From a virus: 33,253 nucleotides of DNA. The stretch is from the IMG/VR virus record IMGVR_UViG_3300010287_000002; one strand, written 5' to 3'. A program made the translations under genes and the position numbers. Under the pieces are notes generated by a model that was given only the letters and a program-made list of their open reading frames with translations, did no database searches and was not told where the DNA came from. This document shows positions 1 to 33,253 of the stretch, piece by piece; the first letter of the stretch is position 1; each line of letters opens with the position of its first letter.

Positions 1-123
1 TCGCCCTTGCCTTCTCCCTCAGCACGTTCGCCACGGCCCTCTTTGCCTCCGGTTCTGCTTTGCGCAGCTCGCTCATCACGTCTTCAAGCCCCTTTATATG
101 TACGGTGATTGGCATTTATATCA
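1..123. repeat. Terminal direct repeat, copy 1 (identical to 33131..33253)
   Basis: Base-for-base identity read directly from the sequence. Positions 1..115 duplicate the 5' part of the minus-strand gp10-like gene (start codon 33243..33245 corresponds to 113..115). Confidence 0.95.
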
Positions 124-436
124 CCTCCGGCTCGCAATCGAGGAACATCCAGCGCCTCTTGCTGTCGTGCCTTATCGCCTTCACGACGAGCCTCATGTCG
201 TAAAATTTCACGATGTCGCCTATTTCTACTGCATCGTTATAGCGCATGGTTATCTGGTGCGTCCTTATTTCCGTGTCCTTCTGCGCAATGATGCCCGGCT
301 TTGATTTAGGTGCCTCAACCTTCGCCCAAGGCGACACTATCACGCTTTCCGTTACGCTCCACCCGCCCATGCCATCGCTGGTCTTGGTTTTGCGAATTAT
401 GCTTATCTGGTCCCGCAGTTCGCCTATGTATGTCAT
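116..436 (-). CDS. Head-tail adaptor / head closure protein (SPP1 gp16 / HK97 gp9-like)
   Basis: 106 aa. The N-terminal pattern ELRDQISI...TSDGMGGW...WAKVEA is typical of the phage head-tail joining family. ATGA overlap with the upstream connector gene; position between connector and gp10-like gene. Confidence 0.7.
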   Translation of the reverse strand: MTYIGELRDQISIIRKTKTSDGMGGWSVTESVIVSPWAKVEAPKSKPGIIAQKDTEIRTHQITMRYNDAVEIGDIVKFYDMRLVVKAIRHDSKRRWMFLDCEPEVI

Positions 437-1074
437 ATTGGGATATCTCTCTCTTGATATAGGAGCATCTCTGCAGCGGCAGGTATCTGCGTTGCGCTTG
501 TGGCAGACGAGTCAACGACAACTTCTTCCCTGTTCTCGTACCAATGACCAACCATGAGCAGCACCGCCTGCTTGCACCTCGTAGGCACAGCGCCTGCGTC
601 TCCGTAACCTGCCTTGTAAACTATCTTCACGCCAAGCCTTTCACGCAAAGGCTCAGAAGGCCAGCCCTTCCCGTACAGTACGCCATCGGGAGACAGCCAA
701 TACGCTGACTGGTCAACGTCAACCTCCGTACCGTCTGGCGTGAAGTAAGACACGGACGTTATCTCCTGCACGGGCCCCATGGGGAGCTTCAGGGGGCAGC
801 TTGGCCATTCGTTTAGGTATGCCGTTATCGTCCTTGTGACCCACGACCTGCCCTGAAACGCCTCGCCCCACTCACGCGCAACCCCGATGAGGTTCTTTAT
901 GTAGTCGTCGTCTGGATGTGATGTAACTGTGACAGGCTCTCCCTCTGGGTCGTCTGGTTCTATTTCCGTTACGATAGTATCGACCAGCCTTAGGTGTCTT
1001 TTTGCCTCTTCAAGCGTGACTGGTTCCGATTCCGGAGCGCCAATCTCTATGTACATCACATCGCCTCCCGTCAC
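433..1074 (-). CDS. Head-tail connector protein (gp6-like DNA packaging / connector family)
   Basis: 213 aa. The N-terminal VTLEEAKRHLRL motif is characteristic of gp6-like connectors. 4-nt overlaps with both neighbours. Confidence 0.7.
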   Translation of the reverse strand: MTGGDVMYIEIGAPESEPVTLEEAKRHLRLVDTIVTEIEPDDPEGEPVTVTSHPDDDYIKNLIGVAREWGEAFQGRSWVTRTITAYLNEWPSCPLKLPMGPVQEITSVSYFTPDGTEVDVDQSAYWLSPDGVLYGKGWPSEPLRERLGVKIVYKAGYGDAGAVPTRCKQAVLLMVGHWYENREEVVVDSSATSATQIPAAAEMLLYQERDIPI

Positions 1075-1280
1075 TTCTTTTTACCGCCCTTTGGCTTGCC
1101 TTGAGGCAGTACCGCCTTTTCATGAGGCTCCATAGCCTCTGTTTCAATGACAGTCTCAAGCGAAACGGCAGCCCCAACCTCGATAAACTGCCTTGCAAGC
1201 TCATCTTCTATGTCGTATATAAGGTCAGCCATCCAAATGCCGTCTGGGCTTGCAGCCGTTTTTACCATCCTTACCTTCAA
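1071..1280 (-). CDS. Hypothetical head-module protein
   Basis: 69-aa ORF with a lysine-rich C-terminus, translationally coupled (ATGA) to the connector gene. Confidence 0.45.
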   Translation of the reverse strand: MKVRMVKTAASPDGIWMADLIYDIEDELARQFIEVGAAVSLETVIETEAMEPHEKAVLPQGKPKGGKKK

Positions 1281-1300
1281 GACAACATCTCCTAACCAGC

Positions 1301-1498
1301 TTACGCTATAATCCCAACGCCTTGGAGTGCGTCTATGATGGCGTTTACTGCCTCTACTATCTGCGCATCGGTTGCTCCAGATTCGAGCTTTGCTATAGCC
1401 CCAGCCTGTACCCCTGCTTTCGTTATCTTTCCGCCAGCCTCAACCACAAGTTCGTCTCCGCCCTGCTTCCTGTACACCTTGGCATTATATTCGCCCAT
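1301..1498 (-). CDS. Small head fibre / decoration-like protein
   Basis: 65 aa. VYRKQGGDELVVEAGGKI...AIIDALQGVGII resembles small proteins annotated as head fibre in HK97-like phages. Sits just downstream of the capsid gene. Confidence 0.4.
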   Translation of the reverse strand: MGEYNAKVYRKQGGDELVVEAGGKITKAGVQAGAIAKLESGATDAQIVEAVNAIIDALQGVGIIA

Positions 1499-1741
1499 TT
1501 ATCTGCCCTCCAGTTCGTCCTTGTCCACATACCTGTGGACAATCACGCAGTTTTTGTGCCTGATTACAAGCGGGTCTTCGCTTATAATTTTCTGACTCAA
1601 ATTGCCAGCTTCCCATTCTATTTTGTAAATTCCGTCAATCTCAGCGATGGCTTTGCGTATGGTTTCTAGTATTTTGCTTTTGTATTCTCCAAGAAACCTT
1701 TTACGGTTTTCTTCGTCAAAGCCTTTGCTGTGTTCGTGCAC
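1499..1741 (-). CDS. Hypothetical protein, start codon uncertain
   Basis: 80-aa ORF called from GTG with no SD. The frame stays open about 114 nt further upstream, behind a strong AAAGGAGG, but has no canonical start there (see findings). Confidence 0.35.
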   Translation of the reverse strand: MHEHSKGFDEENRKRFLGEYKSKILETIRKAIAEIDGIYKIEWEAGNLSQKIISEDPLVIRHKNCVIVHRYVDKDELEGR

Positions 1742-1854
1742 AAATTCATATGGGATGCATACAACCGTGGACAGAATAGACGTCTCCTCGATATTGCCAA
1801 TCGTTGTCTTAACTGCTGGATAACCCGTTTTGTACGCCTCCTTTTTTTGTTTAT

Positions 1855-1874
1855 GGGGCCGAACTAACGGCCCC
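1855..1874 (-). other. GC-rich stem-loop just downstream of the major capsid gene
   Basis: GGGGCCG-aactaa-CGGCCCC: perfect 7-bp stem, 6-nt loop, starting 10 nt after the capsid stop. On the minus-strand RNA it is followed by an A-run, not a U-run, so it is not a canonical intrinsic terminator. Confidence 0.4.
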
Positions 1875-1883
1875 TATATCTCC

Positions 1884-3110
1884 TTACGCTGTTCCCAGTT
1901 TTAACCTTGCAAATGCCTCTGGAAGCACAGGCGCGCCGTCAACCCACATGCGCCCTATGAATCCCACCTGTGAGGTCGCTGCAAAAAGCTCATTTAGCCG
2001 CTGAATCTCCATGCCGAACAGTTCTGCAATCCAGTAGAACTGGAAGTTGCCAAGGATGCCTATATAGCTGCCAGAGGCGAACGTGCTTGGCGCATATTCC
2101 GACTCGTTCACGGGGAGGCTCAGAATTGTGTCTGGCTGCCCAGCTATAAGCCCCTGCTGCCACATGTAGTTGCCGTCGCCGTCTTTAAGCTTGCAAATGG
2201 CCTTTATGACGTCCCTGTGGAATATCCATTGTGCCCCGTTCCTGTACTGAGCCTTAAGCTTGTACTTCGTCTCTATAAGGCTGTCTGCCGTGATTGCCGT
2301 TGCGTTACCTGTCGGTACGTCCCTCCCCGTCGGGATACCTTTGTTGTCTGCCTTAAACACGCCAAGGGGTTTTGCACTCCCGTCGCCGTTTAAGAAGTTG
2401 TTTTCCATGGCCGTGGCAAACTTATATGTAAGTCTGTCGCGCACAAGTGCCTCGGCAGGGATTGCGCTAACACGGAGCAGCTTCATTGATATCTTGGCCA
2501 GCTTCGCAAGCTGTTGAGGTTTTAGATCCCGCTTGCCAAATTTCATATCCGTATCTGCCGTTGACGACAGGTCTTGAACCTCGGTTGTCCATACGGGGTC
2601 GCTTAAATCGGTATCAAGCGACGGAGCGCCAAGGGAGTCTGAGGTCGTTACCTGAAACACCCTTGAAATCCGCCTCACGAATACCGCATTGTCCAAAGCC
2701 TTTATCAGTTCAGCTATAAACTGCTGAGGAGGCACAAGATACCCGCCCTGAGTGCCGTCACCGGCCACTTGCAGATCCCTTAGCTCTGGCATTACTACTC
2801 CAGTCGTTATGTAGGAGCGGAAGGCGTCCATTGCCTTCGCTTCCCCGTCCTCTTTTGTGCCCTCCGCACCGACAGGCGCCCTAAATGCCCTGTTTACTGG
2901 CTTATCAAGCTCCCTTTCCTCCATCTCCTGCTCTTCAAGCCTCTTTGCCCGCTTGGCAAGAGAGTCCATCTCGTCGAACATCTTGTCGTACTGTTGCTGC
3001 TCTTCGGCCGTAAAGTCCCTATTCTCGGCCTCGGCACGATCCACGAGGGCCTTCGCCTGCTCCCAGACGTTGGCTCTTTTCTCTAACAATTCCTTTATTT
3101 TGTCAGTCAT
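1884..3110 (-). CDS. Major capsid protein, HK97 family, with N-terminal coiled-coil delta/scaffold-like region
   Basis: 408 aa. Charged coiled-coil N-terminus (KIKELLEKRANVWEQAKALVDRAE...), then a typical HK97-fold body (GGYLVP, ...LPVNESEY..., C-terminal GAPVLPEAFARLKL). Follows the protease with an ATGA overlap. Confidence 0.9.
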   Translation of the reverse strand: MTDKIKELLEKRANVWEQAKALVDRAEAENRDFTAEEQQQYDKMFDEMDSLAKRAKRLEEQEMEERELDKPVNRAFRAPVGAEGTKEDGEAKAMDAFRSYITTGVVMPELRDLQVAGDGTQGGYLVPPQQFIAELIKALDNAVFVRRISRVFQVTTSDSLGAPSLDTDLSDPVWTTEVQDLSSTADTDMKFGKRDLKPQQLAKLAKISMKLLRVSAIPAEALVRDRLTYKFATAMENNFLNGDGSAKPLGVFKADNKGIPTGRDVPTGNATAITADSLIETKYKLKAQYRNGAQWIFHRDVIKAICKLKDGDGNYMWQQGLIAGQPDTILSLPVNESEYAPSTFASGSYIGILGNFQFYWIAELFGMEIQRLNELFAATSQVGFIGRMWVDGAPVLPEAFARLKLGTA

Positions 3111-4081
3111 CCTTCCATGACCTCCTTGATTTTGTACAATTCAAGCCTTCTACGAGCGATGATGATCTTGCTCTTTGATTCCTCTTCCCATGGCGGGGTC
3201 CGGTCAAACTGCCTGTAATGGCTTCCAAGGTGTGCTTGGACTTTTGAAATGTCGGCGTCTGGGATATTCGATTGCGGCAATCTCGCCGCAGCATTCGCCA
3301 CGGCCCGCCACACCACGGTCCCATCGCTCGGCCTGTGATGGGGGAGTTTCAGGTCTCCGAAGGTATCCGGAGGCATGGACGCGGCCCAGGCGAAGTGCTT
3401 GGCAATTCGCCTCTTTTCGGCATCACTTAACTCTTCCCACTGCTCATCGGCGAAGTCCGACAAATTCGGAGCCTCCCAGGGTGTATCCTCCGGCGCCAGC
3501 TTCCTTGACACGTCGCCGGGGTCGACACCCCTTGCCTCACTGTATTTGCCCACGTGTTCCTCAAACACCTCTCTTGCGCTTCTGACGCCGACCGATGTCG
3601 ATGGATACGCCGGGTAGGTCACTGGACTTACGTCGTAAAGACGCGGGATCTTCACGAGCGTGCGTATAGGCATGTCTCCGGTGTCGTCCCATTCCTCCAC
3701 CCCGCCCTCCATGGAGAAGGCGAAGCTTGACTGGTCGATGTCGCCGCGCTTTATGTGCTCCACAAGATCCCTTCCTGCAGTGGTTTTCATGTTCGGCGTG
3801 AATTTGTAGCGGAGGCCGTATTCGTCCTCCCATACTGTTAGGGTGTTGTTTTTCGTCCGAGCCACGATCTGGGACGGGTCATGATTGAAGAGTGCCCTAA
3901 TGTCCGACGCCTGCAGAGCCTCTTTGAACGCTCCGGGGCGAATCCTCTCCCTGAAGCCCCAGAGCTCTTCTGACAGCTCGTTGAATCTGGCAGCGTAGCC
4001 GGATATCACGGGATCGGCGTCCGTGCCGCGAAGTTCGATCTCGGCGTTTACATATCTACGCTCCATATTGTTCTTGCCCAT
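3107..4081 (-). CDS. Prohead maturation protease (HK97 / S78 family) with long C-terminal extension
   Basis: 324 aa. ISGYAARFNE...IRPGAFKEAL...IRALFNHD...IARTKNNTL...GLRYKF...GDIDQSSFAF is the classic HK97 prohead protease core. About 140 extra C-terminal residues. Confidence 0.9.
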   Translation of the reverse strand: MGKNNMERRYVNAEIELRGTDADPVISGYAARFNELSEELWGFRERIRPGAFKEALQASDIRALFNHDPSQIVARTKNNTLTVWEDEYGLRYKFTPNMKTTAGRDLVEHIKRGDIDQSSFAFSMEGGVEEWDDTGDMPIRTLVKIPRLYDVSPVTYPAYPSTSVGVRSAREVFEEHVGKYSEARGVDPGDVSRKLAPEDTPWEAPNLSDFADEQWEELSDAEKRRIAKHFAWAASMPPDTFGDLKLPHHRPSDGTVVWRAVANAAARLPQSNIPDADISKVQAHLGSHYRQFDRTPPWEEESKSKIIIARRRLELYKIKEVMEG

Positions 4082-5321
4082 CCTTCTGTTTCACCTCCTT
4101 CGGTATCGGTACTGCCGATGTTATCGGCACCATGTTGCCGTTTATGAGATAGGCGTCTCCGCCCTCCTCGACCGGTATCGGGTTCATGTTCTCGAGCTCC
4201 CTTATGTCGTTTGCGCTAAGCCATCCGTCGTTTCTGCCCTTGCTGTAATACTGCGAGCGGCTTGCCACGTCTCCGCGAAGCAGGCCGTCGATCACGAATT
4301 CCACGTAATACCTCTTTTTGTCGCTTTCGCGAAAAAGCTGTCGCCTTATCTGCTGCTCCCAGTTCACGAGCCGGGGTCGGAGACAATCCTGCACGAACTC
4401 GATTGACATGTGCTCGATCGAGGCATAGCTTGGCTTCTCGAGCGACGAGATCTTGTGCAGGGGGACGCCGAAGAAGCGGGCCACCTCCTCGGCCTGATAC
4501 TTCCTCGTCTCTATGAACTGCGCGTTGTCGTTCTGTATGGTTATCTGGTGCCATTTCATGCCCGATTCCAAGAATAAAACCTTGTGGTGCTTCCCAAGCC
4601 CTGCGTACTTTTCCGTAAACGACTCCTTGAAGTTCTTCATCGCCTGCTCTGACAGTCGCCCAGGTATCTCAACTATCCCCGACGCCACGGCGCCGTTGGC
4701 GAAGAACGATGCCCCGTACTGCTCCGCTGCCAGCGCAAGCCCCGCTATTTCCCTTGCGAACATCAAAGGCCTGTATCCGCTTATGGCGTCGTTCGAAAGT
4801 CCCCGGATGTGGAAGACGTCCCTTGCGGGCAGAACAGTTATGGCCTTGTCGGGCAGGCTTATCTCGTAGAACAGGTCCTGACTCTCGTTCCGGAAGGGGC
4901 GCACGAAGGGCGCAGGAATTGGCCACAGTCCCGTGACCTCCATCCTCCCGTTTCTCTCGACGTAGGCATAGCAGTTTCCGAACAGCTCGAGCTGTGCCTG
5001 CATCATTTTTCTGAAATCAAAGCTAGACATCTCCCCGTTGGGTTCGTACTGGATTATCTCGTAAAGCCAATGCTCCCGCGCCCTCCTCCTGCCTCTAGGC
5101 TCCGTGCGCTCGTAAGTCGGCACAGGCAGCGATGCCACGGTGTTGCTTATGAGGTTGACGCAGGCGTAGACCGCCGAGACCCTGAGCAAATCTTCTTCCG
5201 TGAGGTTAAGCCCCGTTGCCGACCCCCCGCCTGAAAGCCATGACGTGAACCATTGAGGCGAAGTAGAAAAAGGCGAAGCTCTTTTTATAAATGTCTGCTT
5301 TATTTTTTGCAATATTCCCAT
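4056..5321 (-). CDS. Portal protein, HK97 family
   Basis: 421 aa. The LLRVSAVYACVNLISNTVASLP motif and synteny between TerL and the protease. Confidence 0.9.
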   Translation of the reverse strand: MGILQKIKQTFIKRASPFSTSPQWFTSWLSGGGSATGLNLTEEDLLRVSAVYACVNLISNTVASLPVPTYERTEPRGRRRAREHWLYEIIQYEPNGEMSSFDFRKMMQAQLELFGNCYAYVERNGRMEVTGLWPIPAPFVRPFRNESQDLFYEISLPDKAITVLPARDVFHIRGLSNDAISGYRPLMFAREIAGLALAAEQYGASFFANGAVASGIVEIPGRLSEQAMKNFKESFTEKYAGLGKHHKVLFLESGMKWHQITIQNDNAQFIETRKYQAEEVARFFGVPLHKISSLEKPSYASIEHMSIEFVQDCLRPRLVNWEQQIRRQLFRESDKKRYYVEFVIDGLLRGDVASRSQYYSKGRNDGWLSANDIRELENMNPIPVEEGGDAYLINGNMVPITSAVPIPKEVKQKDGQEQYGA

Positions 5322-5339
5322 CTCAAGCCTCCCTTACAG

Positions 5340-6887
5340 TCACACGGCAAACACGCCGCGGCTCTCGTATGCGCTCTCTTCTGGTACTTCCGACTGGAGC
5401 ATTGCCGATATGGCGATTACCATGGCAACCGCTGGGTCTATCCTCTCCGTTGACTTGTCCTTCGCAGGCTTTATGTTGCCCGCTGGGTCTTGTGCCACCA
5501 CCAGGTTGTCCATCGCCCACGTTAAGACAGGGTTGTTGTCGTGCCTAAGCTTCCTGCCTATAATCAGCCGTTCAAGCTCCTTGCAGGCAGGCGACATGGT
5601 CTTGAACCCCTGCCTTATCTCCATTACAGGGACGCCGTCGTTTTCAAGGTCGATGGCCCACTTGGTGGCGTTCCACGGGTCATAACCTACGACCTGCAAG
5701 AGCGGAAAACGCCCCTTTATCTCGTCCCTTATGGTCATTCTTATGTAGTCGTGGTCTATTACGTTGCCTTCCGTCGCCGTTATGTGCCCCTGCTGTGCCC
5801 ATAAGTCGTAAGGCACCCTGTCGCGCCTCACCCTTGATGCTATGTTCTCTTTAGGCACCCAGTTGTATGAAAGCACACGAACTATGCCGTCGCTGTCTGG
5901 TTCGAATATGACGGCACATGAGGATATGTCGGTTGTGGTTGAAAGGTCTACCCCCGCCCAGCACCTCAAGCTGGCCAGCTCTTCGTAATCCACCTTGCCT
6001 CCGCACTCCCGCCAAGCCTCCATGTCGATCCATCTCGTATCCTGCTGCGTCCATTGGTTGAGATAAAGCCTTCTGAACGTGTTTTGATACGCCGCTATCT
6101 CCTGCGCCCTTTGGCATTCCTGCCGAAGGAAGTCAAGCTTTATAGTTACGCCGAGGTTCGGATTGGCCTTGGCCCAGACTTTTTCGCTCGTCCAGTCGTC
6201 GTCTGGATCCGCGGAATAAAGCAGAGGCAGGAAAGTCGGATCCCTTATGGTCCCCTCTCTAACTTGCCTCGCATATTCGTGCAATTCCCAGCAGATGCTG
6301 TTCCTGTCGTACCCGGCGGTCGTGATGGCGAGCATTAGAGGCTGGCGCCTCGCTCCCATGGACGTCTGGAGCACGTCCCACAAGTCCCTATTGGGTGCAA
6401 CGTGGAGCTCGTCGTATATTACCGCATGCGCATTGAAACCGTGCTTGCTGTAGGCCTCCGCCGATATCGCCCTGTAAAAGCTGTTCGCCTCGTAGAAGAC
6501 GATCCTTTTTTGCGAGTCGACGATCCTGCATATCGACGAAAGCGCCTTGCTGTCCCTAACCATCGTCGCCGCCGCGTTGAACACCAGAGACGCCTGATCC
6601 CTGTCTGCCGCTGCAGAATATATTTCCGCTCCCGGTTCTCCGTCCCCGAAGAGCATGTACAACGCTATCGCCGCTGCCATCTCCGTCTTGCCGTTCTTTC
6701 TCGGAACCTCCACGTACGCCGTCCTGTACTGCCTTGTGCCGTCCCTATTCGTCCTCCCAAACAGCTCCCTTATGAACTTTTTCTGCCACTTTTGCAGATT
6801 GAACGGCTGTCCGGCCCACTCCCCCTTTGTGTGAGTGAGCCTCGAAACGAAATCCACAGCCCACTCTGCCTTTTTGCGAGAAAACAT
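5340..6887 (-). CDS. terL: Terminase large subunit
   Basis: 515 aa. WAGQPFNLQKWQKKFI, a Walker-A-like VPRKNGKTEMAA, and the nuclease half ...WAGVDLS...; follows TerS. Confidence 0.9.
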   Translation of the reverse strand: MFSRKKAEWAVDFVSRLTHTKGEWAGQPFNLQKWQKKFIRELFGRTNRDGTRQYRTAYVEVPRKNGKTEMAAAIALYMLFGDGEPGAEIYSAAADRDQASLVFNAAATMVRDSKALSSICRIVDSQKRIVFYEANSFYRAISAEAYSKHGFNAHAVIYDELHVAPNRDLWDVLQTSMGARRQPLMLAITTAGYDRNSICWELHEYARQVREGTIRDPTFLPLLYSADPDDDWTSEKVWAKANPNLGVTIKLDFLRQECQRAQEIAAYQNTFRRLYLNQWTQQDTRWIDMEAWRECGGKVDYEELASLRCWAGVDLSTTTDISSCAVIFEPDSDGIVRVLSYNWVPKENIASRVRRDRVPYDLWAQQGHITATEGNVIDHDYIRMTIRDEIKGRFPLLQVVGYDPWNATKWAIDLENDGVPVMEIRQGFKTMSPACKELERLIIGRKLRHDNNPVLTWAMDNLVVAQDPAGNIKPAKDKSTERIDPAVAMVIAISAMLQSEVPEESAYESRGVFAV

Positions 6888-6891
6888 CCAA

Positions 6892-7371
6892 TCACCCCAT
6901 CTGCGCCCTTAGCTTCGCCAAAAAGTCGTCCTCCCTTTCGTTCGGCAGCTCCATCCTCGCACGTGCAGCAGGAGTGAGGCCGAATTCGGCACAGAAGGCT
7001 CTAATCTGCTTGAGGCATTGGTTAGCAATCGATACTTGCGGGGCCTGTTGAAGGTATTTAACCCCGCCGTCCGACCCGCGGATAGCATATACGGTGCCGT
7101 TTTCCTTGATCCATTCGTCCGCCTGCTTCCACTTTGCATAACTTTGGCAATATCCGGCAAGGGCCGTCCTGTCAACTTTCGTCAAAAGGCCAAGCCTGTT
7201 AAGCTCCGGGGCAACCCTTTCCCACTCTTCCTTGGCGTCATCCATAAGCCAATCGGGACACTCGGGCATCGCAGGATCCGGATCGGGCTCGTTCCTGGGC
7301 AAAGGCCTCTTTGACGGATTTCCCTCAAGAACTCTTAGTTTTGTCGGCTTCCTCGGAGGCCCAGGCTTCAT
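6892..7371 (-). CDS. terS: Terminase small subunit, P27 family
   Basis: 159 aa. The N-terminal GPPRKPTKLRVLEGNPSKRPL is diagnostic of P27-type small terminases. GGGGGA SD 7 nt upstream of the ATG. Confidence 0.85.
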   Translation of the reverse strand: MKPGPPRKPTKLRVLEGNPSKRPLPRNEPDPDPAMPECPDWLMDDAKEEWERVAPELNRLGLLTKVDRTALAGYCQSYAKWKQADEWIKENGTVYAIRGSDGGVKYLQQAPQVSIANQCLKQIRAFCAEFGLTPAARARMELPNEREDDFLAKLRAQMG

Positions 7372-7384
7372 TGCAATATCCCCC

Positions 7385-7798
7385 CTACTCTAACTTGCGA
7401 AAGTTCGCGCGCGACTTGCGCGCCGGTCTTGGACAGTCAGCTTCTGGAGATTTTGACCCCCCTCCTCCGGCATGCAACCTCATGTGGCAGGAATGGCAAA
7501 GCGACATCAGGTTCTCCATAACATATATCTCTCCGCCGTTGGCAATGGGCACGACATGGTGGACTTCCGTCGCCTCCGTAATCGCTCCGTCTCTCTCGCA
7601 CATTTCGCATAGAGGATTGCTTCTAAGCTTGACCAGCCTAACCTTTTCCCACCTAGCATCGTAGCCGCGCCAGGCAGGAGTCCCGCGCATCTTGTCGTAC
7701 AGCCTGTCCCTCTTCCTCTTTTCTTCCCGTCTCTTGGTTTCAGCGAACTTCTCGCCTGGTCGTCTTGGCACGGAATTACCCCCTCTTGCCTTGGGCAT
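7385..7798 (-). CDS. HNH endonuclease (terminase-associated)
   Basis: CEMCERDG...EVHHVVPIANGGE...NLMSLCHSCHMRLH. Start set at the internal Met (MPKARGG...), because the longer ORF (to 7924) would read through a perfect 13-bp hairpin. Confidence 0.8.
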   Translation of the reverse strand: MPKARGGNSVPRRPGEKFAETKRREEKRKRDRLYDKMRGTPAWRGYDARWEKVRLVKLRSNPLCEMCERDGAITEATEVHHVVPIANGGEIYVMENLMSLCHSCHMRLHAGGGGSKSPEADCPRPARKSRANFRKLE

Positions 7799-7805
7799 GC
7801 AACAA

Positions 7806-7839
7806 ATAAGGCCGCCATGCTGACTTATGGCGGCCTTAT
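7806..7839 (-). terminator. Perfect 13-bp inverted repeat, intrinsic-terminator-like, between late activator gene and HNH
   Basis: ATAAGGCCGCCAT-gctgactt-ATGGCGGCCTTAT. On the minus-strand RNA the stem runs into UUAUUUGUUG. Confidence 0.55.
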
Positions 7840-7879
7840 GATTTCTTGACGATATCCCCGGAACATGGTCCACATTAAC

Positions 7880-7922
7880 ATTATACGACGGTTCGATGCC
7901 CCAAAAGTACCCAAATAGTACC
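7880..7922 (-). promoter_or_regulatory. Candidate activator-dependent late promoter
   Basis: Perfect TATAAT on the minus strand (plus-strand coordinates 7880..7885) with a poor -35. Two GGTACT direct repeats 11 bp apart (plus-strand AGTACC at 7906..7911 and 7917..7922) occupy the -35 region, directly downstream of the RinA/ArpU-like gene. Confidence 0.3.
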
Positions 7923-7930
7923 AACCTTCA

Positions 7931-8362
7931 TCATTCACGCATGGCAAATATGCCGCACACGAAAGGGGCTACCATTTCTATTGCTTCCCTGCGCCTTCTG
8001 AAATACTCCACTCGCGATATGCACAGCTCACTCATTATTTCGCCCGCCTGTAAACCTCTGAAGTACTTCAGCTCCACCAACCTCATTAAATCCCTCCTTT
8101 GCTGTCGGAGGACTTCCAGTGCCTTCCCAATGGCTTCCTCCTTCATGCGGAGCATTCTTAACACCTCGTCATCTTCCTTCTTGATGACTACCACCTCTGA
8201 GGGCCTTGCGCCCCCTGACGTACCCCGGTCGACTTTGACCATTGATTGGCGCTCGCACATGGCTTCAAGCCACTGCTCCCTTACCTGTCGCTGTCTGACT
8301 ATGCTAGGGTACGAATAAAGAGCATGTTCAGTAGCCCTAAAGTAAGCATTTTCCAAAGTCAT
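7931..8362 (-). CDS. Late-gene transcriptional activator, RinA/ArpU/sigma-70-region-4-like
   Basis: 143 aa. The C-terminal LVELKYFRGLQAGEIMSELCISRVEYFRRRREAIE is a region-4-type HTH. Canonical position immediately upstream of HNH and the terminase. Confidence 0.65.
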   Translation of the reverse strand: MTLENAYFRATEHALYSYPSIVRQRQVREQWLEAMCERQSMVKVDRGTSGGARPSEVVVIKKEDDEVLRMLRMKEEAIGKALEVLRQQRRDLMRLVELKYFRGLQAGEIMSELCISRVEYFRRRREAIEMVAPFVCGIFAMRE

Positions 8363-8772
8363 CGTGATCCTCCCAGCTCTTCGTTTTCCGGTCGGGATGA
8401 TACCGAGCCCTGTCCGTTCCTATTCCATTTCAGCATTTCGAAGAATGCTTCCGCATCCATGACGACTACTGGCGGTTTTCTTGATTGCTTGCATATCAGG
8501 AGCCAGTTTGTCCCGTCCTTTTTATTCACTTTGGCCTGATCTATCCATTCGGGAATGCTCCAGCGCTCCTGAAATTTGCATTCCACGCTAAAAGGAAACC
8601 GCGCAATCGCCTCGTCATCAAGTCGAACATCAACTCCCCGTTGACCCATGGGGCGGGATTCTATCGGCTTGTCACGTCCCCATTCCAGCCCGACCAGTTC
8701 CGCAATCTTAATGCACGCCCACTTCTGAAGGGCCCGGCCTTTTGCTTTTGCCGATTGCGGCTTCATCTTCAT
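8359..8772 (-). CDS. PD-(D/E)XK nuclease, Holliday-junction-resolvase-like
   Basis: GVDVRL...FSVECK gives a D...ExK motif. Size and position (end of the replication module) fit a resolvase. The start is uncertain: the ORF is open to a GTG at 8907, but that would overlap the upstream gene by 86 nt. Confidence 0.5.
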   Translation of the reverse strand: MKMKPQSAKAKGRALQKWACIKIAELVGLEWGRDKPIESRPMGQRGVDVRLDDEAIARFPFSVECKFQERWSIPEWIDQAKVNKKDGTNWLLICKQSRKPPVVVMDAEAFFEMLKWNRNGQGSVSSRPENEELGGSR

Positions 8773-8821
8773 CGCCACATGGAGGCCATCATAAACACGA
8801 TACCCGTAGCAATCGTCAGTC

Positions 8822-9271
8822 CTACCAAAGTTCGCATTGTCCCATGCCTCCTCGCAATGTGCAGTCTCTAAGTTGCTGAAGCGTAAAACTTTCCAGATAT
8901 CCAGCACTGCATCTGAACAGAAAAAGAGGTTGCCCTAATCTGTTATATACAATTCTCATAAATATCATCGAACGAGCGCTTAATGGGTCTTCGCACTCGA
9001 CACCTCTATACCTAACGATGTACCTGTCCCCGACTTTCAAACAATTCTTTGCCTTTTCGCCGAAAGATTCCCACGCACCGGCGGCCTTTAGCTTCTCTTT
9101 ATCCTTATCTAAAAATACGCCCGGGTCTCGCTTTGGACCGCTCCCATTCTTGGCTCTCCCTTTTTTGCTCTTTAACTTTTTGCCTTCGCTCTTGTAGATT
9201 ATGCTTCTTCGAAGTTCCCTAAGGTACTCGACTGCTTCAGCACTTATCTCGCGTCGGATTACCTTAGGCAT
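8822..9271 (-). CDS. Hypothetical protein
   Basis: Start taken at MPKVIRRE, whose ATG overlaps the DnaC-like stop (ATGCCTAA). Basic Lys-rich segment; no family recognised. Confidence 0.45.
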   Translation of the reverse strand: MPKVIRREISAEAVEYLRELRRSIIYKSEGKKLKSKKGRAKNGSGPKRDPGVFLDKDKEKLKAAGAWESFGEKAKNCLKVGDRYIVRYRGVECEDPLSARSMIFMRIVYNRLGQPLFLFRCSAGYLESFTLQQLRDCTLRGGMGQCELW

Positions 9272-10064
9272 CAAAAACACTCCTCTCGCCGGCCATGCGC
9301 GAAGCCACAATAACTGACAGCCTCCTGTCTGGTCCTCCCAGCTTATACAACTTGCACGCTCCGGCTATCCTACTGACAATCGCTGGGCCATAATTGTCAA
9401 TGCCAAAATGCTTCTCAAGCTCATCCAAATCAAAGTTGGAGCTAAACACTATTGGCCGGCCAAGTCTAATCCTTTCATCGATGACGTAGTAAAACCTCTC
9501 CGGACCCCAATCGCTTCGGAAGCTTTCTTTGCCTAGGTCATCCCACAACAACACGGGCACGTGAATGTATCTGTCCAAAACCAGCTGTTCGTTGACTCCG
9601 CTCCTGTCGTCATAGGCAAACCTAATCTCCATCAGAAAGTCCGTTGTCCTGCTATAAAGACATTCGACTCCTTCTCTACAAAGTTTGTGCGTAAGCGCAT
9701 GGAGGACGTAAGATTTACCTACGCCGTTCCCAACTGGATTGAGCTTACTCTTCGCAGAGGAGACATAAATACCAATTCCAGACGCGTAATCCCATGTCAT
9801 AAGTTTTTTATAGACTAACCTGTTATGGTCATCAATAACGGCATCTTCAAAGGTATGCTCAAGCTCGATACCACACAGCCCGCTTTTCTTCAACAGTTTG
9901 TGATATCGGACTTTTTTGTAGCATTCCGACACGTCATAGATAACCGTTTGTGGGGTCGGATTTAGCTGGTTGATAGTTACTTCTCCGGTAGAACAGCGAT
10001 TGCACGATATTCTATCGCGCAAGGTGCACTCGCTCGGTTCCTTTATTACGCGCATCTCCGTCAT
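9264..10064 (-). CDS. DnaC/IstB-like AAA+ helicase loader
   Basis: Walker A GNGVGKSYVLHAL and Walker B VLLWDDLGKE. N-terminal CNRCSTGE Cys cluster. Start placed at the ATG/GTG preceded by GAGGTG, just after the replisome-organizer stop. Confidence 0.8.
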   Translation of the reverse strand: MTEMRVIKEPSECTLRDRISCNRCSTGEVTINQLNPTPQTVIYDVSECYKKVRYHKLLKKSGLCGIELEHTFEDAVIDDHNRLVYKKLMTWDYASGIGIYVSSAKSKLNPVGNGVGKSYVLHALTHKLCREGVECLYSRTTDFLMEIRFAYDDRSGVNEQLVLDRYIHVPVLLWDDLGKESFRSDWGPERFYYVIDERIRLGRPIVFSSNFDLDELEKHFGIDNYGPAIVSRIAGACKLYKLGGPDRRLSVIVASRMAGERSVFDA

Positions 10065-10104
10065 CACACTCGAAAACACCTCATGGCGCCAAGCTAACGC
10101 ACCA

Positions 10105-11046
10105 TTAAGACTCGTAAAGGGACTCAAATCTCTTTCGCTTTCCGCCACTACCGACCACCTCCTTGTATTCATCCTCCCAGCCTTTTGCATTTAACCAGGA
10201 GCTTGGATACGGAATAAATTGCCCGCCATCCTTTTGCCAATCCCCCGAGCTTTTTGCTAATTCGAGTCCGTAAAGAATTCTTTGGAACAACTCTTCATCG
10301 GGATTGATCTTCACCCATGCCTTTTCTGCCTGCCCCTTAGATCGCTTCTTGGGATATTTAACCCAAAAAGAGTCGAAACGTCTTTGCTGGGTTATGCTCT
10401 TGAACGGTCTCCTAAGCTGCTCGCTTGATTTTTCTGCAGGATTATATCCCGATACGACAGTCACCTTATTGGCCTCTACGTCAGTATCAGAGACACCATT
10501 AGCTGCATGAGAATCAAGGTCTTGGCCTGCTATTTGATCATTTTCCGGTTCTTTATCGCAACTGTGCGCATCGTGTACTGATGCGCAAGAGTATTTAATA
10601 TCTGTATCTGTATCTGTATCTGTATCTGTATCTGTATCTGGGGGCGTTACAGTAACGGTATTGTAACGGTTATGAAACGTTTCAAAGACGTTACATTGTT
10701 CACTCTGCCTCCCCCTGTAACGTTTCACCCTTTCTGTACTGTCGTCGCTGTTAAACTGTCTCTTGCTCCAGTTGTTTAAAAAGTAGACTCCACATTCATC
10801 TATAGTGATCATATTTTGTTCCAAGAATGCCTTTATTCCCTTCTCCACCTCGTCCAACGGTATCGCAGCAAAATCCGCCAGGTCTTCGTTCGTTATCGGC
10901 ACACTTTCAGAAAGCAACAGCTTCCCCGGTTGTGGCGATTCTCTTGCAAGAACAAGTAGAATGATCCACAACCACCTTTGGCTAGGAGGCAACCTTCTCA
11001 GCTTTCGATCTGATCTTATTTCCGTATACAGGCGAAGCCATTGCAT
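10105..11046 (-). CDS. Phage replisome organizer / DnaD-like replication initiator
   Basis: The N-terminus MQWLRLYTEIRSDRKLRRLPPSQRWLWIILLVLA is typical of the replisome-organizer N-domain. The C-terminus FWVKYPKKRSKGQAEKAW is typical of DnaD-like C-domains. A (DT)n linker lies in between. Confidence 0.75.
   Translation of the reverse strand: MQWLRLYTEIRSDRKLRRLPPSQRWLWIILLVLARESPQPGKLLLSESVPITNEDLADFAAIPLDEVEKGIKAFLEQNMITIDECGVYFLNNWSKRQFNSDDSTERVKRYRGRQSEQCNVFETFHNRYNTVTVTPPDTDTDTDTDTDTDIKYSCASVHDAHSCDKEPENDQIAGQDLDSHAANGVSDTDVEANKVTVVSGYNPAEKSSEQLRRPFKSITQQRRFDSFWVKYPKKRSKGQAEKAWVKINPDEELFQRILYGLELAKSSGDWQKDGGQFIPYPSSWLNAKGWEDEYKEVVGSGGKRKRFESLYES
10599..10640. repeat. Hexanucleotide microsatellite (TATCTG)x7
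   Basis: Seven perfect tandem units, encoding the DTDTDTDTDTDTD linker of the replisome organizer on the minus strand. Confidence 0.95.
10645..10722. repeat. Iteron-like GTAACG/CGTTAC cluster, candidate phage origin
   Basis: CGTTAC at 10645 and 10689; GTAACG at 10652, 10663 and 10717; AACGTT at 10676. This includes the 13-nt perfect palindrome CGTTACAGTAACG. The cluster lies inside the inter-domain linker of the initiator gene. Confidence 0.35.
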
Positions 11047-11074
11047 TGTCAGCCCCCCTTGTAAAACGGGGGCA

Positions 11075-11260
11075 TTACGCCCCCGCGTCCAAGCCAAATC
11101 CGTGCTCGTTCAGCCATCTGCACAGATGCATAGCATCGTCGTTCGAAAGGCGATATTTCTTGACGATATAATTGGTCTGCGGACGGAACTTTAATATAAG
11201 TAGTCCGAAGTCGTCGGGATAGATGGCAAGAGTCTCGGTAATCATGTCGATGCCGCTCAT
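11075..11260 (-). CDS. Hypothetical small protein
   Basis: 61-aa ORF, ATGA-coupled to the RecT stop. Confidence 0.4.
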   Translation of the reverse strand: MSGIDMITETLAIYPDDFGLLILKFRPQTNYIVKKYRLSNDDAMHLCRWLNEHGFGLDAGA

Positions 11261-12135
11261 TGCTCCGCACTCCCGAACAAGTCCTTAGTATTTTCGTCTA
11301 TATCTGACTTTCTTTTAGACGTAGCGCTTTGCATGGCCTCCTTCAGCCTTGCCTCCTCAATGGCCTGCCGCTTAAATGTCTCTATCCGCTCCCGCAGATC
11401 ATCAGGCTGTCTGTTAGCGTTACCCTCAGGTTCCATTTCTTTATTTTCCAATTCATCTTCGCTTCCGCTTGTGGTTTTAAACATATCCTCTACGGCATCC
11501 GCAGTAACCACGCCATCGTCGACAATGTCGGCTTCTATAACTTTGCCTATGTCGTGTATTTCGTCCGTGCTGTACATACCCATCAGGATCTCGGGAGCAT
11601 ATAACCTGCCGAAGAAGGAAGTGGCTCGATAGCAAAGCATTAGGTCCGGCATTGTTTGCCACTTGGATGTTTCATTTCCGTTCCTGTCTTTCTTGGACCA
11701 CCAGCCTTCCTGCTTTGCCATGCCGATCGTAACTTTGGGTCCTTTAAGCAGATTTCCTTTTTTGTCGTATGTCCACGCGTAGCAACCATATTCATCGGTT
11801 CCAGGTTCGCCCACGAATTCATATCGCAGCGGCTCGAAACGTCCACAGGAGTTGATCGCCGCTGCTATAAACGAAGCTGACCACGAGGGTTGCCCCCTGA
11901 TAATGTGAAGGTTTTGCATAACTGCAAAGATACTTGATTTGGTACGCGCCGCCATCTCCATGGCTATCATGCAGTTTGCAATCTTGCCCTGGTACTGCGC
12001 CGGCACGAGGTCACTGGTGGCCAATGCCTTTGCCATCCTTTGGGCCGTCTCGAAATTTCTCACGTTCCCGAATATCCCGCCATTTTCACTTAATACCGCG
12101 ATAGTGTGCTCATTCAATTCGCGCTGTTCCGTCAT
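11257..12135 (-). CDS. recT: RecT/Bet-family single-strand annealing recombinase
   Basis: 292 aa. FETAQRMAKALATSDLVPAQYQGKIANCMIAMEMA...HIIRGQPSWSA is typical of the RecT family. Acidic C-terminal tail; paired with the upstream exonuclease. Confidence 0.8.
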   Translation of the reverse strand: MTEQRELNEHTIAVLSENGGIFGNVRNFETAQRMAKALATSDLVPAQYQGKIANCMIAMEMAARTKSSIFAVMQNLHIIRGQPSWSASFIAAAINSCGRFEPLRYEFVGEPGTDEYGCYAWTYDKKGNLLKGPKVTIGMAKQEGWWSKKDRNGNETSKWQTMPDLMLCYRATSFFGRLYAPEILMGMYSTDEIHDIGKVIEADIVDDGVVTADAVEDMFKTTSGSEDELENKEMEPEGNANRQPDDLRERIETFKRQAIEEARLKEAMQSATSKRKSDIDENTKDLFGSAEQ

Positions 12136-12185
12136 TTACCTTTCCCCCTCTTACCCCTTGGCAATTTTGCTCGCTATCATAGCCC

Positions 12186-12983
12186 CTAACGAGCCCATTT
12201 AGGCAATTCGAGCTCTGCGATATCTTGCGGATATGCTGGCCAGACGTCTGACTTGAGACATTCGGCATATGTAGCCAGGTCCCGTCTGTACTCCTGTCGT
12301 CCACACGCCATCACGTGTGCTGGGACGTTGTATAGCTTCACTGCATATGGCGAGTCCTTCTCGACCGCTACGAATATGAAGGCAAACACCGGGGAACCTG
12401 TCAGGTTGTACCAGATGTCCCTGTAGTATGCCGCCTGCACGTCGTATCGGTAGTAGAACGACGACTTGCCGAACGGTTCCATCCTAGCGTCGGTAGTCGT
12501 CTTTAGATCTGCAATGATGCCTTTCTCTTCGTGCCAAATGTCGGGCCGGCACTTGACGAACACGTCGAACTCCGAGTGCAGCCATATCCCGCTTGCCTCG
12601 TGCACACTTTCCTCGATGAGCTGTCTTGCGATCGGATGCGCCATGACTGAGTCGCGCATTCCTTCTATAGTCTTAAAATCATCGTCGGAAAATATGATGA
12701 CTCCCCTCTTCATTATGTCGTCCCATTCCGCCTTACCTGCCTTGGTGCGCCTGTCTATGCCGGGATTTTGTATGTACCTTTCCTTGAACAAATCTGGCTG
12801 CAGGATAGCCATGTGAAAGGCCGTGCCGAATATGGTGGCCGGCGTTTCCTTAGGTGGCTCCTCCAGCCATACTTTATAGTGAGCAGGGCTTCGATTAATC
12901 TGGTCTAACCCCGACTTCGATATGGCAGGATGGGCATGATAGTCCTCGTTTGAAAGGTCGAGGTGTATTCCTACCTCTTGCAT
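12186..12983 (-). CDS. PD-(D/E)XK exonuclease (RecE/ExoVIII C-terminal-like, DUF3799-type)
   Basis: LSNEDYHAHPAISKSGLDQINRSPAHYK followed by ...IADLKTT (D-x-K). Partner of RecT. Confidence 0.8.
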   Translation of the reverse strand: MQEVGIHLDLSNEDYHAHPAISKSGLDQINRSPAHYKVWLEEPPKETPATIFGTAFHMAILQPDLFKERYIQNPGIDRRTKAGKAEWDDIMKRGVIIFSDDDFKTIEGMRDSVMAHPIARQLIEESVHEASGIWLHSEFDVFVKCRPDIWHEEKGIIADLKTTTDARMEPFGKSSFYYRYDVQAAYYRDIWYNLTGSPVFAFIFVAVEKDSPYAVKLYNVPAHVMACGRQEYRRDLATYAECLKSDVWPAYPQDIAELELPKWAR

Positions 12984-13171
12984 GATTCTTTCTCCTCTGC
13001 GTCAATAGCCTCTTCCCACATTAGCAAGTCCGATTCCCGCCATCTGGTGCATCCCTTCGTCAGTTTGACCGGTGCAGGGAATATCCCCTCGCTTACCCAA
13101 CGCCAGATCGTTGCCCTACTAACCCCATATCTAGCCGCTACTAGTCTGTCTTTCAGATATCGCATATTCAT
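12971..13171 (-). CDS. AlpA/MerR-type HTH protein, candidate excisionase / directionality factor
   Basis: 66 aa. RYGVSRATIWRWVSEGIFPAPVKLTKGCTRWRESDL is the AlpA / HTH_17 pattern. Confidence 0.7.
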   Translation of the reverse strand: MNMRYLKDRLVAARYGVSRATIWRWVSEGIFPAPVKLTKGCTRWRESDLLMWEEAIDAEEKESCKR

Positions 13172-13185
13172 TCTCCCTAAAATAT

Positions 13186-13395
13186 CTAGTCGTCGGCCAA
13201 CTCATTTAGCCGAAGCATATCGTCAACGGTTACGGACGCCAGAAATTCGGGGTCAAGCTTGATACGGTCGTCTGCGCTGCAAAGCATCTCCCTCAACACC
13301 CTTGAACGCCTTTTCGTAATCCGTCCCCTTTTCCAGACGTACGGTCCGCTTATTGTTCCTGATCTCCTCAAGGCTTCCACCATTTTCCCCACCAT
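13186..13395 (-). CDS. Hypothetical early protein
   Basis: Start placed at the internal Met (MVGKMVEAL), which follows the stop of the upstream small ORF. The longer version would overlap that ORF by 59 nt. Confidence 0.35.
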   Translation of the reverse strand: MVGKMVEALRRSGTISGPYVWKRGRITKRRSRVLREMLCSADDRIKLDPEFLASVTVDDMLRLNELADD

Positions 13396-13408
13396 TGCCC
13401 TCGCCTCC

Positions 13409-13591
13409 CTATTTGACTTTTGCCAAAAATTCGCAAGCAGTTTTGCCACACTTCCTGATTTCCTCAATGAATTCGAGCGTTTCCCGATCGTCAGCCGAAT
13501 CGTCGATCAGATCGCTCGCATATCTCAGTACCTCTTCTGGTTCGTCAGACATGTTCCAAATCTTTCTAAGCGACTCAACAAACGCCCGCAA
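13409..13591 (-). CDS. Hypothetical small acidic early protein
   Basis: 60-aa ORF (TTG start; an internal ATG would give 47 aa) with an acidic stretch, DEPEEVLRYASDLIDDSADDRETLEFIEE. First gene after cro. Confidence 0.35.
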   Translation of the reverse strand: MRAFVESLRKIWNMSDEPEEVLRYASDLIDDSADDRETLEFIEEIRKCGKTACEFLAKVK

Positions 13592-13596
13592 AACGT

Positions 13597-13830
13597 CTAG
13601 CGTTGGCTTCCCCCCGTTTTGGGGGGAACTGTAGGGTTTATGAGTTCGTCAATCGTGCAATTAAAGACCTCCGCGAATTTTTCTAAATCCTGTAAACGCG
13701 GTTCCCTGCGGCCATTTTCAAAATTCCAAATAGTCGTTTCGGATAGCCCAACTTTTTCAGCTAAATCCTTTTGTGTCCATCCCATCTTTCCCCTGAAATA
13801 TCTCAAACGTATAATCGTAACCACCCCCAT
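13597..13830 (-). CDS. Cro-like XRE-family HTH regulator
   Basis: LRYFRGKMGWTQKDLAEKVGLSETTIWNFENGRREP is a classic XRE HTH. Divergent from the CI-like gene. Start set at MGVVTII; the longer ORF would run into the promoter region. Confidence 0.75.
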   Translation of the reverse strand: MGVVTIIRLRYFRGKMGWTQKDLAEKVGLSETTIWNFENGRREPRLQDLEKFAEVFNCTIDELINPTVPPKTGGSQR

Positions 13831-13836
13831 ATCATT

Positions 13837-13931
13837 ACATTTGTTATGTTTAATATCAGAATAACCACTATACCAACATTTGTCAAGAGAAAAACCCAAA
13901 ATAATGCAAATTGATCCAATCACACATTTGT
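13837..13931. promoter_or_regulatory. Three operator-like copies of ACATTTGT in the cI/cro intergenic region
   Basis: Copies at 13837..13844, 13876..13883 and 13924..13931. The third sits inside ATCACAcattTGTGAT, which has 6-bp inverted arms. The copies overlap the predicted promoters. Confidence 0.5.
13858..13886 (-). promoter_or_regulatory. PR-like early lytic promoter
   Basis: On the minus strand: TTGACA (13881..13886), 17 nt spacer, TATTCT (13858..13863), reading toward cro. Confidence 0.55.
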
Positions 13932-13939
13932 GATACTTT
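13911..13939 (+). promoter_or_regulatory. PRM-like repressor promoter (weak)
   Basis: TTGATC (13911..13916), then a GATACTTT -10 region after 15-17 nt. AAAGGAGA SD upstream of the ATG at 13959. Confidence 0.35.
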
Positions 13940-13958
13940 TTAAAAAAGGAGACATGAG

Positions 13959-14648
13959 ATGCATATAATAAGTGAGAGGCTTAGAGAGATAAGGAGAAAG
14001 CTAGGTATTACACAAGGAGAGCTGGCATCATTGGTTGGCGTCTCAGAAACTACCGTTTGGAACTGGGAAAACGGCAGGCGAGAACCGCGAAGCTCAGAGA
14101 TAAATAAACTCGCCAAAGTTTTGGGAGTCAGCGTCTCTTATCTTATGGGCGAAACGGACATGGACCATGAAAATGTTAAAAAAAATTCCTTCCAACATGT
14201 AATTGAAATACCCATCCTCGATCCCACGCTCATAGCCTGTGCAGGGAAGGGTAACCATATCGAAAGCGTATACGCAAAAGCAGAAAAAACGGTATTCCTG
14301 CCCGCATCAGACGTGGGCGTCATTTCTGTCGATGCCGACAAGAGACCTTTTGCCGTGGTCGTCGAAGGCGACTCGATGGAGGGTGCTGGCATTTCGGATA
14401 AAAGCACCGTCGTTGTAAATCCTGCCGAGGAGATCTACGACGGCGATACCGTCTTGGTTGCGTTCGGGATCATGCCGCAAATTGCGGTGAAATGGATTTT
14501 CTTCAAAAGGGACGGCGGCATAGAGTTGCGCTCCGCCAATCCGGCATATTCCCCGCTCATATTCTCGAAAGAAGACATAGAAAACGACATGATTAAAATC
14601 CTAGGAAAGGTGATGTACGTTATAAATAAGCCCAAGAGAGGAATATAA
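13959..14648 (+). CDS. CI-like repressor: XRE HTH fused to LexA/S24 autopeptidase domain
   Basis: N-terminal LGITQGELASLVGVSETTVWNWENGRREP. C-terminal VVEGDSMEGAGI (Ser nucleophile) and a downstream Lys (AVKW). Candidate Ala-Gly cleavage site in LIACAGKG. Confidence 0.9.
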   Translation: MHIISERLREIRRKLGITQGELASLVGVSETTVWNWENGRREPRSSEINKLAKVLGVSVSYLMGETDMDHENVKKNSFQHVIEIPILDPTLIACAGKGNHIESVYAKAEKTVFLPASDVGVISVDADKRPFAVVVEGDSMEGAGISDKSTVVVNPAEEIYDGDTVLVAFGIMPQIAVKWIFFKRDGGIELRSANPAYSPLIFSKEDIENDMIKILGKVMYVINKPKRGI

Positions 14649-14666
14649 AAGAGGGGGGTATAAACA

Positions 14667-15296
14667 ATGCCAGAAAATGGCGAGAATAAGAAAAAGGGAA
14701 AAGGAACTGGCATTGGATGCTTAATAATTCTAATAGTGCTGGTTGTAATCGGAATTATGTTATTTAAAGGTGACAGTAGCAATAAATCGTCATCTTCCTG
14801 GCCATCAGCAGAAGTAACAGAAAGAAATATTAGGGCTGCCCTATCACAGAAACCGTCTATAGATCCACTTTGGAAAGATGCAAATTTTGCAGAAAAGATT
14901 ACAAAGATAGAAGTTATCGATCATGCTGCTAAACCAGGGCAGAAGATTATTAACATATGGTACGAAACGGGAGATGCGTGGGACGAAACAGACTTGGTAA
15001 AGAAAGTGGGAGGCACAGCAATACTGATAAACAGCATGCTTTTCCAAAATGATAAAGTAGAATGGGTAACCGTATTTGCGCAAGCCCAAATGACAGACCA
15101 ATATGGTAATACCGAACTGGAACCTGTTATTAAAATTGGCATTACAAGGGAGATAGCAAATAAAGTTAATTGGAAGGGGTTGGCAGAAAAACATGCCGGT
15201 AGCGATCCAGGGAATATTTACAGGATAGCCGATAACTACAATATCCACTACGGGATATTAAAGCGTGTTAAACTTGATAAAATCCGTTTAAAGTAA
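14667..15296 (+). CDS. Single-pass membrane protein with extracytoplasmic domain, function unknown
   Basis: 209 aa. Lys-rich N-terminus, then TM GIGCLIILIVLVVIGIMLF. Starts 19 nt after the cI stop behind an AGAGGGGGG SD. Confidence 0.7.
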   Translation: MPENGENKKKGKGTGIGCLIILIVLVVIGIMLFKGDSSNKSSSSWPSAEVTERNIRAALSQKPSIDPLWKDANFAEKITKIEVIDHAAKPGQKIINIWYETGDAWDETDLVKKVGGTAILINSMLFQNDKVEWVTVFAQAQMTDQYGNTELEPVIKIGITREIANKVNWKGLAEKHAGSDPGNIYRIADNYNIHYGILKRVKLDKIRLK

Positions 15297-15475
15297 GTTG
15301 TCAAGCTAATAGGGGGGTTGCCATGAGATCGGCGAAGTTGCAAACAATTCCGGAACAAGCCATACCATGACCTCCTTTAAGCTTAGCGTTTACGATACCA
15401 ATTAAAAGTTGCTCGACATCATAACTAAGGGATAAATAAAAAGTGGTAATGCAATACAAAGTGAGGTGAGCAGCT

Positions 15476-16153
15476 GTGAAAAAGTGGGTTAAAAGGTTTG
15501 TCCCTATTGGTATTGTCATAGCTGTCATCGCATCGTTCGCCTTTGCTGGCATTGCCTCTCAGAAAGCCCCGTCTGTTCCAAGCACTGCGGAAAAAGCCCT
15601 TGTCGCACGCGTCATAGATGGCGACACCATACAGCTTGATGACGGCAGGAAAGTAAGGCTCATAGGAGTCGACACCCCCGAAACGGTCCACCCCCAAAAA
15701 GAAGTAGAATATTATGGCAAAGAGGCCTCGGACTTCACTAAATCCATGCTCGAGGGCAAGGAAGTTTATCTGGAATACGATATCCAGCCCACTGATAAGT
15801 ACGGTCGCACACTGGCCTATATTTGGCTTTCGGACGGTACTCTTTTCAATGAATTGCTTGTGTTAAAGGGATTTGCACAGGTCTCCACTTATCCTCCCAA
15901 TGTGAAATATGTAGAGCGGTTCACAACAGCACAAAAGAAAGCCATAGAGGCCAATGCTGGGCTGTGGGCTAAGGAAAGCATGGAAAAACCTCAGCCGCAA
16001 GCAAAAGAAATCATCGTCTATATTACAAAAACTGGCAGTAAATATCACAGGGCAGGATGTAAATATTTGAAGAAATCTTGCATACCCATATCTCTGGAAG
16101 ATGCTAAGGCTATGGGTTATACGCCGTGCAGTGTTTGCAATCCTCCACAATAA
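15476..16153 (+). CDS. Membrane-anchored/secreted thermonuclease (SNase family) with C-terminal Cys/His motif
   Basis: GTG start 8 nt after GAGGTGA. N-terminal hydrophobic segment. VIDGDTIQL..VRLIGVDTPE...YGKEA...DKYGRTLAYIW is the staphylococcal-nuclease core. C-terminal GSKYHRAGCKYL...YTPCSVCNP. Confidence 0.85.
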   Translation: MKKWVKRFVPIGIVIAVIASFAFAGIASQKAPSVPSTAEKALVARVIDGDTIQLDDGRKVRLIGVDTPETVHPQKEVEYYGKEASDFTKSMLEGKEVYLEYDIQPTDKYGRTLAYIWLSDGTLFNELLVLKGFAQVSTYPPNVKYVERFTTAQKKAIEANAGLWAKESMEKPQPQAKEIIVYITKTGSKYHRAGCKYLKKSCIPISLEDAKAMGYTPCSVCNPPQ

Positions 16154-16273
16154 GAAAAACAATAGATTAGAAAGGATTTATGAAAGAAGTGTCTTTTTTG
16201 TTGCTTGTTTTAGAGGAGTGATCACTGTGAGTTTGCTAAATGAATACATTAAATAATAAAGGAAGGTAAAAGC

Positions 16274-17053
16274 ATGAAGAAGACGATTTTAATTCTAATA
16301 GCTTTCTTGGTCGTGCTGTCAATGTTGCCTGCAACCTCTTTTGCCGGCTCATCCACACCACTTCAGGTCGAGATTAATTCTATTGACTGTAAGGCAATTA
16401 AGGATAAGTTAGTGGGAATAATGATTAGGAATGGGTATAGAATTTCCAAAGATACTGAATACCAATTATGTTTCGACAAAGAAAGCGATAATATTGTATT
16501 TAATGTGTTTTATGCCAACCCTAACACATTACAAAATCCTGCTTTAAGATTACAATTCGACATTGCCCCAGAATCAGATAAAACTCTCGTTGTCGCCACA
16601 GCCTTTATTGTAACGCATTCCTTCATCGGTGAGGAAGTGCCACAAAATATAACTGGTACTATGTCCAAAGATAATTATATCGCTGTGAAGGATATCCTTT
16701 TTAAAGTGAAAAGTGCTGTAGATGGCACTCCATATGAAGAGCTTGTGGAAGAATTCAAACCTGTTATGGCAAAAGATAGTATTGCCGAGAAGCCAAAAGT
16801 TGCAAAATCTGGAATTGTATCAATTGACAAAGATGGTCATATCGTCGAGATCGAAGACGAAAGTATCGCCAAGGCTGCTGGATTACAGGAAGGGGATATA
16901 ATACTTGAAGTTAATTTAAGTCCTTTCGATCCAAACAAAGTGGATTGCTTAGCTGAGATAGACAATAAATTAAATTCCAGCACTTCGGTTGCAATCACAT
17001 TCCAGAGAGGGGGAAAGAAAGATATCGCAATCCTGAAAAAAGGAGGTATCTGA
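16274..17053 (+). CDS. Secreted protein with C-terminal PDZ-like domain
   Basis: Signal peptide MKKTILILIAFLVVLSMLPATSFA. C-terminal IAKAAGLQEGDIILEVN...VAITFQRGGK is PDZ-like. Confidence 0.65.
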   Translation: MKKTILILIAFLVVLSMLPATSFAGSSTPLQVEINSIDCKAIKDKLVGIMIRNGYRISKDTEYQLCFDKESDNIVFNVFYANPNTLQNPALRLQFDIAPESDKTLVVATAFIVTHSFIGEEVPQNITGTMSKDNYIAVKDILFKVKSAVDGTPYEELVEEFKPVMAKDSIAEKPKVAKSGIVSIDKDGHIVEIEDESIAKAAGLQEGDIILEVNLSPFDPNKVDCLAEIDNKLNSSTSVAITFQRGGKKDIAILKKGGI

Positions 17054-17054
17054 G

Positions 17055-17558
17055 GTGCCCAAATTTCGGTGCCCAAACTGCGGCGAAGAGGTATCCACTT
17101 TTGTGCGGATGTGCCCCGGATGTGGGCGCGAATTCGACAGACACGAGATAAAGGAGCTTATGGCCAAGCAAGGAAAGCCAAACAACAAGGCGCAATACAG
17201 CGGATATGTAGCATTGGCGTTTGTCGGAATCATACTGTATTTGGTATTCGCCCAATTTTTTGGAAACGACTCCTCAAGTTCGAAAAGGCCCAAAGAAGAC
17301 GTCAGTGATGCACTTACCGCATTCGTAATGTCCCAAGAATTCGTTGAGGAAAAGTTGGTAGCACCCAGAACGGCCAAATTTCCGCATTTCGATCCGTCCA
17401 TGGCAACCCAAGTCGACAAGAACACCTGGATCATAAACTCATATGTGGACAGTCAGAACAGATTCGGGGCCTTGGTTAGAACGAAGTATCGCGCAAAGAT
17501 GCAATACATCGGCAACAATCAATGGGAAATTTTGGATCTCAATTTTTCAGATTGGTAA
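17055..17558 (+). CDS. Zinc-ribbon membrane protein with extracytoplasmic domain
   Basis: GTG start 2 nt after the upstream stop, behind a GGAGG. CPNCGEEV...CPGCG ribbon, TM YVALAFVGIILYLVFAQFF, and an about 90-aa ectodomain with SYVDSQNRFGALVRTKY. Confidence 0.65.
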   Translation: MPKFRCPNCGEEVSTFVRMCPGCGREFDRHEIKELMAKQGKPNNKAQYSGYVALAFVGIILYLVFAQFFGNDSSSSKRPKEDVSDALTAFVMSQEFVEEKLVAPRTAKFPHFDPSMATQVDKNTWIINSYVDSQNRFGALVRTKYRAKMQYIGNNQWEILDLNFSDW

Positions 17559-17637
17559 TTATTGTATTAGCAAAAAGCAAGTGAGTAACTGTGAAAAGGC
17601 GGATTAGAAAGTTTATCCCTATAGACAATGACAAAAA

Positions 17638-17676
17638 GCCTGGTGGATTTAATCTCCAGGCCTTAATTTTGTTTTG
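17638..17676 (+). terminator. Intrinsic terminator closing the lysogeny-side cassette
   Basis: GCCTGG-tggatttaatct-CCAGGC followed by cttaATTTTGTTTTG. Confidence 0.5.
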
Positions 17677-17703
17677 TATAATCTTGTTCAGTCGTTTCGT
17701 TTA

Positions 17704-17727
17704 TGGTGGACTGGATGATGGAACTAA
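17704..17727. repeat. TGGTGGACTGGA plus degenerate adjacent copy (candidate integrase arm-type site, left)
   Basis: An exact 12-mer at 17704..17715, followed by TGATGGAACTAA (7/12 match). Confidence 0.6.
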
Positions 17728-17777
17728 TTTTTTACCCTTTCGAAAACCCTTGTTATATTTAATAACTTTTAAAAAAA

Positions 17778-17793
17778 TGGTGGAGGCGGGGTC
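17778..17793. other. TGGTGGAGGCGGGGTC: candidate attP core or a fourth TGGTGGA site
   Basis: Shares TGGTGGA with the arm repeats. Its reverse complement, GACCCCGCCTCCACCA, looks like the last 16 nt of a tRNA/tmRNA (T-stem end, acceptor strand, ACCA). Confidence 0.3.
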
Positions 17794-17922
17794 TACCATA
17801 GTCACGTCTCTTGTTGTATCATCTAGTTTTACAATGCATGAAGAATGCGGTGTTTTCAGGCCTTCAAGTATTCCACACATTATTATCCTGTATTATTTTT
17901 GATTATTCAATTATAATGTTTT

Positions 17923-17946
17923 TGGTGGACTGGATGGTGGACTGGA
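17923..17946. repeat. Perfect tandem TGGTGGACTGGA x2 (candidate integrase arm-type sites, right)
   Basis: 17923..17934 and 17935..17946, 40 nt upstream of the int ATG and just downstream of a perfect TATAAT (17912..17917). Confidence 0.6.
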
Positions 17947-17985
17947 TTTTAGCTTGAATTGGCCGTATGTAATAGGAGGATTGAA

Positions 17986-19212
17986 ATGCCTAAAAAAGCA
18001 CCGGAAATGTCGGCTCTTCAGGTCAGAAAGATCACGGAAAAGGGGAAATACGCCGTTGGAGGCGTGACAGGCCTAATGCTTTTCGTGCGAGAAACGGGCA
18101 CCAAGTCATGGGTGTTGCGCATGAATATCGGCGGCCGTCGGCGTGAGATAGGCCTAGGTGGGTATCCCGATGTATCACTTACGATGGCGCGAGAAAAGGC
18201 TCGCGGAATACGAGAAATGGCCAGTAATGGGATCGATCCCATTGCCGAAAGAGAGAAGCGAAGACGTGAGTTGTCTGCTAAGCGCTCTATCACTTTTGAA
18301 GAAGCCGCGAGGTTGTGCCACGAGAAGAAAATTGTCGAATTTAGAAACAAGAAGCATGCACAAGACTGGATATCGTCGGTAGAGCGATATGCCTTCCCCG
18401 AAATCGGCAAAATGTCAGTTTCAGATGTCGATCTCAAAGACATCTTGACCATACTCGAACCAATTTGGACAACTAAGACCGAAACGGCTACAAGGCTCAG
18501 ACAACGCATTGAATACATACTTAATTGGGCAACTGTGAGCGGATATCGGGAAGGGGTAAACCCAGCACGCTGGAAAGGCCATCTTGATGCAATTCTGCCC
18601 AAGCCTTCGAAGCTGAAGAAGGTTGAGCACTTCAAAGCCCTGTCATGGAAAGACCTACCTACATTCATGGAGCGATTGCGGAAGCGTCAGGGCATAGCAG
18701 CACGTGCACTGGAATTTTTGATCCTCACTGCCACCCGTTCCGGAGAGGTACGCTTTGCGACATGGAACGAGATCAACTTCAATGATCGCATCTGGGTTAT
18801 ACCGGCAACGCGCACGAAAACGGCGAGAGAGCATGTGGTACCTCTATCAAGCTATGCTATTGAGGTACTGACTTCAGTCCGAGATGCCGGCGATTTGCCG
18901 TTCATCTTTACAGCTACCTCCGGCAGGCCCCTGTCTGACATGAGCATGGCAGCGGTATGTAAGCGCATGAAGACGGACGTGGTCCCCCACGGATTTCGTT
19001 CGACGTTCAGGGATTGGTGTGCCGAATCAACGAACTTCCCACGCGAGGTTGCGGAAATGGCGCTTTCCCACTCCATTGGTAACAGCGTGGAGGCCGCATA
19101 TCGTCGTGGAGACCTGTTGGAGAAGCGCCGCCGCTTGATGGACGCATGGGCGGACTACTGCAGACACACAAAGATGAATAACAATGTAGTGCCGATAGGC
19201 AAAGCCCTGTAA
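17986..19212 (+). CDS. int: Tyrosine integrase, P4/CP4-57 type (DUF4102 arm-binding N-domain)
   Basis: GKYAVGGVTGLMLFVRETGTKSWVLRMNIGGRRREIGLGGYPDVSLTMAREKA is the DUF4102 arm-binding domain. Catalytic residues in TATRSGEV, HGFRSTFRDW and the C-terminal HS...AYRRGD. Start set at the ATG behind TAGGAGG. Confidence 0.9.
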   Translation: MPKKAPEMSALQVRKITEKGKYAVGGVTGLMLFVRETGTKSWVLRMNIGGRRREIGLGGYPDVSLTMAREKARGIREMASNGIDPIAEREKRRRELSAKRSITFEEAARLCHEKKIVEFRNKKHAQDWISSVERYAFPEIGKMSVSDVDLKDILTILEPIWTTKTETATRLRQRIEYILNWATVSGYREGVNPARWKGHLDAILPKPSKLKKVEHFKALSWKDLPTFMERLRKRQGIAARALEFLILTATRSGEVRFATWNEINFNDRIWVIPATRTKTAREHVVPLSSYAIEVLTSVRDAGDLPFIFTATSGRPLSDMSMAAVCKRMKTDVVPHGFRSTFRDWCAESTNFPREVAEMALSHSIGNSVEAAYRRGDLLEKRRRLMDAWADYCRHTKMNNNVVPIGKAL

Positions 19213-19234
19213 AAGCGCATGGTTATGGGAATTA

Positions 19235-19275
19235 CATGGGCCTCCAGGATGGCCTAGGAGGCTCATGTTTCTTTA
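19235..19275 (+). terminator. Intrinsic terminator after int
   Basis: CATGGGCCTCC ... GGAGGCTCATG: an 11-bp stem with one G-U pair, followed by TTTCTTTAT. Confidence 0.55.
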
Positions 19276-19335
19276 TAAAGAATATTTCTATTGTCAGGGT
19301 CTTTTTTGATCTGTCCTAGAGGCTTCTGAATGGCA

Positions 19336-19443
19336 CTATTTTTTAATGGATTTCAACAATTTCTTTATTTTGCCGGTTCTCCCTAGATATACTATCCCGG
19401 CGAAAGCACACAAAGCTATTATTATTGCAAGCCAGTCTGGCAT
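19336..19443 (-). CDS. 35-aa single-TM peptide (below the ORF-track cutoff)
   Basis: Translated by hand: MPDWLAIIIALCAFAGIVYLGRTGKIKKLLKSIKK. AAAGGAGGTGA SD 4 nt before the ATG, which lies 17 nt downstream of the preceding stop. Last ORF of the lysis operon. Confidence 0.35.
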   Translation of the reverse strand: MPDWLAIIIALCAFAGIVYLGRTGKIKKLLKSIKK

Positions 19444-19460
19444 GCTGTCACCTCCTTTAC

Positions 19461-19922
19461 TTAATCAGCAATCAATACACCAAAACCGAGGCCAATGATG
19501 GCCCAAATGACACTGCCGTCTCTACGTCCCTTTTTATATGCCTGTTTTGTTGCTACATTCACCTCCTCCTCAAGCTGCTGCAAGGTTTTTGCCATCTCTC
19601 CCTCAGTCCATAATTTCATTTCCGCTAGCTGCTCCTCTAATGAAGATATTTGCCCACGTATCGCTTGCAGTTCTTGATGCTCTGCCATGGCCCCGGTCAT
19701 TACTGTTCGTCCCCAGTCCCATGGGGCAGCCAAAAGCGGTTGCTCCACCACATAACCCGGCTCCAGGCGTTTCCAATATTTAGTCCACTGACTGAGCTCG
19801 TTCGACCATGCGATCTGAATAAGCGTTGAGCTCGTCAAGAAAAGCATCATCACCAATAATGAGAGTCTTTTTAACGTATTCATCACCCTTTTTTTTCGCC
19901 TCCACAGGAATTGCCTTAACAT
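19461..19922 (-). CDS. Signal/TM plus coiled-coil plus C-terminal TM protein (lysis accessory?)
   Basis: N-terminal KRLSLLVMMLFLTSSTLIQIAW, coiled-coil ELQAIRGQISSLEEQLAEMK, C-terminal VIWAIIGLGFGVLIAD. No cysteine. Start uncertain (19922, 19883 or 19700). Confidence 0.45.
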   Translation of the reverse strand: MLRQFLWRRKKRVMNTLKRLSLLVMMLFLTSSTLIQIAWSNELSQWTKYWKRLEPGYVVEQPLLAAPWDWGRTVMTGAMAEHQELQAIRGQISSLEEQLAEMKLWTEGEMAKTLQQLEEEVNVATKQAYKKGRRDGSVIWAIIGLGFGVLIAD

Positions 19923-20115
19923 CAGTTTCTATCTTCTCGATCCTTTTCGTCGCTTCCTTTTGTGTTTGCTCAAGTTTCTGTCCTATTTGCATATCCGTCG
20001 TAATGCGGTTTCTACATGAGATCCACAGGCCGCATAAAATTACTATGATCAAGATAACCCAGATAAGCGCCGATTTACGAAATTTATTCGCTATCTTTGG
20101 TTCTTCCGATTTCAT
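19780..20115 (-). CDS. N-terminal TM plus coiled-coil protein (i-spanin-like topology)
   Basis: 111 aa. ALIWVILIIVILCGLWISC, then a charged helical region QKLEQTQKEATKRIEKIETDVK. Confidence 0.5.
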   Translation of the reverse strand: MKSEEPKIANKFRKSALIWVILIIVILCGLWISCRNRITTDMQIGQKLEQTQKEATKRIEKIETDVKAIPVEAKKKGDEYVKKTLIIGDDAFLDELNAYSDRMVERAQSVD

Positions 20116-20356
20116 GTTTCATCGCTTCCTTTCCGACATTCACTCTATGCTCGTATGCGCTCTTAGCAAAATATCCCAGCACGATGCTGGACCCAAGCCA
20201 TTTAACAAGATCAGCGGCATTGTCCGAAAGCTTACACTGAGAAACAAGATCAATCACAATGAGCATGCAAACAAATACCGTAAAACACAGGACAATTAAT
20301 TTGGTTAACGGCAAGTTCCGTATTCTGTCCGACATGCTCGCTTTCAATTTGACCAC
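20084..20356 (-). CDS. Putative holin (two TM segments, charged C-terminus)
   Basis: LIVLCFTVFVCMLIVIDLV and LVKWLGSSIVLGYFAKSAY, tail KEAMKHEIGRTKDSE. Located in the lysis cassette. Confidence 0.55.
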   Translation of the reverse strand: MVKLKASMSDRIRNLPLTKLIVLCFTVFVCMLIVIDLVSQCKLSDNAADLVKWLGSSIVLGYFAKSAYEHRVNVGKEAMKHEIGRTKDSE

Positions 20357-20739
20357 ACCTTCAGCAACACACTTACGATGCTCGCCACGGCTCCGCCTAT
20401 TCCTCCTGCAGCAAGTACAATCTTTATTAGGATCTTCGTGCTGGCGCTTGTCTGTGCGCCTTCAACGCCAATGCCCCACAGGCGCTCGGGTACGCCATTG
20501 AACCTGCCCTTTATTTCCCTTACGTCCCCCTCTATGGCTCCTATGCGCCGCGAGTGGTCGTCCAGGACCCGTTCGTGCTTGAGGCAAAGCTCCTTCCGCT
20601 CACCAAGCTGTATTTCCATCGTCGTCAGCCTGTCATAGACTCTTCCGATCGCTTTCTGATTTTCGTCAATGTATTTCTCTACCGTCTCTTTGAGGTCCGA
20701 TATGGCATCCCACAAATACTCCATTTCACCCTGCGTCAA
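20344..20739 (-). CDS. XhlA-like coiled-coil protein with C-terminal TM anchor
   Basis: 131 aa. Long helical N-part, C-terminal ILIKIVLAAGGIGGAVASIVSVLLKVW. ATGA-coupled to the amidase gene. Confidence 0.45.
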   Translation of the reverse strand: MTQGEMEYLWDAISDLKETVEKYIDENQKAIGRVYDRLTTMEIQLGERKELCLKHERVLDDHSRRIGAIEGDVREIKGRFNGVPERLWGIGVEGAQTSASTKILIKIVLAAGGIGGAVASIVSVLLKVWSN

Positions 20740-21302
20740 CTTTGACCCACCTCAGCAAAAAACTTATCGATGCCCCTTACTATCGCCCCCGCAGCACTGT
20801 CCTGCCATTCAGGATCGGCCAAGAGCATCGCCTCTTTCTGGTTAGTTATAAATCCAAGTTCTATCAGTACAGCAGGCATCCTTGTCTTCATTAACACAAT
20901 GAAGCCTGCCTCCTTATCTATATCGCCATCGGACCAGTCTGCTCGTATAGTTTGGTTTGGGAAAACCTTTCCCCACTCTTGAGCGATCATGGTTGCCAGG
21001 CGGTCGGCTCTGGTATTACCCAGGCTTGTCCAGATTTCCCAACCGTGGGCCGTATCGTTGCTCGCCGCGTTACAGTGTATGGATATGAAAGCATCGGCTC
21101 CCCATGCATTTGCCATAGCAGCCCGTTGAGCGAGCCCAACAAAAATGTCCTCCGTTCGCGTTAGGAGGACATTGTGTTTAGTCTCTAGTTTACCTTTGAT
21201 CTTCAGCGCTATCCCAAGATTTATATCCTTTTCCTTTTTTCCTAGCTTGCCTATTGCGCCTGGATCCCTACCACCATGGCCTGGATCAATGCATATTTTC
21301 AA
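20736..21302 (-). CDS. N-acetylmuramoyl-L-alanine amidase endolysin (Amidase_3), single domain
   Basis: MKICIDPGHGGRDPGA...AFISIHCNA...VLIELGFITN is the Amidase_3 core. No wall-binding domain and no signal peptide. Confidence 0.9.
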   Translation of the reverse strand: MKICIDPGHGGRDPGAIGKLGKKEKDINLGIALKIKGKLETKHNVLLTRTEDIFVGLAQRAAMANAWGADAFISIHCNAASNDTAHGWEIWTSLGNTRADRLATMIAQEWGKVFPNQTIRADWSDGDIDKEAGFIVLMKTRMPAVLIELGFITNQKEAMLLADPEWQDSAAGAIVRGIDKFFAEVGQS

Positions 21303-21322
21303 CCAAATTCACCTTCCTTCGG

Positions 21323-21958
21323 TTAGACAAAAGCAATCGACTTCCAGGAGCCCCACGCACCTGTCTCGCACCATCTGACCCAAATGCCGTTTTGTCCTCC
21401 CTGTGAACTACCGAAGTCAAAAATGACCTGAACGACAAACGTTGGATCGTGTTGTATGACCATGCAATACTGCCAATATCCACTCCCGTCTGGCTTATTC
21501 AGCATGCCCGTGCCGCGGTAAAATCCGGTATCTAGCACCATATTCCAGTCGTATAGCCCGCTCATGTCTTCAGCCTTTGTCCCAAGCAACGATGCAACCT
21601 TTGTAACGTCGTCCCCAATTCTTACTACCTCTTTCACCCCAGCGGGGTATATTTTTACGCTCTGTCCAGAATCAGATGCTTTGACGATCAATATGCAATT
21701 GCTGTCGTTTATTATGTTGAACGTTCTTTGATCTCCGACCAAGGAAAGATCCAAAGATATGGGAGAAGTCCCACTTCCATATGCTTTAATCGTATTGTAC
21801 GTATCACTTGCTGGCATTTGTACGTCCCCGTTGGCTACGTCAAAGGCATAATACCCACACGCGCCTTTTTCTAACTTGAGGATTGCTTCGTTGACAGGCA
21901 CGTGCGCCTGTGCCTGCGCTTGCTCCAGTAAAAGAAGATCAAATATCAAACTCCTCAC
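21323..21958 (-). CDS. Tail fibre / receptor-binding protein (DUF2793-like N-terminus, knob-like C-terminus)
   Basis: GTG start 6 nt after GGAGGTG. The N-terminal QAQAQAHVPVNEAILKLE resembles the QAQKHVTxNEAL motif of DUF2793. C-terminal WVRWCETGAWGSWKSI is knob-like. Confidence 0.5.
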   Translation of the reverse strand: MRSLIFDLLLLEQAQAQAHVPVNEAILKLEKGACGYYAFDVANGDVQMPASDTYNTIKAYGSGTSPISLDLSLVGDQRTFNIINDSNCILIVKASDSGQSVKIYPAGVKEVVRIGDDVTKVASLLGTKAEDMSGLYDWNMVLDTGFYRGTGMLNKPDGSGYWQYCMVIQHDPTFVVQVIFDFGSSQGGQNGIWVRWCETGAWGSWKSIAFV

Positions 21959-24242
21959 TTAATACACCTCCATTGTTTGTATCAATGTTTACGACTAACG
22001 GGTGCCCTTCCCCTACGGCATCAGATAGCTGGCAAATTTTAATTTGATTCATATTTATACCCTCATCAACAGTTATTTCTGGCGTTGTTGTGGTATATTG
22101 TTTTATTAATTCATCCCCTAAGTAAAGTTTTATGTTGTATCGTTCATACGCTTCGCCTAAGGGGATGTCAGGGGCGTTCGAGGTAAGCTCAAGTCCTACT
22201 CTGCTCCTTCTAGTCCACGTATATTTCCGATTGCCGTGATGAATGCAATGAACAGGAGAAAACGGCCGTTTCGTCTCGCCGTTGTATGCAAATGCTACGG
22301 GATCTATAAACTCCTGGTTCATGTCGTTCGCCACAAACTTATAGTAGTTTTGCTTGTTGATACCATATATGTCACCCGTTATGAATATAAGTCGCCCCGC
22401 CATAAGTACTCCTACCTTCTCGTTTGCTTGGTGTTTCTTTATGGCCCATTCAGTACCCCTTCTACCCCTCAACAGCTTAGTGAGTCTATAGGTGTCCTGC
22501 GCAATGAGCTCTGCATTGCAAAACTGTATTATTTCGTTGCCAACGACGACTGCATTTGCCCCCCAAAGCACGTCGCTTTCATCGGCACTCCACAACTCAA
22601 CTCCTTTTATGTAAACGTCAATGTGGTTGTCCATATCCCATATCTGTGACGGGCCATAACCTATTGTGTTCAAAGCTGATCCGACGCCGCGTGCCGATAT
22701 CTTGCCGACCATCGAATAGCTTTCACCACCATTGGTGCTTTCATACAAGACTGCAAAACGCCATGCGTTGCTTTCCCCATTGGCCAACGCATAAAACCCT
22801 ATTTCGTCGGGTACTCCAGGTAATAAAGGCAAGTTAGTCAACAGACCAATGGTCTGCCCACCTATGTCAATTTGATCATATATATCTCCACTACCACTAT
22901 CCCCCTCCTCCTCGATGCCAAATATCGTGCTATCGTATGTTCTGGCAAGCACTTCGATTGAATAGTCCGCACCTATTGTCATTTCCTTTATCTGGACTAT
23001 GTGTTGGTCTCCGTTTAGGGTGGTGATGTTAAGCACGTCCCCTGGCACTAGATGGAGCCATTTTGGCCCAAGTTTGAAGTGGTACTCACAAGCTTCGTTC
23101 CACATAGACGTTAATACTTTGTACGCAGCTGTTCTGGCAACGTTGGCATCAGTTGCAATAGAGGTCTGCAATGAAAGCCTGTTTTCATCTTGGCCAGATG
23201 ACTTTGTTGCACTTTGTAGTGAAGTTAAATAGTCCTTGTTAATATCAAAATATTCCACTTCTACGACGGTAGGCAATTGGTTCTTGTTGGACGTGATAAT
23301 CTTCACCGTCTCGTTTTCCCCTTCACCAGCCCCTATGTCCTGCCTTGGTATAACTATGATACTTTTCTGTTCCCGTGGGAAAAAGACGAGCTTCCTCCCA
23401 TATTGCCTCCACGATATGTCCGCGATCCTGCATATCGACGATATATCGTCCATGAAGCTGTTGCCCGAGGCGCAAAAACCGCCTATAGTGCCAAACACGT
23501 CTGTAACGTCAAAGTCTTCCTCTGAATATCCAGCGTCTAGGCATAGATCGGCGATAATATCACTTACGTTCACTGGCAATGGTGTGTACCCAGCCCCGCT
23601 GTCCTGCCCCTTTTGGATTACTTCAAAGTTAAAGCTAGGAATCCTATTGCCCCACTTCTCAAGGTTGAGATCCTGAAAGACGATATACGAAACGCCACGG
23701 TATGCTGGAGAATTACCTTCACGTCCAACTATGATTGAATTTGGTCTTTGTGTCTCAGTGCCAAAATATGAGGTCATTTGCCTTGAAAGTTCGTTGCTCG
23801 CCAATATGGTAGAGTCGTTTGCACTTGGACTTACGTGGTAAATGAGTTTGTTGTCTGCCCATATCTTGCGGACTGCCAATATAGGCCCTCTACATATAGC
23901 TACTGCGAAAGAGCAAGTATACCAATATTCGGTATAGCTCATCGTAACCTTGCTTTTCCCGCTTCCGCTCGTTTGCGATGTAGTCTTTTGATGCTCCTTG
24001 AGGTCGTCTGCCCATATTATGTTCCCAGGTAAGCGATAAGCACCCCAAACCCTCGGGATAACGTTGCCATAGCTACTTCCAGATACTCTGACGTCCTGCG
24101 CCCGTGGCCCGTACGTGTTTGTGCTTATGTCTTGACTTAACCACGCCTGATCTATGTAGTAGCCAGCTAAAGATGCAAGCCCTAGCCATACTGGAGCAGA
24201 GGTCATGGATCCGACTATAAGCGGTAACAGTATCGTTGCCAT
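21939..24242 (-). CDS. Host-specificity / baseplate multidomain protein (RcGTA g15-like)
   Basis: 767 aa. MATILLPLIVG...YIDQ...GPRAQDVRVSGSSYGNVIPRVWGAYRLPGNIIWA...YWYTCSFAVAICRGPI...APAYRGVSYIVFQDLNLEKWGNRIPSFNFEV matches my memory of the GTA g15 N-terminus. Confidence 0.7.
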   Translation of the reverse strand: MATILLPLIVGSMTSAPVWLGLASLAGYYIDQAWLSQDISTNTYGPRAQDVRVSGSSYGNVIPRVWGAYRLPGNIIWADDLKEHQKTTSQTSGSGKSKVTMSYTEYWYTCSFAVAICRGPILAVRKIWADNKLIYHVSPSANDSTILASNELSRQMTSYFGTETQRPNSIIVGREGNSPAYRGVSYIVFQDLNLEKWGNRIPSFNFEVIQKGQDSGAGYTPLPVNVSDIIADLCLDAGYSEEDFDVTDVFGTIGGFCASGNSFMDDISSICRIADISWRQYGRKLVFFPREQKSIIVIPRQDIGAGEGENETVKIITSNKNQLPTVVEVEYFDINKDYLTSLQSATKSSGQDENRLSLQTSIATDANVARTAAYKVLTSMWNEACEYHFKLGPKWLHLVPGDVLNITTLNGDQHIVQIKEMTIGADYSIEVLARTYDSTIFGIEEEGDSGSGDIYDQIDIGGQTIGLLTNLPLLPGVPDEIGFYALANGESNAWRFAVLYESTNGGESYSMVGKISARGVGSALNTIGYGPSQIWDMDNHIDVYIKGVELWSADESDVLWGANAVVVGNEIIQFCNAELIAQDTYRLTKLLRGRRGTEWAIKKHQANEKVGVLMAGRLIFITGDIYGINKQNYYKFVANDMNQEFIDPVAFAYNGETKRPFSPVHCIHHGNRKYTWTRRSRVGLELTSNAPDIPLGEAYERYNIKLYLGDELIKQYTTTTPEITVDEGINMNQIKICQLSDAVGEGHPLVVNIDTNNGGVLSEEFDI

Positions 24243-24247
24243 GCCCG

Positions 24248-24676
24248 TCAGTCCTTGAAATACTTAAGTCTAAAAGCGCCCGCAAAGCGCTTTTCCCACA
24301 TGTCGTCGATCGCTTCTTCTATGACACCGTAGTCTTCGGTAACGTGAATGATATCGTCGCCGTAGCTTTTTATGGCTACGTGCTGCGGATATTTGTAAAT
24401 GGTGAATAGCATGATGTCCCCAAGCCTTATGTCTTCCCTCGGTATTTGGTCGGCCACCATCGTTAATCTCTCCAAAAGCATCTTGTGACCCGCCTTGCGT
24501 TGGTACGTCCTGTTGTCGGCCTTTAAGATCTCGGTAATGCCAAGTTCGGCAAGAGGCATCACGATCAAGCCTGCACAATCCACGCCCAGCCCTTTCCACC
24601 TTCCTTGGTGGTGAAAAGGAGTGCCTATCCACTTGCGTAACTCCTCTATAAACTGCTCTCTGGTTATATCGGGCAC
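24248..24676 (-). CDS. NlpC/P60 family cell-wall peptidase (RcGTA g14-like)
   Basis: GTPFHHQGRWKGLGVDCAGLIV. Start set at the GTG 7 nt after GGAGAGGGGGA and 1 nt after the hub stop. The longer ORF would overlap the hub gene by 131 nt. Confidence 0.8.
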   Translation of the reverse strand: MPDITREQFIEELRKWIGTPFHHQGRWKGLGVDCAGLIVMPLAELGITEILKADNRTYQRKAGHKMLLERLTMVADQIPREDIRLGDIMLFTIYKYPQHVAIKSYGDDIIHVTEDYGVIEEAIDDMWEKRFAGAFRLKYFKD

Positions 24677-24677
24677 G

Positions 24678-27221
24678 TCATTGTCCCCCTCTCCACAGTA
24701 CCCTGTCCATGCCTGGCAAAAATGGCATCCCTCGAAAATTAATCCCGTTGTTAAATCTCGTTCTGCACGTATTGTATGTTTTGTCACATCCTTGATACAC
24801 ATATACACTGTCCCCTACTGCTGCCATAGAAGGCATTGGAGAATAAAATTTAATGGTATTGCCAGACGATGAGTCTATATCCCAAACCACACCAGCGTTG
24901 CTTCCGGTAAGGAATTCCACTGTACCGTTGTTGTATTGACTGCCAAGCGCGATCGAAAGGGCTATATTTTTCGAGTCTATGATTTGTGCAATCTCGCCAT
25001 ACACCCTGTAATTGTTCTTATTGAGCTTACATAGATCGTCACAAAAGTATGCGATACATGTTGGTGCATACTTCATGTATGATTTCCTCGCCAAAAAGGT
25101 AGACATCCCCTCTGTCTCGGCCGAAAAGGATCCTGCGTCTACAGTTATCTTCCCCAAGCTCATCCTTAAAAGGTGTACGCTGTCTGTCGATTCGCGGTCT
25201 ACCATGTATACGTCAAGCGTAGCGTAATCGTAAAGCCCCTTTATAATATCTTCGTCTGTTATGGAATCGTCACTCAAGAACCCGTCTATCTGTGCGTTTT
25301 CAATGTCGCCACCCATGGAAAGTTTTATCGCCGTCCGCGTGAACGACGAGCTTGGCGGGTAAACTTTGCCGTTTAGCTCTACTGGTACGTCACTATCTGT
25401 GCCATATAAGTGTTTGCCAGATTGTGTTATTAAATCCCAACACATTGCTAGCTTCATAGTGTCACCTCTTATGATGTCGCTCAATCCAAATGGTCTTATC
25501 TCGTCCAAGGTAACCCGGTGCGGTTGCCATCCATCTCGTCTTATCTGTGCCCCAGCCCATATGAAAACCTCCCCCATTTCGAGATCCAGTCCATTGTCGG
25601 CGGCCTGTTCGATCCTTTTCCAGGTTTCACTACCAGTCCAGGGCTGTCTGTTGAGTACGAATCCCGCAAAGTAATGGACTAAATCTTTTGTATATCCAAG
25701 CTCCCTAGTCGCGAAGTCGTATACCAATTCATGCATAGGATCCCCGTCTATAACCCAGTCGTAGTCCTCTATCTGGAAAAAGTCTAGGTTGGGGTACACC
25801 CACCATTCCTGAGGGAAGCATGCAATCTGGATCATCTCTCCAACCCTGTTGGGATCTATAACTGTTGGTGGGAAGAAAAGTACGGTAAATTTCGCATCTG
25901 GATATTTCGCCTTAACGTGATCCCTTAGAATATGTGTGAATGCCCCTATCTTGTCGCGTAGCCACTCTATGGCTTCCCGGTCAAAGTTGGGATCCCACAT
26001 CGACTGATAAACCGGCAATTCGTATCCATTTTCCTGCAAAAACTTCGCCCTTGTAGCGCTGTCGTAAAAGCATGGTGCCCCCAAGGTACCCTTGTACGAC
26101 TGTGCCCACCACCAAGGCTCGCCAAGCTGTATAATGACCGGCAATCCAGCATCATGCTGGAGATCCGCAAGCTCAATCACATATTTTTTGTAGAATTCGA
26201 TGGCGTTGTCATTACAGAAGGAACAAAACTTTGTTGATGGCGTCCAGCCCGATAATGCCGGCATTCCAGTATAGTCAACCTGCCTCCATTCGTGAGGCAG
26301 CTCAACGCTTTCCATCGACACAGAGGCCACAACATCGTAGCCGTACGCCTTGCTTGCCTTAAAAAAAGACTTAAGCCACGCTTTCGACGCTAGGTTAAGC
26401 GGTTCGTACGTTTTTTGTATAAATGAATAATGGTAGTCCTCGTATGGATCTACAACGTAATTGCCATGCCCGTCTATTTCCGCTTCTTTGTCGTAATAAT
26501 GGGAGGCCCCGACGTAAAGGTTAATGATATCCCTGAAGCCGAGCCTGTAGAAGTGTTTTACATATCTTTCTGGAACCACCGTGTACTCGTCGTCGTAGCC
26601 GTCGGCCAGTCTGTACGGATGATTGGTTTTTAATCCTTCGTAGCCTACGTCCTTTGCCCCCGTTACGGTCCAATTCGTAAACTTAACTTTCCAATAGCTT
26701 GAGGAGCCTATCGGGCGGTATCCACCCTTTACGTATCCCCTCACCGGAAACGTCCACATTATTTTTAGGATGGATACCGGGTCTATCTTATATAGTCTGC
26801 TATACTGTGGGCTCCACCATCCACCATATAAGTTGTCGAAGTCTATCTCAAAGTGTCCAGCCCACCTGCCCTCCGATGCTGGGGCTATGTAGGAACAATG
26901 GCGTTCAAGCCTAATCCAATGGATTCCCGCAGCGGTGTAGATAGTCAATTGCGGTCCGTTCAATTCCCAAATGTACTGCATCATGCCCCCTTCCTGTTCG
27001 TAGTCGTAGGTTAGCTTCACGCCTCGAAAGTCAGCATTTAGATCGTATCTGACGTCTTGGTGCGACCACAGGTCGGCCGATTGGTATATCAATCCAGCCA
27101 TATCACCTACTGTCCTATAATATCCCTGTATCGTAAATGCATTTTCACCGTCTAGGGTTATTGAGCTTATCATGTCGCGGCCAAAATTACATTCCATCAT
27201 CATCGGGTCAAGTTGTTTCAT
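24678..27221 (-). CDS. Baseplate hub protein: DUF2163 + BR0599 C-terminal half fused to an about 570-aa N-terminal extension
   Basis: C-terminal half: LAMCWDLITQSGKHLYGTDSDVPVELNGKVY...IDGFLSDDSITDEDI... and QGCDKTYNTCRTRFNNGINFRGMPFLPG (BR0599 motif). The N-terminal half has Trp/Tyr-rich, barrel-like segments (LGEPWWW, IEDYDWV). ATGA overlap with the upstream gene. Confidence 0.7.
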   Translation of the reverse strand: MKQLDPMMMECNFGRDMISSITLDGENAFTIQGYYRTVGDMAGLIYQSADLWSHQDVRYDLNADFRGVKLTYDYEQEGGMMQYIWELNGPQLTIYTAAGIHWIRLERHCSYIAPASEGRWAGHFEIDFDNLYGGWWSPQYSRLYKIDPVSILKIMWTFPVRGYVKGGYRPIGSSSYWKVKFTNWTVTGAKDVGYEGLKTNHPYRLADGYDDEYTVVPERYVKHFYRLGFRDIINLYVGASHYYDKEAEIDGHGNYVVDPYEDYHYSFIQKTYEPLNLASKAWLKSFFKASKAYGYDVVASVSMESVELPHEWRQVDYTGMPALSGWTPSTKFCSFCNDNAIEFYKKYVIELADLQHDAGLPVIIQLGEPWWWAQSYKGTLGAPCFYDSATRAKFLQENGYELPVYQSMWDPNFDREAIEWLRDKIGAFTHILRDHVKAKYPDAKFTVLFFPPTVIDPNRVGEMIQIACFPQEWWVYPNLDFFQIEDYDWVIDGDPMHELVYDFATRELGYTKDLVHYFAGFVLNRQPWTGSETWKRIEQAADNGLDLEMGEVFIWAGAQIRRDGWQPHRVTLDEIRPFGLSDIIRGDTMKLAMCWDLITQSGKHLYGTDSDVPVELNGKVYPPSSSFTRTAIKLSMGGDIENAQIDGFLSDDSITDEDIIKGLYDYATLDVYMVDRESTDSVHLLRMSLGKITVDAGSFSAETEGMSTFLARKSYMKYAPTCIAYFCDDLCKLNKNNYRVYGEIAQIIDSKNIALSIALGSQYNNGTVEFLTGSNAGVVWDIDSSSGNTIKFYSPMPSMAAVGDSVYVYQGCDKTYNTCRTRFNNGINFRGMPFLPGMDRVLWRGGQ

Positions 27222-27805
27222 AACCTAACACTTCTTATCGCTATAGACTGGTTGCGCAAGTATGGGTTGTCCTTGTCACATGTCATAAGCATTGAGTCAC
27301 TGTCAAACCTGCATGGGATGTGGAATTCTCCAGACCAAGACACCAGCCCAGTTTTATACACAGTTATTAATCCAGTTGTGTAATTTATTTCTATGTTTTC
27401 GGTCTCCTGCCCATCTATAAAAACGTGAACTTTGCCTTGTACCAGTGTTTTAATTTTCCTTACATATGACAAGCTACCGCTGGCCCTATACGTTTTGCTG
27501 GCCTGGAATGTCGCAGGCACTTGGTCCGCCACGCCGATGGGCTGTGCTTCGGCGTAATGATCACTCCAGTCTTTGAATCTAAACGAATGCTGTCTCCCCT
27601 TTACGATATAGAAAAAACCAAGCAATTCCTCTAGTTCGGATTGCGATAAAGCCATGGCGTCGGTGACGTATTGGTAGACAGGTTCATCCCATACCTGCAC
27701 CCTTTGCTCGTATGCGCTCTCCGATGTGTATACGAACGTTTTGAATACTGGGCCTCCCTCGAATTTTTGAGATATCAGCTCTGGCAACACTATATCGAGA
27801 AACAT
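27218..27805 (-). CDS. Distal tail protein, DUF2460 family (RcGTA g12-like)
   Basis: 195 aa. FLDIVLPELISQKFEGGPVFKTFVYTSESAYEQRVQVW matches the DUF2460 N-terminus. Directly follows the tape measure gene. Confidence 0.7.
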   Translation of the reverse strand: MFLDIVLPELISQKFEGGPVFKTFVYTSESAYEQRVQVWDEPVYQYVTDAMALSQSELEELLGFFYIVKGRQHSFRFKDWSDHYAEAQPIGVADQVPATFQASKTYRASGSLSYVRKIKTLVQGKVHVFIDGQETENIEINYTTGLITVYKTGLVSWSGEFHIPCRFDSDSMLMTCDKDNPYLRNQSIAIRSVRL

Positions 27806-27819
27806 CTTTTTACCACCGC

Positions 27820-30702
27820 CTATGTTTGCATTGTGCGCTTTGCAATTTCCAATATTTGCCTCTCACTCCTGCGAAAGCTGTCTGCATCTGGCGTGGAAAC
27901 ATAAATATTGACCACGCTGCCGTTCCCTTGCCCCTTCGCTTTTACCCCAAGCTCGCCGCTCGTCGTGCGTGTAAGCGGCATGATCGCCTCTGGCCCGGCC
28001 TCACCCATTAACCCAACCCCTTTGGCCATTGGGAATATTGTGGGGCTCGCGACTATTCCCCCCGTTGCGAATGGGATCACGTATCCGTCGCTTATCACGC
28101 CTCCATAGGCGAAGGGCAATTTAAGCATTGACAGCAGGCCGGTCGTAAGAGGTTCAATGATTGCTTTGCGTACAATGATTTTTGCAATGTCCTCCAAAAG
28201 CCCCTGCAAAACCTCACGCAAGGAGTTGCCCGAAAATATGGCCTCTTCGAAGGCGCTCTGGAAAGTCATGCCAAGATCTTTAACCACATCTACGGTTTTT
28301 TTGGCGCTGGCATCTACCTTCTTGAGATCGTCGTCCAGGCTCTTAGCCACAAGTGGAAAATCTTGGAATTGCTCCTTAAGTTTGATTAATGCATCCTTAA
28401 ACTCATCTGTCGTAATTTTCCCTGAATTCAGCTTTTCTGTGAGAGTCTCGACATTCGCATTGACGATATTCTCTGCCACTCTCTGAAGGTCCTCAAATAT
28501 TCTCTTCCACTCGTCGCTTCCCTGTGTAACCCTCGCAAGCTCGCCTTTCAACATATCAAAGTAGCTTTGTGCGTCAAGCAGCCCCTGACTGTATTCCCAC
28601 GACATATCCGACCAGAACCTTGCGATCCCTTCGGCGGCCGCAGCTTGAGCGTCCATCTGTTCCTGCTTTATCCTGTTTATGCGCTCAATGTCCGCAGCAG
28701 TTGCAGCCCCAACCTGCTTTATATATTCCTGCATGCCAGCACTTGCTGCGTCTGTTATGGCCTTTTGGGCAAGCGGCAAGCCTGCAAACCTGCTCTTTAG
28801 ATCCTCAGTCTTTACAGCGAACTCGTCTGCCCCCATGGTGCCAGCTTTAAGGCCGTCAACGAGAGCCCTCATTCGCTCGTTTATTACGTCTATTGCAGCA
28901 GCCTGCTTGGCCGAAAAGTAGCTCTGGAACTCCTTTGCCCCGCTGCCAAGCTTGCCCGTCCTGCTTTCAAGCTCTGCAAAGTATTTGTCTGCGCTTATAA
29001 GCCCCTGCTGATACTGCCAGTTGAGCTTATCTAAGTATTCAGACTCTGCCGTCTTTCCGCCTTTTTTGCCTCCGCCTGTAAGGTTAAGCTCTCCTGCACC
29101 TGTCTTGCCCTTACCGACCCCTGTTGCCTTTGCAATGCCCGTTTGCGCCTTGTAACCTAGCAGCTCAAAGCCTTCCCCTGCTTTAATGGCGTTTACGGCA
29201 AGGTCGGCTATGATCTTATCCAGCTTTTTGTAATCCTCTGAATTAATTGGCAATCTGCCATAACGCTGGAAAAATATCTGCTGGGCGGGCCCTGCAAGTT
29301 CAGTGCGCTTTTTCATGGTAGCCCTAGCCACCGGGGCGTTCTGCTTTGCCTCTTGCCATTTTGCTATATTAACGCCTAGAGCTGCACCAAGCCCACCAGC
29401 CGCGATAAATGGGAATGCTGGGCTCGCAACTATTGATGTGAGGATGGCTGCAAGCGATGTGGCTGCGGCTATAGCTGAATTGAGCGCTATCATGAGCGGT
29501 CCACCTACTCCTATTACCGCTGCAACTGCTAGTATTGATTTTTGTGCTTCGGGAGAAAACTTGCTGAAGGTTTCGGTTAGCCCGGCAGTCGCATCAACCG
29601 CCTTAAGCAGATATGGGACAAGCTGCCCTCCTATCTCTATGGCCACGTCGTTTATCCTGTTGCCCAGGATTTTCAGTTGCGATGCAGATGTGTCGTAGCG
29701 CTTTCTGGCCTCTTCCGCGAGGGCGTTGTTTTCCTGCCATGCCCTGTTGCCTATGGCCAACGCGTTCGAGAACACGTTGCTGGCCCCGGCGGCACGCAAA
29801 AGCGCGTCTCGAAGCCTCGTATCCTTAATCCCCAGTTCGTCTAGGACCTGGATGGCTGACATGCCTCTGTCTTGCGCTTTGGCCAATCCGCCTATAAAGG
29901 CCAATATCGCCTCCGAAGCGTCTTCGCGAAAAGCCTTTTGAAACTGTTTGGACGATATGCCGGCGACAGCGGCAAAGTCCTGGAGTTTAGCCCCTCCAAG
30001 CTCGACCGCCAACTGCATGTCCGATATCAGCCGCGAAAAAGAGGAACCCCCCGCCTCGGCGTTTATACCGACCGACGACAGCGCGGCTGCAAATGCCATG
30101 ATCTGCGCTTCCGACATGCCCGCCTGCGAGCCGGCACCGGCCAGCCTCTGCGCCATTTCTACTATATCTCGTTCCGTAGTAGCAAGGTTATTCCCCAAAT
30201 CGACAATAACGCTGCCCAGCCTGTCGAAATCCCTTTGGCTCATCTGCGTTACGTTCGCAAACTGGGCGAGAGCGGATGCCGCCTCCTCGGCCGACAGGTT
30301 CGTGGACTCACCAAGATCTATCATAGTTCGAGAGAAACTTACTATGTTTTCCTTTGCAATCCCCAGCTGTCCGGCAGCTTCCGCCACCTTTGAGATATCG
30401 GCGGCCGACGCAGGGATCTCCTTCGCCATGGCCCGGATCTCCTTCGCCATGCTCTGGAATTCGGCCTCCGTGGCGTTGACGGTCTTCCGCACACCGGCAA
30501 AGGCGCTCTCGAAATCTATCGCGGCCTTGGTCGCCACTGTGCCGATGCCTGCAAGGGGGAGGCTGAAGGCCTTAGATATGGACTTTCCCATGCGTTCGGC
30601 TTCTCTGCCAAGCTGGCCAAGTTTGCTGTTTATGCGCTTTACTGCCTGTTCAAGCTCCGACAGGTCGGCACCAAATGAATATGTGATACGCCGTTTAGCC
30701 AT
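27820..30702 (-). CDS. Tail tape measure protein
   Basis: 960 aa. AIDFESAFAGVRKTVNATEAEF (TP901-type core), long Ala/Gly-rich helical and TM-like stretches. Follows the G/T chaperones. Confidence 0.9.
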   Translation of the reverse strand: MAKRRITYSFGADLSELEQAVKRINSKLGQLGREAERMGKSISKAFSLPLAGIGTVATKAAIDFESAFAGVRKTVNATEAEFQSMAKEIRAMAKEIPASAADISKVAEAAGQLGIAKENIVSFSRTMIDLGESTNLSAEEAASALAQFANVTQMSQRDFDRLGSVIVDLGNNLATTERDIVEMAQRLAGAGSQAGMSEAQIMAFAAALSSVGINAEAGGSSFSRLISDMQLAVELGGAKLQDFAAVAGISSKQFQKAFREDASEAILAFIGGLAKAQDRGMSAIQVLDELGIKDTRLRDALLRAAGASNVFSNALAIGNRAWQENNALAEEARKRYDTSASQLKILGNRINDVAIEIGGQLVPYLLKAVDATAGLTETFSKFSPEAQKSILAVAAVIGVGGPLMIALNSAIAAATSLAAILTSIVASPAFPFIAAGGLGAALGVNIAKWQEAKQNAPVARATMKKRTELAGPAQQIFFQRYGRLPINSEDYKKLDKIIADLAVNAIKAGEGFELLGYKAQTGIAKATGVGKGKTGAGELNLTGGGKKGGKTAESEYLDKLNWQYQQGLISADKYFAELESRTGKLGSGAKEFQSYFSAKQAAAIDVINERMRALVDGLKAGTMGADEFAVKTEDLKSRFAGLPLAQKAITDAASAGMQEYIKQVGAATAADIERINRIKQEQMDAQAAAAEGIARFWSDMSWEYSQGLLDAQSYFDMLKGELARVTQGSDEWKRIFEDLQRVAENIVNANVETLTEKLNSGKITTDEFKDALIKLKEQFQDFPLVAKSLDDDLKKVDASAKKTVDVVKDLGMTFQSAFEEAIFSGNSLREVLQGLLEDIAKIIVRKAIIEPLTTGLLSMLKLPFAYGGVISDGYVIPFATGGIVASPTIFPMAKGVGLMGEAGPEAIMPLTRTTSGELGVKAKGQGNGSVVNIYVSTPDADSFRRSERQILEIAKRTMQT

Positions 30703-31362
30703 CCCTGCCCTCCTTCCTGTCTTTTTTCTGTTTTATCTTTTCTTTGCAGTAGTCAAAGTACTCGCCCTTTGACATTATCTTGCCGTCAACCCAATGGCCT
30801 ACCAAATCTTCCGCCGATACTTGGTGCTTTAGCGTCCCCGCTGCGTTCATTATCCATGCCGCTGTCTGTGCCTTTTCCCTTAAGCTTAAAAACGCCCTGT
30901 ACTGGTACGCATAAATGAGATCCTCTATCTCTCCTAACGTCCTGCACCACAAATCCTCATGAGTAAGGCAAAGGGGGCCGAGAGCTATGAGCGCAACTTC
31001 TTTTATCACATCCTCCCAGTCCCCCGCCGTCAGTTTTTTCTTTCCTCCTCCCCAGTCTCCTCCGCACCGCCTGAGGCAAAGCACCGCTCGAACGCCTTCA
31101 CAAGAGCGTTGCCAGCCTCGATAAGCGCCTGCGTGTAAGTACCGGGCGGATCCGCATCAAGCCACGCCCCAACTATGTCCGGTGTTATGTTTTTGTTCGC
31201 CCACAAAAGGCCAGCCCAAATGATGTGGATGCCAAGCTCAAAGTCTGTCGGGTCAAGCCCGCTCTGGATTATCTCCATAGGCGTCTTGCCTGTCGCCCTT
31301 ATGAGTGCCCTTATAGCGTTAAGCCCGAACCTGAACTCCCTTTCCTGTCCTCCGATCTTCAT
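30695..31362 (-). CDS. Tail assembly chaperone G-T fusion made by -1 programmed frameshift
   Basis: The zero frame ends ...aga aaa aac tga. Slipping -1 on A_AAA_AAC gives aaa aaa ctg acg..., i.e. KKLTAGDWEDV, which is the ORF 30695..31084. The T part ends ATGGCTAA-overlapped with the tape measure start. Confidence 0.7.
31030..31362 (-). CDS. Tail assembly chaperone G
   Basis: 110 aa, acidic C-terminus. Located between the major tail and tape measure genes. Confidence 0.7.
   Translation of the reverse strand: MKIGGQEREFRFGLNAIRALIRATGKTPMEIIQSGLDPTDFELGIHIIWAGLLWANKNITPDIVGAWLDADPPGTYTQALIEAGNALVKAFERCFASGGAEETGEEERKN
31033..31039 (-). promoter_or_regulatory. -1 ribosomal frameshift slippery heptamer A_AAA_AAC
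   Basis: Plus strand GTTTTTT. In the correct X_XXY_YYZ phase, immediately before the G-frame stop codon (31030..31032). Confidence 0.7.
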
Positions 31363-31363
31363 G

Positions 31364-32047
31364 CTATATCACCTTCACCAGTTCGCCTGTGCCCTGCACC
31401 GCGAGAGAGACGCCAACTGCATCTTCAGTTGCCCCTGCTGGATTCCATCCCGTTATGTTGCCCTCCCCCGTGTACTTTGCAGGTACAGGTTGAAGCGCAC
31501 ATGTTGCGGTAGTCCCGCCTGTAAGCGTGTTATTCATTATTTGCAGGTTGGCCTTTACCCCCGTCGGGAATGAGATCCAAAAACCATCGTCATCTTCCAC
31601 GACAAATATGCCCTGCTCGTCATAGGCCGCCCTAAGCTCAGTTTGCATTGTGAGGGCCGTGACGTTATATGGTAAAGCATCGGTTACAACGCTTGCCCCA
31701 TTACCAAGCTTAAATGTGCCGCCAGTTGCTTCGCCAAGATTGAGGAGGTACACTTCGTCTTCACCGAAGGGCAGGAAAGTGAAAGAGCACAGTTCACCGT
31801 TAAGTGCTCTTGCCACAAGCTCTTCCTGTCCCTCGTCTGAGGGGTCATAAAACATCTTCATACTCGCCGTCCATCCAGCCTGACCCACCAAAAACTTCTT
31901 CCATTTGGTTGAAAGAGTAGACGCATCTATGGTGCCAAGCGCTGTGTTTATCTCAAAATCCCGCACCTCGCCTATAGGAACAAAAACACCAGATCCAGTA
32001 ACGTCAAGTTGTATAATGGCCTTCTTTGCTGGCTTAGCTCCCGCCAT
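31364..32047 (-). CDS. Major tail protein paralogue 2 (with about 85-aa inserted domain)
   Basis: 227 aa. Shares FEINTALGTIDASTLST.WKK.LVGQA.W......FYDPSD and the C-terminal ITG.N..GATEDAVG with the upstream paralogue. GGGGGTG SD. Confidence 0.8.
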   Translation of the reverse strand: MAGAKPAKKAIIQLDVTGSGVFVPIGEVRDFEINTALGTIDASTLSTKWKKFLVGQAGWTASMKMFYDPSDEGQEELVARALNGELCSFTFLPFGEDEVYLLNLGEATGGTFKLGNGASVVTDALPYNVTALTMQTELRAAYDEQGIFVVEDDDGFWISFPTGVKANLQIMNNTLTGGTTATCALQPVPAKYTGEGNITGWNPAGATEDAVGVSLAVQGTGELVKVI

Positions 32048-32060
32048 TTAACGCACCCCC

Positions 32061-32486
32061 TTATAAAGGGTCGACAGAGGCGTTTTGCACATGGTTCAGC
32101 TTATCCGTCCCCTGAAATGTTATTTTTAACCCAACGGCATCTTCCGTTGCACCTGTGATGTTCATGCCTGTTACGTAGCAGTCGCCATAAAGCATTGTGT
32201 CTGTTGCGCTTTCACCTATAGGTTTTACGACTATCTTACACAGGGCACCTTCCATGCCATCATTTACCATTCCCATTTGAGTTGCGTCGCTTGGGTCATA
32301 AAAAAGCTCAAAGCTTCCGCTCCAGCTTGCCTGCCCTACAAGGTATTTCTTCCATTGGGTTGACAGCGTAGATGCGTCTATGGTGCCAAGTGCTGTGTTT
32401 ATCTCAAAAGATCTCGCCTCAAACGGCTGATATGCTCCGCTTATCTTCGCCTTTAGTACCGCATTTTTTGCAGGATGTGCTCCCAT
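32061..32486 (-). CDS. Major tail protein paralogue 1 (compact form)
   Basis: 141 aa, tail-tube-like. AAAGGAGG SD. Position after the tail terminator gene. Confidence 0.8.
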   Translation of the reverse strand: MGAHPAKNAVLKAKISGAYQPFEARSFEINTALGTIDASTLSTQWKKYLVGQASWSGSFELFYDPSDATQMGMVNDGMEGALCKIVVKPIGESATDTMLYGDCYVTGMNITGATEDAVGLKITFQGTDKLNHVQNASVDPL

Positions 32487-32490
32487 CCCT

Positions 32491-32865
32491 TTACCTCCTT
32501 TGTCTCATGTAACCTTTGATTGTCATTATTCCTTCCCACCACCCAGAGGTTGGATCGCTCCTCACAAGGAATTCGTCCATCCACATGTCTATTGGCAGCA
32601 GGCCTTCTACCACATCCGCTATCTCTACCACCTCTTTCCTGCCGTTGTAGCTGCTCCAAATATAGATGTCTATAAACCACTTGCGCTCCGTGTCGCTGAG
32701 CAGGCGTCCAGGCAGCGCCTGAAGCTGGCCTATGACTATGTAAGGCCCCGTTGCATCTTGAGGCGGTTCGTCGTAAACGCCCTTTACCTTCTTCATGAGC
32801 GCTGTGCTCTGCGTCAGAAGGCTGTAAATTGTCTCAGACGTGGCCTTATATCCCATGACCGTCAT
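32491..32865 (-). CDS. Tail terminator / completion protein (DUF3168-like)
   Basis: 124 aa. VYDEPPQDATGPYIVIGQ is the typical DUF3168 pattern. ATGA-coupled to the gp10-like gene. Confidence 0.65.
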   Translation of the reverse strand: MTVMGYKATSETIYSLLTQSTALMKKVKGVYDEPPQDATGPYIVIGQLQALPGRLLSDTERKWFIDIYIWSSYNGRKEVVEIADVVEGLLPIDMWMDEFLVRSDPTSGWWEGIMTIKGYMRQRR

Positions 32866-33245
32866 CCCTCAAGCACCTTTTGCAGCGCGTCTGTCAGCGC
32901 ATCAAGCGTTTCGTCCTCGTGCGCCCTGCCAGCGGGGATCAAGAACGGTCGCGCATTCATCTTTTTTGTTCCGTACTCGACGAAATGCGCATAATACGTG
33001 TCGATGTCTCTTACCTTCTTGCCCCCAGCATGGACGGCAGCGGTAAGCGTCCTTCTGGAGACCGTGTACCTTATGCTTTCCGAAAGCGCCCCAGTGTCCT
33101 TAGGGCATCTTTTTTTGGCGTCTTCCTTTATCGCCCTTGCCTTCTCCCTCAGCACGTTCGCCACGGCCCTCTTTGCCTCCGGTTCTGCTTTGCGCAGCTC
33201 GCTCATCACGTCTTCAAGCCCCTTTATATGTACGGTGATTGGCAT
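32862..33245 (-). CDS. HK97 gp10-family neck / tail-completion protein
   Basis: 127 aa. KDTGALSESIRYTV...YYAHFVEYGTKKMNARPFLIPA. Its first 115 nt are also present at 1..115 because of the terminal overlap. In the circle its ATG directly follows the stop of gene 116..436. Confidence 0.8.
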   Translation of the reverse strand: MPITVHIKGLEDVMSELRKAEPEAKRAVANVLREKARAIKEDAKKRCPKDTGALSESIRYTVSRRTLTAAVHAGGKKVRDIDTYYAHFVEYGTKKMNARPFLIPAGRAHEDETLDALTDALQKVLEG

Positions 33246-33253
33246 TTATATCA
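33131..33253. repeat. Terminal direct repeat, copy 2 (identical to 1..123)
   Basis: Same as copy 1. It lies inside a coding region, so it is more likely a circularisation overlap than a physical genome end. Confidence 0.95.

What the first reader, a model, noticed from the sequence alone, without database searches (positions are those of the whole stretch)
14667..17558. Four-gene envelope-targeted cassette between repressor and integrase: candidate undescribed superinfection-exclusion, defence or lysogenic-conversion module
All four plus-strand genes downstream of the CI-like repressor encode proteins with an N-terminal TM segment or signal peptide. They are a 209-aa TM protein, a TM-anchored thermonuclease, a secreted PDZ protein and a zinc-ribbon TM protein.

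The first gene starts 19 nt after the cI stop behind a strong SD, so it should be expressed in the lysogen. The block ends at a terminator (17638..17676) just before attP and int. It looks clearly more AT-rich than the head, tape measure and replication genes, which suggests separate acquisition.

The repressor-to-integrase gap is the classical location of prophage Sie, Abi and other defence genes. Apart from the SNase and PDZ domains I recognise no described system with this composition.
Basis: partly seen in the sequence, partly recalled or inferred. Interest (0 to 1): 0.75.

Follow-up and report, generated by a model that had tools for sequence, protein, structure and literature searches.

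The report
Prophage cargo bay of envelope genes
The four genes are real and all encode cell-envelope proteins, but they are separately acquired "add-on" genes in a temperate phage of the anaerobe Acetomicrobium, not one defence system, and only the first is consistently linked to the phage repressor.

Summary
Four plus-strand ORFs (14667-15296, 15476-16153, 16274-17053, 17055-17558) lie between a CI/S24 repressor and attP/integrase. Each has one N-proximal hydrophobic segment. The block has 41.5% GC against 50.3% for the rest of the phage.

The "cassette" reading does not hold, because related Acetomicrobium prophages reshuffle the genes:
- cI→g1→other cargo;
- cI→g1 allele B→g2;
- a different cI→another membrane protein→g2;
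- cI→g3→g4 with neither g1 nor g2;
- g3 alone.

Two decayed genes lie inside the block.

The parts are:
- g1 belongs to an unannotated family (685 clusters) found only in lysogeny modules, so it is the best superinfection-exclusion candidate.
- g2 is a secreted staphylococcal-type nuclease with an intact active site, a recurrent lysogeny-module cargo.
- g3-g4 are a translationally coupled pair.
- g4's outer domain is a common phage add-on, often sited beside the tape-measure gene.

No known defence system matches. The phage integrates into the tmRNA gene.

Side finding: one host carries an intact g1 copy between two repeats of its CRISPR array.

Verdict: an ordinary kind of locus carrying uncharacterised families. 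All functions are inferred.

The parts
13959..14648 (+). CI-like repressor (HTH_3 plus Peptidase_S24), the first gene of the plus-strand lysogeny block
   Evidence: Pfam HTH_3 8e-16 and Peptidase_S24 9e-18; phrog_4 transcriptional repressor 2e-41. It is 98% identical in the integrated Acetomicrobium prophage L019.
14667..15296 (+). g1: 209-aa membrane-anchored protein (N-in, TM 15-33) with an outward-facing alpha/beta domain of about 160 aa. The family is unannotated and specific to lysogeny modules.
   Evidence: No Pfam, NCBIfam or PADLOC hit; phrog_8263 (unknown function) 9e-7. Profile search finds 685 representative clusters. AF2 core pLDDT is above 90, with no PDB fold match. It sits next to a repressor and/or integrase in all 13 loci examined. 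Some members are lipoproteins.
15328..15423 (+). Remnant of a fifth gene: 96 nt, 92% identical to the inside of a 112-aa ORF that follows g1 in Acetomicrobium sp. S15 prophages. It lies in the 179-nt g1-g2 spacer.
   Evidence: blastn window 15328-15423 against L012 1782-1877; gene list of L012.
15476..16153 (+). g2: secreted or periplasmic staphylococcal-type (SNase) nuclease with a signal peptide (AFA|G). It also has a C-terminal Cys/His mini-domain of about 50 aa (H-x3-C-x6-C...C-x2-C).
   Evidence: PF00565 8e-28; NucI model 1e-47, but 161 bits against a cut-off of 250. Alignment to S. aureus nuclease keeps D21, R35, D40, T41, E43 and R87. The module 15427-16161 is 88% identical in DNA in two other phage backgrounds.
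16274..17053 (+). g3: secreted 259-aa protein (signal peptide SFA|G) with an unknown N-terminal domain and a weak C-terminal PDZ-like domain (about 185-250).
   Evidence: Sub-threshold PDZ hits. PDB profile hits are to DegQ/DegP PDZ domains only, E 0.005-0.2. Only 4 homologues are known. The AF2 model is poor, pLDDT 54.
17055..17558 (+). g4: 167-aa protein with a cytoplasmic zinc ribbon, TM 52-70 and an outward-facing domain of about 85 aa (motifs SPxTAKFP and YVDSQNxFGAxxR). It is probably translationally coupled to g3.
   Evidence: (phrog_13160 6e-18). The family occurs in 276 IMG/VR loci. The domain is absent from Pfam and from PDB by sequence.
17591..17625 (+). A 35-nt remnant (MKRRIRKFIPI...) of a second SNase gene. 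The relative L019 keeps an internally deleted 80-aa version at this place. The 103-aa ORF 17591-17902 is therefore spurious.
17638..17676 (+). Intrinsic terminator closing the plus-strand cargo block: hairpin 17638-17661 plus a U tract.
   Evidence: Fold dG -17 kcal/mol, z -2.85. The stem is kept with compensatory changes in L019. No comparable hairpin occurs in the two internal spacers.
17778..17791 (.). attP core TGGTGGAGGCGGGG, identical to the 3' end of the host tmRNA (ssrA) gene. Arm-type repeats GGTGGACTGGATG lie at 17705-17717 and 17924-17936.
17959..19212 (+). Tyrosine integrase. The likely start is the ATG at 17986, as called in L001 (408 aa).
   Evidence: Arm-DNA-bind_3, Phage_int_M and Phage_integrase; gene call in L001.

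Best explanation
**What it is.** This is the accessory ("moron", lysogenic-conversion) bay of a temperate siphophage of Acetomicrobium (Synergistota, a diderm). It lies between the repressor gene and attP. After integration into the tmRNA gene it forms the right end of the prophage.

**Expression (inferred).** The bay is probably read through from the cI promoter as far as the terminator at 17638-17676. That would make it expressed in lysogens.

**Composition (shown).** It is not one system. It is a recombination-prone mosaic of at least three independent units, all exported to the envelope.

- **g1** is genetically coupled to repressors. It sits on the outer face of the cytoplasmic membrane. 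Its most likely role (inferred) is superinfection exclusion that blocks DNA entry, in the manner of Ltp, Sie2009 or HK97 gp15.
- **g2** is an active-site-intact, Ca2+-type staphylococcal nuclease delivered to the periplasm or medium. Its most likely role (inferred) is to degrade extracellular or incoming DNA. That would serve nucleotide scavenging or eDNA turnover, and might also act as a barrier to foreign DNA.
- **g3-g4** are a translationally coupled pair. g4 is a membrane protein whose outer domain is a widespread phage add-on. g3 is a periplasmic PDZ-like partner. A second envelope-level exclusion or remodelling function is likely but not specified.

**How sure.** The stated confidence (0.7) is for the architecture: a mosaic cargo bay of independent envelope-directed units rather than one system. 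The specific functions are less certain: about 0.4 for g1 as an exclusion protein, and about 0.8 for g2 as an active exported nuclease.
For: **Layout.** Only cI, g1-g4 and int are on the plus strand; all lytic genes are on the minus strand. The cI-g1 gap is 18 nt with a Shine-Dalgarno sequence. No terminator-like hairpin occurs in the internal gaps, and a conserved one follows g4.

**Mosaicism in relatives.**
- L011-13: a different cI (33-36% identical), then the g1 ectodomain at 94% DNA identity, then other cargo including HicB, then int.
- L026/27/30/31: cI at 85-94%, then g1 allele B (50%), then g2 at 90-92%.
- L028/29: cI at 33%, then a different membrane protein, then g2 at 92%.
- L019/20: cI at 98%, then g3 (68%), then g4 (90%), then a deleted SNase, then attR/tmRNA.
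- g3 occurs alone beside a recombinase.
- Gene remnants lie at 15328-15423 and 17591-17625.
- GC is heterogeneous between the genes.

**g1.** In all 13 loci examined it is next to a repressor and/or an integrase. This holds across three module types (S24-cI with Tyr-int; ImmR/ImmA with Ser-int) in both Synergistota and Bacillota. Topology and lipoprotein variants are shown.

**g2.** Catalytic residues are conserved. Of 19 viral loci with SNase-plus-Cys-domain homologues, 15 have an integrase and/or repressor close by.

**g4.** Of the best 80 viral loci, 24 lie within 300 nt of a tape-measure gene and 29 have an integrase or repressor within 4 kb. Cultured examples are phiCT453B (just before the tape-measure gene) and Leeuwenhoekiella phage Arctus_1 (after an S24 repressor).

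**Precedents.**
- HK97 gene 15 lies between the tail chaperone and the tape-measure gene and blocks genome entry (PMC3594210).
- Ltp is a lipoprotein encoded in the lysogeny module. It is transcribed in the prophage and blocks DNA injection (PMC3952083).

**Host.** The flank proteins of L019 cluster with Acetomicrobium SmpB and AFOR.
Against: - No expression data exist and no phenotype has been measured.
- g1, g3 and g4 have no homology to any characterised exclusion or defence protein. All PHROG hits are 'unknown function', and PADLOC finds nothing.
- The g1 fold has no PDB neighbour, so its assigned function rests on position and topology only.
- Absence of intrinsic terminators in the gaps does not prove read-through. 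Promoter scans are uninformative for this phylum.
- A secreted nuclease could serve purposes unrelated to phage or DNA exclusion.
- Because all four products go to the envelope, co-operation among them in this particular phage cannot be excluded.
Confidence: 0.7

Rival explanations
1. The four genes form one co-functioning, previously undescribed envelope-level defence or exclusion system.
For: They are adjacent and on the same strand, with no internal terminators. All four products are exported. g3 and g4 are coupled. The arrangement is 100% conserved across about 19 metagenome contigs.
Against: Those contigs are the same phage, identical in DNA. In every diverged relative the set is broken up: g1 without g2-g4, g2 without g3-g4, g3-g4 without g1-g2, and g3 alone. 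Decayed genes lie between the members. No g3 homologue neighbours any of 80 g4-family loci. PADLOC finds no system.
Confidence: 0.06
2. The block is pure lysogenic conversion with no anti-phage role. The nuclease feeds the host on environmental DNA or remodels biofilm eDNA. g1, g3 and g4 alter envelope physiology, for example stress tolerance or adhesion.
For: g2 is a complete secreted nuclease that recurs in the lysogeny modules of many phages. The hosts live in DNA-rich anaerobic digesters; this rests on the sample sources and on my own knowledge. g4-family and g1-family proteins also occur in chromosomes without obvious prophage context, for example Polaribacter. g1 domains are fused to Ig-like, SH3 or TPR modules elsewhere.
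Against: g1 is strictly tied to repressors and integrases. g4-family genes sit beside tape-measure genes. Both are the classic positions of proteins that block DNA entry (PMC3594210, PMC3952083). A host has kept an intact g1 copy without the phage, which fits a protective role.
Confidence: 0.25
3. The genes serve the lytic cycle, for example host-DNA degradation or lysis accessories.
For: Phages often encode nucleases. A lysis cluster of membrane proteins lies just beyond int, at 19461-20739.
Against: The genes are oriented with cI and int and against every lytic gene. Signal peptides send the nuclease out of the cytoplasm. Presence and absence vary among close relatives. Homologues elsewhere lie in lysogeny modules.
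Confidence: 0.04

Closest known systems
Ltp of Streptococcus thermophilus phage TP-J34, and Sie2009 of lactococcal P335 phages (superinfection-exclusion proteins encoded in the lysogeny module)
   Same: They are encoded in the lysogeny module next to the repressor and integrase, and are expressed from the prophage. They are tethered to the outer face of the cytoplasmic membrane by a lipid or TM anchor (PMC3952083). g1 shares the position and topology, and some g1-family members are lipoproteins.
   Different: There is no detectable sequence or fold relationship. The host here is a diderm Synergistota. The function of g1 is untested.
HK97 gp15 moron (YebO-like inner-membrane exclusion protein)
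   Same: It is a small membrane protein encoded by an add-on gene between the tail chaperone and the tape-measure gene, and it blocks genome entry (PMC3594210). g4-family genes occupy that same slot in about 30% of the viral loci examined.
   Different: It belongs to a different protein family. In this window g4 lies after cI, not beside the tape measure, and it is paired with a PDZ-like protein.
Staphylococcal nuclease family (Nuc/NucI), and prophage-borne secreted DNases such as S. pyogenes Spd1
   Same: g2 has the full SNase domain with its catalytic residues and a signal peptide. Secreted DNases carried by prophages are an established kind of lysogenic conversion (PMC3258162).
   Different: g2 scores below the NucI equivalog cut-off. 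It carries an extra C-terminal Cys/His mini-domain. Spd1 has a different fold (beta-beta-alpha-metal). The host is a non-pathogenic thermophilic anaerobe.
Lambda rexAB, and cargo downstream of cI in general
   Same: These are accessory genes co-transcribed with the repressor in the lysogen. This comparison rests on my own knowledge.
   Different: The proteins are unrelated. Here the cargo is exported rather than cytoplasmic or integral to the membrane.

Membership tests
Single multi-gene anti-phage defence system | The components co-occur as a conserved set across unrelated genomes | tested here: not met
   g1, g2 and g3(-g4) occur apart in every diverged relative. None of 80 g4-family loci has a g1, g2 or g3 neighbour.
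Single multi-gene anti-phage defence system | The components match models of a described system | tested here: not met
   PADLOC gives only g2 against PDLC01096 'SNc+LTD', over the SNase part alone (profile 33-180 of 279). g1, g3 and g4 have no hit. DefenseFinder was not available.
Phage moron / lysogenic-conversion cargo | Presence/absence polymorphism between otherwise similar phages, with sharp homology breaks | tested here: met
   Junctions lie at 14650, about 14799, 15328, 15423-15427, 16161 and 16314. L019 keeps cI at 95% DNA identity but lacks g1 and g2.
Phage moron / lysogenic-conversion cargo | Base composition differs from the neighbouring phage genes | tested here: met
   GC is 0.415 against 0.503; g1 is 0.386 and g3 is 0.379.
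Phage moron / lysogenic-conversion cargo | Expressed from the repressed prophage (own promoter or read-through, plus a terminator) | not testable with these tools
   Only indirect evidence exists: the 18-nt cI-g1 gap, the strand shared with cI, and the terminator at 17638-17676. The promoter scan shows no enrichment.
Superinfection-exclusion proteins of the Ltp/Sie2009/gp15 kind (a functional class) | Membrane- or lipid-anchored and facing outwards | tested here: met
   g1 has TM 15-33 with a K-rich N-terminus, and relatives have lipoboxes (ITGC, MAGC). g4 has TM 52-70 after a cytoplasmic zinc ribbon.
Superinfection-exclusion proteins of the Ltp/Sie2009/gp15 kind (a functional class) | Encoded at a lysogeny-module or tail-operon add-on site | tested here: met
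   g1: 13 of 13 loci. g4 family: 24 of 80 loci beside a tape-measure gene and 29 of 80 near an integrase or repressor.
Superinfection-exclusion proteins of the Ltp/Sie2009/gp15 kind (a functional class) | Blocks adsorption or DNA entry of a superinfecting phage | not testable with these tools
   This needs an experiment.
Superinfection-exclusion proteins of the Ltp/Sie2009/gp15 kind (a functional class) | Homology to a characterised exclusion protein | tested here: not met
   No annotated PHROG, Pfam or NCBIfam hit for g1, g3 or g4 beyond the zinc ribbon and PDZ. No PDB match by sequence or fold.
Staphylococcal nuclease (SNase, PF00565) | Full-length domain match above the curated threshold | tested here: met
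   97.4 bits against a cut-off of 21; residues 59-165 cover profile positions 1-106 of 107.
Staphylococcal nuclease (SNase, PF00565) | Ca2+-binding and catalytic residues (D21, D40, T41, R35, E43, R87 in S. aureus numbering) | tested here: met
   The alignment to 4odg/1ey0 keeps DGDT, R-L, VDTPE and YGR-LAY. Residue numbering is from my own knowledge.
Thermonuclease NucI (NCBIfam equivalog NF047694) | Score above the equivalog cut-off | tested here: not met
   161.5 bits against a cut-off of 250.
PDZ domain (g3 C-terminus) | Pfam match above the gathering score | tested here: inconclusive
   PDZ_6 24.0 against 27, and PDZ 23.0 against 23.2. Consistent weak hits to DegP/DegQ/RseP/GspC PDZ domains. 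The AF2 model is too poor to confirm the fold.

The most novel reading that the evidence does not exclude
g1 may found a new and fairly large family (about 700 clusters) of repressor-linked, outward-facing membrane proteins. On this reading they act as superinfection-exclusion factors in temperate phages of thermophilic anaerobes (Synergistota and Bacillota). The family would be valuable enough that one host has fixed an intact copy, without the phage, between two repeats of its CRISPR array. The g4 ectodomain family would be a second widespread exclusion module that acts on tape-measure-mediated DNA entry.
Probability: 0.3. Interest if true: 0.6.

Novelty: new member of a known kind. Interest (0 to 1): 0.4.

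Why it matters
Temperate phages of Synergistota are almost unstudied. This locus gives a clean, comparative example of how their lysogeny module collects envelope-directed cargo.

It also singles out two unannotated protein families as concrete candidates for new exclusion mechanisms. One is g1, which is always beside repressors or integrases. The other is the g4 ectodomain, which often lies beside tape-measure genes.

A secreted nuclease that recurs as prophage cargo in anaerobic digesters could affect eDNA turnover and gene transfer there.

None of this overturns current ideas. It extends the moron and superinfection-exclusion picture to a new phylum and to new families.

Tried and rejected
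- **DNA similarity.** blastn of 13900-19300 against 50,697 GenBank phages gave no match.
- **Exact-protein look-up for g1.** It returned only identical copies of the same phage. The minus-strand 'genes' called after g1 in short contigs were the spurious antisense ORF 15301-15552, not alternative contexts.
- **Sequence search of PDB.** Profiles for g1 and g4 gave nothing useful. g4 hit only generic zinc ribbons.
- **Foldseek for g1.**
  - Against PDB the best hit was E 5e-3 with TM 0.27, so no fold assignment.
  - Against BFVD it hit only an uncharacterised Siphoviridae protein (E 9e-8, TM 0.5) and a 'lipoprotein' (E 9e-3).
- **g3 structure.** With only 4 sequences the model was poor (pLDDT 54.5), and Foldseek on it was meaningless (best E 0.13).
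- **GspC-like reading of g3.** I considered an HR domain plus PDZ that would target a secretin. Support is limited to weak PDZ-level hits (E 0.004-0.04), so I dropped it.
- **PDZ binding of the g4 C-terminus.** I considered that the g3 PDZ binds the aromatic C-terminus of g4 (...FSDW). No tool was available to test this.
- **Rfam.** The whole window gave no hits, and no tRNA or tmRNA gene was found in it.
- **Promoter scan.** It showed no enrichment over shuffles.
- **Literature.** A search for the PADLOC label 'SNc+LTD' returned only unrelated papers. No paper on Acetomicrobium prophage biology was found.


Full report
**1. What is in the sequence**

The window is a complete temperate siphophage genome of about 33 kb. 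Every lytic gene lies on the minus strand: terminase, portal, head, tape measure, lysis and replication. One plus-strand block, 13959-19212, holds a CI-like repressor, four ORFs and a tyrosine integrase.

- g1, 14667-15296, 209 aa;
- g2, 15476-16153, 225 aa;
- g3, 16274-17053, 259 aa;
- g4, 17055-17558, 167 aa.

The g1 ATG lies 18 nt after the cI stop, behind GAGGGGGG. The g4 GTG lies 1 nt after the g3 stop, behind AGGAGG.

Each protein has a single strong hydrophobic segment:
- g1 has a K-rich N-terminus and TM 15-33, which indicates an N-in signal anchor.
- g2 (AFA|G) and g3 (SFA|G) have classic cleavable signal peptides.
- g4 has a CxxC...CxxC zinc ribbon followed by TM 52-70.

Elsewhere in the window, only the lysis cluster (19461-20739) and the tape measure have comparable segments. 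Four such genes in a row is therefore not a chance pattern.

The block has 41.5% GC against 50.3% for the rest of the phage. It is internally uneven: g1 38.6, g2 46.2, g3 37.9 and g4 46.8%.

A hairpin at 17638-17661 with a U tract closes the block (z -2.85). It is conserved through compensatory changes in a relative. Neither internal spacer folds better than shuffled sequence. Read-through from cI to that terminator is therefore plausible, but it is not shown.

**2. Host and integration site**

A contig from another metagenome (L019) carries a prophage end with a 98% identical cI. Beyond the phage sequence it continues directly into a tmRNA gene, smpB and tRNA-Pro. Its flanking proteins fall in 90% clusters with Acetomicrobium mobile, A. 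flavidum, A. hydrogeniformans and A. thermoterrenum.

Window and L019 are collinear up to TGGTGGAGGCGGGG (window 17778-17791). After that point the window continues as phage and L019 continues as tmRNA. This sequence is therefore the attP core, at the 3' end of ssrA. Arm-type repeats GGTGGACTGGATG lie at 17705 and 17924.

In the integrated state the order is int ... lytic genes ... cro, cI, g1-g4, terminator, attR, tmRNA. The cargo block is thus the right end of the prophage and converges on ssrA.

**3. Is it a cassette?**

No. The 19 contigs that carry the identical g1 are the same phage, base for base, so they say nothing about linkage. Diverged relatives do.

- **(a) Acetomicrobium sp. S15 and a MAG (L011-13).** A different S24 repressor (33-36% identical) is followed by a g1 whose ectodomain DNA is 94% identical to the window's. 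Quite different cargo follows: ORFs of 112 aa and 105 aa, HicB and a 154-aa ORF. An integrase comes last.
- **(b) L026/27/30/31.** cro-cI at 85-94% is followed by a 50%-identical g1 allele, then g2 at 90-92%, then unrelated genes.
- **(c) L028/29.** A 33%-identical cI is followed by a 238-aa protein with a g1-like anchor but a different ectodomain. g2 at 92% comes next, then further genes, then int.
- **(d) L019/20.** cI at 98% is followed directly by g3 (68%) and g4 (90%), with no g1 and no intact g2.
- **(e) A 57%-identical g3 stands alone.** It lies beside an XerC-like recombinase and has no g4.

DNA comparison places the homology breaks at 14650, about 14799, 15328, 15423-15427, 16161 and 16314.

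The spacers are scars:
- 15328-15423 is a 92%-identical remnant of the 112-aa gene of the S15 prophage.
- 17591-17625 is the first 35 nt of a second SNase gene. L019 still carries it as an internally deleted 80-aa ORF.

The locus is therefore a recombination-prone cargo bay with at least three independently assorting units: g1, g2, and g3 with or without g4.

**4. The individual genes**

*g1.*
- There is no Pfam, NCBIfam or PADLOC hit. Its PHROG (8263) has no known function.
- A profile search of 1.84 billion representatives finds 685 clusters, 199 of them at E<=1e-10. Most are 190-290 aa with the domain at the C-terminus.
- Some members carry N-terminal zinc ribbons, TPR, Ig-like or SH3 modules. 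Several have lipoboxes.
- The AF2 model is confident in the core (pLDDT above 90) and shows a two-layer alpha/beta domain. It has no PDB neighbour: best E 5e-3, TM 0.27. Only uncharacterised viral proteins match in BFVD.
- The informative feature is position. In all 13 loci examined it lies immediately downstream of a repressor and/or immediately upstream of an integrase. This holds across S24-cI with a tyrosine integrase and ImmR/ImmA with a serine integrase. The hosts include Acetomicrobium, Neomoorella stamsii, and Clostridiales, Syntrophomonadaceae and Bacillota MAGs.

That position and topology are the hallmark of lysogeny-module exclusion proteins such as Ltp. Ltp is a lipoprotein, is transcribed in the prophage and blocks DNA injection (PMC3952083). 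I rate an exclusion role for g1 at about 0.4. It is inferred, not shown.

*g2.*
- It has a full SNase domain (PF00565, 8e-28).
- Alignment to S. aureus nuclease keeps DGDT, R35, VDTPE and YGR-LAY. The enzyme should therefore be active.
- It scores below the NucI equivalog cut-off.
- It carries an extra C-terminal Cys/His mini-domain with only weak matches to Ada_Zn_binding and DUF6233.
- The PADLOC hit (PDLC01096, 'SNc+LTD', 1e-40) covers only the SNase part and is not a system call.
- Of 19 IMG/VR loci with SNase-plus-Cys-domain relatives, 15 have an integrase and/or repressor nearby.
- The window lineage has gained and lost SNase copies at two positions.

It is thus a recurrent, selected prophage cargo. 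The most economical role is degradation of extracellular or periplasmic DNA. That would serve nutrient scavenging or eDNA turnover, and possibly a barrier to incoming DNA.

*g3-g4.*
- g3 has only four homologues. Its PDZ hits are weak but consistent: DegP/DegQ, RseP and GspC PDZ domains. Its N-terminal domain is unknown, and the AF2 model was too poor to use.
- The g4 ectodomain (SPxTAKFP ... YVDSQNxFGAxxR) is absent from Pfam and PDB. It is common in phages, with 276 IMG/VR loci.
- Among the best 80 of those loci, 24 lie within 300 nt of a Pfam-confirmed tape-measure gene. 29 have an integrase or repressor within 4 kb. None has a g3, g1 or g2 neighbour.
- In cultured phages it sits just before the tape-measure gene in Clostridium phage phiCT453B. 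It sits inside the tail-tip genes of a Yersinia phage. It sits after an S24 repressor in Leeuwenhoekiella phage Arctus_1.

The slot between tail chaperone and tape measure is exactly where the first-named moron lies. That moron, HK97 gene 15, encodes an inner-membrane protein that blocks genome entry (PMC3594210). g4 is unrelated to gp15 in sequence, so the parallel is positional only.

**5. Comparison with known systems**

The locus works like a classic moron or lysogenic-conversion region. It is not a member of any described defence system. The defining test for a system, conserved co-occurrence, was run and failed.

g2 is a bona fide SNase-family member. g1 and g4 belong to uncharacterised families that behave, by genomic position and topology, like exclusion proteins. 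g3 is a lineage-restricted PDZ-like partner of g4.

**6. Verdict**

This is an ordinary kind of locus in an under-studied phage-host system, and it contains two protein families worth experimental follow-up. I score interest at 0.4 and novelty as a new member of a known kind.

The most novel reading not excluded is that g1, and perhaps g4, define new widespread exclusion families (probability about 0.3).

**7. Side observation**

A host contig recovered from four samples (L015-L018) carries a CRISPR array of 105 repeats. Its spacers match this phage at 8538-8571, 13706-13734, 15047-15082 (inside g1), 18475-18494 and 18646-18680.

Between the penultimate repeat and the terminal, one-mismatch repeat lies an 809-nt phage fragment. 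It holds the last 64 nt of cI, an intact g1 (ectodomain 94% identical to allele B) and a terminator.

A double crossover between spacers and protospacers would produce this structure. That idea is my inference, by analogy with reported spacer-mediated recombination, which I recall from memory. A host that retains g1 without the phage fits a protective function.

Noticed in passing
L015:6924-7732 (also L016, L017, L018): An 809-nt phage fragment sits between the penultimate repeat and the terminal (1-mismatch) repeat of a 105-repeat host CRISPR array. It holds the 3' end of cI, an intact g1 homologue (P0011) and a terminator. It is identical in assemblies from four samples and is followed by host PadR/ABC genes.
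   Followed up: partly
window 8538-8571, 13706-13734, 15047-15082, 18475-18494, 18646-18680: These protospacers are matched (29-36 nt, 92-97%) by spacers of the L015 CRISPR array (repeat GTTTGTAGTCTACCTATGAGGGATTGAAAC). One lies inside g1, one in cro and two in int.
   Followed up: partly
window 17778-17791 (core); 17705-17717 and 17924-17936 (arm repeats): The attP core TGGTGGAGGCGGGG equals the 3' end of the Acetomicrobium tmRNA gene, so the phage integrates into ssrA next to smpB. A different prophage in Acetomicrobium sp. S15 (L012) also sits at ssrA/smpB.
   Followed up: yes
window 17591-17625 and ORF 17591-17902: A 35-nt remnant of a second SNase gene remains here. The 103-aa ORF that gene callers report runs across the terminator and attP and is spurious.
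   Followed up: yes
window 15328-15423: The g1-g2 spacer contains a 96-nt remnant of a 112-aa gene that is intact in Acetomicrobium sp. S15 prophages.
   Followed up: yes
L058-L137 (IMG/VR); phiCT453B 23782-24141 (L139): Genes for the g4-type ectodomain lie immediately beside tape-measure genes in about 30% of viral loci, sometimes in inverted orientation between chaperone and tape measure. This is the same slot as the HK97 gene 15 moron.
   Followed up: partly
L029:5258-5974: A 238-aa protein downstream of a different cI has an N-terminal anchor very like that of g1 (K-rich, GCL...MLFGGSS) but an unrelated ectodomain. This suggests ectodomain swapping on a common anchor.
   Followed up: no
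L011:7438-10349: The related Acetomicrobium prophage carries what looks like a diversity-generating retroelement: reverse transcriptase RVT_1, bAvd and an FGE-sulfatase/C-type-lectin-like target gene.
   Followed up: no
window 19461-20739 (minus strand): A cluster of four small membrane proteins lies just beyond the integrase. It is presumably the lysis cassette (holin/spanin-like). A strong hairpin at about 19235-19270 follows int (z -4.0).
   Followed up: no
window 16154-16273: The g2-g3 spacer has only 29% GC. No homologue was found in any relative, and its origin is unexplained.
   Followed up: no
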